The notes under the pieces were generated by a model. It made no database searches and was not told where the DNA came from. It worked only from the letters and a program-made list of their open reading frames with translations. Shown here one piece after another: positions 1 through 64,000 of a DNA stretch of 64,000 nt; position 1 is the stretch's first letter, and every line of letters begins with the position of its first letter. The stretch spans positions 124,001 to 188,000 of the IMG/VR virus record IMGVR_UViG_3300034117_001294; one strand, 5' to 3'. The position numbers and the translations under genes were made by a program.

Positions 1-201
1 ACCGACCATAGAGATCAGTCACATAATGTTTGGTGGTGGTCGTACTTAACATTTGGCGAAGGTTGGCACTATAACCATCACACTACTCCCGGAAGTTGGA
101 AAATTGGAAAAGAATGGTGGCAGTTTGACCCCGGTCGATACGTTATCCAAATTTTGATATTTCTAGGACTTGCGTCGGAGAAGAAAATAAGTTATAATTA
201 A
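1..201 (+). CDS. C-terminal part of membrane fatty-acid (delta-9-type) desaturase
   Basis: Frame 1 reads ...SHNVWWWSYLTFGEGWHYNHH...WWQFDPG...; matches the third His box (GEGWHNNHH-type) and the W-x-x-DP tail of acyl-lipid desaturases; stop TAA 199-201. Confidence 0.8.
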   Translation, partial: TDHRDQSHNVWWWSYLTFGEGWHYNHHTTPGSWKIGKEWWQFDPGRYVIQILIFLGLASEKKISYN

Positions 202-203
202 TT

Positions 204-304
204 GCGGTCGTGAGCAAATTGGAAAAGCTCCCAAGGTCCACTGAGGGGAACGGGCACGGTCCTAGACGACGCCCTTGTAGGTTCGAAGCCTACCGACCGT
301 ACCA
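204..304 (+). tRNA. tRNA-like RNA, Leu-type body with non-canonical anticodon arm
   Basis: Acceptor stem GCGGTCG/CGACCGT, D-arm AGC-AAATTGGAAAA-GCT, T-arm GTAGG-TTCGAAG-CCTAC, discriminator A plus encoded CCA; the 46-nt central region has no canonical 5-bp/7-nt anticodon arm. Confidence 0.6.
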
Positions 305-317
305 AATTTAGTAAAGT

Positions 318-1013
318 ATGATTAAAACTATAATATCAGGTGTTGATGCTGACAAATACATATACAAAACAAATTTAAAATTTGCAGATGATTTTTGTCA
401 GGATCTGTTAGGTCAAGTTAAACTTAGCATAGACAATCTTGTTTTTAGAAATAACTACAACGACCCTAGAAATAACCCAAGAGATACTTTTAATTTAATA
501 GGAATTGAAGATTCAAGAGAATTGATTCGACGAGGCAGGCAAATCAAGGAATACTTTACAGAAAGTAATGTTATTAACTTTACTCAATATTTTCTTACAG
601 AACATGATACTTCTGAATTCCTTTCACTAACTCCGGACTTTTTAAAAGAACCCACTCCCGGCGAGCCAGTTCCTATATTCCAAATTAGCCACGGAGGAGA
701 AATCCTGCCGCCCCATAAAGGTCATAAAAGAAAAAGTTCTCTGTTTATGCTACTCGAAGGTAACGGAGAAGAGACTAGATGGTATCGAGAAAAAGAGCCA
801 TTCGAGATTATTCACACTACTAGAATACCAGACTTAGATAAAATCGAACATGTGGTCAGTGCCCAAATAGAGCCAGGGTATTGGTATGTGTTCAATCATC
901 TCGAGTGGCATAGTGTACATAAGTTTAGCACTGGTATTCGAATGAACATAGGCCTAGACTTTGACAGTATCTTAGCACCCGAACTAATTAACCTAATAAA
1001 AAAGAATTCTTAA
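318..1013 (+). CDS. putative cupin / 2OG-Fe(II) oxygenase-like protein
   Basis: ILPPHKGH and WYVFNHLEWHSVH motifs spaced like a double-stranded beta-helix metal site. Confidence 0.4.
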   Translation: MIKTIISGVDADKYIYKTNLKFADDFCQDLLGQVKLSIDNLVFRNNYNDPRNNPRDTFNLIGIEDSRELIRRGRQIKEYFTESNVINFTQYFLTEHDTSEFLSLTPDFLKEPTPGEPVPIFQISHGGEILPPHKGHKRKSSLFMLLEGNGEETRWYREKEPFEIIHTTRIPDLDKIEHVVSAQIEPGYWYVFNHLEWHSVHKFSTGIRMNIGLDFDSILAPELINLIKKNS

Positions 1014-1014
1014 A

Positions 1015-1746
1015 ATGTCAGAAGTTAAAAACAACTATATCAAAGCCTCATGGGCACGTAGAGCAGAACTTACAGAATTAGTGTATCAACGAACACAGGG
1101 ATTCGTACATCGAGGTCCATTTCAAGCAATGAAAATTTTGCACAAGTTTAGCTGGGGCGATGGCGACTGTGCTAGCAAATTACTAGGGTTATATGAATGT
1201 GAACTATTTGAAGACATTGAACGAGTTATTAATCAACCGCACGACCTAATCTTAAACATAGGATGTGCTGAAGGTTACTATGGTATTGGTTTGGCAAAAA
1301 GAACACAGACAAAAACCATAGTGTTTGATGTAAACAAAACTGCTGTGGACATTGCAAGAGAAAATGCTGCCGCCAACGGTGTAAACAAAATTCTATTCAG
1401 TACAGACTGCACTATAGACAACTATAGATCATTCCTTGCTTCGGCTAATAATCCGTTTATCTTTATGGATTGCGAAGGTGCAGAAGAAGAAATACTTGAC
1501 CTCAATGTGATGCCAGAACTAACCAAGACCGCAGTAATGGTTGAAAGTCATGACTGTAATAGGCCTGGCCTAACTGATAAGTTAGTTGCACGATTTGCAG
1601 AAACACACAATATTAAACTGATTAGGCAAGGAAATAAAAATCCCTATATGCCGTTAATTGACGATTTAGATGATTATGATAAAATGTTGCTATGTGTGGA
1701 AGCAAGGCCTAGCACAATGATCTGGTTATACATGTATCCTAAATGA
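1015..1746 (+). CDS. class I SAM-dependent methyltransferase (FkbM-like)
   Basis: LNIGCAEGYY glycine motif I, acidic FDVN motif II, FIFMDCEGAE motif. Confidence 0.6.
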   Translation: MSEVKNNYIKASWARRAELTELVYQRTQGFVHRGPFQAMKILHKFSWGDGDCASKLLGLYECELFEDIERVINQPHDLILNIGCAEGYYGIGLAKRTQTKTIVFDVNKTAVDIARENAAANGVNKILFSTDCTIDNYRSFLASANNPFIFMDCEGAEEEILDLNVMPELTKTAVMVESHDCNRPGLTDKLVARFAETHNIKLIRQGNKNPYMPLIDDLDDYDKMLLCVEARPSTMIWLYMYPK

Positions 1747-2381
1747 AGTACGAAATTTTTAAAGAACCATTTGTCCACATTGTGATAGATGATTTTGTAC
1801 CATGGGTGTACAATTTGCAGATTATCAACGAAGCTTGTAGATTAATTCCTGGAATGATTACTAGCAAGGTCAACAGTAATCAAGGCATTGTTATTAGTCC
1901 CGGCTCGAAGAGCAGTAAGAATATGTGGCTGTTCCAGCAATACGCTGCCCGACCAAACAATTTTCAAATTTCAACTTACCTTGAACAGAGAATTTGGTCC
2001 AACGAAGTTAAGCAGATATTACTTGAAGCAAATGATTCTCTCTTTACTAGTATGTTATATACTGATTCTAGTCAGATGCTAATGAGCAAATATACCCACG
2101 AAGATCATTACAGTTGGCATAGAGATTATAATCCCACTGCTACAATGAACTATATGTTTGCTAAAGACCCATCTAAATTTACAGGTGGGGATTTTGTGTT
2201 CGGCGATTGGGAAACTAAACAACCTCTTAAAACTATTCAATTTAAAAATAATAGATTAGTCATCTTTCCTAGCAGAGTCTACCACTGTGTAACTCCTGTA
2301 GTGAAAAAAGATAAAAATCCAGAGTACGATAGATTCACTGTTCAATACTGGAGTAAGCTCAAAGAGATCAGAGAAACTTGA
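1743..2381 (+). CDS. 2OG-Fe(II) oxygenase, prolyl-4-hydroxylase-like
   Basis: WHRD (HxD), FTGGDFVF, NNRLVIFPS..YHCVTPV, terminal R-F-T. Confidence 0.8.
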   Translation: MKYEIFKEPFVHIVIDDFVPWVYNLQIINEACRLIPGMITSKVNSNQGIVISPGSKSSKNMWLFQQYAARPNNFQISTYLEQRIWSNEVKQILLEANDSLFTSMLYTDSSQMLMSKYTHEDHYSWHRDYNPTATMNYMFAKDPSKFTGGDFVFGDWETKQPLKTIQFKNNRLVIFPSRVYHCVTPVVKKDKNPEYDRFTVQYWSKLKEIRET

Positions 2382-2406
2382 CATTCAGATCTAATAACGC
2401 TAATAT
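2378..2406 (+). promoter_or_regulatory. sigma70-type promoter
   Basis: TTGACA-17 bp-TAATAT upstream of tRNA-Thr. Confidence 0.6.
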
Positions 2407-2429
2407 AGTAGCTACTTAAATAAAACATT

Positions 2430-2505
2430 GCTGCCTTAGCTCAGTTGGTAGAGCACCGGTTTTGTAATCCGAAGGTCGTCAGTTCGATTCCGACAGGCAG
2501 CACCA
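2430..2505 (+). tRNA. tRNA-Thr(TGT)
   Basis: 76-nt cloverleaf: GCTGCCT/AGGCAGC acceptor, GCTC/GAGC D-stem, loop TT-TGT-AA, TTCGATT T-loop, encoded CCA. Confidence 0.9.
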
Positions 2506-2517
2506 ACTAATTAAATT

Positions 2518-3675
2518 ATGAGCCAAAAATTCAGATTCCACATATTGGGCTTGCCCCACACAGTATCCAGTAAAGAATATAATGCCTGTGCTTATACTCA
2601 GAAAGTCGTTAAATTCGGCAAGATGATGAAAGAGCGTGGGCATTATGTTATCCACTACGGACATGAAGACAGCGACCTAGTATGCGACGAGCATGTTACG
2701 GTCACTACAAACAAAGACTTAGAAATTGCTTACGGCAGCTATGACTGGCGTAAAAACTTCTTTAAGTTTGATACAGGCGATCATGCATATCAAACATTCT
2801 ATGCAAATGCTATCCGAGAAATTGGACTACGCAAACAACCTAAAGATTTTATCTTACCATTCTGGGGATCTGGTGTTCGTGCAGTATGTGATGCACACAA
2901 CGACCTAATTGTTGTTGAGCCGGGTATTGGCTACGCAGGAGGTCATTGGGCACGTTGGAAGATCTTTGAAAGCTATGCTATTATGCACGCCTTCTTTGGA
3001 TTACAAAGTGTGGGTACATGTAATCAAGATTGGTATCACGGTGTTGTTCCTAACTACTTTGACCTAGAAGACTTTACCTATGAGCCGGAAAAGAAAGAAG
3101 ATTACTTCCTGTTCTTGGGTCGAGTATATGAAGGCAAAGGAGCACACCTTGCCATTGAAGTGACTAGAAAGATTGGTGCAAAATTAATCATGGCTGGTCA
3201 GAATAACCTGGCATCAATGGGTTACGCAGAAACTCCAAGCCACGTAGAATTTGTAGGGTATGCAGATGTTGAAACTCGTAAGAAATTAATGAGCCGTGCC
3301 AAAGGAGCATTTGTTCCTAGTCTATATACCGAACCGTTTGGTGGTGTGCAAGTAGAGATGTTGTTGAGTGGTACTCCTACTATCACAACAGATTGGGGAT
3401 CATTTACAGAGAACAATGTACACGGTGTCACTGGATATCGTTGCAGAACATTTGATCAGTTTGTTTGGGCCGCTGAAAACATTGATAAGATCGATCCGGC
3501 TGCATGTCGTGCGTTTGGTGAGAACTTTAGCCTAGAACGAGTAGCACCGATGTATGAAGAATACTTCCAGATGGTGTATGATGTGCATAGCGGCAAAGGA
3601 TGGTACCAGGATCACCCAGAAAGAGAAAACCTTGATTGGTTGCGTAAGTACTATCCACCAATGGACAAGAAATGA
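2518..3675 (+). CDS. glycosyltransferase, GT4 / GT-B fold
   Basis: [12 protein letters not shown] and [23 protein letters not shown] (E-x7-E signature). Confidence 0.85.
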
Positions 3676-4610
3676 AAAGAGTAGTTTTTTACTTTGAGCC
3701 CAATTGGGCATTCGGCACAGTGCATTACGAGCTGTTCAAATATCTATGGGGACACGGATTTAACTGTCATCTGTTACCCTGGAATAAAAGTTACACTCGA
3801 GAAGAAATGTTGGAATTAAATTCCACAACTGATATTTTTGTAACTACCCCGCACGGATGGAGATTCTTAGGATATAATTACGGAACTGTTGCACCTGAAC
3901 AATGTGTTATTATAAGTCACGCTAAATTAGACATGACTGAACTTATTCATCATCACGGATATGAGGATTTTAAACGGTTCCGTAGATACGGTTGTGTCAG
4001 TCAATGGCTAGTTGATCTTAGCAAAGAGCTAGGTATCGAACGCCCGGCTGAACTAACGCCAGTAGCAATCAATTACAATACCTTCTACAGTACACCTAAC
4101 GATAATTTAAAAGTTGTAGGATATACAGGCAGCTTCCACAGAAAAGAAGAATTTGCACAGGATATGGTTGCGAGTGACTTAGCACAACCTAAGTATCATA
4201 AACGTGGTTGGTTAGTCGAAGAAGCAGTGAAACGTGCCGGATTAGAATTTAGAGTTGCCCAACAATACCATAATAGTTTTATCACTATGCCAGGATTCTA
4301 CAAAGGCATAGATGCTGTTATTGCAGCCAGTACAGAAGAAGGTGCCGGACTACCTGTTATGGAAGGCGGTGCAGCGGGCAAGCTGGTAATTGGTACTAAT
4401 GTTGGACACTGGGCTCAGAGAATTGGTGATGCAGGCGGATATGCTGTGCCTGTAGCAGAAGACGAATTCTTAGAAAAAACTGTGGAAATTTTAAGTTATT
4501 ATAAAGATAACCCTAACAAGTACAGACAACGATGCTTGGAAATTCAAGAACATGCTAAAAGTTACGATTGGAAGCACGTTATTGACAAGTGGGTTAACAT
4601 TTTATCTTAA
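3672..4610 (+). CDS. glycosyltransferase, GT4-like
   Basis: [27 protein letters not shown] matches the GT-B nucleotide-sugar binding motif. Confidence 0.7.
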
Positions 4611-4671
4611 TTAACTACCCTGATAACGTGGACTGATTTACGAATAATTATGTAAAATAGCTGAGGGGTTT

Positions 4672-5409
4672 ATGACTAAAGCTGCTACTTTTGATTGGTC
4701 TGCGTTAGATAGAAATCTAATAACAGAAATGGTAAATTTTATAAGCTACAATGTTGTGGATAAATCCTTATCTCCGACTAGCTTTTCTAACAAACTACGA
4801 GAAATCTTAAGATTTTTTAAAATACCTGTCAAGGTTAGATCCTGCTACAATACTAAAACAGAAAAAAATTCTGTATGGGTAGGTGGATTATACGACAGTG
4901 TGTTAGATCAAGAGGGCAAAACGTCCATCACGCTTTGTATCCAATATCATTCCTCCGACGTAATTATCAAAGCAAATAAAAATTTATTTCGCAGAGTCTG
5001 TATAGCAATAGCAGACACAGTAATGCACGAAGTTATTCATATGCGACAATATCGTAGACGAGGTTATAAAGACATTCCCGGATATGAAAGTTCTGCTAAT
5101 TTGGCAAGAAAACGCAACGAACAAGTGTATCTAGGAAATGGGGACGAGATTGATGCATACAGCTTTAACATCGCGTGTCAGCTGCTTGACAGATTTGGGG
5201 AAGATAAAACATCTATAGTAAATTATCTAAACACTGATCTCCGTGATAGGAGATTAAAAAAGGACGGCTTCAGAATGTATCTAGATACATTTGATCACAA
5301 TCACAGTCACAGAGTAATCCGTAAATTAAAAAAGAAGGTAATGAATTATATTCCTAATGCCCAGGAAATAGCAAAGCCTTATAAAACATCTGATTGGTTA
5401 AAAAAGTGA
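4672..5409 (+). CDS. HExxH zincin-like protein
   Basis: MHEVIHMRQ plus downstream DEIDAYSFNIA. Confidence 0.5.
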   Translation: MTKAATFDWSALDRNLITEMVNFISYNVVDKSLSPTSFSNKLREILRFFKIPVKVRSCYNTKTEKNSVWVGGLYDSVLDQEGKTSITLCIQYHSSDVIIKANKNLFRRVCIAIADTVMHEVIHMRQYRRRGYKDIPGYESSANLARKRNEQVYLGNGDEIDAYSFNIACQLLDRFGEDKTSIVNYLNTDLRDRRLKKDGFRMYLDTFDHNHSHRVIRKLKKKVMNYIPNAQEIAKPYKTSDWLKK

Positions 5410-6149
5410 GTAAAAGAACAAAAATGAAAAAATTCAACTGCTGCCCAAAGTTAGATAAAAAAGTAGTAGTCCCAACAAGAAAAGAAGTCCTTGAAATATT
5501 TAATGATATTAAACCTACAATAGTTAACCAATTTTATGCAGTTGATGAACTAATTCAAGACCTCGGAGTATTCATTGGAAAGCGTTTTAATATCGATGTT
5601 AAACATGCAGAAGCTACCCAAGTGGATCAAAATGACATTGAACTCAATGGATACTACGATGGCGGCTTAGATGAAGCCGGCGATGTTGCTATTGAGATAT
5701 ACCTAGTTACTAACCCAATGCAGGACGTCATGTTAATTGACGAAACTCAATTCGATATTATCACAAGAAAAATTGCAGATACCTTAAGTCATGAAGTTAT
5801 CCATATGCAGCAATTCCGTGCAAGAGATTTCTTAGAAGTTGAAAAATGGGACTTTGAAACAGCCTACGAAGAAGGCGATGACGAATACGACGAAGCAGAA
5901 GAAAATCGCTGGTACCTAAGTAGCCCAGATGAGATTAATGCCTATGCATATAACATTGCCAACGAATTGTTAGATAGAAATAGTTATCCACAAGTAATTG
6001 AAAAATTAAACAAAGTTAAAGACATTGCAATTGAAGACAGTATTAATCTTTGGGCATATGTTAACGCATTTTCCAAAGATGTAAATCATCCAGTTTTACG
6101 TAAATTAATCAAAAAAGTTTATAAAAGTTTAGATCGCTTAAACAGATAA
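5394..6149 (+). CDS. HExxH zincin-like protein, paralogue of 4672-5409
   Basis: SHEVIHMQQ plus DEINAYAYNIA; start may be a downstream Met. Confidence 0.5.
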   Translation: MVKKVSKRTKMKKFNCCPKLDKKVVVPTRKEVLEIFNDIKPTIVNQFYAVDELIQDLGVFIGKRFNIDVKHAEATQVDQNDIELNGYYDGGLDEAGDVAIEIYLVTNPMQDVMLIDETQFDIITRKIADTLSHEVIHMQQFRARDFLEVEKWDFETAYEEGDDEYDEAEENRWYLSSPDEINAYAYNIANELLDRNSYPQVIEKLNKVKDIAIEDSINLWAYVNAFSKDVNHPVLRKLIKKVYKSLDRLNR

Positions 6150-6165
6150 TTGGTAAAGTCGATAC

Positions 6166-6194
6166 TTGACAAAACCTTAAATGTGCTGTATTAT
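6166..6194 (+). promoter_or_regulatory. sigma70-type promoter
   Basis: TTGACA-17 bp-TATTAT. Confidence 0.7.
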
Positions 6195-6200
6195 ATACAC

Positions 6201-6443
6201 ATGTTTAAGGTTTTTTCTTTAGTGATCATTTTGTTAGCTGGCTGTTCTACTACCAGCTATAGAATTCTAACTCCTACGGAAGTTAGCAATATTCCAATTG
6301 ATTGCTGGAATAAAAATCGAATCAACGGATGGTTAACTGAACAACTGCAATTTGCAGAGAAAGATGCAAAAACAAATGGTGCCAGCATTAACGCTATTAA
6401 GCACAAAATTTGGCAAATTCGTACTGATTGCAACGGCCGCTAG
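6201..6443 (+). CDS. small lipoprotein
   Basis: ATG at 6201; signal peptide with lipobox LLAGC. Confidence 0.6.
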   Translation: MFKVFSLVIILLAGCSTTSYRILTPTEVSNIPIDCWNKNRINGWLTEQLQFAEKDAKTNGASINAIKHKIWQIRTDCNGR

Positions 6444-6732
6444 TCTAGTAGGGTGTGCAAGCACTACGCAACGTATTCTGCCGTCGTCGCATACTCTAGG
6501 TAGTTTTAAACCAGATTGCACCATTGCCAAAGAACAGGTTGAATGGTTACGCAGTATTCGGCCAACTCTACATGAGCGTCGAGACGCTTATCTTGAGGTA
6601 ACCTCTTGGGGTGGGTTTTCTAAAGAGTTTGCCAAAAACAAAGAGATTGCAAACGGTCGTATAGATTATTTGATTGACGCAAACATTGATGAGATTTACT
6701 ACAGATGCAACTTTCGACACAAATCTTACTAA
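6352..6732 (+). CDS. lipoprotein, apparent paralogue of upstream ORF
   Basis: Lipobox SLVGC; shares the C-S/A-(S)TT-x-RIL...DC...W-L pattern; exact start uncertain. Confidence 0.5.
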   Translation: MQRKMQKQMVPALTLLSTKFGKFVLIATAASLVGCASTTQRILPSSHTLGSFKPDCTIAKEQVEWLRSIRPTLHERRDAYLEVTSWGGFSKEFAKNKEIANGRIDYLIDANIDEIYYRCNFRHKSY

Positions 6733-7283
6733 CTGCTGTACTCTTTACTAATTCTGCGATCGCACAAGATTGCATTATGAAAGAGCGAACAACATCAAAA
6801 GAAATCGGACGGATACATGAAATTAAAAATGTAGTAGCCGAAGTTAATCCGTTTGGCAAAGGACAATACAAATGCACAGCTAGTCTAGAGGGCTATACTG
6901 GCGGGAAGTGGCATCAAGGTAAAGGTGAATTTATTTGGTCAGGTGACTATAGTCATGCCAAAGCCTGTGGTGCCGCAACTGAATTGGCAAAGAAAAATTT
7001 GCTCACAGGCTTATATTCAAGTACAATAACAAGTGAGACGTTCGTAGTTTGTAAAGAGCAGGAAGAAAAAGATAGACCTCTTTTAAATCCTAAGATTGGA
7101 ACAATTATAGATGATGTTCGTAGATTACGAGCCCATATAAATTATCCCAATGCATTTTACCACAACGGAGAAGAATGTAGATGGTATCTCGAAACTGGCT
7201 GGAATGGCAAGGACATTACACAGTTTCAAGGAATTGTTTGCAGATATGGTCCTACAAAATGGATCATAGTTGATAAATTTTAA
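6705..7283 (+). CDS. exported Cys-containing hypothetical protein
   Basis: N-terminal signal peptide (A-I-A|QDC), several Cys. Confidence 0.5.
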   Translation: MQLSTQILLTAVLFTNSAIAQDCIMKERTTSKEIGRIHEIKNVVAEVNPFGKGQYKCTASLEGYTGGKWHQGKGEFIWSGDYSHAKACGAATELAKKNLLTGLYSSTITSETFVVCKEQEEKDRPLLNPKIGTIIDDVRRLRAHINYPNAFYHNGEECRWYLETGWNGKDITQFQGIVCRYGPTKWIIVDKF

Positions 7284-7303
7284 CACACACAGAAAGAGTA
7301 GTT

Positions 7304-7432
7304 ATGACAAACTTTATTGTAGGAACAATCTTTGGAATTATCCTAGCCACTGCTGGAGCATCTGGCATTGCAAAAATTATCGACAGAGGTGTCGATCAAA
7401 CTAAAATTATCATTCAGGAGAATGTAAAATGA
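7304..7432 (+). CDS. small membrane protein (42 aa)
   Basis: MTNFIVGTIFGIILATAGASG...; stop overlaps the next ATG. Confidence 0.5.
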   Translation: MTNFIVGTIFGIILATAGASGIAKIIDRGVDQTKIIIQENVK

Positions 7433-8025
7433 AGCGTATTTCAATTGTTCTAGCAGTACTAGCGTTGTCTGCATGTTCGTCTATGACAGAACTGAGGACT
7501 GAGAATTTAGAGAAAAAGACTGTACCTACTTGGTATATCGATCATGTTGATGTAGGATCGGAAATGAAAGCATGGTATAAGCCGTGGGATCAAAACGGTA
7601 TGTATTATGCAGTAGCCGAAGATGTAAGTCCTTCAATGGAAATGGCCATGAAGAAAGCTACACTTAAGGCAAAAGCAAAAATTGCAGATCGAGTTAACGG
7701 TGAAATGAATAATCGTACAATTATTCGATACGACGAATCCGGTTCCCCAGATCGTCCATCAGGTCGGGCTCAGAGCCAAGATGTAATTGTAAATTTGATC
7801 GCCGAAAGTGTAGTACGTACTTACGGCGTTGAAAAGAAGATGGTCATCTTTAATCCAGAAGCAAATAACTTCAGAGTATTTGTTATGCTAAAAATTAGTC
7901 AACAAGATGTTAAGGCCATGGCAGCTACTTATGATCAAAACAAGCAGGTAAAACTTGAAGGTAGGGTTGGCGGCAAAACGCTAGATCAAACTGCTACTGA
8001 AGTTTTAGATCAAGCACGTCGATAA
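7429..8025 (+). CDS. LPP20-like lipoprotein
   Basis: Lipobox LSAC; P-x-W motif, 'YYAVAEDVSPSMEMA..KA...AK..IA' pattern. Confidence 0.55.
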   Translation: MKRISIVLAVLALSACSSMTELRTENLEKKTVPTWYIDHVDVGSEMKAWYKPWDQNGMYYAVAEDVSPSMEMAMKKATLKAKAKIADRVNGEMNNRTIIRYDESGSPDRPSGRAQSQDVIVNLIAESVVRTYGVEKKMVIFNPEANNFRVFVMLKISQQDVKAMAATYDQNKQVKLEGRVGGKTLDQTATEVLDQARR

Positions 8026-8086
8026 TCAAGAACGTAATAGCAGGTGCTTGATCTTAGATAATTAAAAGAATAAAACAAAGGATCCC

Positions 8087-8785
8087 ATGAAAAACAAACC
8101 CAAGTTCAATGTTAAGCCGGCACAGGCAGCACCTGCGGCTGCACCGGCACAACAAGGTAGAGCACCTAGCATTATGATCGCTGTTCCAGCAATGGAAATG
8201 GTCAATGCTGAATTTGCACAGCACTTAGCAATGGCGGCAGCTAATCTTGTTGCCAACGGAATTAAGATTAACTGTGCATTCAACATTGGTTCAGTTATTA
8301 CTATTGCTCGCCGTAACTTAACTGATATCTTTCTCAAGAGCGACTTCGATTATATTTGGTGGGTTGACTCAGATATGAAGTTTCCTATTGATGCACCTAT
8401 TCGTTTGCTCAAGAGAAACAAACCAATTGTCGGGGTAAACTATCGTCGACGCCGTTTCCCTAATGCTAACTTTACAGGTATGCTAGGGTCTAATGGTCAG
8501 TTCCGTGAATTTGAAACTAGAGATGATAGCCCTCCAATGGAATTGATTGATGTCCTACCGCACGGATGTGTATTAGTACATCGTTCAGTTTATGAAAAAA
8601 TCCCTCAACCTCACTACTTGCAAGAATATATTCCTGAGCTCAATCTTGAGATCGGTGAAGATATCTATTTCTGTCAACAGGCACAGAAGGCAGGTTATGA
8701 AGTTTGGTGTGATCAAGAGTTGAGTCGTGAAATAAGCCACATCGGCATATTCCACTTCAACTATAACCTAAGTGTGCCTAAATAA
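8087..8785 (+). CDS. glycosyltransferase family 2-like
   Basis: WVDSD (DxD), GCVLVHRSVYEKI, GEDIYFC. Confidence 0.7.
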   Translation: MKNKPKFNVKPAQAAPAAAPAQQGRAPSIMIAVPAMEMVNAEFAQHLAMAAANLVANGIKINCAFNIGSVITIARRNLTDIFLKSDFDYIWWVDSDMKFPIDAPIRLLKRNKPIVGVNYRRRRFPNANFTGMLGSNGQFREFETRDDSPPMELIDVLPHGCVLVHRSVYEKIPQPHYLQEYIPELNLEIGEDIYFCQQAQKAGYEVWCDQELSREISHIGIFHFNYNLSVPK

Positions 8786-8797
8786 AGAAAGATCACC

Positions 8798-8956
8798 ATG
8801 TTCGAAAGTATTGAATTGAGAAAAGTCGAGAACGGTATTGTTATTCTAATCAGAGATGACGAGAACAACGAAAAAGAGTTTGTATACGATACTGACCGCA
8901 AGGCTTTGAAATTCATCAAAGAATTGTTAGAAACTAAGGTAGCCAACGTAAAGTGA
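8798..8956 (+). CDS. hypothetical protein (52 aa)
   Basis: MFESIELRKVENG... fills the gap; stop overlaps the GTG of galE. Confidence 0.55.
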   Translation: MFESIELRKVENGIVILIRDDENNEKEFVYDTDRKALKFIKELLETKVANVK

Positions 8957-9957
8957 AAGTTATTTTAGTCACTGGCGGTAGTGGCTACGTAGGTAGTCAT
9001 GTTGCAAAAATGCTTTTCGAGCATGGGTATTTTCCTGTTGTATTTGACATGCAGGCCAAAGCAAGGCCGTGGGCAAGTCCCCATTGGCCTGCTGTTTGCG
9101 GAGACATAAACAACAAATGGTCATTAGACTTGTTATTTGAACAGTGGCAATTTGATGCAGTTATACACCTTGCCGCTAGTAGCGAAGTTGGTGCGAGTGT
9201 TACTGATCCATTAAGATACTATCAAAACAATGTAGGCGGAACAGCCGAGTTGTTGCGAGCCTGTGCAAAACATAACGTAACCAAAGTTATTTTTAGTTCT
9301 ACAAGTAGTGTCTACGGAGAGGTCAATATCAATAATCTTCCTACTAAAGAAGATCATGCTAAAACTCCAGTTACTAGTTACGGCTCAAGTAAATGGGCTG
9401 TTGAATGTATGCTACGAGATGTAGACATAGCACATAATATTAGGTCAGTTAGCTTACGATATTTTAATGCCAGCGGTGCTAGTCCGGATGGTACGATCGG
9501 AGAATTTCGTAACAGACCCACGCATTTGATTCCTAGCATACAAAATGTATACGACGGAAAAAAGGATGCGTTTGATATTTACGGAGTAGACTATCCTACA
9601 AAGGATGGTAGTGCTGTTCGTGACTTTACTCACATATGGGACATTGCAGATGCACATTTAAAAGCATTGCAGTATCTTGATGCAGGCGGAAAAACTGATG
9701 CAGTTAACATAGGTGCAGGGTCCGGCAAGAGTGTCTTAGAGATGTTAATCGAATACCAAGACCAAAAAGACCAAGCAATCACTGTTAACATAACGCCAAG
9801 AAGGCCCGGCGATATCCCTATGAATTATGCAGACATTGCCAAGGCAAAAAGCATTCTCGATTGGGAGCCAAAAATGAGTAGTGCTAAAAAAATTATAGAA
9901 GATGCTATTCAATGGTATTCAAGTGACCTTTACAAAGAACTAGCGAGTAATTCATGA
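8953..9957 (+). CDS. galE: UDP-glucose 4-epimerase
   Basis: TGGSGYVGSH, HLAA, FSSTSSVYG, YGSSK (YxxxK), LRYFNASG, DGSAVRDFTH, RRPGD. Confidence 0.9.
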   Translation: MKVILVTGGSGYVGSHVAKMLFEHGYFPVVFDMQAKARPWASPHWPAVCGDINNKWSLDLLFEQWQFDAVIHLAASSEVGASVTDPLRYYQNNVGGTAELLRACAKHNVTKVIFSSTSSVYGEVNINNLPTKEDHAKTPVTSYGSSKWAVECMLRDVDIAHNIRSVSLRYFNASGASPDGTIGEFRNRPTHLIPSIQNVYDGKKDAFDIYGVDYPTKDGSAVRDFTHIWDIADAHLKALQYLDAGGKTDAVNIGAGSGKSVLEMLIEYQDQKDQAITVNITPRRPGDIPMNYADIAKAKSILDWEPKMSSAKKIIEDAIQWYSSDLYKELASNS

Positions 9958-10310
9958 TCGAAGTATTAATCATATTGGCATTGTTACAGATCAAGCATTG
10001 GTACATCGACTTTGTTAACCAAACAACTGAAGAAGTACAGCACAAAGGAATTTACCTTAATTGGTTAGGTGTTAAGCATAGTCTTAAACACGGAGTTGCT
10101 ACTGCGGCTATCTTGTTCTTATTCACTCCAGTAAGTTGGGCAATCTTATTGGGGTTTATTGATTTCGTATTGCATTATCATATTGACTGGACTAAAATGA
10201 ATAAAGGCAATAGAGACATCACCACTCCTCAGTTCTGGAATCATCTAGGACTTGACCAAATGGCCCACCAACTAGTTTACCTAGTAATTGTAGCAGTACT
10301 AATAGTATGA
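9954..10310 (+). CDS. DUF3307-like membrane protein
   Basis: KHWYIDF, KHSLKHG, HYHIDWTK, GLDQMAHQ with hydrophobic helices. Confidence 0.65.
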   Translation: MIEVLIILALLQIKHWYIDFVNQTTEEVQHKGIYLNWLGVKHSLKHGVATAAILFLFTPVSWAILLGFIDFVLHYHIDWTKMNKGNRDITTPQFWNHLGLDQMAHQLVYLVIVAVLIV

Positions 10311-10789
10311 AAAAAGAATATAACATTAAAGACAGAGTTTGGATTCATTTAGGTGAACGTAAACTTGTAGAAGGTAGAGTGGTGGAAATTATTGACCTAG
10401 TACATTTAAAAGAAGGACATAGTTCCGATCGTGAACTATACATTATCGAACTTAAAACAGGAATTGACGACGTTTACGAAGTTAGAGATTACGATCAGAT
10501 TAGTCCTGATGCTAGAGGTCCCATTAATTTGTTTAGGAATAGTAAAACTGATATCCTAAAGAATCAACGATACTTGAATAAAGTAGGCATTAAGATGCCA
10601 GTAGATGGACCAAATCCTCTTGAAGATATTGCCAATGAAATTAATAGTGAGCTTGCTAGAAATGACGAAGGTCCAACTATTGAAGAAATTCATGCAGCAC
10701 TTGATAAGAGTTTAAAAGACACTGAGCACCAACCTCTAAATTTAAAAACAGATAAACCTAAGCGTAGATACTTTAAAAAGAAAAAATAA
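10307..10789 (+). CDS. hypothetical protein
   Basis: ATGA/TAATG coupled ORF; no recognised motif. Confidence 0.6.
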   Translation: MKKEYNIKDRVWIHLGERKLVEGRVVEIIDLVHLKEGHSSDRELYIIELKTGIDDVYEVRDYDQISPDARGPINLFRNSKTDILKNQRYLNKVGIKMPVDGPNPLEDIANEINSELARNDEGPTIEEIHAALDKSLKDTEHQPLNLKTDKPKRRYFKKKK

Positions 10790-11136
10790 TGAATAGTGAT
10801 CCCTGGATTGGTGTCCTTGAGCAATTAGAGCCCAATTATCAAGACCTTAAGTATATGTCAGAACACGCACCTAAGATTAGACTAGTATTGCGTAAAGTTA
10901 ATCTAGCATGGCGTGTGCGAATCGAAGAAGATTGGGAACACGTATCTGATGACGAACAGTATCTTTATTACACAGCAGATTACGGCAATTTAGATACAAG
11001 ATGCGAATGGTCTGCTACTCAACTAAAAGATTGGAAGTTAGTTAATCGCCTTAGTTATCAAGAATGGAAGTTTTGGAAACGTGAAGACGCCGATAAATTT
11101 TTAACCATATTCAATTTAAAATGGTCATGTCAGTAA
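10789..11136 (+). CDS. hypothetical protein (C-terminal F-x-LKW motif)
   Basis: Coupled ORF; ends ...FLTIFNLKWS. Confidence 0.55.
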   Translation: MNSDPWIGVLEQLEPNYQDLKYMSEHAPKIRLVLRKVNLAWRVRIEEDWEHVSDDEQYLYYTADYGNLDTRCEWSATQLKDWKLVNRLSYQEWKFWKREDADKFLTIFNLKWSCQ

Positions 11137-11432
11137 GATGTCAAGTTATTGAAGAAAACGGTACTAGCCGAGTAGTAGAAATACATAAAGTAGTAGTACA
11201 CCGATTTATGATGGGTGATGTTGACGACCCAGACTTGTATGCGGCTCAGCCATTATGGGAATGGGAAAAAAGCGAAGCTGGACAATATGTAATGGAACAC
11301 GCTATAGATAAACCAGAATGGCATAGGAACATTAGTCACTTGACAATGGGACACGAATATGCTATAATAGCTGAGTTAGAAAAGAAAAAACTGTCAGAAT
11401 TTTATTTAAAGTTTGGAAAAGTAAATGCGTAA
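11121..11432 (+). CDS. hypothetical protein (C-terminal F-x-LKF motif)
   Basis: Ends ...LSEFYLKFG. Confidence 0.55.
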   Translation: MVMSVRCQVIEENGTSRVVEIHKVVVHRFMMGDVDDPDLYAAQPLWEWEKSEAGQYVMEHAIDKPEWHRNISHLTMGHEYAIIAELEKKKLSEFYLKFGKVNA

Positions 11433-12261
11433 TCACTATTGGACATGCTCAAAGTTTGCGGATTGGATCCGCGGCACAGCCAAACTCAAGGCTGGCACAT
11501 CAGAAGAATGGGACGAATGGACTACTACTGCACAAATGCGACACAACTTCCGCTACTGGTTAGCAGAAGAAGGTTTAGATTACTTACAAAAAATTGTTTA
11601 TTTTATTCCGGACAAACTACATGCTATCAAGTACTACATTAACAACCGTTGGGTTAGTCGGACTCATAGTCTTACCGCTCATCCCCGGGATATTAAGCCT
11701 GGCCAGTGGCAAGACGTGGGGAACCGCTTTCTGCCTTGCCTATTCAATGAGCTGGTTGATTTTGTTGAGATAGAATCAGCGTGGAGTCATATTGCTTGGG
11801 GCGACAAAGAAGCTCGTGCCAAATACAATCCTCCATTCTATGCAAGTGGTTGGTGGCGTTGGAGAACTTGGCGTTGTCCCCAAGCTGGCCTTGATCACCT
11901 TGACTGGGCCATGACATTGACCATGGGCTCAGACTGGGGTGTGGAAGAAGACAATCTAAACTTTGGCAAGCCCACTGGACAAGCTATCCGTGCCAAAGAG
12001 CTTAAAGAGCTTTATGTTTGGTGGACTGTAACCTATCGCAATCGTCCTGACCCCTACGATGTAAGTGGCTGGACAGAATACTGCGAAAAGTCTCGGTTAC
12101 TTAACGATGGCAGACTCTTTGGCAGCAAGAAGACTCCCGAACTTGAAGAACTCAGCACACGTTCACATGAACTACTGCAAAAGATCGAAGCTGACTATAC
12201 GGCTGAAGACGAAGCCATGATGATCCGTTTGATCAAGGCACGTGACAGTCTTTGGACATGA
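11425..12261 (+). CDS. Trp-rich hypothetical protein
   Basis: 278-aa ORF in operon context. Confidence 0.6.
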   Translation: MRNHYWTCSKFADWIRGTAKLKAGTSEEWDEWTTTAQMRHNFRYWLAEEGLDYLQKIVYFIPDKLHAIKYYINNRWVSRTHSLTAHPRDIKPGQWQDVGNRFLPCLFNELVDFVEIESAWSHIAWGDKEARAKYNPPFYASGWWRWRTWRCPQAGLDHLDWAMTLTMGSDWGVEEDNLNFGKPTGQAIRAKELKELYVWWTVTYRNRPDPYDVSGWTEYCEKSRLLNDGRLFGSKKTPELEELSTRSHELLQKIEADYTAEDEAMMIRLIKARDSLWT

Positions 12262-12443
12262 TCCTAAGAATAATAACTATTGCAATAGTTCTAAGCATTC
12301 CTATATTGATTTTAGTCAATAATAGGTTGCCTAGAGTGCATTATTATAACTGCGAAATTGCAGAGTTTCATCCCGATTACCCGATTGCGGTTAAAGAAGA
12401 GTGCCGTAAGATTCGTTCAGATTCAAAACAAGTAACTATATGA
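12252..12443 (+). CDS. small membrane-anchored protein
   Basis: N-terminal TM helix, C..E.HPDYP....EEC. Confidence 0.5.
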   Translation: MDMILRIITIAIVLSIPILILVNNRLPRVHYYNCEIAEFHPDYPIAVKEECRKIRSDSKQVTI

Positions 12444-12976
12444 AACCTAGTAAAAGTCCAGACCGACATACCTTTCAAAAAGAAGGATATGTCGAACGTA
12501 TGAAAGAAAAAGGCGAAGAACCTAGTCAAGACTACTTGGACATGTTTCAAAAGATTTTAGAAGAAGCTGATCTAAAATGGCAAACTCCAGAGTCCAAGAT
12601 TGATAACATGGAATACGATCTAGTAACCACTGATTGGATTTTGGCAAAAGTTCGTGCTAACAAATCATATGCCCAAAATCTTTATGCCGCAATCTGCAAC
12701 AACGATTTCCAAAAGTTAGCAGTCATTCCTATCCTAACTGAAAAAACTTGGAGTGCCAGTTGGAGATCGGCTGGGGGCATTATTGCAGATATGCGTCAAG
12801 AGGGCGACTACATCGATTGGTATTGTTCGGGTATTCGAAACGACGGCAATTATGATCCAGAAATAAACATCAAGTTCCCAAACGGATATGTTCCGGAAAA
12901 GGTAGTTACTGATGAGATTCGAGAAGACCTAAAACGACTTGGTTGGATAGTCGTGGACCAAAATGATGAATTCTAA
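12440..12976 (+). CDS. hypothetical protein
   Basis: Coupled ORF. Confidence 0.6.
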   Translation: MKPSKSPDRHTFQKEGYVERMKEKGEEPSQDYLDMFQKILEEADLKWQTPESKIDNMEYDLVTTDWILAKVRANKSYAQNLYAAICNNDFQKLAVIPILTEKTWSASWRSAGGIIADMRQEGDYIDWYCSGIRNDGNYDPEINIKFPNGYVPEKVVTDEIREDLKRLGWIVVDQNDEF

Positions 12977-13254
12977 TGAGCAAACCAATTGTATTAAATT
13001 TGGAGCAATGGCTCCGTCTGCATTCTCAACTGACTAAAGATACCCCTCCCAGTGTAATGCTTATTCGAGATAAGATGAAGTCTGTTTTAGGATTTACTGT
13101 TAGGAGACATGCAGTATGGAAAACGGATTCAGATTTTGGACACAAATACCTGAAAGAATCTATACACTTGGATTTTTACAACGAGCCAAAACGCACCATG
13201 TTTCTGCTGAAATATAGTGAATATTTGGACAAAACTGGTATTACCGACTCTTGA
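12976..13254 (+). CDS. hypothetical protein (F-x-LKY motif)
   Basis: ...KRTMFLLKYS... Confidence 0.55.
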   Translation: MSKPIVLNLEQWLRLHSQLTKDTPPSVMLIRDKMKSVLGFTVRRHAVWKTDSDFGHKYLKESIHLDFYNEPKRTMFLLKYSEYLDKTGITDS

Positions 13255-13279
13255 CAAAGCCCCCAATTGGCTATATAAT
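13251..13279 (+). promoter_or_regulatory. consensus sigma70 promoter
   Basis: TTGACA-17 bp-TATAAT, followed by AAAGGAG and ATG 13311. Confidence 0.85.
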
Positions 13280-13310
13280 AATAACATACTGAAACACAAA
13301 GGAGCGACAC

Positions 13311-14525
13311 ATGGCAACAGTTGCAGGCATCAAGATCAAACCCAAAGTTAAAAAAGAAAAAATCACTAGCCAAAGCATTCGTGAGAATGCCAAACGTGAC
13401 TATAGCCCAAAGTGGGACAATACCGCAGAGCTAACTGGCGAAGAATTTAATCGTCACTTCCGTGGTGCTATGGCCTACTACCGTTTGGAAAAGACTAATA
13501 AGGATCTTAAGCCAGCAGTTATCAACTGGATGGCAGCAAACGGCTACGACAAGTCAGACATCAAAGCATTTAAAGACACTAAGGACAGTCGTTGCGGTAC
13601 AACTATGGGCAGTGTTGCCGCTTGCCTGCTTCGTGGTATGCCAGAAGTTCATGAAGACTTTAATCAAGGTCGAGACACTGCACAATGGTTGCGAAACGAA
13701 ATTGCCAAGGTAATTGAGCAAGGTGCTGATGACGAAGTTGAAGATGACAAAGAAATAAAATCTGCAAAAATTACAGTAGCACAACCTACTATTCAAGATC
13801 GTATGCGTGAGGCTGCTGGCACAATGAGCGAAGAACTCGATGCCGCCATCGACAGCTGGATCTTAGACCCAGAAGCATTCAATCCCAAGGATATCAAGAT
13901 TATTAATCTGTTGCGTAGTAAAGGTGCCAAGGCCGCCCACTCACGTTTTATTAAACAGTATTTTCAGCGAAACTTTGATGAACTAGCCGAACTGGCTAGT
14001 GGTAATGCCGATGAACAGTTGCGTGAAGCGTATAAGCACAACAGTCGAAAGAATGTTAAGAAACTGATTGAGTTCTACGAAATGATTATGGCTGCATGTG
14101 AACAGATTGCCGCCGAACAGAAAATTCTAAAGAAGCCACGTGCTAAGAAAGTTAAGCCAGCAGAAGAGCTAGTGGCAAAACTCAAATTTAAACCTATTGA
14201 CGATAAACTAGGTGTAGTGTCAGTGCCGGCTGCGGGCTTGATCGGAGCACAGGCGGCAGTTATTTACAACAGCAAGACTCGAAAAATTGGTATCTATATT
14301 GCTAAGACATCAGCCGGGCTGAGTGTCAAAGGTACTAGTATTGCTGAGTTTACTGAAAAGAGCTTCCAGAAAACTCTGCGTAAGCCGGCAGATCAACTAC
14401 GTGAGTTTAAAGAACAGAACACTCAGAGACGAGTTACAGATTGGTTTGGTAAGATTAAAGCTACCGAGACTATTATGAACGGGCGTATGAATGTGGACAT
14501 TATGATTTTAAAGGTGTTTAAATGA
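13311..14525 (+). CDS. early hypothetical protein (404 aa, basic C-terminus)
   Basis: Strong promoter and RBS; no recognised family. Confidence 0.7.
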   Translation: MATVAGIKIKPKVKKEKITSQSIRENAKRDYSPKWDNTAELTGEEFNRHFRGAMAYYRLEKTNKDLKPAVINWMAANGYDKSDIKAFKDTKDSRCGTTMGSVAACLLRGMPEVHEDFNQGRDTAQWLRNEIAKVIEQGADDEVEDDKEIKSAKITVAQPTIQDRMREAAGTMSEELDAAIDSWILDPEAFNPKDIKIINLLRSKGAKAAHSRFIKQYFQRNFDELAELASGNADEQLREAYKHNSRKNVKKLIEFYEMIMAACEQIAAEQKILKKPRAKKVKPAEELVAKLKFKPIDDKLGVVSVPAAGLIGAQAAVIYNSKTRKIGIYIAKTSAGLSVKGTSIAEFTEKSFQKTLRKPADQLREFKEQNTQRRVTDWFGKIKATETIMNGRMNVDIMILKVFK

Positions 14526-14740
14526 ATGTTGTAGAAACAGTTATGTGGAGGAAATACTCCATTGACTTAAACACTGGACCAGAGCTAGAATACATTAACA
14601 TGGCTGTGGAGTTAACTAACAATCGATGTGTGACTATATGTAAAGAAGTTCAAGAAAGTTTTGAAATTAGCCCTCGATTAAAACCTGTAGTAGTACAAGT
14701 AATTGATGCGTGTACGACAAAAATTAAAGTAACTAAATGA
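14522..14740 (+). CDS. hypothetical protein
   Basis: ATGA-coupled on both sides. Confidence 0.5.
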   Translation: MNVVETVMWRKYSIDLNTGPELEYINMAVELTNNRCVTICKEVQESFEISPRLKPVVVQVIDACTTKIKVTK

Positions 14741-15513
14741 AGAATATTATTTTAATAATGTGTCTTGCCTCTGCGGCAGTTGGATGTACTACAGTTCCTG
14801 AGTCATATTATCCAACAAAGGACACTAACTATCACACTAACGGAATTCCTATTGAGGAAAAGTATGTTTTTAAGGAAGTAAAAAATACTCCAAGGCCAAC
14901 TGTTATCATTGCACACGGGTGTGACGGCACTCAAAATCAGTCCTATAAAGAATGGTTAGTACAAGTTAGTCGTTGGGGTTACAATGGAGTTATGGTAGAT
15001 TCTTTTTTGCCAAGAGGTTTTTCTAACCTCTGTCATAGAGGATATGCAGTTAATCCCGAATTACGGGCATACGATATTGGCAAGTTAGTTGATTATATTA
15101 AAAAACAAACTTGGCATACTGGAAAAATAGCAGTAATAGGATTTAGCCACGGAGGCAGTACTGTGTTAAATCTAGCAAATAACGATCGGGTCAGCGGAGT
15201 AGATGCCGCAATAGCATATTATCCGAGCTGTTACAATAAGTATTTCAATTTTATAGGAAGAGATTGGTCAAGACCACAGTTTCCTGTGCAGATACATTTT
15301 GGAGATAAGGACACATGGACGCCGCCAGAATTATGTACAAATATAGAGAAATATGAATCACACATGTATAAAAATGCCACCCATGCGTTTGATATGAATT
15401 TTCCATCAAGAGTTGCATACGGATATTACATGGAGTATAATTCAGAAGCAGACAGGCTCTCAAGAAAACGAACAAAAGAATTTTTAGATAAAAATTTAGT
15501 TGCAAACAAATAA
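14737..15513 (+). CDS. dienelactone-hydrolase-family alpha/beta hydrolase, lipoprotein
   Basis: AHGCDG, GFSHGG nucleophile elbow, GDKD, ATHAFD; lipobox AVGC. Confidence 0.75.
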
Positions 15514-15528
15514 ACAATCTGCTACAAT
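15500..15528 (+). promoter_or_regulatory. sigma70-type promoter
   Basis: TTGCAA-17 bp-TACAAT. Confidence 0.55.
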
Positions 15529-15544
15529 AAACAAAGGAAAAATT

Positions 15545-16165
15545 ATGCTAGTACCAATGGTAATCGAAAAAACAAGTTCGGGAGAACGTGCATTTGACAT
15601 TTTTAGTCGACTGCTGAACGAACGAATTGTTTTCTTAAATGGTCCAGTTGATGACCATAGTGCCAATTTGATTGTGGCACAGATGCTGCATCTTGAAAGT
15701 CAAGATGCAGCCAAAGACATTCATTTTTACATTAACAGTCCTGGCGGAGTAGTCACCGCTGGACTTAGCATCTACGATGTTATGCAGTTTATCAAACCAG
15801 ATGTCTGCACTTATGTTATGGGACAAGCCTGCTCTATGGGCTCTTTCCTTGCACAAGCAGGTGCCAGGGGTAAACGATTTGTACTTCCAGAGGCTCGAAC
15901 AATGATCCATCGTGTTAGTTCAGGAACACGGGGCACAAGCGGATCAGTTCATGTACAAGATCTGCAATTTGAAGATGCTAAACGTAGTTTTGAAGAATCT
16001 AAACGAGTAAACGAACGGCTGACTCAGCTGTATGTCAAACACAATACTGCTGGGAAAACATACGAAGAAATGTTCGAAACTATGAAGTTTGACACATTTT
16101 TAAGTGCCGCAGAGGCTGTACAGCACGGTCTTGCTGATCAAGTAGTGGAAAATAGACCCGTATAA
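15545..16165 (+). CDS. clpP: ATP-dependent Clp protease proteolytic subunit
   Basis: [38 protein letters not shown] (Ser), MIH (His), D-T-FLSA-EA; ATG at 15545 after AAAGGA. Confidence 0.95.
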
Positions 16166-16182
16166 TCGTTCCTAAACTGTAG

Positions 16183-16221
16183 AGCCCCTATGTGCTAAAT
16201 ACACAAAAGCACTTAGGGGCT
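16183..16221. terminator. inverted repeat after clpP, with TAAATA in the loop
   Basis: AGCCCCTA-T-GTGCT / AGCAC-T-TAGGGGCT arms; weak U tract. Confidence 0.5.
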
Positions 16222-16244
16222 TCTCACATTTACGGAACAACACC

Positions 16245-17324
16245 ATGGTAAAGACATTTGATGCAGGTAATCTAGAAAATATTCCACGCGGCAGCTTATT
16301 AATTGTAGAAAACGATTTTAGCGGCGATGTTATTGATGGCGGAACAATTACCAATTTTGGTAGCACAGGTATTAAAGATCTTGCTACAAAACAGACGTTA
16401 GTTGTAGAAGATGATAAAATTACAGTACAGACACTGAATGTAAAGAACATCGAAGGTAACACTACATTCCGAGGGGATGTTAAAATCTATGGTGTACTAG
16501 ATGCAGGATTTGTTCGTACTACAGAAATTATCACAAATCAGATTTATGAAAAGCAATATCTAGAGTTTGCACACGGAGAAAGCGGTACAAACGTAGGTAC
16601 AGGATTGTTATGGCCAGGTGCCCCTTACAATAAACAATTGGTGTTGATGGCTGGTCCTGATCGATTCTTTAGTACAGAAAGCATCGAAATTGCCAAAGGC
16701 AGAAACTATCTTATTGGTGGTGCCAGTGTACTTACTAGCGAAAGCCTGGGCAGTAGCATTGTTAATTCCAGTTTAAAAACTGTAGGAACACTCCGTGACT
16801 TAAATGTAAGTGGTGCTGTAAACTTTAACGACTTTGTTTTTTACAACCCCATTGCTAATAGATTCAGCCTAGGACAAGATGCTCCTACTGCATTGTTTAC
16901 AGTTTACGATTATCCAAATAATGTTGAAGTAGTTATTGATTCAGACGATCGAGGCCGTGGCCGCATCGGTACTCTGAATACCAAGGCACTGGACATTATT
17001 ACAGATGACCAAGTTCGCGTAAGTATTGATGAACAGGGCCATATTACATTTGGACATGAACTCCGTGACAGCACAGTTATTCGTGCATACGGTAAACTGG
17101 CCATCAACGTGAAGAATCCAACTGAAGCATTTGAAGTTGGTGGGAATGTTCGAATTGGCGGAAAGCTACAGATGCGTGGAGTTGAACCTCCAACACAAGG
17201 TGCTTACCAACAAGGAGACATTGTATGGAATGACAATCCTCTACCACAGGGCTTCATTGGTTGGGTCTGTGTCAGATCTGGCACTCCGGGCACTTGGAAG
17301 AATTTTGGTGAAATTAGAGCTTAA
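16245..17324 (+). CDS. putative virion fibre/structural protein
   Basis: Beta-repeat-rich; C-terminal GDIVWN..P..G.IGWVC..SGTPGTWK motif typical of phage fibre ends; TAAATA upstream. Confidence 0.5.
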   Translation: MVKTFDAGNLENIPRGSLLIVENDFSGDVIDGGTITNFGSTGIKDLATKQTLVVEDDKITVQTLNVKNIEGNTTFRGDVKIYGVLDAGFVRTTEIITNQIYEKQYLEFAHGESGTNVGTGLLWPGAPYNKQLVLMAGPDRFFSTESIEIAKGRNYLIGGASVLTSESLGSSIVNSSLKTVGTLRDLNVSGAVNFNDFVFYNPIANRFSLGQDAPTALFTVYDYPNNVEVVIDSDDRGRGRIGTLNTKALDIITDDQVRVSIDEQGHITFGHELRDSTVIRAYGKLAINVKNPTEAFEVGGNVRIGGKLQMRGVEPPTQGAYQQGDIVWNDNPLPQGFIGWVCVRSGTPGTWKNFGEIRA

Positions 17325-17328
17325 ACAC

Positions 17329-17357
17329 TTGACAGAATAAATATCTGCCTATATAAT
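17329..17357 (+). promoter_or_regulatory. consensus sigma70 promoter
   Basis: TTGACA-17 bp-TATAAT. Confidence 0.85.
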
Positions 17358-17364
17358 AGTTACT

Positions 17365-17412
17365 AGCGGTCTTTAACGACTTTCACCCCGCTTTATAAAT
17401 TCTGCATGTCGT
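17365..17412 (+). ncRNA. candidate preQ1-I-like pseudoknot riboswitch in queD leader
   Basis: P1 AGCGG/CCGCT, loop starting UC and ending CACC, tail UUAUAAA, loop ACGAC pairs with downstream GTCGT. Confidence 0.45.
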
Positions 17413-17443
17413 CAAACTTGCTACCTTACAAAGGAGACTAGAG

Positions 17444-17950
17444 ATGGCAAATCTACAACCCGTACAATATAAGTACACCTCGACAAAAGAGTATCACGAT
17501 GCTTTTCCATGTGCATATCGCCAATGGAGAGCCGATAGTCACTGTAACCTAAATCACGGATACAGTTTTTCAATGAAGTTCTATTTTGGAACTAACGACC
17601 TAGACGTTCGTAATTGGGCGGCTGACTACGGTGGCTTAAAAGAACTTAAAAAAATCTTAGAAGATCAATTTGATCACACTACCCTAGTTAGTGCCGACGA
17701 TCCAGAACTAGAATTCTATAAAGAGATGGAACGCCGTAAGTTAGCAAAGCTAACAATACTGCCAGCATTAGGTTGCGAAGCACTGAGCGATATGCTGTAC
17801 AAGTATGTGAATGGTGTTTACATTCCAGACATGTGGGGTGACGGTGAAAGCAAACGTCTTTGGTGTTATCGTGTAGAAGTACGTGAAACCCAAAGTAACA
17901 TGGCATTCCGTGAAGGTCATCGTGAATGGAATGAAGATCTATTTGCGTAA
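17444..17950 (+). CDS. queD: 6-carboxytetrahydropterin synthase (QueD/PTPS family)
   Basis: HCNLNHGYS, DYGGLKELKKILEDQFDH, GCE, VEVRET. Confidence 0.85.
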   Translation: MANLQPVQYKYTSTKEYHDAFPCAYRQWRADSHCNLNHGYSFSMKFYFGTNDLDVRNWAADYGGLKELKKILEDQFDHTTLVSADDPELEFYKEMERRKLAKLTILPALGCEALSDMLYKYVNGVYIPDMWGDGESKRLWCYRVEVRETQSNMAFREGHREWNEDLFA

Positions 17951-18101
17951 AGTATGGAGACTTTGGGCCAAGGCCCTAGGTGAAAAAATGGGCGATACTG
18001 ATCGAGAAGCTGATCGTATTGCCCTTATTCGTACACTAATTGTATCTGTGTACATGATAACCAATTTGTTCATTATTGCTGGTGTTATTAGACATTGGTG
18101 A
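17931..18101 (+). CDS. small membrane protein
   Basis: MKIYLRKVWRLWAKALGEK... followed by a TM helix. Confidence 0.55.
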   Translation: MKIYLRKVWRLWAKALGEKMGDTDREADRIALIRTLIVSVYMITNLFIIAGVIRHW

Positions 18102-18130
18102 TTGACAATGCTACATAAATCCTGTACAAT
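18102..18130 (+). promoter_or_regulatory. sigma70-type promoter
   Basis: TTGACA-17 bp-TACAAT. Confidence 0.75.
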
Positions 18131-18147
18131 AAGATATTACTAGAAAG

Positions 18148-18330
18148 GTGTTTATGTGGAATTCATTTCGTAATTGGTACATTTATAATCAAGATCAAAT
18201 TACTTGGTTTATTATTGGATGGCTGACTTTTGCCGGCATTGATAGTATTGCTCGCGGTAACTACATTTGGGCACTTGTTAACTTTGCTCTTGTATACGTT
18301 AACTATAAATTTTCAAAGGTGAGAATGTGA
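18148..18330 (+). CDS. small two-TM membrane protein
   Basis: Two hydrophobic segments. Confidence 0.5.
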   Translation: MFMWNSFRNWYIYNQDQITWFIIGWLTFAGIDSIARGNYIWALVNFALVYVNYKFSKVRM

Positions 18331-18635
18331 TTGACTTTGCAGGTACCTCTAACCCTGTGGAAACACAGTATCAAGTTATTAAAGACATCCTCTATCAAGG
18401 TGTTTGTGAAGTTGAGTTTACTAAAGTAAGTGGCGAGCTTCGAGTCATGAAGTGTACGCTTCATAAAGATTGGATGCCTAGTGAAGCAATTCGCGAACAT
18501 CATCAAACCCGTCTGCTAGATTTAGAAACCGTTCCGGTTTTTGATACAGACAAACAAGAATGGCGTAGTTTCAAAACTATGCGTGTACTAACCGTTAAAT
18601 TAATAGATCATGGAACAGAAACACTGGACACTTAA
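18327..18635 (+). CDS. WYL_2 / Sm-like SH3 domain protein
   Basis: VEFTKVSGELRVMKCTL...VFDTDKQEWRSFK pattern. Confidence 0.65.
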   Translation: MIDFAGTSNPVETQYQVIKDILYQGVCEVEFTKVSGELRVMKCTLHKDWMPSEAIREHHQTRLLDLETVPVFDTDKQEWRSFKTMRVLTVKLIDHGTETLDT

Positions 18636-19080
18636 TATAGAAGAAGATCCCGCAACAGGAGATGCTATCCTAATGTTCCCTCCAGAACTGCTAGAGAAGG
18701 CAGGATGGAAAGAAGGGGACACGATAGAGTGGATTGATCGTAAAGACGGTTCTTGGGAACTTAAAAAGAAAGAACCAACTCAATGGGTGCTAGTTGAATG
18801 TGTTAGCACATTTCGTGAACGCTATATGGTTGAAGTGCCAGTAGGTGTAGACCAGTACGGTAAAGATAAAACTCTATGGGCATTAGATACTGTAACAATG
18901 AACGAAGCTAAAGAATTTAGCCAAGAACATATCGGCGAACAAATTGTGTCTCATCGTGTTGTTACTAAGGAAGAAGCACTGGCGTTGTGCGATAAAGACA
19001 ACGACTATGGTACTTCTTGGGATGAAGATACAAAAATCAAAAACTTTTTTACAACTTGGAAAGAACAAGTAAATGACTGA
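18610..19080 (+). CDS. AbrB/SpoVT-like N-terminal domain protein
   Basis: GDAILMFPPELLEKAGWKEGDTIEW. Confidence 0.55.
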   Translation: MEQKHWTLNIEEDPATGDAILMFPPELLEKAGWKEGDTIEWIDRKDGSWELKKKEPTQWVLVECVSTFRERYMVEVPVGVDQYGKDKTLWALDTVTMNEAKEFSQEHIGEQIVSHRVVTKEEALALCDKDNDYGTSWDEDTKIKNFFTTWKEQVND

Positions 19081-19243
19081 TACTAGCCAGGTTGTTACTC
19101 TAGAGGGAGATCCGGAGCATCCTGGAAAATTAATGATGCCTTTCCCTCCTGATCTATTGGCTCAAATGGGGTGGGACTACGGTGATGTACTAGTTTGGAA
19201 AGATTATAACGACAGTGGTTTTTCACTTTCTAAGAAAGAATAA
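19073..19243 (+). CDS. AbrB/SpoVT-like protein (56 aa)
   Basis: GKLMMPFPPDLLAQMGWDYGDVLVW; below the ORF-track cutoff. Confidence 0.55.
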   Translation: MTDTSQVVTLEGDPEHPGKLMMPFPPDLLAQMGWDYGDVLVWKDYNDSGFSLSKKE

Positions 19244-19244
19244 A

Positions 19245-20261
19245 ATGGGTAAGATTGGGTTTGCATGTAAATGGATTGATAATCCTGCACAAATTGACGG
19301 TATTAAGCCTACAGACGATGCTAAACAATACAACACAGGTTCTACTACTGTGGCATGGCTCAAACGTCAAAGCCAACAGGTAGCAGAAGAAAAACTGTGG
19401 GACCTAATGAAAGGCAACATTGAAGCTGTACGCAAACTAGTAGAAAAAGTAGGCACACTTGATGAATCTCTCCGAATGGTACGTATTAGCAGTGATATAC
19501 TTCCTGTCTATACCCAACCTGATTATAGCTACTTTTGGCGTCTACCAGACGTTCGTGCTTATGCGGAAAAGCACTTCGCCCAAGTGGGTGCTTTGGCTCG
19601 CACTAATAACGTTCGCTTGTCATTTCATCCTGGTCAGTTTACTGTGCTGGCTAGTGAAAATCCCGGCATTGTAGAACGTTCAATTGAGGAGTTTGAATAT
19701 CATGTGGATATGGCCCGCTGGATGGGATTCGGTAAGACCTTCCAAGATCTTAAAATCAATGTTCACATCTCGGGTAAACGCGGCCCCGAAGGCATCATTG
19801 ACGCATTGGGAAAGTTATCCCCAGAAGCAAGAAACTGCATCACAATCGAAAACGACGAAAACTGTTGGGGAATCGACTCAAGTATCGAACTCGCAAAACA
19901 TTGTGCCCTCGTACTTGATATACACCACCACTGGATCCGTACAGGAGACTACATTCAAGCCACCGACGATAGATGTCAGCGTGTGATTGAATCGTGGCGT
20001 GGCGTTCGTCCTGTTATTCATTATTCAGTCAGCCGAGAAGATGTGTTAATAGGGCATTGTCCAATTACGTTACCTGATCATGCATTATTGCTAGAGAACG
20101 GCTACAAAAAACAGAAGATGCGAGCACACAGCAACTTCTATTGGAACAAGTCTGTTAATGATTGGGCATTGACTTTTAGAAAAGACTTTGACATTATGTG
20201 CGAGTCTAAAGCTAAAAACCTAGCTTCTAAAACACTGTACGATTACAGTTTAACCAATTAA
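19245..20261 (+). CDS. uvsE: UV-damage endonuclease
   Basis: GKIGFAC, RISSDILP, RLSFHPGQFTVL, INVH, IENDE, LVLDIHHHW, HYS, AH..., DIMCESKAKNLA. Confidence 0.9.
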   Translation: MGKIGFACKWIDNPAQIDGIKPTDDAKQYNTGSTTVAWLKRQSQQVAEEKLWDLMKGNIEAVRKLVEKVGTLDESLRMVRISSDILPVYTQPDYSYFWRLPDVRAYAEKHFAQVGALARTNNVRLSFHPGQFTVLASENPGIVERSIEEFEYHVDMARWMGFGKTFQDLKINVHISGKRGPEGIIDALGKLSPEARNCITIENDENCWGIDSSIELAKHCALVLDIHHHWIRTGDYIQATDDRCQRVIESWRGVRPVIHYSVSREDVLIGHCPITLPDHALLLENGYKKQKMRAHSNFYWNKSVNDWALTFRKDFDIMCESKAKNLASKTLYDYSLTN

Positions 20262-20286
20262 AAAAGGGCTCTCGGAGCCCTTTTTT
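20260..20286. terminator. bidirectional intrinsic terminator
   Basis: AAAAAAGGGCTC-TCG-GAGCCCTTTTTT between convergent genes. Confidence 0.85.
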
Positions 20287-20629
20287 ATTTTACCTTCTTT
20301 GCTTTAATTACTGCTACCTTTTTTGGTGCAGTTTTTTCTGCTTTAGGCTTTGTGGCTTTTGCCGGAGTTGCAACCACAGCTTTAGGAGCACGTGGTTTAC
20401 GCGGCGTCTTAGCAGTTACCGGAGTAGTAGCGGTTGCAAAATCCATTGGTTCTAAATCTAATGCGACTGAAACCGGATCAACCTTAGCTTCTACTACTGG
20501 TTGCACTTCCTCAACTACCGGTTGTAGTACCACATCATTTGCATGTACAGGCTTTGTTTCTTCAACCTTGGGTGCTGCCGGTGTTTCAACTGGCTTGCCT
20601 AGGAAGAATTCTTTAATTGTTTTAAACAT
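20285..20629 (-). CDS. Ala/Lys/Pro-rich low-complexity protein
   Basis: AAGGAG RBS and TAAATA upstream on the minus strand; H1-like basic tail. Confidence 0.65.
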   Translation of the reverse strand: MFKTIKEFFLGKPVETPAAPKVEETKPVHANDVVLQPVVEEVQPVVEAKVDPVSVALDLEPMDFATATTPVTAKTPRKPRAPKAVVATPAKATKPKAEKTAPKKVAVIKAKKVK

Positions 20630-20790
20630 CGATATCTCCTTAAAAGTATTAACTCGATACTTTATTTACTATTACAGGAATTTCATTTAACACCCTTTGA
20701 GTAACTTAAAATAAATACTTGTAGAATACTACCTGCTGTTATTTTGACAGAATTTTACCAGAATAAATATGGTGTAGTACAGAGGAAATT

Positions 20791-23700
20791 ATGCCACTAA
20801 ATCAACAGATTATCAATATCGGTAGCGAACCAAACGATGGAACAGGCGACAGCGTCTATGCAGCTTTTCAGAAAGTTAACTCTAACTTTACAGACATCTA
20901 TACATTGTTAGGTTTTGGTGCTGGATTCAGCTTTTTAAGACTAAAGGAAGCTCCTAGCACATTAAGACCCAATGCTATTTTACAAGTTAACGCAGAAGGT
21001 AATAAATTTCTTAATAAAATTTTAGTAGCTGGCACAGGTATTAACATTGACTTTGTTACAAGTTCAACTGAAATCAGGATCGTTAATACTGCATCTAGCC
21101 TATCAAGTGATAAGAATCCAACACTAGCAGCAGACATCAGCGGTGAGAATGCATTTAGTATCATTAACATGGATAACACAGGTCCACATGCAGATTGGGA
21201 TGCAGTTAGTCGTAAGTGGGTTTATGAGAACTTTGTTAACCGTGACGGTATTACTAGATATGATAACACTAGTGTAAGTGAGAGCATATATGACGGAATG
21301 AGTACGATTCGGGATAATGTTGAATTATTAGTAAGTCCTACAAGTTCTACTCACATTGTTAACAAAGGATATGTTGACGAACTTGTTGACAACAGTGGTT
21401 TTGCAAGTCGCCAAAACTTCTTTGTTAGTTTAAGTGGTGACGATCATCAGTATTCTTTACCTAGCTATAAACGTGGGCGGGCCTTTGCCTATGCATTTAA
21501 AACTGTTAATCGTGCCGCAGAAGCAGCAGAACAATTTATTGCAGCAAGTCAAATTGTACTAGGACCGTACCAAAAAACTGTTTCGATGAGTAACGGCACA
21601 GCAAATCCTGTTGTTACTAACATAACCACTAGTACATTGCTAGACACTAGCTCTTTTGGTATCCGCTTAAGATTAACACTAGATCCAGCTAGTTTTAATA
21701 TTGGATCAGATCCCTTTATTAATAAAAGTATTTTCCCAGGAAACTACATCATTGGTGCAAGCAGTGAAGCAGTAGGTCTAGTTGAAGCTATTACACTCGA
21801 TGACGTGAATGGCTATGAATACTATGATATTACTCCAGTTGATTACGCTAAACCATATCGTATGGCAGTTGAACCAGAGCCGTTCAGCTATAATGCGTAT
21901 GTAACCAGTGGTGGTGAAATTACCGAAGTAGCGTTCTTATTAGACGTAGCAGACAGCATTGACATTCCAGATTTTTGGATTGGTTACAAATTTGTCATCA
22001 CTAATTCTAGTTACGGTGTCATAAGCTATGGATATATTTCTCGAATTATTCAAGAACTAGACGACGATCAAAACGTTAGAGACACTATTGTTGTTGAGTT
22101 TAGAGATGGTCTCGGATTACAAAATGGCGATGTTGTTGACTATGATAAGTGGCACGTCTATGCTGCCGACTTTGAATTAAACGAAGAGCTACAATGGGGC
22201 CAAAAACAGAACAAGAATCAATCTACTATTATGGTAGAGTCGGGTGAGCATAACGATCAATACCCAATTAAGGTTCCGGAAAACTGTTCTATCCGTGGTG
22301 ATGAATTCCGCCGAAGTGTTATTAAACCTGCACCTTTAGAAGGTACAAGACTTCCAGGTATTAGTAGTTCTAAATGGGCTAATACATACTTCTTTAGAGA
22401 TGCCCAAATTGACGGTATTATTGTAACACAATTAAACACTGCAACTGATTATGCAAGTGCAGCAGGTATTACTATCAGCTCAACTGATAATGACTCAGTT
22501 ACACAAACTGTTACTGTTACTGTAGATGCAGGAGTTGTTAGCACCAATTGGATTGGAAAGATTTTCAAAACTACCGGTGCAGTTTCTGCACAAGGTGAAG
22601 TTCGAGCCGTAAGTAGCAATACTTTTGCAGTTTCTCTAGCACAGAACGAAGTTAATTTTGAAAAGAGTGCTTACAATTATACAGTAGGCAATACTATTGC
22701 TTACGGTGCATGGCATATATATGAACCGTTCAAATACGGATATCATTACCTAAGAGATGCTAGTCGTCCAGTTAACACATTAACTACTCAGACTAACAGT
22801 GGTGGTTATAATAATGCCGGTTCTATTCTACTAGACAACCGAGAATTTATCAAAGCAGAATGTATTGGCTTCCTAAATGCTACATACCCTAGTTTTGTAT
22901 TTGATGAAGATAAATGTGCAAGAGACATCGGTATTATTGTTGATTCAATTGCATACGATTTAACTAACGGTGGAAATAATAGAACTATTAATGCAGGCGA
23001 TAGCTATCGAAATGTTGCAGTAGTTAAAGGATCCCAACTAGCAGAGACTGTTGCGGCTATTAACTATATTAACACTATTGGTCAACGAATTATTAAGAAT
23101 CAACAACCTGTTACTTCTTATCAAGCGGTCGAAGATCAAGTGTTCACTGACCCAGTTGGTGGTACACTAGTTAGTAGTGGGTCTGATTTAATCTTAGCAG
23201 ACTTAGTGCAGGCCTGCTCACGCATTGTCAACAACGATCCTGATTTTAATCCTCCCAAGTATAACGATCAAATGGATGTGTTCTTGATGAACGATGCAAC
23301 AATTAATCGATATATTAGTTGTCAAGGACACGGCGGCTTCATGAAAGTACTTGACCCAGACGGTCAAATTCTTGCCAAGTCCCCATATACTCAAACTGCT
23401 TCTAGCTTCTCTAAGAGCAAGAACAGGCACGTATTTGCAGGTGGTATGTTTATTGACGGATTCTCCGGCAATACTAAGATGACTCCTGCTAGCATTACTA
23501 CTGCATCAGGAACAGGCTATCCAGTAAGAATTAATTCAGCATTGACTACTGGCAGCATTGGACGTCCGAGTGTTGTGCCTGGTGAAGGATATATTCGTCC
23601 CCAAGTGCCTTGCTTCTTTGTTCATAGCGGTGTTACATACGAAGTCAGCTTTGTTAGTAACTTTAATCCAACAAACGGTACAGGTAGTTTAAACTTAAAT

Positions 23701-26700
23701 CCGTTACGTCCAGGTGGTATTGCCACTATTACTAATGCAGGAAACATTGCTACAGGATTTAAAGCTAACGCAGGAACAGTACCTGTAAGATTCAGTGCTC
23801 CGACACAGGCAGGTGGTCTAAATGCAACAGGTACTGCGGTGATTGGAGTTTCGGGTAATGTATCTAGTGTTTCTGTATCCTTCCCAGGATCAGGGTATAC
23901 AAACGGATTATTCACGTTCGGAACTACTCAAGGTTGCCCAAATATTGTTATTGGTGGTGCTCGAATTAGTTGGACTAGAAATAGTTCAGGTGCAATTACT
24001 GGTTACGAAATTATCGACGGTGGTGTTGGATACGCAGTTGGCACAGTTATTAATTTCCCAAGTTCCGGTGGTACAAGTGCTGCCGCAACAGTGGCCAGTG
24101 TAGACGGCAATGGTACAATTACTGCAATTACTATTGGAACAGCAGGCAGCGGCTATAATTCAGATCCGGCAGTAACATTTGGTACTGGGTTAGCATATGT
24201 GGCCACAGTTAAACCTGGATTCATTGTTACCGCAGCACATCCTTTACCAAGCGAGATCACATTAATCACAGCTGGTAATAGAAGTATGTTGGCTAACGAC
24301 TTCACACAGATCAACGACTTAGGCTACGGTATTTTTGCAACTAACGGCGGTTTAGTAGAAAACGTTTCCATGTTTACTTACTACTGCTATAGTGCGTACT
24401 ATTCTTTAAATGGTGCTCAATGTCGTAGTATTGCTGGTTCTACTTCCTACGGTCTAAATGGTCTTAAGTCAGAGGGGAGCGATCCAACAGAGGTTCCAAT
24501 TGCAGTTAGAAACAAACGTTCTACTAGCCAGATTGCCACAATTACCGCAGCAGGCACATACACAAACAAAGCTGAAGATGCAACCTTGTATGTAACTGGG
24601 TTGTCTTATGCACCTATTGCACAAAGTCAACTTGAAGTTAACCATAGTGGAACTGTTGTCCTTTATAATGTCAAGAGTGCAGTACAAGATACATTTGATA
24701 GTACCGTGTATTCTCTATCATTAGATGACGGGCAAGGACAGGGACTAAGGGCAGCTATTGCAAACGGTGAGAAAGCCACGTTACGCATATACTACAATCA
24801 AGAATTATTAGATGTAAATGCAGCAACATTAAGCCGTCCTAGTACTGTATTGACTTTAGACGAAGATCCAACATACGTATATCGTGTATTAAAATATTCA
24901 GACCTTGGCGGAGATACTGCACTTGCAGAAAGTGATACTCCTTACAACTATATTAACCTAACTCCGTGGACTGAGAGTAACGGTTTATACAGACAAGGCT
25001 TAGGCAAATTAACAATTACCAGCGGCGGTGCTGGATTTGGTTCGACTACCACAAACTATACTGCAACAATTCCTGCACCAAGTACCGCAGGAACTGCATC
25101 AGTTAATGGCACTGCAACAGATACTGATTTAATTACTATCAGTGGTGCAAGCGGCACTATAATGATAGGTAGTCGTGTAACTTTAACATCTGGTGGTGCT
25201 GATCCTAACGGTGCTGCAACTTATGTAACTTGGGTTAATTCTAGTTCTACACAGATTAGAGTTGACCGAACATGGACATGGCCTAACAGTACTGGCCTAA
25301 CATTCTCCGGAACACAGGCAGTTGGTTACGGCAAGGCTAACAGCAGTGGACAAATTTTTAAAGTTATTTTAACTAATCAGGGTGCAGGCTACGCCGGAAC
25401 CAGTGTTAGTAATATCACGATTACTGGAGGATCTGCCACAGCTACTGTAACAGCTTACCCAGATGGCGAAACTGGTAATAACAGGATCAAAGTTGTAGAC
25501 CTTGACGCAGATGATCAGGCAAGGATAGGTGCGGGATTAACTGCAAGTACTCCTTACTATTATATATTTGGTCATGCAGGTAATTTGTATAAAATTACAG
25601 ATTATATTAACAGCGACGAAACTTATAATGAATGGGGAGAAATTGTTGTTGAGAGAGTTAGTGATGGTGCTACATTACAACATCAAGTTTTGGCTACAGC
25701 ATTAAAAGCAGGTATTACATCTAATCAACCGGGTGATATTACTGTACGTATTTCTACAATGCGTGTTACCGGACACGACATGTTGAACGTAGGTACAGGA
25801 GGCTATGCTGACAGTAAGTATCCAAACGATTTATACGGCCCTCCAAGCAATCCTCCAGACTCGGCATTAGAAACTCAAGAGGTAGGAAAAGGTCGTGTAT
25901 ACTATGCCACTACTGACCAAGACGGTAACTTTAAAGTTGGTAAGTTCTTCAGCGTAGACCAAGGTCGCGGTACTGTGAGTATCAGTGCTCCGATTAGTTT
26001 AACTAACGTTGATGGCATTAGCTTTAAACGTGGGCAGACTCTTGTACAGGTGTTTAGCGTAGACGGTACGTTAGGCGGCAACAGTAATAACAGCGTTCCA
26101 ACTGAACGTGCTATACAAACATATGTTAATAGTAGATTAGGCCTAAACAGAAACAATACTACCGCAGGTGTCAGTCCAATCGGTAATGGATTCTTAGATC
26201 GTGGCGGCGTTTTAGAAATGCTCGATACTATCAAGATGGGCGACAACCGTATTGTTAATATGGCCGATCCAGCAGCTGATAAAGATGCTGTTAACAGACA
26301 ATGGGCTAACCTAAACTATATCAATACCAGTGGCGACACTATGGTAGGTACGTTAGTTACTCAAAAGTTAGAACCTAGTGCTAACTTAACATACGACATT
26401 GGTGAAAATGGCAAGCGATACGTTAATGTCTATGCGAACAGATTCCAAGGTACTGCAACTACTGCACAGAGCTTAGATGCTGCGGTAACTATTCAACTTA
26501 GCGGTGATGTTACTGGTAGTGCTAGTTTCTCTGGTGCAGGTGGTATCAACATTGTGACTACTATATCAAACAATAGTGTTGCATTAGGTACTGATACAAC
26601 TGGAGATTATGTATCTACTGGTGCAACTAGCGGATATGGTCTAAGCGGTAGCACAACAGGAGAAACTCAAACATTCACCGTTACTTCAAACGGTACAAGT

Positions 26701-27276
26701 TCTAATAGTGCAAGTACACTGGTCTTTAGAGACGGTAGTGGCAATTTTAGTGCAGGGACCGTTACTGCAACATTTAGCGGTAACATAACCGGTACTCCGA
26801 CTGTTCCGAGCATCACAAAGAGCGGCACTAACGGAACTGGCGACATTGGTCAAAGTGATAACTTGTTTGGAACAGTTTATGGCACTGCTTACTATGCAAA
26901 ATACGGTGACTTGGCAGAAAAATATTTGCCAGATGCACATTATGAGCCAGGTACTGTTGTAGTATTTGGCGGTGCAAAAGAAGTTACTGCTGCGGTAGAA
27001 TTCATGGACCGCAGGATCGCCGGCGTGGTTGCAACTAATCCGGCGTTCAAAATGAATGCCGAACTAGAAGGTGGCGTCTTTATTGCACTTACTGGTCGTG
27101 TTCCATGTAAAGTTGTAGGTAAAGTACGCAAAGGCGATATGTTAATTTCTAGTGGTGCTCCGGGTGTTGCAACTGCTGAAAAGAATCCTGCAATGGGTTC
27201 AGTAATTGGCAAAGCATTAGAAGATTATGATAGTCAAACAATTGGCGTCATTGAAGTTGTAGTAGGGAGAATTTAA
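20791..27276 (+). CDS. giant tail-fibre/baseplate protein with C-terminal intramolecular chaperone
   Basis: N-terminal INIGSEPNDGTGD (T4 gp9/gp10-like), beta-helix-like IRGDEFRRS segment, KCARDIG..VD repeat, GSGY repeats, C-terminal YGDLAEKY...GRVPCKV. Confidence 0.75.
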   Translation: MPLNQQIINIGSEPNDGTGDSVYAAFQKVNSNFTDIYTLLGFGAGFSFLRLKEAPSTLRPNAILQVNAEGNKFLNKILVAGTGINIDFVTSSTEIRIVNTASSLSSDKNPTLAADISGENAFSIINMDNTGPHADWDAVSRKWVYENFVNRDGITRYDNTSVSESIYDGMSTIRDNVELLVSPTSSTHIVNKGYVDELVDNSGFASRQNFFVSLSGDDHQYSLPSYKRGRAFAYAFKTVNRAAEAAEQFIAASQIVLGPYQKTVSMSNGTANPVVTNITTSTLLDTSSFGIRLRLTLDPASFNIGSDPFINKSIFPGNYIIGASSEAVGLVEAITLDDVNGYEYYDITPVDYAKPYRMAVEPEPFSYNAYVTSGGEITEVAFLLDVADSIDIPDFWIGYKFVITNSSYGVISYGYISRIIQELDDDQNVRDTIVVEFRDGLGLQNGDVVDYDKWHVYAADFELNEELQWGQKQNKNQSTIMVESGEHNDQYPIKVPENCSIRGDEFRRSVIKPAPLEGTRLPGISSSKWANTYFFRDAQIDGIIVTQLNTATDYASAAGITISSTDNDSVTQTVTVTVDAGVVSTNWIGKIFKTTGAVSAQGEVRAVSSNTFAVSLAQNEVNFEKSAYNYTVGNTIAYGAWHIYEPFKYGYHYLRDASRPVNTLTTQTNSGGYNNAGSILLDNREFIKAECIGFLNATYPSFVFDEDKCARDIGIIVDSIAYDLTNGGNNRTINAGDSYRNVAVVKGSQLAETVAAINYINTIGQRIIKNQQPVTSYQAVEDQVFTDPVGGTLVSSGSDLILADLVQACSRIVNNDPDFNPPKYNDQMDVFLMNDATINRYISCQGHGGFMKVLDPDGQILAKSPYTQTASSFSKSKNRHVFAGGMFIDGFSGNTKMTPASITTASGTGYPVRINSALTTGSIGRPSVVPGEGYIRPQVPCFFVHSGVTYEVSFVSNFNPTNGTGSLNLNPLRPGGIATITNAGNIATGFKANAGTVPVRFSAPTQAGGLNATGTAVIGVSGNVSSVSVSFPGSGYTNGLFTFGTTQGCPNIVIGGARISWTRNSSGAITGYEIIDGGVGYAVGTVINFPSSGGTSAAATVASVDGNGTITAITIGTAGSGYNSDPAVTFGTGLAYVATVKPGFIVTAAHPLPSEITLITAGNRSMLANDFTQINDLGYGIFATNGGLVENVSMFTYYCYSAYYSLNGAQCRSIAGSTSYGLNGLKSEGSDPTEVPIAVRNKRSTSQIATITAAGTYTNKAEDATLYVTGLSYAPIAQSQLEVNHSGTVVLYNVKSAVQDTFDSTVYSLSLDDGQGQGLRAAIANGEKATLRIYYNQELLDVNAATLSRPSTVLTLDEDPTYVYRVLKYSDLGGDTALAESDTPYNYINLTPWTESNGLYRQGLGKLTITSGGAGFGSTTTNYTATIPAPSTAGTASVNGTATDTDLITISGASGTIMIGSRVTLTSGGADPNGAATYVTWVNSSSTQIRVDRTWTWPNSTGLTFSGTQAVGYGKANSSGQIFKVILTNQGAGYAGTSVSNITITGGSATATVTAYPDGETGNNRIKVVDLDADDQARIGAGLTASTPYYYIFGHAGNLYKITDYINSDETYNEWGEIVVERVSDGATLQHQVLATALKAGITSNQPGDITVRISTMRVTGHDMLNVGTGGYADSKYPNDLYGPPSNPPDSALETQEVGKGRVYYATTDQDGNFKVGKFFSVDQGRGTVSISAPISLTNVDGISFKRGQTLVQVFSVDGTLGGNSNNSVPTERAIQTYVNSRLGLNRNNTTAGVSPIGNGFLDRGGVLEMLDTIKMGDNRIVNMADPAADKDAVNRQWANLNYINTSGDTMVGTLVTQKLEPSANLTYDIGENGKRYVNVYANRFQGTATTAQSLDAAVTIQLSGDVTGSASFSGAGGINIVTTISNNSVALGTDTTGDYVSTGATSGYGLSGSTTGETQTFTVTSNGTSSNSASTLVFRDGSGNFSAGTVTATFSGNITGTPTVPSITKSGTNGTGDIGQSDNLFGTVYGTAYYAKYGDLAEKYLPDAHYEPGTVVVFGGAKEVTAAVEFMDRRIAGVVATNPAFKMNAELEGGVFIALTGRVPCKVVGKVRKGDMLISSGAPGVATAEKNPAMGSVIGKALEDYDSQTIGVIEVVVGRI

Positions 27277-27800
27277 TGGCATTACAATACATCAACACTG
27301 GAACAAGTGCAAACAAAGGAGACGGTGATAGTCTCCGAGTAGCATTCCACAAAATTAATCAAAACTTTTCACAAGTTCAAAGTTCCAGTACGTCATCTGT
27401 TGTTATCAGCGATAGTGGTGAAGTGCCTGCAATTGAACTACAATCATTTGGTGGCACATTTACCTTACCGGGCGACAACTCTACGGCTGTGCAACTTTTT
27501 GAATTTGATAAAAGAATATATAGAGGTGCTAGCATAGATATTCTAGCAGAGAACCAAACTACTGATACACAGGATTCCGGAAGTAGCTATATGGTAACCT
27601 GGAATAGCACTACCAGTCATGTGTTAGGTACAGGAATTGTGAGCTTATTTGAAAACGGTAGCACCAATAATGCCAACTGGGACATTGTAGATACATCAAT
27701 CTATGACAATCGAGTGAGAGTACAGGCCTATAATGTTTCCGGACTAACTGCTACTAATGTAATTTCTTGGCGTGCTCAAGTAAGTTTGTTTAGGTTATAA
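27276..27800 (+). CDS. baseplate/fibre-connector protein
   Basis: INTGTSANKGDGDSLRVAFHKINQNF (gp9/gp10-like N-terminus). Confidence 0.6.
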   Translation: MALQYINTGTSANKGDGDSLRVAFHKINQNFSQVQSSSTSSVVISDSGEVPAIELQSFGGTFTLPGDNSTAVQLFEFDKRIYRGASIDILAENQTTDTQDSGSSYMVTWNSTTSHVLGTGIVSLFENGSTNNANWDIVDTSIYDNRVRVQAYNVSGLTATNVISWRAQVSLFRL

Positions 27801-27801
27801 T

Positions 27802-30531
27802 ATGACAGCACCAGTATGGATTACCAATGCGGGGTTCCTGGGCACGTTAACAGAACGAACTGCTATTAATATACCATTTTCAGTTGAAGGCACTGGATCT
27901 ACATTCAGTGTTATAAGCGGGAAGCTTCCGGACGGAATGGTTTTACAATTAGTAACTACTGCTACGTCGACTACTACAACTGGGTTTATTATTGGAAACC
28001 CTATGAGCGTGCCTTCTACAATTAGAAGTCAATTTGTAGTTCGTGCAAAAAATGCACAGGGTGTAGCTGACCGTACGTTTTCAGTAGATGTAACTAGCAA
28101 TCAAGATCCAGTATGGGTAACTCCTAGCGGATTCCTAGCAGTAGGAACCAGTGGTGAGTGTTTTGCAGTAAACGAACATATTGTAGATTATCAATTGTCT
28201 GCTGTAGCTAATGTCTTGTTTGAAAATATGAAACTAAGATATTACATTGCAGACGGAGACGGGCAACTACCCAAAGGGATTAAATTAACTGAAGACGGTA
28301 GATTAACTGGCGTTATTGATGAAATAACTGTGCAAGAAGAGCCGGTTGGAGTTTCAGGCAACGGATACGACACTGAAAAATATGACCGTTATCCGTATGA
28401 TAGTGCTTTCATTATTGAAAATAAAACTAATCGTCCAAAATACATTAAGAAAATTTATCAATTCTATGTAACTGCCACTGACAGTTTTAATAGCAGTCGT
28501 AAATTATTTAAATTGCAAGTTGTTGATGTAAACAGCTTACGTGCAGACACTGGGTATATTTCAGCAGATGCAAGATGTTTTCAAGCAGGCGACAGTTACT
28601 TGTATGCACCTGCTTGGCTAAGTCCGGCGAACTTGGGTATTCGTCGTGCCGCGAACTATCAAATTGTTAGAATACAAACATATGATCCGCACCCTGAACT
28701 AGGTGCAGTTAATTGGATCTGGGATAATATTAGTGTAAATCCGGAAGTACGAGCTATTGCTGATACTCAGTACAATACAGGACCAAGTGGCTTACCTGTA
28801 ACTGTAAGAGGTGTAGTTGATACGTTTGCTGAGTTACCGTTAGTTAATACCATCGGTGATTTGTACAATGTAGTAGATGAAACTGTTAGCTATGTGTGGA
28901 ACGGAACGGATTGGGAAAGTGCAGACTTCTTACCTAAGTATAACCGTGCTGGTATGAGTGAGGTGCATTTAAAGAGCTTGTCTAGCTTGCCTCAAGTTGG
29001 ACAATTGCTTAGATTGGACACATATGTGCCCGATGCAATATACGATACTACTTATACAATCAGTTCAGTGACAGGAACTACTTCAACTTGTGTAGTTGGT
29101 ATTAAACATAGTCCAGTACTTGTAGGCGATACGGTAGTATATGACACTACACTAAGAGACGACATTCCAGATAATACTATTCTATTCGTTGGAAGTGAGA
29201 GTCAAAAGCCGCCCGGATTTAATTTAAATGAAACGTCTGGAGACCTATACGGACAAATTCCGTACATACCTGCATATAGTGAAGATTACAAATTTACTAT
29301 TAGGATGATTAAAACTGATCCTAAGACCGGAGATCAAAGTAAAAGCGATAGAGTATTTCAATTAAGACTACAAGGCAGTGTAAACACTGATTTACAATGG
29401 ATTACTACCTCTACCGTAGGAACAATTGCAGCAGGATATCAAAGTGAGCTATCAGTAGTAGCACAACATGAAAATTTACCCGACTTAGGAATTCAATACA
29501 GATTTGTACAAGGTGAATTACCTGCAGGTTTAGAATTTAAGAATGACGGAAGTATTGTGGGGAAAATTCCTTATGGTGGAACTACTGAAGTTGATTACTA
29601 CCAACCTACAGAATTTACCATCGATGGTGGCGGAACTACATTTGACCGTGCATATACGTTTACAGTAGAAGCTACTAATGCCTATCGACTGGCAACAATT
29701 GATCAAGAGTTTACAATTCTTATTGGAGACAACGATCCAACTCCGTTTAGCAGCGTGTACATGAGACCGTTCATGGCACGACATAGAAGAAAAGTCTATA
29801 GAGATTTTATTAACAATAGAGATGTATTCGATCCAAAGGTATTATACCGACCATCGGATCCAGCATTCGGGCTACAAAAAGATATTCGAATGACTTTAGA
29901 GTACGGCATTGAGCGATTAAACTTAGCTGAATACGTTTTAGGGCTACAGAATTATTTCTACAATAAGAGATTCTATTTTGGAGATGTCAAGACAATTCCT
30001 GCAGAAGACGCTCAAGGAAATTATGTTTACGACTTTGTCTACGTTGACATTATTGACAGCCAAAGTAATACATTAGGGAAAAGTCCGGATAATATCAGTT
30101 TCTTGATTAATCAGGGACTGGTTAATTTATACAGTAATAGCGTTGAAAACTGGCAAAAGAGTCTAGAAAGCGTTCAAATATACGGCGAAACTATTAAAGT
30201 AGACGAATATTTACGTCCTAGATTTATGAGTACTATTCAACAGGCAACTGGAGCACCTTTAGGATTTATTAAAGCGATGCCAATTTGTTATGCATTACCC
30301 GGCGAAGGCTATAAAATTAAAAGAAAGATTGAGCTTAATGGATTTGACTTTAAGTTAATTGATTTCGAAGTTGATAGATTAATTATTGATCAAACACTAG
30401 ATTACAGTGGCGATAAATATCTCAAGTTCCCAATTAAGAATGTTGATGATGTACAACCATTAAATGTGCTGGCTGGTCCAGACGGTATCATTATTACTGA
30501 CTCTGATGGAAACGCACTACTAGTTGAATAA
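27802..30531 (+). CDS. baseplate wedge-like protein with Ig-like repeats
   Basis: Repeated P-x-W-(I/V)T...G.L and SG.LP.G...G.(I/L).G motifs. Confidence 0.6.
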   Translation: MTAPVWITNAGFLGTLTERTAINIPFSVEGTGSTFSVISGKLPDGMVLQLVTTATSTTTTGFIIGNPMSVPSTIRSQFVVRAKNAQGVADRTFSVDVTSNQDPVWVTPSGFLAVGTSGECFAVNEHIVDYQLSAVANVLFENMKLRYYIADGDGQLPKGIKLTEDGRLTGVIDEITVQEEPVGVSGNGYDTEKYDRYPYDSAFIIENKTNRPKYIKKIYQFYVTATDSFNSSRKLFKLQVVDVNSLRADTGYISADARCFQAGDSYLYAPAWLSPANLGIRRAANYQIVRIQTYDPHPELGAVNWIWDNISVNPEVRAIADTQYNTGPSGLPVTVRGVVDTFAELPLVNTIGDLYNVVDETVSYVWNGTDWESADFLPKYNRAGMSEVHLKSLSSLPQVGQLLRLDTYVPDAIYDTTYTISSVTGTTSTCVVGIKHSPVLVGDTVVYDTTLRDDIPDNTILFVGSESQKPPGFNLNETSGDLYGQIPYIPAYSEDYKFTIRMIKTDPKTGDQSKSDRVFQLRLQGSVNTDLQWITTSTVGTIAAGYQSELSVVAQHENLPDLGIQYRFVQGELPAGLEFKNDGSIVGKIPYGGTTEVDYYQPTEFTIDGGGTTFDRAYTFTVEATNAYRLATIDQEFTILIGDNDPTPFSSVYMRPFMARHRRKVYRDFINNRDVFDPKVLYRPSDPAFGLQKDIRMTLEYGIERLNLAEYVLGLQNYFYNKRFYFGDVKTIPAEDAQGNYVYDFVYVDIIDSQSNTLGKSPDNISFLINQGLVNLYSNSVENWQKSLESVQIYGETIKVDEYLRPRFMSTIQQATGAPLGFIKAMPICYALPGEGYKIKRKIELNGFDFKLIDFEVDRLIIDQTLDYSGDKYLKFPIKNVDDVQPLNVLAGPDGIIITDSDGNALLVE

Positions 30532-30534
30532 AAG

Positions 30535-33072
30535 ATGAGCACAATAAGTAATTTACCACCGTTAAACACACTAACCAATGCTGTTCTGATACCAGTAGCG
30601 GATACTTCTACCAGACAAACATACTATGTAACTGTAGAAACATTAGGAACATTTTTTAGTAGAGAAACTGCGGTAGGTGCTAGCGGAGCCACTGGACCGA
30701 TTGGTCTACGAGGTGCCACAGGCAGCGGATCAACTGGTGCTACGGGGCAAGGTGGTTCAACTGGATCTACTGGTCCAAAAGGTGATATTGGCTATCCCGG
30801 AGGAACTGGTGCTACTGGTCCGCAAGGTATCCCAGGTACTGCTGCATTTATGGGTGCAACTGGTGCAACCGGAAGTCAAGGGCCTGCTGGTAGTGCAGGT
30901 GCTACAGGTAGTGCAGGTGCTACTGGTAGCGGTGCTACTGGTTCTACAGGTGCCCAAGGTGCAACCGGTGAACAAGGTGCAACCGGTCTCCAGGGTATTC
31001 CCGGAATAGCAGCATTCCAAGGCGGTACTGGTTCCACTGGTCAACAAGGTATTCCCGGCCAAGGCGGTACAGGTGCAACTGGTGCTCAAGGATCAACAGG
31101 TTCTACAGGACCCCAAGGTGCTACTGGTATTGCTGGAACATTTGCAGGTCAAGGCGGTACGGGTTCAACTGGACCAATTGGTTCAACTGGTGCTACAGGC
31201 GAAGGTGCTACAGGTGCAACAGGGGAAATTGGTCAGCCATTTGTTATTGATGCTGTAGGGTATTGGCCAACTCCGTACGACGAACGAAGTCAATATGATG
31301 ATCGTCCGTTTGGTTTTGCATTTTTAGAACTAGGTACCGGAACATTATACATTAAACAAAACGGAGATGGTAACTGGAGTGCAGGTGCACCATTTGGCGG
31401 TGCAGGTGCAACTGGTGCTACTGGACAAGGAACTACAGGTGCAACTGGTATAGGCAGTCCGGGTGCTACTGGACCAGTTGGCGGAACTGGGGCTACTGGC
31501 AATTTTGGTGCAACTGGTGCTACTGGCATTCAAGGACCGACTGGCGACTTAGGTACAACAGGTGCAACTGGTCCGTTAGGATCAACAGGTGCTACAGGTA
31601 ACTTTGGTGCTACTGGTGCTACCGGACTCCGAGGTGCTACAGGTGCAACTGGTCCGCAAGGATCAACTGGATTAGGTGCTACAGGTGCAACCGGAGCAGA
31701 CGGTGCTACCGGTCCAGACGGTGCTACTGGTTCAACTGGACCAATTGGCGGTGACGGTGCTACCGGTGCAACTGGTATTCAAGGCGAGTTAGGCTCAACT
31801 GGTGCTACAGGCATTGGTTCAACTGGTGCCACAGGTGCTACTGGTAACCAAGGAGAGCCGGGTGCTACAGGTGCTACAGGACAAGGTGCTACAGGTGCAA
31901 CAGGTGCCATTGGAGCAACAGGTGCAACAGGTGCTACTGGATTACAAGGCAGCACAGGTGCAACTGGCCCGTTAGGAACTACAGGTGCAACCGGTGCAAC
32001 CGGTGCTACTGGTCCTGCAGGTGCTACTGGTTCAGAAGGTCCAAGTATACCGGGAACTACAGGTGCGACAGGTGCGACAGGGCCGGCTGGGGCTACCGGA
32101 GCAGTCGGTTTACAAGGCAGTGAAGGAGCATCTGGTGCTACTGGTGCAACTGGTCCTCAAGGCAAATATATTACCACTGCTACATTAACTTCTAGCAATA
32201 CAATAATTGAATTTACATTAAGCGATGCTTCCGTAATAAGTGTTGGTCCAATAACCGGTGCTACTGGTCCTAGTGGGGCTACAGGTGCAACTGGAGCAGA
32301 AGGTGTAATGGGTGCTACTGGTGCTACTGGAATAGGATCAACAGGTGCGACCGGAGCAACTGGTGCAACTGGATCAATGGGAGCAACTGGTCCACAAGGA
32401 GATATCGGACTTCCAGGAAGTACAGGATCAACTGGTTTGTGGGGGTCTACTGGGCCTGCTGGATATGATGGTGCCACAGGTGCCACAGGTGCTCAAGGAT
32501 CATCGGGTGCAACTGGTGCTCAAGGATCAACTGGTGCCACTGGATTAACTGGTGCTACTGGTTCGAGTAATGCACAGGCCGCAGCTTTAGAAATTGTGCC
32601 TTATGCAGGCGGATTTACATACTATGCTAAAGGATATGAAGATAATATTACTGCTACTATTGTTGCAAGAGATGACCTAGGTGATATTAGAGGATCGTTC
32701 TTTAGAGGAACTGCTACTGTTGCAGTGTATGCTGACTTGGCAGAAAAATATCTAACAGACCGAGAATACTCAGTCGGTACTGTGATGACAGTTGGTGGCA
32801 TTGCAGAAGTTACCGCGGTAACAACTAGTGACTGTTATGTTATCGGTGTAGTCTCCGGTAAGCCTGCATATATGATGAATAGTGAATTAGAAGGCGGAAC
32901 ATATATTGCGTTAACTGGTCGTGTACCAGTTAAAGTAGAAGGGTACGTGTTAAAAGGCGAACCTATTTGGCCGTACATGGATGGCAAAGGCAGTACAACT
33001 AGCAATGGCCGACAACCATTTGCATTTGCATTAGAAAACGGTTCAGGCATTGTGGAGTGTTTAGTTAAATGA
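30535..33072 (+). CDS. collagen-like fibre with C-terminal chaperone domain
   Basis: Long Gly-X-Thr repeats; C-terminal YADLAEKY...GRVPVKV. Confidence 0.8.
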
Positions 33073-36017
33073 GTACCATTAGTAATCTACCCGTTATTGG
33101 TTCAATAACAACGGCAACTAGTATGCCTGTTGCTGACGGCAACCTAACTAAACAGATGACTGTAGGGCAGTTAGGCGAATTCATTAATAATGAATTAGTC
33201 ACATTCAATGTGTCAACGGCAACTACTAGCACTATTGGCGGAATTAAAATTGGCGATGGTTTAAATATTGACCAAGAAGGATTTTTAAATGTAACAACTG
33301 TTGCTACTACTGCAACTACTTCTACTCTAGGAACAATTATAGTAGGCGACGGTTTAGAAATTGTTGAAGGTGTAGTCAATGTAGTTTCAATGGGTGCAAC
33401 TGGTGCTCGGGGTGCAACTGGCACTAGAGGATCGACTGGTGCAACTGGTCCTAGACTGACCGCAGTAATTTCAACTTCAAGACCATCGGTGGCAGCGGCT
33501 GGGGACATGTGGCTTGATACTCAAGAAACAGGACAACTGTTTACTTACAACGGTTCTGTTTGGGTATCAGCAAGTCCTGGTGGTGCTGTTGGAGAAACGG
33601 GAGCAACTGGTTCAGTCGGTGCTACGGGTGCAACTGGGTATCAGGGTGCCACCGGTGCTACCGGATTTACTGGCGGGCCAGGTGCTACAGGCTTAACCGG
33701 TGCAACTGGTGCCCAAGGCATTCCTGGCACATTTGCAGGTCAAGGGTCTACTGGTGCAAGCGGATTGCCGGGCGTAGACGGTGCAACTGGTGCAACTGGT
33801 AGTGGTAGCACAGGTGCAACCGGAGTTGGTTTCATTCCTTTGTATTCTCAAACTACTGCAACTATCAGTTTAAACACTGTAACTTTCGTAACTCATTTAT
33901 CGTCTAGTACTGTAGCGTATACAGTAAGTTCTAGAGTAAGGGCTACTGCGGACGCTGATATTTTATCAAACTTTGACGGCATTGTTGAAAGTTTTATTGG
34001 AGATCAGCTCACTATTAGACCGTTAACTAGCTTTGGTGCAGGAACATTCCAAGCATGGACTATAACATTAGTCGGCGGACAAGGTGCTAGAGGTTCTACA
34101 GGACCGGATGGTGCTACCGGAGCAACGGGTATTGGATCTACTGGTGCTACCGGTGCTACTGGACCTCAAGGTGCTACTGGTGCAGGTGCTACAGGTGCTC
34201 AGGGAGAAATTGGATCTACTGGTGCTACCGGTGCTACTGGACTTCAAGGGGCAACAGGTAGTGGTAGTACAGGTGCTACAGGAAATATTGGATCAACTGG
34301 TGCTACAGGTGCTACAGGTGCAACTGGGCCAGTTGGTTCAACAGGTGCTACAGGTGCTACAGGTGCTACTGGTCCTCAAGGTGCTACTGGGCCCCAAGGC
34401 ATTCCTGGAACGTTTGCAGGTCAAGGAGCAACAGGTGCTCAGGGAGAAATTGGATCTACTGGTGCAACTGGATTGCAAGGCGGCACAGGTTCTACTGGAC
34501 CTCAAGGATCTGAAGGAAATATTGGTGCTACTGGTGCTCAGGGATCAACTGGTGCAACCGGAGCAGGTGCAACTGGAGCGACAGGTGCTATTGGAGCAAC
34601 AGGTGCTACTGGTGCTACTGGTCCAGCAGGTGCTACAGGATCTGGTGCTACAGGTGCAACCGGTGCACAGGGTGCTACAGGCCCACAGGGACAAAACGGT
34701 GCCACCGGTCAAGGTGCTTCAGGTTCAACTGGACCGCAAGGTGATCAAGGATCAACAGGAGCAACCGGATTAACAGGTTCAACTGGTCTGGGTGCCACAG
34801 GTTCAACTGGTGCAACTGGATTCATCGGTGCTACAGGTGCCGTTGGTGAGTTCGGTAGTACAGGTGCTACAGGTATTCAAGGCACTACCGGAGCGTTTGG
34901 AGCAACAGGTGCTACAGGACCGACTGGAACTAGAGGATCAACAGGGGCTACTGGCCCAGCAGGTGCTACTGGTAGTGGTTCTACCGGTGCTACAGGTGCA
35001 GCCGGACAGTTTGGGTCTACTGGGGCTACAGGGCAATGGGGATCTACTGGTGCTACTGGTCTATGGGGATCTACTGGTGCCACTGGTCCAACAGGATCAA
35101 CTGGACCTGGATACCTACAACTAATTTCTACATCAACTACCTTAGTTATAACTACCAGTACTTCGACTTTTGTATTTCAAGTTGATAAAGCATACGGAAC
35201 TAATGCGTATACAACATCAACTCGTGTTCGTGCAGTGGCATTTACCAGTACTGCATTTAGCACAGTTATTGACGGCTACGTTGAATGGTATACTGGCACT
35301 AATATAGGTATTGCTCCATATACCATTAACGGGCCGGGAACATTTAAAGATTGGTCTATTAGTCTTACTGGTGCAAGAGGATTTCAAGGATTTACAGGTG
35401 CCACTGGTCCTGCTGGTGCAACAGGTGCAATTGCAAATCCATTAAGTAGCGTCTTTACAATTACAAATACTACCAGTGCAACTTCAACAAACTCTGGTGC
35501 TCTACAAGTTGTAGGTGGTGCTGGCATTGGCGGAAACTTACATGTTGGCGGAAATATTTCAGTCAATAATAGTCAGGCTGTAAACGGCCCTGCATTCTCA
35601 GTTTATCCAGACTCGGGAGTAACGCAGACAATTACTTCTGGAACACAACAAAAAGTGTTGTTCCAACTTGAAGATTTTGACACTAATGGAAATTTTGCCA
35701 GTTCAAGATTTACGCCCACTGTTGCAGGTTATTATCAACTAAATGCCGCAGTTCGCATAAGCGGTACTATGGGTACTGGTGAAAGCATGTTAGTTATTTG
35801 GAAAAATGGATCAGAGTATAAGCGTGGTTGGAATGCAAGTGGCACAGAAGTAGGTGCTAGTTTCTTTAGCATGGGCGTAAGCACTATAGCTTATGCTAAC
35901 GGAACTGGAGATTATTTTGAAGTCTATATTCAACAGACTAGCGGCAGCAGTAAAGATATTACCGTTGCTGGCGGAAACATTACATGGTTTAACGGCTGCA
36001 TGATGCGTGGTGCGTAA
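33069..36017 (+). CDS. collagen-like fibre with C1q-like head
   Basis: GAT/GST repeats; C-terminal PAFSVY...KVLFQ.EDFDT...[10 protein letters not shown]. Confidence 0.8.
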
Positions 36018-36038
36018 TTAGAAATATAGGAATACACA

Positions 36039-36872
36039 ATGGCAATTCAATTTCCATCAAGCCCGATAGCTGGTCAAGTTTACACTTACAACGGCAGTCT
36101 TTGGGTTTATAACAGCACATCAACAGCATGGGTTGCAGGCCCATTACCTAGAGGTGCCACAGGTGCAACTGGTATGCCGGGTGCCACAGGTCCTAGAGGA
36201 TTAGACGGAACTGTAGCGTTTGCAGGTGCTACTGGTGCAACTGGGCAAAGTGGATCAACAGGACCGGGTGGTGCTACCGGATTGCAAGGAATCCCCGGAA
36301 CTGCGGCAGCACAGGGCAGCACAGGTGCTACTGGCCCTCAAGGGGCAACCGGACCACAAGGAGCTACTGGTCAAGGTGCCACAGGTGCTACGGGTGCAAT
36401 TGGTTCGTCCGGTGCTACTGGTACTGGCAATGACGGTTCTACTGGTGCTACTGGTCTAAGAGGGGCAACAGGTGCTACTGGTATTACTGGTGCAACGGGT
36501 CAAATAGGCCTAACTGGCTCAACTGGACTAACTGGTGCAACAGGTAATCTAGGAGCAACTGGGGCTGTTACAGTAGTGGGCAATACTTACACTGTGCAGA
36601 CTCTTTACATCTCAACGCTAACTGTTACCGGAGTAAGCACTGCTGCAACTATTCAATCAGGCAACGATCTTAATTTACGGGCTGCTGGACAAATTACTGT
36701 TAACAGTCCTTTTGTATTAACTACTGCAACTACTGCACAATTATCTGCGTTAGGTGCAATTACACGACAAGGTGCAATACTTTATGTAGTAGATGCTGCG
36801 GGCGGTGGGCAACCTTGTTTCTATGACGGAGCCAATTGGAGACTATTCACTGATAGAACAGTGATATCGTAA
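36039..36872 (+). CDS. short collagen-like fibre
   Basis: N-terminal [21 protein letters not shown] repeats. Confidence 0.75.
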
Positions 36873-36875
36873 GGA

Positions 36876-38450
36876 ATGTCAATGTTACGAAAATATTATG
36901 TCGTAGTTGAAAATCCAAATGACAAGCCCGGCGTTCATGCAGATTTGACTACGGATTATTCAGACGAAGCCATTCCAGAACGTGCCGTAGAAATCATTAA
37001 CCCAATGCTGCACAGTGAGCACAATTCTACTGTGATGCTAACTGACGAAGAAGCGGCGGCACTGATGTCCGATCTTAGGATCAAAGAAGTTCATAGAGAT
37101 CCTGTTGAAATGGGCGTTAAGAAAAGAACAACAGGTATTAGAACTGGTGTTTTTAACAAATCAGTTGAGCCTTTTCAGACTTCAAAAAATTGGGGTTTGA
37201 TTAGATGCCTAAGCACAGTGACTAATTTTCCAACAGGGTTTGGGTCTAGTACTGGTCCATTTACTTTTAATCTAAATGGTTCAGGAGTTGATATAATTAT
37301 TATCGATACAGGTGTCGAGCCTAACCATCCAGAATTTGCAGTTAATGCAGACGGTACTGGAGGTAGCAGAGTTGTAGATTACGACTGGACACAGCACGGA
37401 ATTATTACATCTGCACCCACAGGCGGGTTCTTAGGGGACTGCGATGGACATGGCAGCAACTGTGCCAGCATTGCGGCAGGCAATACACAGGGTTGGGCAC
37501 CGGGTGCAAATATCTATAGTCTACGTTCAGTTGGTTCAGGTGCGGCAACAGAATACGATATAACAGATGGCAGAGAATTAGGACTGTTAGATGACTTTGA
37601 AGTTTGGCAAACTATCAGAGCATTTCATGTAGCTAAGTCTGTAGATCCCACAACTGGTTACAAGAGACCTACTATTGTTAATTGCAGTTTTGGTTTCTTT
37701 TATAGCTACACAAGAGTAACAGGTATTAGATATCGTAGTACTAACTATGCCGTATCAACTACTACTGCGGCATACGGAACTATCGGAATTCCCGAAGGTG
37801 GCATAGGTGTACACGGATATTTCTATCCTGCATTAAATGCTGAAATAGAAAGTTGTATCAATGCCGGAGTTATTGTAGTAGCTGCTGCCGGTAACGATCG
37901 TCATAAAATTGATGTCAGCGGTGGTCTCGATTATAACAACTATTGGACTGAATATACGGGCTTTACTTATTATTACCATAGAGGATCAACTCCTGCAGGT
38001 ACTAATGGAGTAATCTGTGTCGGTGCAATTGCAGCCTATGCAACTGCTGCGGTTAATCCCGAACATAAACGAGATTTTAGCTGCACAGGACCCGGGGTAG
38101 ATATATGGGCCCCAGGAGATTATATTATGGGTGCATATGCAAATAGTGCATATGCATATCCTGCGGTAGCGGATCCTAGAAATTCTAATTACTATCTAAA
38201 TGCCGTATCCGGAACCAGTCAAGCATGTCCACAGGTAGTGGGTGTATTGGCCAATGTGTTACAGGCAAGACCACAGATGACTCAACAACAGTGTTTAAAT
38301 TGGACAACTTCTACAGGCAGCACATGGAAAGTTAACGAAAGTTATTACGGCGGTTCTGGCTACACTAACTGGGGCAGCTTACAAGGTGGCTCAGCTAAAG
38401 CATTGTATCAGGTTTTTAATTCTGCAACACCCCTCACAATCTTCGGATAA
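36876..38450 (+). CDS. subtilisin-like S8 serine protease
   Basis: IIDTG (Asp), GHGSNCASIAAG (His), AAAGN oxyanion, SGTSQACPQV (Ser). Confidence 0.9.
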   Translation: MSMLRKYYVVVENPNDKPGVHADLTTDYSDEAIPERAVEIINPMLHSEHNSTVMLTDEEAAALMSDLRIKEVHRDPVEMGVKKRTTGIRTGVFNKSVEPFQTSKNWGLIRCLSTVTNFPTGFGSSTGPFTFNLNGSGVDIIIIDTGVEPNHPEFAVNADGTGGSRVVDYDWTQHGIITSAPTGGFLGDCDGHGSNCASIAAGNTQGWAPGANIYSLRSVGSGAATEYDITDGRELGLLDDFEVWQTIRAFHVAKSVDPTTGYKRPTIVNCSFGFFYSYTRVTGIRYRSTNYAVSTTTAAYGTIGIPEGGIGVHGYFYPALNAEIESCINAGVIVVAAAGNDRHKIDVSGGLDYNNYWTEYTGFTYYYHRGSTPAGTNGVICVGAIAAYATAAVNPEHKRDFSCTGPGVDIWAPGDYIMGAYANSAYAYPAVADPRNSNYYLNAVSGTSQACPQVVGVLANVLQARPQMTQQQCLNWTTSTGSTWKVNESYYGGSGYTNWGSLQGGSAKALYQVFNSATPLTIFG

Positions 38451-38477
38451 ATATCTACTGTTCTTAGAGAGAAACAT

Positions 38478-39056
38478 ATGTCAAGCACCGTAACCAATTT
38501 TAGTAACAATATCAATGTTTTATATCCTGTGCCAGGAGTAGATAACGATACTCAGGGATTTCGAGATAACTTTGCCAGCATCAAAAATGCACTGCAATCT
38601 GCGGCCCAAGAATTAACTCAACTAGAATTAACTTCTGTAAAACTAAACGATGTAAATGACTACGGATACGAAGGCAGCATATATCGAGGAGTGCTCAAAG
38701 CAACAGGTATTGCAGGAACAGTTATTGATGACATATCATCAAGTACTCAAATAAACTATCAACTAGGTGGATATCATAAAGTTACTGTAGACGGTGCTGC
38801 AACCTTAACAGTGATCAACTGGCCATCTGATAGCAACATATATTCAACAGTAAGGTTTGAAATCTTAAACGCAACTACGTTAACAGGAACTATCAGTTTT
38901 ACACAAGGTAGTAATGTGTTAAAGAAGGAAGCAAGTTTAACATTACCGCACGTTTTAGGAACTAATACAGAAGTATCTCACATATTTGAAATGTCAACTG
39001 CTGATGCAGGAGACACTGTATTCATAAAGTTTATCGGCACATATACTAATGTTTAA
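38478..39056 (+). CDS. putative structural protein
   Basis: TAAATA upstream; YPVPGVDNDTQGFRDNF motif. Confidence 0.5.
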   Translation: MSSTVTNFSNNINVLYPVPGVDNDTQGFRDNFASIKNALQSAAQELTQLELTSVKLNDVNDYGYEGSIYRGVLKATGIAGTVIDDISSSTQINYQLGGYHKVTVDGAATLTVINWPSDSNIYSTVRFEILNATTLTGTISFTQGSNVLKKEASLTLPHVLGTNTEVSHIFEMSTADAGDTVFIKFIGTYTNV

Positions 39057-39291
39057 CCCGTTGCTGGCAAATCCTGCTGATTTAAAAGATGCAGAACTAG
39101 AACAAAGAATTTTAGATCTCTCTAGAAAGTACGGTATTGCAGCAAGAACAGGAATGAATCAGGTATTACCACAAATTATTGTTGTGCTTAATACCTATAG
39201 AGAAGAAATGGCCAAACGGAATCAAGCAGCATTACAGGGTGCAACTAAGAAGAATAATGGCAATATTGACGACTTGATTAACGTAGATTAA
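39049..39291 (+). CDS. hypothetical protein
   Basis: Coupled ORF. Confidence 0.55.
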   Translation: MFNPLLANPADLKDAELEQRILDLSRKYGIAARTGMNQVLPQIIVVLNTYREEMAKRNQAALQGATKKNNGNIDDLINVD

Positions 39292-39308
39292 TATGTTAAA
39301 CTTGTTAA

Positions 39309-39833
39309 ATGAGATCTGACAACTACGGACAGTTAATATTAAACACAGACGATGCATTTAAGGCATTGTATTCTGGTAAAATCAAAAGTCTTGATAAGAT
39401 TTTATTTGACGATACCGCAGAAATTAAACAATTCAATGCTGCCGTCAAGGAAAACTTTGAACATACTGCCCTTTTAAAGATTTACCAACAACCTGCAGAT
39501 GTTGATTCTGTAGAGCTATTTGACAAAACTAATCAAAGTAATTGGTTTATGCCCGACAATTACTGCCCGGATTTGATACAACAAATTTACGGAATGTGCA
39601 AAACTGACGAACAAAGAGATAGAGTAAGTTCAGAACTAGAACTGTTTATTCAGCATGGCATGCTGGACCTATTGTATTACCTTAAATACTTGGTAGACAC
39701 TATGCGTGAACATCAACTAATTTGGGGTGTAGGCAGAGGCAGTAGTGTGGCCAGTTATGTGCTGTACCTAATAGGTATCCATAAAGTAGATAGTATCAAA
39801 TACAAACTCGATATACATGAGTTTTTAAAATAA
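39309..39833 (+). CDS. stand-alone DnaE (Pol III alpha)-like fragment
   Basis: RVSSELELF...YLKYLVD..RE....WGVGRGSSVASYVLYLIGIHKVD...EFLK*; ends before the PDxDxD catalytic motif. Confidence 0.7.
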   Translation: MRSDNYGQLILNTDDAFKALYSGKIKSLDKILFDDTAEIKQFNAAVKENFEHTALLKIYQQPADVDSVELFDKTNQSNWFMPDNYCPDLIQQIYGMCKTDEQRDRVSSELELFIQHGMLDLLYYLKYLVDTMREHQLIWGVGRGSSVASYVLYLIGIHKVDSIKYKLDIHEFLK

Positions 39834-39843
39834 GGAGTCAAAA

Positions 39844-40062
39844 ATGACACGTAAAGTATATAGAACAATGAAGGGCAAAGAAGTTGACATGGACCAACTT
39901 CTAGAAAAAAATCAACTAATGCCAGCAGTAGGCAATGTGCGAATGAATGCTCGTGGAGATGAATTAGGACCAGGCGGCAGGATTGTTAAGAAGCGTGAAG
40001 ACACTATTAATTCGTATTACGAAAGTAATCCAAACGCCACTATGAATAAAGGTAAAAAATGA
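39844..40062 (+). CDS. hypothetical protein
   Basis: AAGGAG RBS; ORF. Confidence 0.6.
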   Translation: MTRKVYRTMKGKEVDMDQLLEKNQLMPAVGNVRMNARGDELGPGGRIVKKREDTINSYYESNPNATMNKGKK

Positions 40063-40439
40063 AAGTCATAGGAAAGATTGTTCCTATTCGAGACAAGGTA
40101 CTTGTGTCGGACATGAATTTTGACAGTCAGAAAACTTTTTCAGGTATTATCATTCCTAGTGACAACGGTAAGGTGCAAGGCATTCATCCACGATGGGCTA
40201 AGGTCTTTGCAGTCGGTCCTGAACAAAAAGAAGTAAAAGTAGGCGAATGGATTTTAGTAGAGCACGGCCGTTGGACCAGAAGTATCGAATATGAACTTGA
40301 AGATGGCGAGATGATCGAGTTGCGTATGGTAGATAATGCTGCTATACTAATGTCAGCTGACGAAGTTCCTAACGATGCATTATTTGCATTCCAAGTAGGA
40401 GCACCGGCTGAAAATACTTCTAATGTAGGAAAACAATGA
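40059..40439 (+). CDS. groES: GroES-like co-chaperonin
   Basis: PIRDKVLV, SGIIIP mobile loop, VFAVGP..KEVKVGEWIL. Confidence 0.75.
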   Translation: MKVIGKIVPIRDKVLVSDMNFDSQKTFSGIIIPSDNGKVQGIHPRWAKVFAVGPEQKEVKVGEWILVEHGRWTRSIEYELEDGEMIELRMVDNAAILMSADEVPNDALFAFQVGAPAENTSNVGKQ

Positions 40440-40801
40440 CCAACCCATTTCGTGATCAAGAAAAGTTTATGCGGGCCTGTGACCAAACGGTCGAAGAGTT
40501 TAACCAAGAACAATTTAAAATGTATCTCGGATTAATTGAAGAAGAGTATAAAGAACTCAAAGAAGCTATTAATAATCATGATCAATTAGAAACGCTAGAT
40601 GCATTGATTGACATTCTAGTTGTTACTATTGGTACTATTCACAGTGCAGGTTATGATGCCGAAGGTGCATGGAAAGAAGTCATGAACACAAACTTTGCCA
40701 AGATTGACAAAGAAACTGGCAAGGTTCGCAAACGTGAAGATGGTAAGGTTCTCAAGCCAATAGGTTGGACGCCGCCGGATTTAAAACCGTTTGTAAAATA
40801 A
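40436..40801 (+). CDS. MazG-like / PRA-PH-family NTP pyrophosphohydrolase
   Basis: LIEEEYKEL, DALIDILVV, N..K....G....REDGKVLKP. Confidence 0.75.
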   Translation: MTNPFRDQEKFMRACDQTVEEFNQEQFKMYLGLIEEEYKELKEAINNHDQLETLDALIDILVVTIGTIHSAGYDAEGAWKEVMNTNFAKIDKETGKVRKREDGKVLKPIGWTPPDLKPFVK

Positions 40802-40805
40802 CACC

Positions 40806-40830
40806 AAAGGGTCTTGACAGACCCTTTTTT
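40806..40830 (+). terminator. intrinsic terminator whose loop carries a -35 box
   Basis: AAAGGGTCT-TGAC-AGACCCTTT-TTT. Confidence 0.75.
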
Positions 40831-40842
40831 AATCTCTACAAT
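40814..40842 (+). promoter_or_regulatory. sigma70-type promoter
   Basis: TTGACA-17 bp-TACAAT; ATG at 40849. Confidence 0.7.
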
Positions 40843-40848
40843 ATTTGT

Positions 40849-41097
40849 ATGGGATATAAACATTCATACGATATTATCGAAGCCACTAACCAAATACGTG
40901 CTGCGGCACGTGAGTGTAGTAATCCACGCAATGACGGATTTGTTGCCTGGGGTGTTAAACAAGACCTGTATCAACTGAAATGGCAGTTGGACAAATTATT
41001 AAAAGAATGTCCAACATTTAGTCCGGAAGAGGAATGGTTACATGAGCAAGAGCAAAAACGGATCATTAACATCCTTAGCACAGATAAACCTGTATAA
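40849..41097 (+). CDS. hypothetical protein
   Basis: Starts MGYKHSY just after the promoter. Confidence 0.55.
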   Translation: MGYKHSYDIIEATNQIRAAARECSNPRNDGFVAWGVKQDLYQLKWQLDKLLKECPTFSPEEEWLHEQEQKRIINILSTDKPV

Positions 41098-41359
41098 AGA
41101 ATTTACAGATGAACTGCAAAAAGACCCTGCACGGTTAAAAACATTTTTGCGTAAAATTATGGGGCTGCCTCATATTACGTTGGAAGGTAAAGAAAAGGAC
41201 AATGTTTTATTGTTGTTAGCATTAATGGAGCCGTTCAAGGCTACTAACAATCAGCACAGTTTTACAGAGTACTATATAATTGGTGAGACAGAATATCATG
41301 TTACTACCTTCCCTGGAGAAGATGTAATTGTTGACAAAATGTTAAAGGAAGAAGAATGA
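41042..41359 (+). CDS. hypothetical protein
   Basis: ORF in operon; start uncertain. Confidence 0.5.
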   Translation: MSKSKNGSLTSLAQINLYKEFTDELQKDPARLKTFLRKIMGLPHITLEGKEKDNVLLLLALMEPFKATNNQHSFTEYYIIGETEYHVTTFPGEDVIVDKMLKEEE

Positions 41360-41508
41360 AGTGTAATTTTTGTAGGAAAGAAATCGCACCAGATTGCGAC
41401 TATAATCAGGGCCGCTGCCCCTATCGTGAGCCTATGCTGACAAATTATCATTTTAGATTTTACAATCTAATACAAACTATTAAAGGATTTTTCAAACGTG
41501 GAAATTGA
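41356..41508 (+). CDS. small Cys4 protein (50 aa)
   Basis: MKCNFC...DC....GRCP; ATGA-coupled. Confidence 0.5.
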   Translation: MKCNFCRKEIAPDCDYNQGRCPYREPMLTNYHFRFYNLIQTIKGFFKRGN

Positions 41509-41671
41509 AGTACAACCAAAAGATACTAGCAAGGGACATTTTTATGTCAGCATTTGTAAGAGTGCAGTACGTATTGCCGCAGGTGCAGCCCTTATTATGG
41601 GGTCATTAGTTGTGTGCGGTGCTTTGCTTATTCTAGCAGAAATTCTAGGCATTGTTGAGGAAGTGGTATGA
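41498..41671 (+). CDS. small membrane protein (57 aa)
   Basis: GTG start; hydrophobic helices; ends LGIVEEVV. Confidence 0.55.
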   Translation: MEIEVQPKDTSKGHFYVSICKSAVRIAAGAALIMGSLVVCGALLILAEILGIVEEVV

Positions 41672-42126
41672 TCTTCAACAAAATACAAGAACTTAAAAAG
41701 CAAGGAATGAAGATTGGCATTACCTTTAGCCAATTTGATATGTTACATGCAGGACACATTGCCATGTTAAGTGAGGCCCGCAACCATTGCGATTACCTGA
41801 TTGCAGGTTTGCAAAACAATGCCAAGTGGGATCGTCCAGAAAAGAATGAGCCCATTCAAAGTATTGTAGAACGACAAATACAATTGGCTGCAACTCGGTA
41901 CGTGGACGAAATTGTGGTGTATAATACTGAAAAAGACCTTGAAGATCTCTTGCTCATTTTGCCAATTGATGTTAGAATATTAGGTATAGAGTACGAAAAG
42001 AAGGAATTTACTGGTAAAGCTATTTGCTTACAAAGAGGCATTAACTTAGTTTTTAACGGTAGAGATCACAGTTTTAGTTCATCCAGCCTACGCAAACGTG
42101 TGGCAGAAGCAGAAAGTAAAAAATGA
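41668..42126 (+). CDS. cytidylyltransferase (TagD-like HxGH nucleotidyltransferase)
   Basis: FDMLHAGH, CDYLIAGL, YVDEIVVY, SSSSLR. Confidence 0.8.
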   Translation: MIFNKIQELKKQGMKIGITFSQFDMLHAGHIAMLSEARNHCDYLIAGLQNNAKWDRPEKNEPIQSIVERQIQLAATRYVDEIVVYNTEKDLEDLLLILPIDVRILGIEYEKKEFTGKAICLQRGINLVFNGRDHSFSSSSLRKRVAEAESKK

Positions 42127-42971
42127 AGATCCAATTAGCGTCAGATTTACATCTAGAGTTTCATGATTTGAATCTCCAAAACCAAAACGGTGCAGATGTA
42201 CTGGTGCTGTCTGGCGACATTTGCACAGCACAGGATCTTCATGATCATCCTGCGGCTCAGTTTGATCCGTGGAGCCCCGGAGCATTAGAAGACCTTAAAC
42301 GTCAAGCAGGTAAAGCACAAAGATTCCGAGACTTCTTCAAGCGTGTTAGTTTTCAATTCTCTCATGTTATCTACGTGATGGGTAATCACGAACACTATCA
42401 TGGTAAGTTTGATCGTAGTGCAACCTATTTGAGGGACGAATTCACTAGTATGGGTTTGGACAATGTTCATCTGTTAGACAACAACACTAAAGAAATTGAC
42501 GGAGTTCATTTCATTGGGGGAACCTTGTGGACTGACATGAACAATCATGATGCACTTACTTTGTATCATATTGAGAATATGATGAACGACTTCCGAATTA
42601 TTCGCATTGCTAACGAAAACTTTAAAAAGTTCTTGCCCAAGCGAGCAGTAGTTGAACATATTAAGACCAAGCAATACCTTCAAACAGTTATACAAGGACT
42701 ACCTCAAGATGCTAAAGTAGTTGTATGTACACATCATGCACCTACTTTCCTCAGTATCGGAGAGCAGTACAAAGATGACACATTGATGAACGGTGGTTAT
42801 GCAAGTAATCTGAGTGAGTTTATATTAGATCATCCTAGAATCAAAGTATGGACACACGGCCACATGCATCAGAAGTTTGACTATATGGTAGGGGACACTA
42901 GAGTTGTATGCAACCCTAGAGGTTATCCTGGCGAAATAGAATTTGATGATAACTTTATTTTTGAGGTGTAA
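42123..42971 (+). CDS. calcineurin-like metallophosphoesterase
   Basis: SDLHLE, LSGDI, GNHEHY, THHAP, HGHMH, NPRGY. Confidence 0.9.
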   Translation: MKIQLASDLHLEFHDLNLQNQNGADVLVLSGDICTAQDLHDHPAAQFDPWSPGALEDLKRQAGKAQRFRDFFKRVSFQFSHVIYVMGNHEHYHGKFDRSATYLRDEFTSMGLDNVHLLDNNTKEIDGVHFIGGTLWTDMNNHDALTLYHIENMMNDFRIIRIANENFKKFLPKRAVVEHIKTKQYLQTVIQGLPQDAKVVVCTHHAPTFLSIGEQYKDDTLMNGGYASNLSEFILDHPRIKVWTHGHMHQKFDYMVGDTRVVCNPRGYPGEIEFDDNFIFEV

Positions 42972-42972
42972 A

Positions 42973-43434
42973 ATGGGTGATGAAGAACTAGAACCTTATG
43001 AGGTGTTTGCTGAACAAATGGAAACTCGCTTTCCAAAAATGTTCGAAGAAGGATACGGTGGATTTGCCTGCGGTGAAGGCTGGTGGCCTATTCTTGAAGC
43101 ATTGTGTGTTAATATTCAGGGCCATATTGATTGGAAGAATAAGACTCGTGCTCAATTATTAGAAGACAATCCGTATAATCACGATATTCCAGACGAAGTA
43201 GAACAAGTTGTAGTTCGTCAAATTAAAGAAAAATTTGGCGGACTACGTTTCTACTACGATGGTGGTGACGACGAAATTAGCGGAATGGTTAGAATGGCAG
43301 AAAGCTGGGCACAAAGATCTTGCGAAGATTGCGGTTCACCTGCTACTAAACAGACATCGGGTTGGATTAAGAATGTATGTGATAAACATTTTGAAGAATA
43401 CGAAGCTAAACGTAAAGCAAGGTTTGCAGAATGA
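42973..43434 (+). CDS. conserved phage hypothetical protein
   Basis: CGEGWWPIL...QIKEKFGGLRFYY...CEDCG. Confidence 0.6.
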   Translation: MGDEELEPYEVFAEQMETRFPKMFEEGYGGFACGEGWWPILEALCVNIQGHIDWKNKTRAQLLEDNPYNHDIPDEVEQVVVRQIKEKFGGLRFYYDGGDDEISGMVRMAESWAQRSCEDCGSPATKQTSGWIKNVCDKHFEEYEAKRKARFAE

Positions 43435-43583
43435 AATTACTCTGTGACGACTATAAAGAAATATATGTTTGGGTTGACGACCTAAATGAAGACTTAGAAT
43501 TGAGCCCGCATTTTGACTACGAAGAAGACGCAGTTAGGTGGCGGGATAGAATGAAGCAAGAACTACTGAGAGAAAAGAAATGA
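43431..43583 (+). CDS. hypothetical protein (50 aa)
   Basis: ATGA-coupled on both sides. Confidence 0.5.
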   Translation: MKLLCDDYKEIYVWVDDLNEDLELSPHFDYEEDAVRWRDRMKQELLREKK

Positions 43584-44005
43584 AAATCGGATTAAGTTAC
43601 AGCCGGTGTGTCCTGGACATTGTAGAAGGTCGAGTTGGCATAGAAGATGTACTAGTTTTAATTACTCGTACAAATTTTGATCCACGTGATGACGAACAAT
43701 GGGCAGGAATTTGGTCTGGATATTGCTATGGCGGGCTGAGCAATCCCGAATGGAGTGATTACGATTTTCATAGTAAAGATGACGAGGACAAATTCCGTAG
43801 CGTCAGCATTATGCTTTACGCAGATGGCAAGATGCATCAACCTCGACAGTTTGGAGCTCATCCCCGCCGCCGTCCTGAAATTTGGCTAGAAGCAGTCTTG
43901 CCAAGTAGTGAACTGGAAACAAATCCAGCCGCTAAGAAAGCGTGGGATAACTTCCAAGTTATTGCCGGACTTACCAACACTACCTTAGATAAGGAATATC
44001 AATAA
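43580..44005 (+). CDS. hypothetical protein
   Basis: Coupled ORF. Confidence 0.6.
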   Translation: MKIGLSYSRCVLDIVEGRVGIEDVLVLITRTNFDPRDDEQWAGIWSGYCYGGLSNPEWSDYDFHSKDDEDKFRSVSIMLYADGKMHQPRQFGAHPRRRPEIWLEAVLPSSELETNPAAKKAWDNFQVIAGLTNTTLDKEYQ

Positions 44006-44427
44006 TGAACTACGGTGCAGCAATAGCGTCGGCAAAATACGCAGAAGAAACAGATGTAGAGTACAGAATCGAATCTGCACTACAAAAAAAGAAAGTTAAA
44101 AAGCCAGGATTCTTTTCTCGATGGCTCATGAAGAAGTTGGTAGAAGGTGCCGATTTTGAAAAGCGTCAGAATCAAGAACGTGAATCAGCACAGAAAATAA
44201 GTCGATTATCTGGTTCTTTAATTAGTGTAGGCCCTCCAAATATTGATCAGCCAGAACGTGCAATTCAATTCACTGTGTATAATGCTAATGGTGGTAGAGT
44301 TATTGAGACACGCCGCTATGACAAGAAGACAGACCGCAATACAAACGGTTTGTACGTCATTAACAACGATGCAGATTTTGGTAAAGAGATTGATAAGATT
44401 ATTACTATGGAACATTTAAAATCATGA
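44005..44427 (+). CDS. hypothetical protein
   Basis: Coupled ORF. Confidence 0.6.
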   Translation: MNYGAAIASAKYAEETDVEYRIESALQKKKVKKPGFFSRWLMKKLVEGADFEKRQNQERESAQKISRLSGSLISVGPPNIDQPERAIQFTVYNANGGRVIETRRYDKKTDRNTNGLYVINNDADFGKEIDKIITMEHLKS

Positions 44428-45347
44428 GCAAAGAACTCTGGGTAGAAAAATACAGACCAAAGACAGTTGACGGCTATGTGTTCAAAGATGCACAGCAACG
44501 CAGGCAGGTCAATACATGGATTAAGGACAAGAGTATCCCTCATCTGTTGCTCAGTGGTACTGCCGGAATCGGCAAGACTACTATGGCTAAATTATTAATT
44601 AACGAGTTAGGCATTGAAGAATTTGATGTGTTGGAAATCAACGCCAGTCGTACTAACTCAGTTGAAGATGTTCGAGACAAAATCACAAACTTTGTTTCAA
44701 TGATTCCTTTTGGACCTTTTAAAGTTGTACTACTTGATGAAGCAGATTATCTTACACCTAATGCACAAGCTGCCCTCCGCGGAGTTATGGAGCAGTTTGC
44801 TTCGACCGCTCGTTTCATACTTACTTGCAATTATCCTGCTCGTATTATCCCTGCTATCCACAGTAGATGTCAAGGATTCCACATCGACAGAGTCGATCAA
44901 ACCGAGTTCACCGGACGAGTTGCGGTCATCCTGGTAGAAGAGAATATTGAATTTGAATTAGACGATCTTGATACTTTCGTCAAAGCAACATACCCGGACT
45001 TGCGTAAATGTATTAATACCGTACAACAACATGTGCAGGGCGGACAATTAGTTAAGCCAACGTCAGAAACTTCCACTACATCAGATTGGAAGATTGATAT
45101 GGTTGATCTCTTTAAAAAGAAAAAGTTTAAAGAAGCAAGAACACTAGTATGTAGTAAAGCTAGACCTGAGGAGATTGATGAAATCTTTAGATGGCTATAT
45201 GATAACCTAGACTTGTTCAGCACTGACGAAGATACTAAGGATGCTGCTATCCTTATTATCAAACAAGGACTAGTTGACCACACTATTATTGCAGATCCAG
45301 AAATTAATCTGGCAGCAACTATAATTAAATTAGCTAGAATACAATAA
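44424..45347 (+). CDS. sliding-clamp loader AAA+ subunit (RFC/T4 gp44-like)
   Basis: LWVEKYRP, GTAGIGKT, EINAS, LLDEAD, RFILTCN, SRC motif. Confidence 0.9.
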   Translation: MSKELWVEKYRPKTVDGYVFKDAQQRRQVNTWIKDKSIPHLLLSGTAGIGKTTMAKLLINELGIEEFDVLEINASRTNSVEDVRDKITNFVSMIPFGPFKVVLLDEADYLTPNAQAALRGVMEQFASTARFILTCNYPARIIPAIHSRCQGFHIDRVDQTEFTGRVAVILVEENIEFELDDLDTFVKATYPDLRKCINTVQQHVQGGQLVKPTSETSTTSDWKIDMVDLFKKKKFKEARTLVCSKARPEEIDEIFRWLYDNLDLFSTDEDTKDAAILIIKQGLVDHTIIADPEINLAATIIKLARIQ

Positions 45348-45351
45348 AAAA

Positions 45352-45394
45352 ATCAGGTAGTGTGCAGGCCGGATAAACGGTTACACTACCTGAT
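45352..45394. terminator. inverted repeat between convergent genes
   Basis: ATCAGGTAGTGT / ACACTACCTGAT 12-bp arms. Confidence 0.6.
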
Positions 45395-45424
45395 CGTACG
45401 ATTTATGTTTAGCGAATGTGGTGT

Positions 45425-46165
45425 TTATTCGTTATCTGATTCCTTATAGATCTTTAATACTTCTCGAACTACAGGGTGACGTTCAACGTCTTTTGTTTCA
45501 AACCTTGCCATCGCAATCATACGATACTCACCTCCTTGGGCGTATAAACTGCAAAATTCTAGCAAGCCGTTCTCTCTAGGACGGTCCGCTTGATTCAAAT
45601 CTCCTGTGACTACCATGCGACTGCCGTCGCCTAATCTAGTTAATAACATTTTCATCTGTGACGGTGTGGCGTTTTGCATTTCGTCAGCAATGACAAAGGC
45701 GTTCTTAAAGGTTCTGCCTCGCATATAAGCTAACGGCGATATTTCAATCGCTCCATCCTCTAGCATTTCTGCTATTTCTTTTGGATGGTAATACTCTTCA
45801 AATACATCGAAAATGGGCCTTGTCCAAGGTGCCATCTTAGCATTCAAATCACCCGGTAAAAAACCGTGTTCCTCATCTACGCTAACCGCAGGTCTGGTTA
45901 CAATGATCTTACTGATTGCACCCTCTTTAAACAACTTAATGGCCATTTGAACGGCTAGCATAGTTTTACCCGTGCCGGCTGGACCAATAGCAAAAACAAT
46001 GTATTTTCGAGGATTTTTCAGCAGTTCTAAGTATGTTTCCTGCGAAAGATTTCGCGGAACTATATTGACCTGTGTTTTTTTACGCAGATATTGATTCATT
46101 TGAATCAGATTTTGACCTTGTTCGGGACGAGCCATTACTCTTTCCTTACGTTTTGCTCTAGACAA
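45425..46165 (-). CDS. phoH: PhoH-family ATPase
   Basis: GPAGTGKT, TRPAV, GFLPGD...KM.PW..P, YMRGRTF, DEMQN, GD..Q.D; TTG start with AGGAGG. Confidence 0.9.
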   Translation of the reverse strand: MSRAKRKERVMARPEQGQNLIQMNQYLRKKTQVNIVPRNLSQETYLELLKNPRKYIVFAIGPAGTGKTMLAVQMAIKLFKEGAISKIIVTRPAVSVDEEHGFLPGDLNAKMAPWTRPIFDVFEEYYHPKEIAEMLEDGAIEISPLAYMRGRTFKNAFVIADEMQNATPSQMKMLLTRLGDGSRMVVTGDLNQADRPRENGLLEFCSLYAQGGEYRMIAMARFETKDVERHPVVREVLKIYKESDNE

Positions 46166-46248
46166 ATTATGCCTCCTTTGTGAGCGACCTGCATAGATAT
46201 TTACTCAAGAGTATAAAAAAGCTAATCAAATAGGGTTCTTTCGAATCG

Positions 46249-46256
46249 TATAAATA
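46249..46256 (+). promoter_or_regulatory. T4-type late promoter TATAAATA
   Basis: Exact gp55 consensus 18 nt upstream of ATG 46274. The TAAATA core also occurs at 16196, 20712, 20764, 30414, 38448, 48981, 51193, 54621, 55109, 60611 (+) and 20663, 46198 (-), all shortly upstream of genes; the hexamer is AT-rich, so some may be chance. Confidence 0.65.
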
Positions 46257-46273
46257 TTACAAAGAGAACCCCT

Positions 46274-46834
46274 ATGCACGATATTGTAGATATTATTAAA
46301 AACGTACAGACTCTAAGCTCTAACGACACTGCATTTCAAATCCTAAAAGATTTTGAACGTGTAATCGACGAGTTAGATATCTATGTGTTTAAAAACTGGG
46401 AAGACGGTGAACTTATCGAAGGTCCTACTGTAAACAGGTATTCAGTTACCTGCAAGTTTATGTGGCCTCGTGAAGAGATGCCTGATCCTAGTGGCGGCGA
46501 AAGATTGTTAGACTATGGTTGCAAAATCACTTATCAGAAAGACAATCTACTCGTTCCTAGAAAAGTATATAGTCCAGATGATTTTAGACCTAATACTAAA
46601 AAAGGAAAACTAGATGCACATCCTGTTTGGATTGTGACTATCACTATTCCTAAAAAATTAATGCAGGATATCTTCCAAGGATACGAAGATCGAGAGAATA
46701 GTGCGTTGGCAGATTCACTAAAATACGAACAGTTACAGCAGGCAAATCAATCAGCTGTTGCTGGAGGTGGAGAAGAAGCCGCAGCAGGCGGCCAAGTTGC
46801 AGGAGGAGCACCTAATGAAGCACCAGTTGTTTGA
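46274..46834 (+). CDS. hypothetical late protein
   Basis: ORF behind the late promoter. Confidence 0.6.
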   Translation: MHDIVDIIKNVQTLSSNDTAFQILKDFERVIDELDIYVFKNWEDGELIEGPTVNRYSVTCKFMWPREEMPDPSGGERLLDYGCKITYQKDNLLVPRKVYSPDDFRPNTKKGKLDAHPVWIVTITIPKKLMQDIFQGYEDRENSALADSLKYEQLQQANQSAVAGGGEEAAAGGQVAGGAPNEAPVV

Positions 46835-47561
46835 AGGTCTTAGGAGAGGTGATCTGCAAGGATTTGTAGATACAACTTTTACTATTGATCAATATACTAG
46901 CAAGATGGGGCAAGACTCCGATGTACTAGTCTTAGGATTTAAAGTTAACGATAAGCATCCTGCTATCGATTTGATGGAGTTTATTGAAAAGGGCTATCCT
47001 TTTGTACTCGATGCTGACATGAGCAGCGGAGAAGAGAGAGATGGCAAATATCAAGTGTTTGTAGAAATACAAAGAACTAAACATTTGCCTGGACAAATTA
47101 GAGATTTGTTAAGTGGCGTTGGTCAACTGGTCGACAGTGTTGATTGGAGATACCGATACCATAAAGGCGGAAAAAGCAGAGCGTTTAGCGAACAGGCAAT
47201 CCAAGAAGACATTCCGTTGTCTGAAGAAGATTACAAAAATAAAATGCTAGAAATTAAAGGAGACGCTATTAAAGAATTCTTTGATAGAACTCCGTTTGAT
47301 TCTGTAAAAATTGACGAGAATCACAGCGTTACTATTTCTAAGCCATTTTCAGGATCTGTTAATTTAGAACTATTAGCAATGGGGCCGTATCAAGAAATAC
47401 AAGACAGCTTACAAGGTGCTATTCAGTTAGACGAAGCTAGCCAAAGTCAGGTTAATTTTTTAGAAAAATATTTAGGTCCTTACGAAATACATAAAATTAA
47501 TGATAAATTTTTAGTTCGTAATGGAGATACAGCGTTAGTTTTTAAAAAGGAACGATGGTAA
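46815..47561 (+). CDS. hypothetical late protein
   Basis: Likely start MKHQLFEG at 46815. Confidence 0.6.
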   Translation: MKHQLFEGLRRGDLQGFVDTTFTIDQYTSKMGQDSDVLVLGFKVNDKHPAIDLMEFIEKGYPFVLDADMSSGEERDGKYQVFVEIQRTKHLPGQIRDLLSGVGQLVDSVDWRYRYHKGGKSRAFSEQAIQEDIPLSEEDYKNKMLEIKGDAIKEFFDRTPFDSVKIDENHSVTISKPFSGSVNLELLAMGPYQEIQDSLQGAIQLDEASQSQVNFLEKYLGPYEIHKINDKFLVRNGDTALVFKKERW

Positions 47562-47608
47562 TGGATCAAGAAGAATGCCCTAAATGCGGCGGAAAACATA
47601 AGAGGTAA
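47561..47608 (+). CDS. tiny ORF MDQEECPKCGGKHKR
   Basis: TAATG-coupled to the upstream gene; AAGGA upstream; contains the SD of the endolysin. Confidence 0.3.
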   Translation: MDQEECPKCGGKHKR

Positions 47609-47610
47609 TA

Positions 47611-48240
47611 ATGAGCTTTACATTTGATTTTAAAAAAGAACATCTAGAAGAAATGATTCACGGCAATCCGTATGTGGATCAATGGTATGATGCATTATAT
47701 GCAATTTTGCCAGAATACCAGATCAACACACCAGAACGTGTAGCAGCATTTGTTGCTCAATGTGCTCACGAAAGTGGCGGCTTTAGAGCACTTAAAGAAA
47801 ACTTAAACTACCGTGCAGTGACATTAAGGAAAGTATTTCCTAAATATTTCACAAGTGATGAAATGGCCGCACAATACGCTAACAAGCAAGAAGCAATTGC
47901 TAACAGAGTTTATGCGAATCGTATGGGCAACGGTAGCGAAGCAAGCGGAGACGGATTCCGTTATTGTGGTCGTGGATTAATTCAGTTAACTGGTAAAGAA
48001 AACTATTCTTGGTTTGCTGCTAGTTTAGAAATGTCTGTCGAAGAGGTTCCTGAATACTTGGCAACATTTGAAGGTGCTGTACAATCAGCGTGTTGGTTCT
48101 GGGAAAGCACTGGATTGAATAAAGAAGCAGATGCTGGCGATATTAAAACAATGACCAAAAAAATCAACGGCGGTTTTATTGGTTTAGAAGATCGTATTAA
48201 GCATTACAATCACGCATTGCATGTTCTAGGAGCACACTAA
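47611..48240 (+). CDS. GH19 chitinase-like endolysin
   Basis: AAFVAQCAHESGGF..LKENLNY, GRGLIQLTGKENY, SACWFW, TKKINGG..GLEDR. Confidence 0.9.
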   Translation: MSFTFDFKKEHLEEMIHGNPYVDQWYDALYAILPEYQINTPERVAAFVAQCAHESGGFRALKENLNYRAVTLRKVFPKYFTSDEMAAQYANKQEAIANRVYANRMGNGSEASGDGFRYCGRGLIQLTGKENYSWFAASLEMSVEEVPEYLATFEGAVQSACWFWESTGLNKEADAGDIKTMTKKINGGFIGLEDRIKHYNHALHVLGAH

Positions 48241-48241
48241 A

Positions 48242-48721
48242 ATGTGGCAATTAACTTGGATGCTAGGTCTATTACCTGATTGGTTTTGGGCATTAGTATT
48301 AATAGCAGGAGTGCTGGCGGTGCTAGCATCATTTGTTCTCAAGTTCATTCCTTTTGTTTCTACATACCGCTTGCCTTTACAGGTTGGCGGTATTTTAGCT
48401 TTGTTAGTGGGAGTTTACTTTCAAGGAGTAATTGCCAATGAAGCAAAGTGGGAAGCACGAGTAAAAGAATTAGAAGCTAAGTTAGTAATAGCCGAACAAG
48501 AAAGCAAACAGACAAATACTGTTATACAAGAAAAGATTGTAAAACAAAAAGAATTTGTCAAAGGCAAAACTGAATATATTACAAGATATATTGATAAAGA
48601 AATTATCAAGAAAGAAGAAATTGTCAAATATATCGAAACTTGTCCAGTTCCAAAAGAAATTATTGAGCTACATAATGCTGCTACTGAAATGAACAAAGCC
48701 GCAGAAGGAGCAAAGAAATGA
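48242..48721 (+). CDS. i-spanin (Rz-like)
   Basis: N-terminal TM helices and coiled coil, directly after the endolysin. Confidence 0.65.
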   Translation: MWQLTWMLGLLPDWFWALVLIAGVLAVLASFVLKFIPFVSTYRLPLQVGGILALLVGVYFQGVIANEAKWEARVKELEAKLVIAEQESKQTNTVIQEKIVKQKEFVKGKTEYITRYIDKEIIKKEEIVKYIETCPVPKEIIELHNAATEMNKAAEGAKK

Positions 48722-48987
48722 AATACAGTATTTTAGCACTTGTATTTTTTCTAGCAGCGTGTTCTACTGCGGTACCCGTAAAACAAAAATGGCCCGAGGC
48801 ACCTAAAGAACTTTTAGACAAGTGCCAGGCTTTGCAAAAAGCAGACCCTTCAAAGCCTGCTATAACAGATTTGCTAAAAACTGTAGTAGAAAATTACGGA
48901 CTGTATTATCAATGCAGTTTGAAGGTAGAAGGTTGGAATGAATGGTACACTGAGCAAAAACGAATATTTGATAATTCAAATAAATAA
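48718..48987 (+). CDS. o-spanin (Rz1-like lipoprotein)
   Basis: Lipobox LAAC, Pro-rich P..PKELL..C; 4-nt overlap with the i-spanin. Confidence 0.7.
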   Translation: MKYSILALVFFLAACSTAVPVKQKWPEAPKELLDKCQALQKADPSKPAITDLLKTVVENYGLYYQCSLKVEGWNEWYTEQKRIFDNSNK

Positions 48988-49014
48988 TTAACACTACACT
49001 TATTAGGAGCGACA

Positions 49015-49551
49015 ATGTCAGAAGTGAAACCACTATCACGTTCAGAGCGTGAAGCAAAGATTAAAGACAAAGCAGGATGGGTCATTACCGTCATTGCTCT
49101 GTTACTAGCAGGCAACACATATGTTGCTAGCGGATTTAGTAGCAAAATTTTAGGTAATACTATTAAAGCTAACGATACTTGGAACTTTTATCAGGCAAAA
49201 AGTATCAAGCAAAGTATTGCAGAAGGTCAATTAGAAGCTACTAATGATACCCAACGTAAGGCCACACTACAGGCTAAAATTGATCGATACGAAAGTGATC
49301 CTAAGTCAGGTGAAGGAAAGAAAGAACTGATGGCCAAAGCTATCAGCATCGAAGCAGAACGAGATCAGGCTAAACAACATACACCGTGGCTAACATTTGC
49401 TGGCATGGCTTTCCAACTAGGAATCGTGTTGTTAAGTGCAAGTATTCTAGCTGTCAGTATGCCCATGTTTTGGGGCAGTATTGCAGTAGGTGCATTTGGT
49501 TCTCTACTACTAAGTCAGGGCCTGTGGCTGTGGCTACCACTATCACTATAA
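49015..49551 (+). CDS. DUF4337-like membrane protein
   Basis: TM - ANDTWNFYQAKSIKQ coiled coil - two TMs. Confidence 0.55.
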   Translation: MSEVKPLSRSEREAKIKDKAGWVITVIALLLAGNTYVASGFSSKILGNTIKANDTWNFYQAKSIKQSIAEGQLEATNDTQRKATLQAKIDRYESDPKSGEGKKELMAKAISIEAERDQAKQHTPWLTFAGMAFQLGIVLLSASILAVSMPMFWGSIAVGAFGSLLLSQGLWLWLPLSL

Positions 49552-49560
49552 GGGGCGATC

Positions 49561-50094
49561 ATGACAGAAGAAGTTAAACAAAGCGAAAGCGAAAAGAAAA
49601 AAGAAGATTGGATGAACAGTAAGTGGCGTCCAATGATGGGATGGATGTATATGGTTGTCTGTACTATGGACATGGTTATATTTCCAATTCTGTGGAGTTT
49701 ATTACAAACTACAACAGGCACACAAATCACACAATGGAATCCGTTAACCCTGCAAGGTGCTGGATTATTCCATATTGCAATGGGTGCTGTTTTAGGTATT
49801 GCGGCATTTGGTCGAACTCAGGAGAAATTAAATGGAGCAAACAATGGAGGCATCTCCGTACCATCAACTAACGGTCCAGCATTTGGCTCGCCGTCAGCAG
49901 GAGGCTTCGGCACACCCAGTAGCTTTGGTTCACCAGCAGCAACACCGAGTTTCGGAGCACCGGCAGCAGGCCCAAGTTTTGGAGCACCAGCAGCAAGGTC
50001 ACCAGTAACTCAACCATCGTTTACTCCTAGCTCAACATTTGTTTCAAGCAGCGGTAAGCCGGGTCCTATGCAGGGCCCAGATCCAGAACTATAA
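49561..50094 (+). CDS. holin-like membrane protein with low-complexity tail
   Basis: WMNSKWRPMMGW..., FHIAMGAVLGIAAFGRTQEK; lies in the lysis cassette. Confidence 0.6.
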   Translation: MTEEVKQSESEKKKEDWMNSKWRPMMGWMYMVVCTMDMVIFPILWSLLQTTTGTQITQWNPLTLQGAGLFHIAMGAVLGIAAFGRTQEKLNGANNGGISVPSTNGPAFGSPSAGGFGTPSSFGSPAATPSFGAPAAGPSFGAPAARSPVTQPSFTPSSTFVSSSGKPGPMQGPDPEL

Positions 50095-50105
50095 AAGGAA
50101 AAACT

Positions 50106-50309
50106 ATGAAAAATATTATTTTTGTCGCAGGTCTAGCATTAGCATTAGCTACAGGAGCCCAGGCTGAAGAAGCTAAACCAGAAACTAAAAAAGTGTGTGT
50201 TAAAACCACAGATGCAAAGACTCAGAAAGAAGTTGAAAAGTGCAAAACTGTAAAAATACACGAAAAGCACGAAGGAACAAAAGTTCCAGAAAAAGCACCT
50301 AAGAAATAA
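50106..50309 (+). CDS. small exported basic protein
   Basis: Signal peptide A-Q-A|EE, Cys pair. Confidence 0.55.
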   Translation: MKNIIFVAGLALALATGAQAEEAKPETKKVCVKTTDAKTQKEVEKCKTVKIHEKHEGTKVPEKAPKK

Positions 50310-50315
50310 TCTTAG

Positions 50316-50344
50316 TTGACAATTAGAAAAAGGTATAGTATAAT
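50316..50344 (+). promoter_or_regulatory. consensus sigma70 promoter embedded in a palindrome
   Basis: TTGACA-17 bp-TATAAT; arms AAAAGGTATAGT/ACTATACCTTTT flank the -10. Confidence 0.8.
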
Positions 50345-50361
50345 AAACTATACCTTTTCTT

Positions 50362-51195
50362 ATGGACCATTACAAAACTTTAGGCATTTCAAAAGAAGCA
50401 ACACAAGACGAAATTAAAAAAGCGTTTCGTAGTCTAGCTTCAAAACATCACCCAGATAAGGGAGGTGATACTGCCTCTTTTCAAAAAATTCAAGAAGCAT
50501 ATGCTACACTGGGAGATCCAGAAAAACGAGCAGCATATGATAATCCCAGTCCGTTTGGACAAGATCCATTTGGAGGATGGCAACAGGCAAATACCGGCGG
50601 AGTTCCGCAAGGATTTGAACAATTCTTTCATCACTTTGGTCCAGACCTGGGTGCAGTGTTTGGCAGAAGGCCTCAGCGTAATAAAAATATAAATCTTGAA
50701 ACAGTTATTAGTCTAGAAGAAGCATTTGCTGGTAAAGAAATTATTGCAAGCTATCGTTTAATAAATCATCAAGAAAGAACGTTTGAAGTTAAAATTCCTG
50801 CTGGTATTAATGATGGAATAGTACTAAGGATTGCAGGTGCAGGAGATAATTCATTTGCAGGTATGCCTCCCGGTGATGCTATGCTGTCAGTAAGAATTCG
50901 CCCTCACTCAAGATTTCAGAGAAATGGAAATGATCTTGTTGAACAGATTAATATCACTGCCTGGGATGCAATGTTAGGCAAAGACCTTGAAGTAATTACA
51001 GTTGGAGGAGATAAACTAACTGTTCAAATAAAAGAAGGCACTCAACCAGATTCGTTCCTACGAATACAAGGCTACGGAATGCCAGTAATGAATAATCCCG
51101 GTATTAAAGGCAATCATATGATACTGATTAAAGTATCAATTCCTAATAACCTTACAGAGTATCAAAAGAATACACTGAGATCAATTGCATCTTAA
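50362..51195 (+). CDS. dnaJ: DnaJ class II (CbpA-like) co-chaperone
   Basis: J-domain with HPD, G/F-rich linker, C-terminal domain; no Cys zinc finger. Confidence 0.85.
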   Translation: MDHYKTLGISKEATQDEIKKAFRSLASKHHPDKGGDTASFQKIQEAYATLGDPEKRAAYDNPSPFGQDPFGGWQQANTGGVPQGFEQFFHHFGPDLGAVFGRRPQRNKNINLETVISLEEAFAGKEIIASYRLINHQERTFEVKIPAGINDGIVLRIAGAGDNSFAGMPPGDAMLSVRIRPHSRFQRNGNDLVEQINITAWDAMLGKDLEVITVGGDKLTVQIKEGTQPDSFLRIQGYGMPVMNNPGIKGNHMILIKVSIPNNLTEYQKNTLRSIAS

Positions 51196-51203
51196 ATATT
51201 ACT

Positions 51204-51704
51204 ATGTTGACAATTATAAAAAATCCAGACCCAATATTGGCTGAAAGAATGCCAGAATTTGATTTTGAAAATCCACTAACCGATCCTGTTCAACTTGAAA
51301 AAGACATGATTGAAGCTATGCTTGCCAATGGCGGCATTGGATTATCTGCTAATCAAATAGGTGTTAGAACTCGTATGTTTGTTATGGGACATCAGAAATA
51401 TCGAGATCATGCACAGGCATTTTTCAATCCAATCATTGCGAGAGTAACAGACGACTTGCTCGAAGAAGAGGAAGGATGCTTGAGTTTTCCCAACATTTAT
51501 GCTAAAATAAAAAGACCAAGAGGAATTCTTGTTAGGTTTCAAAACTCAAAAGGTGAGACCCAAGAAGCTGAATTTTTTGGTTACGAGTGTCGATGCTTTT
51601 TACATGAATTTGATCATCTAGAAGGAATCACATTTCAAAATAGAACAAGTGCTCTCAAGTGGGCGTTGGCAGTAAAGAAATCAATCAAAAGGAAATACAA
51701 ATAA
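51204..51704 (+). CDS. def: peptide deformylase
   Basis: GIGLSANQIG, EEGCLS, HEFDHLEGI. Confidence 0.95.
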   Translation: MLTIIKNPDPILAERMPEFDFENPLTDPVQLEKDMIEAMLANGGIGLSANQIGVRTRMFVMGHQKYRDHAQAFFNPIIARVTDDLLEEEEGCLSFPNIYAKIKRPRGILVRFQNSKGETQEAEFFGYECRCFLHEFDHLEGITFQNRTSALKWALAVKKSIKRKYK

Positions 51705-53974
51705 TGCTGGAACCAAATAACGATCTCGAAGGAATGTTTGAACGTGCGATCGAAGTTGCCGCTAAACATAAACATGAGTATATCACGCTGGAACATTTTT
51801 TGTACAGTATGATAACTGATGAAAACTTCAAAGGGATGCTAAAAGATTTTGGTGCCGAAGTTGAGTTGTTAAAGAAGAGTCTCGAAAAGTTTATTCGAGA
51901 TGATCTTAACGATATTAAAACTGACAAAGAAAATTATCGTCCAAAGAAAACAAACACTGTAGAGCGTATGTTGAATCGTGCTTTTACACAAGTGTTGTTT
52001 AGCGGCCGTACAGTAATTGAACCAATTGACTGCTTTATTAGTATTTTTAGTGAAAAGAAGAGCTTTGCTAACTTCTTTCTACGCAAGGCTAAAATTGATA
52101 AAGACAAGTTTATTGAATTTCTACATAACAGTGCGTTAAACGAAGACGGTGAGGCTAGCGAAGTAGGTAGCAATCAACTAGAAAAAATGATTGTTCAATA
52201 CTGTGCAAACTTAACTAATAGGGTCAAGCAGAAAAAGATTGATCCTGTTATCGGTCGTGAGAAAGAAATTGAAGAAATTCAACTTGCACTAGCACGCCGT
52301 CAAAAATCAAATGTTATGTTGATCGGCGACCCAGGTGTAGGTAAAACTGCTATTGCAGAGGGCCTTGCTCGCAAGATTGAAGAAGGCAAGGTTCCTAAGT
52401 TTATTCAAGGTCATACTGTTTACAGTCTAGATATCAGTGCATTACTAGCAGGCAGTAAGTATCGTGGCGACTTTGAAGAACGCTTAAAGATGGTTATTAC
52501 TGCACTTGAAAAGAAAAAGAACTGTATCTTGTTCATCGACGAAGCACATATGATGAACGGTGCTGGATCAGCAAGTGGCGGATCTAATGACATGGCAAAT
52601 ATGTTGAAACCAGCATTAGGTAAAGGTACTATCAAAGTTGTGGCATCGACTACATGGGAAGAATTCCGTAAGCACTTTGAAAAGGATCGTGCCCTGATGC
52701 GTCGATTCCAACGTGTTGTAGTTAACGAGCCAGATGAAGCTACTGCTATTAAAATCCTTAAAGGTCTTAAGAAGTACTATGAACAGCATCACGGTGTTAA
52801 GATCACTAATCAGGCAGTTATTGACAGCGTAAAATATTCTATCAAGTATATGACTGATAAGAAGCTGCCAGATAAAGCAATTGACCTAATTGACTGTGCA
52901 TGTGCTAGATTCAAAGTCAGAGACGAAGAAGCAGGCATTGTTGATCACGATGAAATTTTATTTGAAGTGTCAAAGTTAACTGGCTTACCTTTAGATCAAA
53001 TTGCACAAAAAGAAAACAAGAATCTTAAAGACCTTGACAAGAACATGCGTAACAAAGTGTTTGGTCAGGAAACTGCAATTGAAATATTGTTAGATAAAAT
53101 CTTTATTGCACAAGCAGGTTTAAAGAGCTTAAACAAACCAGTAGGTAGTTTCCTATTTACAGGACCAACCGGTGTAGGTAAGACTGAAACTGCAAAAGTA
53201 TTGGCTGCAAGTATGGGAGTAGAACTAGTTCGCTTTGATATGAGTGAATTCCAAGAGAAACACTCAATTGCTAAGTTTATTGGTGCTCCCCCCGGCTATA
53301 TTGGATTTGAAGACAATGCAGGTATGTTGATTACCAAACTGCAAGAGCATCCAACTGCTATTTTACTGTTTGATGAAATTGAGAAAGCTCATCCTGATGT
53401 TGCTAACTTACTACTACAAATGATGGACAATGGTTATGTTACTGGATCTAATGGTAAGAAGGCTGATGGTCGAAATGCCATTCTTATCCTTACTAGTAAT
53501 TTAGGTGCTGCCGATAACGATCGTAATGCAGTTGGATTTAGTAGTTTAGAAAGAGGTGACGAAACTGATGGTGCAATTAACAGTTTCTTTAAACCAGAAT
53601 TCCGCAATCGATTAGACGGTATTATCAAGTTTGGTAAACTAGATCACAATACCATGGCTAAGATTGTCAAGAAGTTTATTGACGAACTAAACAGTTTGTT
53701 GAAAGATAAGAATGTTGCTGTTAAGTTAACTGCTGACGCTGCCGAATTGTTAATCAAGAAAGGATTTAATCGTAAGATGGGTGCTCGTCCACTACAACGT
53801 ACAATTGATGATATGATTAAGAAGCCGCTGAGTAAGGAAATTTTATTTGGTCGGTTAGTAAACGGTGGAGTTGTTGAAGTAGGTGCTAACAGTAATGATC
53901 TTACCTTAACTTATCCTGAAATTTTACCCGTAGTAGAAAATGTTGAAATTGATAAAGCGACAGAAAGTCGATAA
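51704..53974 (+). CDS. clpA: ClpA-type AAA+ unfoldase
   Basis: N-domain HEYITLEH, two Walker A motifs (GDPGVGKT, GPTGVGKT), FIDEAH, RFDMSE, VGF ClpP-docking loop, GARPL; ATG at 51704. Confidence 0.9.
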   Translation: MLEPNNDLEGMFERAIEVAAKHKHEYITLEHFLYSMITDENFKGMLKDFGAEVELLKKSLEKFIRDDLNDIKTDKENYRPKKTNTVERMLNRAFTQVLFSGRTVIEPIDCFISIFSEKKSFANFFLRKAKIDKDKFIEFLHNSALNEDGEASEVGSNQLEKMIVQYCANLTNRVKQKKIDPVIGREKEIEEIQLALARRQKSNVMLIGDPGVGKTAIAEGLARKIEEGKVPKFIQGHTVYSLDISALLAGSKYRGDFEERLKMVITALEKKKNCILFIDEAHMMNGAGSASGGSNDMANMLKPALGKGTIKVVASTTWEEFRKHFEKDRALMRRFQRVVVNEPDEATAIKILKGLKKYYEQHHGVKITNQAVIDSVKYSIKYMTDKKLPDKAIDLIDCACARFKVRDEEAGIVDHDEILFEVSKLTGLPLDQIAQKENKNLKDLDKNMRNKVFGQETAIEILLDKIFIAQAGLKSLNKPVGSFLFTGPTGVGKTETAKVLAASMGVELVRFDMSEFQEKHSIAKFIGAPPGYIGFEDNAGMLITKLQEHPTAILLFDEIEKAHPDVANLLLQMMDNGYVTGSNGKKADGRNAILILTSNLGAADNDRNAVGFSSLERGDETDGAINSFFKPEFRNRLDGIIKFGKLDHNTMAKIVKKFIDELNSLLKDKNVAVKLTADAAELLIKKGFNRKMGARPLQRTIDDMIKKPLSKEILFGRLVNGGVVEVGANSNDLTLTYPEILPVVENVEIDKATESR

Positions 53975-54623
53975 GCTATTCTACAACAAGTGGCCCTACA
54001 AGATTGAATGTCTTGTATCGGCCTCTAGTAGAATAGTTCGATATGGTGCTGACACTGTTTTAGATTATTGTGACGGTAAGGTTGCTAATCTGGGATATTC
54101 AAAGATTGCAGTTGACAAGGATAAACTTCGTGAATTTACCAAGGCAGTTATATCTTACCTAGGTCGCAAAGAAGAAATACAGGTCAGAGCAGAGGGCAGT
54201 AAGTTCTGCCTTTTCTGTAAAGACCCTGCTGTCTATGACAGTATTGTAAAAGACTTATCTCCTTGGGTATGGACAATATCCGAACCAGAAACTCCGGACC
54301 AATTAACATTCTTATTAGATAACGAAAACAAACGAATTTTATGTGATGTTATTCCATATGAAAAATACGCTTATAAAGTTGTTATGCGAAGTGTAGCATC
54401 TAATGTGAAATTTCAATTCTACGAGTGGGCTAAAAAATACGGCGACAATATTAAAATTAGTCCCACAACCGAAAAATGGATGACTGGAAGATACTCTTAT
54501 AAACAAGATCCGTTCTTTTATGTCAAGGACAGTAAGATGTTAACCATGACTCATTTGTTCTTAGGTAATAACATTCGTAAAGTGTACGAATACATACCTC
54601 GAGATACATTAGTTAAGGGCTAA
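53940..54623 (+). CDS. hypothetical protein
   Basis: ORF in operon. Confidence 0.6.
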   Translation: MLKLIKRQKVDKLFYNKWPYKIECLVSASSRIVRYGADTVLDYCDGKVANLGYSKIAVDKDKLREFTKAVISYLGRKEEIQVRAEGSKFCLFCKDPAVYDSIVKDLSPWVWTISEPETPDQLTFLLDNENKRILCDVIPYEKYAYKVVMRSVASNVKFQFYEWAKKYGDNIKISPTTEKWMTGRYSYKQDPFFYVKDSKMLTMTHLFLGNNIRKVYEYIPRDTLVKG

Positions 54624-54644
54624 ATATAGCTTTAGAGCCGTAAT

Positions 54645-55094
54645 ATGCCATCACTAAGTAAGAGTTTTAAATTCACCGTATATACAGGAATAGGATCAAC
54701 TGGTACCAGTGTAGCAGTTGCATACCCACTTTATCCTATTGGTACCACAGGTACTCAAGTCTTTACCAGTGTTCCGGAACACGGAGCAGGTTATTATGGA
54801 ACTACTTCAGGTTTACACACGCTTATAGTGAATACTACTCCTACATTTGTAGGAACAGCAACTATCCAAGCTACGTTAGCAGTGAGTCCGGCGGATACTG
54901 ACTGGTTCAATATAGACAATGCGGAGTTTGTCTATACTACAAATAGCCCGGGCTATATACCTCCAGCTAGAGTAGGTGCCATTGAAGGTCCTATTCGCAC
55001 AGAACACCTTAATTTTACAGGACAATTTGCATGGTTACGTGCAATATTTGCTGTAAATTCCGGTGCTGTGACCTCAGTCAGCTACAATTACTAA
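54645..55094 (+). CDS. putative structural protein
   Basis: TAAATA upstream; Thr/Gly beta-rich. Confidence 0.5.
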   Translation: MPSLSKSFKFTVYTGIGSTGTSVAVAYPLYPIGTTGTQVFTSVPEHGAGYYGTTSGLHTLIVNTTPTFVGTATIQATLAVSPADTDWFNIDNAEFVYTTNSPGYIPPARVGAIEGPIRTEHLNFTGQFAWLRAIFAVNSGAVTSVSYNY

Positions 55095-55165
55095 GCAAAC
55101 ATTTCAGCTAAATACTCTACTAGAGCGTTAGCCTCTCTATTGGTTATATTAGGGCCTATAAACAT

Positions 55166-55540
55166 ATGCTATTAAATGAATTCTTTGGACGATTAAACAT
55201 CAAAAACGACAAGCCGTCGAGAAATGAAGAAACTGACAAACTTCAAGAAACACAGATGTTAGAGGATATACTAGAGTATATCATAAATGACGACAATTTG
55301 CATAAAAAGGTCTTCTTCCCAATCGCAGAAGAGATTGGAAACAAACCGACTGATGAGCATACTCCAAAAGTTTGGATGCCATTGGCAAACAAAGGCTGCA
55401 TGAAATTTTATCACAAATTTGATCTTAAAGAAGATCCTGTAAAGTTATTTTCTAAAGAGTTTAGAGAGTCTTTATGCACTCGATTATCAGAACACTATAA
55501 CGGCGACATTCTCAAAGGCCTATATCAATTAGGAAAATAA
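55166..55540 (+). CDS. putative internal head protein
   Basis: N-terminus MLLNEFF. Confidence 0.45.
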   Translation: MLLNEFFGRLNIKNDKPSRNEETDKLQETQMLEDILEYIINDDNLHKKVFFPIAEEIGNKPTDEHTPKVWMPLANKGCMKFYHKFDLKEDPVKLFSKEFRESLCTRLSEHYNGDILKGLYQLGK

Positions 55541-55541
55541 A

Positions 55542-58500
55542 ATGAATTTAAATGAGCTGTTTAGTAACAAAAAGAAAGTTGTGTCAGAAGGTGGAAATTT
55601 ATCGCTACCTGGCGGGCACGATGCACAGCAAATCGATCTTAAAGTGCATAATCGTTCCTACATTGTACCAATTTTAGATACACTGTTGATTAATATCAAC
55701 AGTTCTTTTGCAAAAAAATACAAAAAACCTTTGTGGAATCCGCAACTACTACAGAGTAAACAATTTCTAAGTGGAAGTAGTCTACACTTCTTTAATACCA
55801 AAGGTATTACTGACCAACAATTTGTAGAAAAGAAACCAAAAGTAGGCGACATTGACACACAGGTCAACAAAGAAAACGAACAAGAATTAGAACAATGGTT
55901 ATCTGCTAGTCAAGGTAAGATGGTAGGCAATGCCAAGTTCTTAGGTTTCCAAAGAGGCAACGAACAATTCTCCAGTTTATGGGAGCTACAAGACCCACCT
56001 ATTAAAGTGCAAATTGACTTAGAATTTGTAGAGTTTGACAAAGACGAACCCACTCCATGGAGCAAATTTAGTCATAGCAGCAGCTGGGATGATCTAAACG
56101 CAGGAGTTAAGGGTGTATTCCACAAGTTTTTAATTCAAAGTCTAGCATCATTAAGTAGAAAAGATTTCTTACTACGCAAAGCTGTAGGACGAGGCAAGGC
56201 CAAAGAAATACAAGATGTTCCTACAACTGATAACATGGTCAGCTTTGCAGTATCCAGTAAAGAAGGCGGCGGCCTACGTGCCAAATACGAACCAGTATTA
56301 GATGCAAACGGACAGCCTTTAATTAGTAACGGTATGCCAGTTATGCAGGCATTACCAGCAACTGGTTACGAACAAGACATTGGAAAGATTTTTGGATCTA
56401 TCTTTGGTTCGAGATTAAATCCTAAACAAGCTGCACAATTAGAAAGCAAGTACTGGAGCTTTACTGGTTTAGTTGATGCAATGAATACGCTAGTAACTCC
56501 AGAAGAAAAGCAGTCAGTGTTGTCTGCATTTATTGACAAAATATTTGGCAAGGGTGCCCAAGGTCTTTACAAAGGCGATCCAGAGCGTGATAGTGCAGAA
56601 AAATCTGCTGCATTGGATTTAATGATCAATAAATTAGGAGTTCAGACACCTAGTGATCTTGAACAGATGAAGCAGCAATACAAGGCATCGTACAGAGTTA
56701 CTGCTGAAAGTTTGCAAGAAGCAGAAGTTAAAGCACAGTTCCGTAAGAACATGCCACACCTACGTGATCTAAAGCCTATTGACTTTTTAGATCTATTGGA
56801 CGAGATTCACGATGGTAATGGTAATTTTAAATTACAAAACATTCCGTTAAATGTTAAGATTGACGGATTTGGCGGACGTTTTGGTAAGGATGCAGAAGGC
56901 AAGCCTTTTATGGCTACCAGCAATACTCCTCCAAGATATAAAGCAGGATTTGTACAATATCATCAAGACAAGGGCACAACTGATCCTGAAATTTTAGGTC
57001 GTGCAGAAAAGTTTGATGAACTGTTTAATGAAATGATGAACGCTATCAAATTGGTTGATAGCAAGCTAGGTGCAGACTTTCTTGTTAATAAACAGGTCAC
57101 CTGTGAAGTATTGTTCTTGCCGTTTGCAGCCGAAACGTCAGAGGGCAAATTAAAATTTGTAGGAATTCAATACGATAAGTTTCCTCCAGGTGTAGAATTA
57201 GTTCTTGTGCCGTTCCGTGTAGTAGATGCTAGTTCCGGAGAAGATGTACCTGATGCTAACGATGTTGTTACAAGTCTAAGCAAATTAGGCGGACAAGGAA
57301 GTGTTAGATTCCTTAGTAATAGTCTAGTACAAAAAGACGGACTTGATGTTACTGAGATTATTAATCCTTTAGATAATATCGAAGAACTAAAACAAATTGT
57401 ATCTGACACAGCAGGCAAAAGAGATCGTGCCAGTTTGCAACTAAGACGCGAAGTAGAAGAAAAATTAATGCCTGTTAAGATTGCACTGGAAAAGGCAATT
57501 GATGCAGATCCTAACATTATTGGCAAAGATATATTAGGTCAAGACTACGAAGGTATTGTTATCAACAGTCGTCTTGGCCCTATCAAAGTTACTAGCCAAC
57601 AACAAAAAGATATTATTACCCAAAAGAACGCTGCCAAAGCTGCCGCTCGTGCAGAACAGCCGCGTGGTGAAAACAAAACTGCGGTAGTTGCTATCGGTAG
57701 CTTTGTGGGACACAAAGGTCATCAACAGCTATTTGGTCTTACAATTAATAAGGCAAAAGAAGTCAGCGGCGATCCTTATCTGTTTATGGGCAGTGCAGTA
57801 GGTGCAGACGATCCTATTCCAGTTGCTGACAAAATTAAAACTTGGAAACAATTGTATCCCGAGTATGCAGGCAATATCAGTGCTGTAACACAAGAGGGCG
57901 GATCTTTGATGCAAAAGATCAAGCACGAGTTAATCAACCCGTTGCCAGGCAAGCCACCACGCTACGATAATGTTATTATTATGGTAGGTGAAGATCAGGC
58001 CAAGATGCCTATCGCACAGGCCCTAATGAAGGCAGTTAATAAGTTTCCTGGATACGAGCATGTTAAGGTACAATTAGAAGTTACTCCTAGAGGAACTGGC
58101 ATGAGCTTTACTAAGCTACGTAACGTGTTAAAAACTGGAGATGAGCAACAAGCATTCCAAATGTGGAATGATGCATTCAATGGCGGCCAGGATGGAGCAA
58201 AACCATTACCGTCACAATGGATTAAACATTTAATGGATGTGTCAAAGACCGGAATGAGCACACCTCAACCAAAGCCAGCAGTTAAGAAGCCTGCTGTACT
58301 ACCTACTCCGCAGACTGTTCAACAACCTGCACTAGGTGAAATGAGATTGTTTAATGCACTAATGAGTCCTAAAAAAATTGTAAATGAAAAGACTATTGAA
58401 GAACGTAAACGTAAAAAAAGTAAAGGTGCAGCATGGGGTCCAGGGCCATATGGTTGGTACGGATTTGATGCAGGTTATAGTGGTAACGGTGGAGATGGTG

Positions 58501-60350
58501 GTAGTGATGGTGGTGAGAGCATGAATCAAGAAAACTTTGCTGATAGTCGTAATCCACAAGACAACAGCAACAGTAAACGGCAAATGTTAAAAATTGCATC
58601 ATTAAACAATATTAAAGATGTGAACAAAATTAATGCAGGGCAGATGTTAAAATTGCCTAACGGCACAACTTATAAAGTAATGCCTGGAGATACCCTGTCT
58701 ACAATTGCGGCAAGACAAGTGAAAGATCAATCTTCTCCAATGCCCCAACCCTCAGTTAAACAAGGTCCAAACTCTAACATAGATCAAACGACAAGAGATA
58801 AAGCACAGGCATTTGTTGGTCAACAAAAACCAGAAATGGGTGGTGGCAGGGGGGTCGTTAATCCAGCAACCGTCCGGCCCGACGAACCAACCCAAACCGG
58901 AGTTCGAAGTGGTCCTAACACAAACATAGATCAACCAGCAAGAGATAGGGCCAAAGCGGCTGTTACTAAAATTTCTAGTGAAGACGATATCATGAATATG
59001 GTTAAAGATCATGAAGGTGTAAAAAATAAACCATACCAAGATACAAAAGGATTATGGACTGTAGGAGTAGGTCACTTAATTGGTGATGGCAAGACTCTCC
59101 CTTCAGAGTGGAAAAGAACATTTTCAGACGCAGAAATAATGAATCTGTTTAAAAAGGATTATCAGCATCATAAACAGGCAGCAGAAAAAATTCCTGGATT
59201 TAGTAATTTAAACATGAACGGACAGGCTGCTCTAATTGATCTAACATTTAACATGGGTCCAAGATGGTGGAAGGCTTGGCCTAATTTTACAAAAGCCATG
59301 CAAGCAGGAAACATAGATCAAGCAGCAAATGCATTAAAAAATAGTGCATGGTATTCACAAGTTGGTAGAAGAGCACCTAAAATTGTATCTCTTTTACAGA
59401 GCGGAGATCGATCTGTAGCAGAAAACTTTGCGGATGGACGTAATCCACAAGACAAGGGCGACAGTAAACGTCACGGCGTTCCTACAAAATCGTCAGTGAG
59501 CAATCTACGTAAAGTAGCTAAACAAGGCGGCCGTAAAGGACAATTAGCACATTGGATGGCAAATATGAAAGCAGGTAAAGCAAAAGCTAAGAATGAAGAC
59601 TTCAACGGCGAATACGACGACGAAGCAGGAATGGCACAGAGTAATCTACGCACAATGGCTCGTGCAGTTGATGGTTTATTAAAAACTATTAAGAGCAACG
59701 ATAACTTGCCAGAATGGGGACAAGAAAAGATTGCCAAAGCAGAAATGATGTTGGTCAGTGTCTGGGATTATTTGTTAAGCCAAAAAGAAATGGGCATGGA
59801 TCCTAAGATCAACGAAAGCAAGGCTGTAGAAAGTTTAAGACAGATTGTCGCAGAGTTGTCCAATGAAAAATTAGGACAATATAAAAAGGCCGCCGGTGAT
59901 CAAGCAACTGCCGCAGACAAAGCGGGCGACTATGCTAAGGGTCATAAACGTTTCAAAGGAATTGTTAAAGCAACTAACAAGCAGTTTGATAATGATGCTA
60001 AAAAGCATAGAGAGCAAGGTATGGCGGAGGCTGGCAGCAATGCTATAGATACTGTATCTAAACGCTTAACTGATCCTAAAGATGGAATGACAGCCAAACT
60101 TAGAGCAGCTGGTGATAAGAAACGCGATAGTCAGTACATGGGCACACAGATTGCTAAGAATGATCGAACCAGTAAAGACGAATGGGGCAACTTAAAAGAA
60201 AAGATTAAAGGTGCAGACGGCAAAGCCTGTTGGAAAGGTTATAAGTACGCAGGTACTAAGAACGGTAAAGACAAGTGTGTGCCAATTGGCGAAGCCTACG
60301 AACTTGAAATGACCCTGGCTATTCTAAAGCTGTTTGAAAGTAATAAATGA
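55542..60350 (+). CDS. 1602-aa multidomain polyprotein: pol-beta-like NTase, ligase-like adenylation domain, HxGH nucleotidyltransferase, LysM, GH24 lysozyme, short head-protein modules
   Basis: GSS..VGDID; KIDG/CEVLF/EGIVI/IKV; GHKGH...VGEDQ...MSFTKLR; LysM YKVMPGDTLSTIA; HEGVKNKPYQDTKGLWT (E-x8-D-x5-T). Confidence 0.7.
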   Translation: MNLNELFSNKKKVVSEGGNLSLPGGHDAQQIDLKVHNRSYIVPILDTLLININSSFAKKYKKPLWNPQLLQSKQFLSGSSLHFFNTKGITDQQFVEKKPKVGDIDTQVNKENEQELEQWLSASQGKMVGNAKFLGFQRGNEQFSSLWELQDPPIKVQIDLEFVEFDKDEPTPWSKFSHSSSWDDLNAGVKGVFHKFLIQSLASLSRKDFLLRKAVGRGKAKEIQDVPTTDNMVSFAVSSKEGGGLRAKYEPVLDANGQPLISNGMPVMQALPATGYEQDIGKIFGSIFGSRLNPKQAAQLESKYWSFTGLVDAMNTLVTPEEKQSVLSAFIDKIFGKGAQGLYKGDPERDSAEKSAALDLMINKLGVQTPSDLEQMKQQYKASYRVTAESLQEAEVKAQFRKNMPHLRDLKPIDFLDLLDEIHDGNGNFKLQNIPLNVKIDGFGGRFGKDAEGKPFMATSNTPPRYKAGFVQYHQDKGTTDPEILGRAEKFDELFNEMMNAIKLVDSKLGADFLVNKQVTCEVLFLPFAAETSEGKLKFVGIQYDKFPPGVELVLVPFRVVDASSGEDVPDANDVVTSLSKLGGQGSVRFLSNSLVQKDGLDVTEIINPLDNIEELKQIVSDTAGKRDRASLQLRREVEEKLMPVKIALEKAIDADPNIIGKDILGQDYEGIVINSRLGPIKVTSQQQKDIITQKNAAKAAARAEQPRGENKTAVVAIGSFVGHKGHQQLFGLTINKAKEVSGDPYLFMGSAVGADDPIPVADKIKTWKQLYPEYAGNISAVTQEGGSLMQKIKHELINPLPGKPPRYDNVIIMVGEDQAKMPIAQALMKAVNKFPGYEHVKVQLEVTPRGTGMSFTKLRNVLKTGDEQQAFQMWNDAFNGGQDGAKPLPSQWIKHLMDVSKTGMSTPQPKPAVKKPAVLPTPQTVQQPALGEMRLFNALMSPKKIVNEKTIEERKRKKSKGAAWGPGPYGWYGFDAGYSGNGGDGGSDGGESMNQENFADSRNPQDNSNSKRQMLKIASLNNIKDVNKINAGQMLKLPNGTTYKVMPGDTLSTIAARQVKDQSSPMPQPSVKQGPNSNIDQTTRDKAQAFVGQQKPEMGGGRGVVNPATVRPDEPTQTGVRSGPNTNIDQPARDRAKAAVTKISSEDDIMNMVKDHEGVKNKPYQDTKGLWTVGVGHLIGDGKTLPSEWKRTFSDAEIMNLFKKDYQHHKQAAEKIPGFSNLNMNGQAALIDLTFNMGPRWWKAWPNFTKAMQAGNIDQAANALKNSAWYSQVGRRAPKIVSLLQSGDRSVAENFADGRNPQDKGDSKRHGVPTKSSVSNLRKVAKQGGRKGQLAHWMANMKAGKAKAKNEDFNGEYDDEAGMAQSNLRTMARAVDGLLKTIKSNDNLPEWGQEKIAKAEMMLVSVWDYLLSQKEMGMDPKINESKAVESLRQIVAELSNEKLGQYKKAAGDQATAADKAGDYAKGHKRFKGIVKATNKQFDNDAKKHREQGMAEAGSNAIDTVSKRLTDPKDGMTAKLRAAGDKKRDSQYMGTQIAKNDRTSKDEWGNLKEKIKGADGKACWKGYKYAGTKNGKDKCVPIGEAYELEMTLAILKLFESNK
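58530..59473 (+). repeat. 53-bp direct repeat pair (58530-58582 and 59421-59473)
   Basis: 46/53 identical by hand alignment; both encode ENFAD(S/G)RNPQD..(N/D)SKR. Confidence 0.85.
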
Positions 60351-60613
60351 AGCAATATCGAATAGCAGGATTTCCTGTAGATACTTCAACTGATCCAGAC
60401 TGTGCTCTAAGCCCAGATGATCCTATACATGCACTACAATCTAGTAACTGGTTAGGAGAGTTAGGTGCAGAACAGCGTATGCGTGAATACTTAAAAAAGA
60501 GAGACACACCTTTGCATAGTCAGCACGGTAATGAAAATGCTCGCATAATGCGTGAACAAGGAATTAAACCGGGTACACCGGCTTGGTTCGAACTTTGGTT
60601 TGGTAAAAAATAA
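60347..60613 (+). CDS. hypothetical protein
   Basis: Ends EQGIKPGTPAWFELWF. Confidence 0.6.
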   Translation: MKQYRIAGFPVDTSTDPDCALSPDDPIHALQSSNWLGELGAEQRMREYLKKRDTPLHSQHGNENARIMREQGIKPGTPAWFELWFGKK

Positions 60614-60621
60614 ATAACATT

Positions 60622-60993
60622 ATGAGAGCAAAAGAATTCATCGCTGAAAGAAAAGAAGGTAAGATAACAAAACGTCAGCAACAATCTACTAGGGGTCTGC
60701 ATCGTTATTCAGACGCCGAAAAAGCAGATAGCGGTTATGTTAGCTTTAGAGTAGGCATGGCCGCAGCTATGAGCGATGGAAAAAATAAATTAGACATCGA
60801 TTCAAAGAGTTGGGCAGGAAAGAAAAAGACTGCACATCCTTACACTCAAGTGGAAGCAGACATGCTCAAAGCAGCATACAAAGCTGCCGGTGCCAGTTAT
60901 GAAGATATGAATCACGGCGATATGGATAGTTGCGAGTTAGACTCGACTAATATATACGGGCCTGTACCAGATAGAAAGAAACTAACAAAATGA
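60622..60993 (+). CDS. putative internal head protein with T4 CTS-like N-terminus
   Basis: MRAKEFIAE versus T4 capsid-targeting sequence MKTYQEFIAE; TAAATA upstream. Confidence 0.6.
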   Translation: MRAKEFIAERKEGKITKRQQQSTRGLHRYSDAEKADSGYVSFRVGMAAAMSDGKNKLDIDSKSWAGKKKTAHPYTQVEADMLKAAYKAAGASYEDMNHGDMDSCELDSTNIYGPVPDRKKLTK

Positions 60994-62177
60994 GAATTAA
61001 ACAACTTTTAGAATCAGCAACTACTGGAGGCACAAGCTCAGCATCAGTAGCAACAGTTGCAAAAGGCAGTAAGGGAATGATTAAACGTCAGAAACCTACT
61101 GACAATGCATTGGATAGTGGAAAGTTGTTTCAAGAAACTAACGCTGCGGAAGGCAAGGAAGATAAGATTGCTCAACTAAAGAAAGACCATGACACCGCAG
61201 TGCATTGGAGCAAGAATGAAACAAGCCCACAAAAGCGTGAGGCTGCTCGTCAAAAGGCTGAAAAGATCAAGCGTCACTTAGATACACAATACAAGCAAGG
61301 TGTGGCGGAGGTTAGTGATGCTACGCTAACCAGTTATCTAACAAAATTAGATAAAGATAATCTTAAACACAGAATGGATCCCACAAAACGCAGTGACACA
61401 AAACGCATGAAAAGTGGTCCTAATTTTGTTAAAGCGTTTACCAAATTGGATAATAAAAAGCAAGGTGTGGCGGAGGCCACAGGTGACGAAAAATTTGATA
61501 AATCAATGAGAAAAATGACTGGAAAAATTACTCCAGGCGATGCTGACGAGATGTGGCCGACACAAGAATTTGAACCAGTTGATCTTGATCCATCATACTT
61601 GCCAAGTATGGAAAAATACAAGGCAAAATTATTTCCATTGGCTTACCAATACTGGACTGACGGCGACAATGCAGATGAATTAAGAGCATTAGGATGGGAA
61701 CCCGATTATGGCGACGACTATGTTATGGTGGTGCTGTCTGGCATCGGACACGACGGTCACATTCAATACGACAAATATGATTTTGATGCTGAAGATGAAA
61801 ACAATGAAGGTGTGGCGGAGGTAGCACCGCCGGGAGCCAAAGCCGAACGCATGGTCAAGCATATTAAAAAGGGATATGCTAAAGATGGTAAGTTAACTAA
61901 AACTGAAAAAAGCAAGGCATACGGTGCTGCATGGAAAGCACACAATGCCGGCAAAGTAGAAGAACAAAGTGTAGAAGAAAACAAGAAAGGTGTACGTGCT
62001 GTGAAACATGCAGTTAAGCCTAGAAACTTTGTTGCCAAGAACGCAGTACAAAGTGGTGCAGGTGCTCACAAAGATAAAAAGAAAGCACAAAAGCAAGGTG
62101 ATGTAAAACACAAGGCTAAAGAGCCAGCTTACGAATCTAAGCTATGGGCAGCATTAGATCGAAGAATTATCAAGTAA
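60990..62177 (+). CDS. modular putative internal head polyprotein
   Basis: MRIKQLLES start; modules separated by (Q/E)GVAE. Confidence 0.6.
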   Translation: MRIKQLLESATTGGTSSASVATVAKGSKGMIKRQKPTDNALDSGKLFQETNAAEGKEDKIAQLKKDHDTAVHWSKNETSPQKREAARQKAEKIKRHLDTQYKQGVAEVSDATLTSYLTKLDKDNLKHRMDPTKRSDTKRMKSGPNFVKAFTKLDNKKQGVAEATGDEKFDKSMRKMTGKITPGDADEMWPTQEFEPVDLDPSYLPSMEKYKAKLFPLAYQYWTDGDNADELRALGWEPDYGDDYVMVVLSGIGHDGHIQYDKYDFDAEDENNEGVAEVAPPGAKAERMVKHIKKGYAKDGKLTKTEKSKAYGAAWKAHNAGKVEEQSVEENKKGVRAVKHAVKPRNFVAKNAVQSGAGAHKDKKKAQKQGDVKHKAKEPAYESKLWAALDRRIIK

Positions 62178-62593
62178 TGAAAATCATAGACCTATTAGAG
62201 GATGTAAATTCAAAACCTGATTTTATGAAAATACTTCAGGAGTTTCTTCCCTTTGCAGTCAATGAACTTAAATTAAAATCTGTTCCAAAAATTAAAATGC
62301 ATTTACGTATTGGCAGCGTAGATGATCAACCTAGTTTTGGTAGTTTTAACAGTGAAACTAAAATAATCAATATTGCAATTGAAGATAGACATCCTTTAGA
62401 TATTTTAAGAACTCTTGCACACGAGATGGTACATTACAAACAAAACGAAGAAACTGGACTGAAGCCAGGTGCGGGTGCTACCGGTAGCCCTGAAGAAAAT
62501 CAAGCACACGAACTAGCTGGTATTGTGATGCGTAAATTTAATAAAGCGAACCCTGAATTTTTTAATACCGACGCTGTTAATCTAGAAGAATAA
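62177..62593 (+). CDS. HExxH zincin-like protein with CTS-like N-terminus
   Basis: MKIIDLLED; LAHEMVHYKQ...EENQA; ATG at 62177. Confidence 0.55.
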   Translation: MKIIDLLEDVNSKPDFMKILQEFLPFAVNELKLKSVPKIKMHLRIGSVDDQPSFGSFNSETKIINIAIEDRHPLDILRTLAHEMVHYKQNEETGLKPGAGATGSPEENQAHELAGIVMRKFNKANPEFFNTDAVNLEE

Positions 62594-62594
62594 A

Positions 62595-63230
62595 ATGAGT
62601 TTCTTAGTTGCAAACTTACCTCCGGTGCATTGTTTTGTACGCAAAGAATTTTTGTATGATTTTAAGTCAGGACAGGGCGAATACGAACCGTGCATATGGG
62701 TGTCAATCAAAAGCCTGCGTAGTCAAGCATTCCGTATAGAAAGCTATTTGCCCAGATACGGAGCACTGTACGACAAACTACCTTTACATGCCTATGTAAG
62801 CAGAAACACCGATTTAGAGCCAGACAAGTTTGTACCACTCGATACACTGCAAATATGGGACTGCTTCAGCTATGATATTGCTGTAATACAAAAGGCGTTC
62901 TTACGTAATCTTTCCTGCGAGTTCTATGCCAAGGATCGTCAGCTACACAAAGGCGACTATATGTTTACCGTAGACAATGCTAGTCCAGATCTCAATGTTA
63001 TAGACACTAGCTACTCAGAGTGGCCCGAAGATCACAAAAGTTTTAACTTTATACAACTAGATAATGGACAATATGCCGCACAGCCCAATAATCGTTGCAG
63101 ATTCTTTGATGCAGCCAGTAACCCTAAAGAAATGTTATTTCCAGATTTTAAAGTTGCTACAAAAAAATGGGTTGTAGAAACAAACCCCAAATGGCGATTG
63201 GGCGACTCCGATACAGTAACTTACGAATAA
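62595..63230 (+). CDS. conserved phage hypothetical protein
   Basis: VANLPPVHCFVRKEFLYD...NGQYAAQPNNR. Confidence 0.6.
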   Translation: MSFLVANLPPVHCFVRKEFLYDFKSGQGEYEPCIWVSIKSLRSQAFRIESYLPRYGALYDKLPLHAYVSRNTDLEPDKFVPLDTLQIWDCFSYDIAVIQKAFLRNLSCEFYAKDRQLHKGDYMFTVDNASPDLNVIDTSYSEWPEDHKSFNFIQLDNGQYAAQPNNRCRFFDAASNPKEMLFPDFKVATKKWVVETNPKWRLGDSDTVTYE

Positions 63231-63234
63231 AAGT

Positions 63235-63263
63235 TTGACACTGTGGTTGCATTAGTATATACT
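63235..63263 (+). promoter_or_regulatory. sigma70-type promoter
   Basis: TTGACA-17 bp-TATACT. Confidence 0.75.
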
Positions 63264-63286
63264 TAATGTTCACAGGAGATTAATTT

Positions 63287-63556
63287 ATGTCAAAAGCATT
63301 CGGTGCACCAGAGCAAGCAAAGATTAAGCAGATTGTCGCAGAAGGTATGACAGTTATGCAGGAAATTCAAGACTTAACAGAAGGATTGAATGAAACAATC
63401 AAAGCTGTTGCAGAGGAACTTGAAGTCAAGCCAAGCGTTATCAAGAAGGCTATCAAGATTGCACAAAAAGATACATGGGATCAAGTGTTCCGTGAGTTTG
63501 ATGATTTGGAAACTATTGTTGATATTAGCGGTCACAGTTTTCGTAAGGAAGATTAA
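63287..63556 (+). CDS. T4 DsbA/GapR-like small DNA-binding protein
   Basis: Helical pattern ...IQDLTEGLNETIKAVAEELEVKPSVIKKAIKIA. Confidence 0.55.
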   Translation: MSKAFGAPEQAKIKQIVAEGMTVMQEIQDLTEGLNETIKAVAEELEVKPSVIKKAIKIAQKDTWDQVFREFDDLETIVDISGHSFRKED

Positions 63557-63843
63557 TGGGCCTTGTCCAAAAAATATATAATTGGGCGAGAACTGATTAT
63601 CGAGAGTGGCCAACTCGATTTTCATTAGAAATTGCTGCCTGGCTAATGAGTCTCGGATGTTCCTTAACATTGGCCGCAGGAGCAACTGATCCTTTATTTT
63701 TCTATCTATATCCTATATTCATTTTACAATGTGCAATATTCGGGTGGGCTGCTTGGACTCGTAAGAGTACTGGCATGGTTGCAAACTATCTACTATTAGT
63801 CACTATTGACATTGTTGGATACGTTAGACTATTAAATATATAA
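63556..63843 (+). CDS. three-TM membrane protein
   Basis: Hydrophobic segments. Confidence 0.55.
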   Translation: MGLVQKIYNWARTDYREWPTRFSLEIAAWLMSLGCSLTLAAGATDPLFFYLYPIFILQCAIFGWAAWTRKSTGMVANYLLLVTIDIVGYVRLLNI

Positions 63844-63853
63844 GAGAAAGGTT

Positions 63854-63907
63854 TGATCAGCCATAAATGATCATGTTGGTATTTGTAGGCCACAAACTAC
63901 AAAGGAG
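63854..63907 (+). promoter_or_regulatory. twin-hairpin leader (candidate translational operator)
   Basis: TGATCA-GCCATAAA-TGATCA and TTTGTAG-GCCACAAA-CTACAAA abutting GGAG. Confidence 0.55.
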
Positions 63908-63913
63908 AAAAAA

Positions 63914-64000
63914 ATGAGCTACGTCGATTCAATGTGGGATCGCGACAAGGACGTTATTCGCGTCGTTGAGCGTGATCCCAAAAAAGGCAGAATCTTTCAA
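63914..64000 (+). CDS. N-terminus of probable family-B DNA polymerase (runs off window)
   Basis: MSYVDSMWDRDKDVIRVVERD... resembles jumbo-phage PolB N-termini as I recall them; only 29 codons visible. Confidence 0.5.
   Translation, partial: MSYVDSMWDRDKDVIRVVERDPKKGRIFQ

What the first reader, a model, noticed from the sequence alone, without database searches (positions are those of the whole stretch)
63854..63907. Twin hairpins with conserved GCCAYAAA loops directly upstream of the polymerase RBS
Seen: two stems of different sequence (TGATCA/TGATCA and TTTGTAG/CTACAAA) carry near-identical 8-nt loops, GCCATAAA and GCCACAAA. The second stem abuts GGAG. Different stems with the same loop imply selection on structure. 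Known: T4 gp43 represses its own translation by binding a short stem with an 8-nt loop just 5' of its SD. Inference: a tandem autogenous operator for this polymerase, or ssDNA hairpins recognised by a primase or replication protein.
Basis: partly seen in the sequence, partly recalled or inferred. Interest (0 to 1): 0.7.

Follow-up and report, generated by a model that had tools for sequence, protein, structure and literature searches.

The report
Twin pseudoknot leader of phage polymerase
Just upstream of the DNA polymerase gene of an uncultured freshwater jumbo phage lie two small RNA pseudoknots, conserved in over 100 related phages, that touch the ribosome-binding site and most likely control how much polymerase is made, as in phage T4 but with a different, undescribed RNA architecture.

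Summary
Two hairpins with 8-nt loops GCCAUAAA and GCCACAAA lie at 63854-63903. The second abuts GGAG, and an 889-aa family-B DNA polymerase starts at 63914.

The pairing is not chance. No such pair arose in 200 shuffled genomes. 116 of 118 distinct polB leaders of relatives (polymerase 71-100% identical) carry both hairpins, with strong compensatory change in both stems.

New here: each hairpin is preceded by GGY, which pairs with loop bases 1-3 (RCC). AGU co-occurs with GCU at three separate places on the polymerase tree. Each unit therefore looks like a compact H-type pseudoknot with an A-rich third loop.

The twin motif occurs once per genome, always 5' of the polB ribosome-binding site. 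In a sister clade a single unit has a stem strand that supplies the first Gs of the Shine-Dalgarno. Rfam has no match, and a model of the motif does not match the T4 or RB49 operators.

Best reading: a new structured translational operator of polB mRNA, most likely bound by the polymerase itself as in T4 gp43. That binding is untested. Rivals are a riboswitch, another protein, or a constitutive structural element. A single-stranded DNA role is unlikely.

The parts
63235..63263 (+). Sigma-70-like promoter (TTGACA-17-TATACT) that probably drives the operon: 89-aa gene, 95-aa gene, twin motif, polB
   Evidence: It matches 11 of 12 consensus positions. A TTGAC-N17-19-TAnAnT site lies about 680 nt upstream of polB in 44 of 65 distinct related loci. 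Function is inferred.
63287..63556 (+). 89-aa gene, first cistron, resembling a transcription regulator or DNA-binding protein
   Evidence: It matches phrog_12534 at 3.9e-17 and phrog_639 'transcriptional regulator' at 1e-6. It is syntenic next to polB even in phage Phosso, where it is annotated as a DNA binding protein.
63556..63843 (+). 95-aa hydrophobic protein gene; its stop codon TAA is at 63841-63843, 6 nt before the first unit
   Evidence: ORF list and sequence. The gene is absent in L062 and L080 while the RNA motif stays with polB.
63850..63873 (+). Unit 1, a proposed H-type pseudoknot: S1 GGU 63850-52 with GCC 63860-62; L1 U 63853; S2 UGAUCA 63854-59 with UGAUCA 63868-73; L3 AUAAA 63863-67
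   Evidence: The core 4 bp of the stem are paired in all sequences, with 23-50 double changes per pair. S1 combinations are GGU/GCC 86, GGC/GCC 9, AGU/GCU 5 and GGU/ACC 3, with one U.U exception. AGU/GCU occurs at 3 separate places on the polymerase tree.
63874..63877 (+). Linker of variable sequence; the distance from loop 1 start to loop 2 start is held at 27-30 nt (mode 29)
63878..63903 (+). Unit 2, a proposed H-type pseudoknot: S1 GGU 63878-80 with GCC 63889-91; L1 A 63881; S2 UUUGUAG 63882-88 with CUACAAA 63897-903; L3 ACAAA 63892-96
   Evidence: The stem covaries, with 33-55 double changes at its three inner pairs. GGY is present 5-9 nt upstream of GCC in every unit 2. S1 of unit 2 is conserved but shows no compensatory change.
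63904..63907 (+). Shine-Dalgarno GGAG, directly abutting the 3' strand of unit 2
   Evidence: In all leaders the SD core starts 4-8 nt after loop 2, which places it at or inside the end of S2. In the sister clade the S2 3' strand CGG or UGG supplies the first Gs of the SD.
63914..64000 (+). Start of polB (889 aa; continues beyond the window to genome position 190583)

Best explanation
The element is a cis-acting translational operator in the intercistronic leader of polB mRNA. It is built from two tandem compact H-type pseudoknots. Each has a 3-bp helix GGY:RCC, a 1-3 nt first loop, a second helix of 4-7 bp stacked on the first, and a 5-nt A-rich third loop (AYAAR, or NNAAR in unit 2) that can lie in the minor groove of the GC helix. 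The second pseudoknot ends at, or includes, the first bases of the Shine-Dalgarno. When the fold is locked by a bound factor, the 30S subunit cannot engage and polymerase synthesis falls. The most likely factor is the polymerase itself when it is not occupied on DNA, as with T4, RB69 and RB49 gp43. The fixed 27-30 nt spacing of the two units suggests that both are bound together. Shown here: the two hairpins, their conservation and covariation, sense-strand RNA character, exclusive association with polB and fixed register to the SD. Supported but not proven: the pseudoknot pairing. Inferred: repression, and the identity of the binder.
For: The twin motif is present in 116 of 118 distinct leaders with polymerase 71-100% identical. 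Covariation is strong: 15 of 16 pairs show double changes, 87% of cells are paired, no shuffle of 500 reached the observed score, and slid controls give 17-47% paired. An unfitted MAFFT alignment and RNAalifold agree. For the pseudoknot, the first set (62 leaders) has a complementary 5' triplet in 124 of 124 units. In the pooled set the only exception is one U.U in L211, and AGU-GCU pairs arose at three separate places on the polymerase tree. Model R1 finds one copy per genome in ten related records of 87-349 kb, always at polB; in the two sister-clade records the hit at polB is absent or marginal, because R1 models the twin form. A loose pattern scan of the window's own genome gives 10 hits against 7.4 expected by chance. 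The motif follows the SD, not the upstream gene. In L062, L080 and L320 a small ORF coupled to polB is inserted, and the motif sits before that ORF's SD. In the sister clade a single unit GGC-N3-CCG-GCC-AYAAA-CGG|AG places part of the SD inside S2, with CCG/CGG exchanging for CCA/UGG. The precedent is a homologous enzyme: T4 gp43 represses its own mRNA through a hairpin with an 8-nt loop next to the SD, with loop determinants UAAC/UAAA/CAAC (PMC3014915; sequences read). The third loops here read AUAAA, ACAAA and AUAAG. No RegA homologue was found in five related genomes.
Against: The resemblance to the T4 loop rests on a short A-rich string and may be coincidence. Model R1 does not match the T4 or RB49 operators, and the review states that no pseudoknot is known for gene 43. 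Many relatives with polymerase 61-66% identical, and the cultured relatives Phosso, Atu_ph07 and Vibrio 2.275.O, lack the motif, so it is dispensable. S1 is only 3 bp and its covariation rests on one variable position with 3-5 events. Unit 2 S1 never covaries. The window's fold energy is unremarkable.
Confidence: 0.5

Rival explanations
1. A tandem riboswitch. Each small pseudoknot is an aptamer for a metabolite, for example a nucleotide-related compound, and ligand binding closes the fold over the SD.
For: The topology is the same as in small pseudoknot riboswitches that hide the SD: an H-type fold with an A-rich third loop in the groove of a GC helix. Tandem aptamers are known. Some nucleotides are invariant (the second G, the middle C, and AA). 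In the sister clade the SD lies inside S2.
Against: Rfam gives no match even at E up to 10. Each unit is only about 25 nt with about 8 conserved bases, which is smaller than any known aptamer as far as I know. The first two positions of the unit 2 third loop vary freely. The motif controls a single gene, with no metabolic or transport genes involved. No TGT/DpdA gene was found and only partial QueC-like matches, so there is no evident link to 7-deazaguanine.
Confidence: 0.12
2. An operator for a different protein: an unidentified phage-encoded RNA-binding repressor or activator, or a host factor such as ribosomal protein S1.
For: The fixed 27-30 nt spacing of two similar sites fits a dimeric binder. 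The two small genes upstream are co-transcribed and syntenic.
Against: The motif occurs once per genome, so a dedicated regulator would serve one gene. No RegA homologue was found. The 89-aa neighbour resembles DNA-binding transcription regulators rather than RNA binders.
Confidence: 0.15
3. A constitutive structural element with no ligand: an insulator that keeps the SD single-stranded, a standby platform or enhancer for 30S binding, or a barrier against 5'-to-3' or endonucleolytic mRNA decay in the intercistronic region.
For: The SD itself is predicted to be unpaired in the window. The element lies between cistrons of an operon. Structured elements 5' of an SD can enhance translation.
Against: A plain insulator would not need invariant loop bases, a pseudoknot, two copies at fixed spacing, or a position unique to polB among hundreds of genes. 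In the sister clade the fold consumes part of the SD, which would inhibit rather than help.
Confidence: 0.18
4. The hairpins act as single-stranded DNA, as a primase or replication-protein recognition site, or at the DNA level as a promoter or operator.
For: They lie next to a replication gene. TGATCA is a DNA palindrome in the window.
Against: G.U outnumbers A.C by 111 to 15 in paired cells, so pairing is kept only on the sense strand. The stem sequence, including TGATCA, is freely replaced. The register to SD and ATG is strict. There is one copy per genome. No promoter-like site overlaps it.
Confidence: 0.03

Closest known systems
Autogenous translational operator of T4-type DNA polymerase (gene 43 of T4, RB69, RB49)
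   Same: Both lie in the leader of a homologous family-B replicative polymerase and are probably carried on an early transcript. Both have a short stem enclosing 8 nt directly 5' of the SD, or overlapping it in RB49. Both have an A-rich loop core: T4 AAUAACUC, RB49 GUAAAU, and here GCCAUAAA or GCCACAAA. Both are lost in some relatives (PMC3014915).
   Different: There are two units at fixed spacing instead of one hairpin. There is evidence for a pseudoknot, which has not been reported for gene 43. The conserved GGY...GCC has no T4 counterpart. The model of the motif does not match the T4 or RB49 operators. The polymerases are only distantly related. Binding by the polymerase is untested here.
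Gene 32 mRNA pseudoknot of T2, T4 and RB69 (autoregulation by the single-strand DNA-binding protein)
   Same: Both are compact H-type pseudoknots in the leader of a phage replication gene used for translational control. The geometry is similar: a single-nucleotide first loop crossing a 6-7 bp second helix (from my own knowledge of the T2 NMR structure; the review confirms two coaxial helices).
   Different: The gene 32 knot lies about 67 nt upstream and nucleates cooperative binding along an unstructured A+U-rich stretch. Here the knots abut the SD, come in tandem, and precede polB rather than an SSB gene.
Small pseudoknot riboswitches that sequester the SD (for example preQ1-I), and tandem-hairpin riboswitches (guanidine-II)
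   Same: They share the H-type fold with an A-rich loop along a GC helix and with the SD at or in the 3' strand. Guanidine-II also has two similar small units side by side.
   Different: No Rfam family matches. The conserved nucleotides differ. The units are smaller. The gene controlled is a polymerase. No ligand is known.
thrS and rpsO translational operators of E. coli
   Same: They show the same logic: a structured operator directly 5' of the SD. thrS has two similar stem-loops bound by a dimer, and rpsO has a pseudoknot that traps the 30S subunit (from my own knowledge; rpsO is mentioned).
   Different: The sequences, proteins and organisms are unrelated. The comparison is an analogy only.

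Membership tests
T4-type gp43 translational operator | Lies in the 5' leader of a family-B replicative DNA polymerase gene, next to or overlapping the ribosome-binding site | tested here: met
   polB is confirmed. The SD starts 4-8 nt after loop 2 in all leaders.
T4-type gp43 translational operator | A single hairpin (5-bp stem, 8-nt loop) with a UAAC or UAAA loop core, and sequence similarity to the T4, RB69 or RB49 operators | tested here: not met
   There are two units, probably pseudoknots. The AUAA/ACAA core resembles the T4 core, but model R1 finds nothing at the T4 or RB49 operators.
T4-type gp43 translational operator | The polymerase binds the RNA specifically and represses its own translation | not testable with these tools
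   The complex prediction was not folded. EMSA, toeprinting and reporter assays are needed.
Gene 32-type pseudoknot operator | An H-type pseudoknot in the leader | tested here: inconclusive
   S1 pairing is supported by AGU-GCU, GGC-GCC and GGU-ACC combinations with only one mismatch, a U.U. The helix is only 3 bp and there is no structure probing.
Gene 32-type pseudoknot operator | The downstream gene encodes the ssDNA-binding protein, and the knot lies far upstream followed by an unstructured A+U-rich tract | tested here: not met
   The downstream gene is polB, and the knot abuts the SD.
Known riboswitch classes (Rfam 15) | A match to a curated covariance model | tested here: not met
   cmscan of 62000-64000 at E up to 10 returned only three chance-level hits elsewhere.
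Known riboswitch classes (Rfam 15) | Binding of a small-molecule ligand | not testable with these tools
   In-line probing or ITC is needed.
Intrinsic terminator or attenuator | A GC-rich stem followed by a U tract | tested here: not met
   No terminator-like site on the + strand lies in 63800-63915. The stems are followed by a linker or by GGAG.

The most novel reading that the evidence does not exclude
The units are the smallest natural aptamers yet seen: a tandem pseudoknot riboswitch, specific to an abundant group of freshwater jumbo phages, that couples synthesis of the viral DNA polymerase to a metabolite signal such as a nucleotide pool. It would be the first riboswitch known to control a replicative polymerase.
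Probability: 0.1. Interest if true: 0.9.

Novelty: new variant of a known kind. Interest (0 to 1): 0.62.

Why it matters
Autogenous translational control of a replicative polymerase is a classic but narrowly documented mechanism, known from T4, RB69 and RB49. It gave rise to the first SELEX experiment, yet no structure of the RNA-protein complex exists. This motif would extend that logic to a very abundant, uncultured lineage of freshwater jumbo phages: thousands of polymerase variants at 83% identity or more, on contigs up to about 380 kb. Its RNA architecture is different and better constrained, with over 100 natural sequence variants that already amount to a mutational scan. The RNA is small (about 55 nt) and may be tractable for structural work on how a family-B polymerase, or another factor, reads RNA. 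It is also a ready candidate for a new Rfam family, and a marker of polB starts in metagenomic annotation.

Tried and rejected
1. Rfam, in both gathering and E-value modes, found nothing.
2. The complex prediction of PolB with leader RNA was counted but not folded. It gives no evidence either way.
3. I looked for more copies. The twin model finds one hit per genome. A loose single-unit pattern gives 10 hits against 7.4 in shuffles. A weak second hit in G006 lies antisense inside a 372-aa ORF and is chance.
4. The named relatives Phosso, Atu_ph07 and Vibrio 2.275.O have no motif in their polB leaders.
5. A search for RegA (PF01818) as an alternative repressor found none. The control genomes also gave nothing, so this is weak evidence.
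6. To test a link to preQ1 or 7-deazaguanine, I searched for TGT/DpdA and QueC. TGT is absent and QueC gives only partial matches.
7. In metatranscriptomes, four RNA runs hold only short contigs over 63222-63611 and from 63883 onward. There is no end mapping and nothing across the motif.
8. Mutual information over all column pairs put only the stem pairs on top. There is no covariation between the two units or between loops.
9. The window's leader holds a 16-codon ORF (63867-63917) whose stop overlaps the polB ATG. Its ATG comes from the AUAAA-UGAUCA junction and is absent in most relatives, so I rejected it as a feature.
10. A sigma-70 promoter inside the motif was considered. None was found.

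Full report
**1. What is in the window**

- The stop codon of a 95-aa ORF is at 63841-63843.
- Hairpin 1 is TGATCA / GCCATAAA / TGATCA, 63854-63873.
- A 4-nt linker follows, then GGT and one more base.
- Hairpin 2 is TTTGTAG / GCCACAAA / CTACAAA, 63882-63903.
- GGAG lies at 63904-63907 and ATG at 63914.

The minimum-free-energy fold gives exactly these two hairpins, although the energy of the 91-nt stretch is not unusual (z = -0.19).

The window is positions 124001-188000 of a 228,849-bp IMG/VR virus record with 39.6% G+C, rated about 65% complete. Reading on in the genome, the ORF is 889 aa with Pfam DNA_pol_B and DNA_pol_B_exo1.

Its nearest named relatives are:
- the jumbo phages Phosso and Atu_ph07, at 47-51% identity;
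- Rak2/121Q/GAP32-like phages, at about 42%.

**2. Is it more than chance?**

Within the genome, GCCAYAAA is not enriched (9 copies on both strands). There are 114 perfect hairpins of this format, but only this neighbouring pair shares a loop. None of 200 shuffled genomes produced such a pair.

The comparative evidence is decisive. IMG/VR holds hundreds of contigs with a polymerase 71-100% identical, and the protein collection holds thousands.
- All 62 distinct leaders of the first set carry both hairpins.
- 79 of 80 loci of a second set are hit by the covariance model R1 directly before polB.
- Pooled, 116 of 118 distinct leaders carry the twin motif.

The covariation tests agree:
- On an unfitted MAFFT alignment, the four core pairs of each stem are paired in practically all sequences, with 23-31 double changes each.
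- RNAalifold predicts both hairpins de novo, with compensatory changes at all 8 pairs.
- On the model-fitted alignment of 100 sequences, 15 of 16 pairs show double changes and 87% of cells pair. Slid controls give 17-47%, and no shuffle of 500 reached the observed covariation.
- Mutual information ranks the seven stem pairs on top.

**3. New anatomy: pseudoknots**

In the first set (62 leaders), every one of the 124 units is preceded by a triplet complementary to loop positions 1-3. The triplet lies 6-7 nt upstream in unit 1 and 5-9 nt upstream in unit 2.

In unit 1 the combinations are GGU/GCC 86, GGC/GCC 9, AGU/GCU 5 and GGU/ACC 3. No mismatched combination occurs apart from one U.U. The G>A change always comes with C>U, and it occurs at three separate places on the polymerase tree, each beside a GGU/GCC sister.

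This fits an H-type pseudoknot with these parts:
- S1: GGY:RCC, 3 bp
- L1: 1-3 nt
- S2: 4-7 bp
- No nucleotide between S2 and the S1 3' strand, so the helices can stack
- L3: 5 nt, with two invariant As

L3 reads AYAAN in unit 1 and NNAAN in unit 2.

The caveats are that S1 is short, only one of its positions gives true double changes, S1 of unit 2 is invariant, and there are no probing data.

**4. RNA or DNA, and on which strand?**

In paired cells G.U occurs 111 times and A.C 15 times. Pairing is therefore kept on the sense strand only, as expected for mRNA and not for a DNA cruciform or the opposite strand.

A sigma-70-like promoter (TTGACA-17-TATACT, 63235-63263) precedes the 89-aa gene. 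It recurs about 680 nt upstream of polB in 44 of 65 related loci. The motif therefore probably sits between cistrons of the operon: 89-aa gene, 95-aa gene, polB.

Metatranscriptome contigs touch the operon but do not resolve the leader.

**5. Association with polB and the SD**

R1 finds one copy in the window's genome (78.5 bits) and one in each of seven related records of 87-327 kb that carry the twin form, always at polB. A loose single-unit pattern is at chance level elsewhere.

The spacing is tightly held:
- Loop 1 start to loop 2 start: 27-30 nt.
- End of loop 2 to the SD core: 4-8 nt, so the SD begins at or within the end of S2.

Where the 95-aa gene is missing (L062, L080), the motif stays. 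Where a small ORF coupled to polB is inserted (L062, L080, L320), the motif sits before that ORF's SD.

**6. Wider distribution**

In clades with polymerase 61-66% identical, three states occur:
- Twin units with AGU...GCU (L096, L117).
- A large sister clade with a single unit, GGC-N3-CCG-GCC-AYAAA-CGG|AG. Its S2 3' strand supplies the first Gs of the SD. S2 covaries (CCG/CGG against CCA/UGG). The unit is preceded by a different covarying hairpin.
- Many leaders with no motif, often with polB overlapping the upstream gene.

Phosso, Atu_ph07 and Vibrio phage 2.275.O have none. The SD-proximal unit is thus the conserved core. The element is lineage-specific and dispensable.

**7. Mechanism**

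A stable fold ending at or in the SD, unique to one gene, with invariant loop bases and two copies at fixed distance, points to a translational operator read by a trans-acting factor.

The closest precedent is gp43 of T4, RB69 and RB49. There the polymerase binds a hairpin next to the SD of its own mRNA, with UAAC, UAAA or CAAC in the loop as determinants (PMC3014915). I read the operators from the phage genomes:
- T4: AGCCU-AAUAACUC-GGGCU followed by AUAAAC and the SD.
- RB49: a hairpin with loop GUAAAU that overlaps the SD.

The third loops here (AUAAA, ACAAA, AUAAG) share that A-rich core, but the string is short. R1 does not match those operators, and no pseudoknot is reported for gene 43. 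I therefore treat this as working like the gp43 operator, not as a member of that family.

My confidence is split as follows:
- About 0.8 that it is a cis-regulatory RNA acting on polB translation.
- About 0.5 for the full model with PolB as the ligand.

The rivals are:
- a riboswitch (0.12);
- another protein (0.15);
- a ligand-free structural element (0.18);
- a DNA-level role (0.03).

No RegA homologue was found, and there is no 7-deazaguanine pathway that would suggest a preQ1-like ligand.

**8. Novelty**

No Rfam family matches. Four of the literature searches bear on novelty and found no description of a structured polB leader in these phages.

The element is a new RNA motif with a familiar regulatory logic, so I rate it a new variant of a known kind. 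It is well supported as a real conserved structure. Its function remains inferred.

Noticed in passing
window 63235-63263: Strong sigma-70-like promoter (TTGACA-17-TATACT) before the 89-aa gene. It is conserved at the same distance from polB in most relatives, which suggests polB is read by host RNA polymerase as part of an early operon.
   Followed up: partly
window 63287-63556: The 89-aa protein matches phrog_12534 and phrog_639 ('transcriptional regulator'). It stays next to polB even in phage Phosso, where it is annotated as a DNA binding protein, and in loci that lack the 95-aa gene.
   Followed up: partly
L062:2842-2877, L080:2878-3003, L320 (about 60 nt before polB), L245 (R1 hit about 145 nt upstream of polB): Small ORFs have been inserted independently between the RNA motif and polB. 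Two sizes were read: 11 aa in L062 and 41 aa in L080. In L080 and L320 the stop overlaps the polB ATG (ATGA). The motif then precedes the small ORF's SD.
   Followed up: partly
L250-L329, about 60 to 30 nt before polB (for example L282, L291): The sister-clade leaders carry a second conserved element, GAGUC-[GCUC/GUUC/GCCC]-variable loop-[GAGC/GAAC/GGGC]-AUGAAUCAY, with a covarying 4-5 bp stem. It replaces unit 1. Its function is unknown.
   Followed up: no
window 62595-63230: The 211-aa protein matches phrog_3704 at 2.4e-86. That family is labelled 'ferredoxin' (auxiliary metabolic or host-takeover category).
   Followed up: no
window 20791-27276 and 55542-60350: Two very long ORFs of 2161 aa and 1602 aa lie on the + strand. 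Nearly all genes in the window are on the + strand.
   Followed up: no
window 63867-63917: A 16-codon ORF inside the leader has a stop that overlaps the polB ATG. Its start codon is made by the loop-stem junction and is not conserved in relatives, so it is probably fortuitous.
   Followed up: yes
G000:C1:100661-100843 and 3955-4137 (outside the window): Two ORFs of about 210 aa match only the C-terminal 60 residues of the QueC family (30 and 19 bits). No TGT/DpdA gene was found.
   Followed up: no
L086:1501-4470 (Atu_ph07): The Atu_ph07 polymerase is annotated as two adjacent CDS (1698 and 1254 nt) covering one homologous polymerase, so the gene is split or interrupted.
   Followed up: no
L087:1335-1395 (Vibrio phage 2.275.O): A long perfect hairpin (14-bp stem, 6-nt loop) sits about 100 nt before the tblastn-aligned start of this phage's polB and overlaps the start of the annotated CDS. 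It is unrelated to the motif studied here.
   Followed up: no
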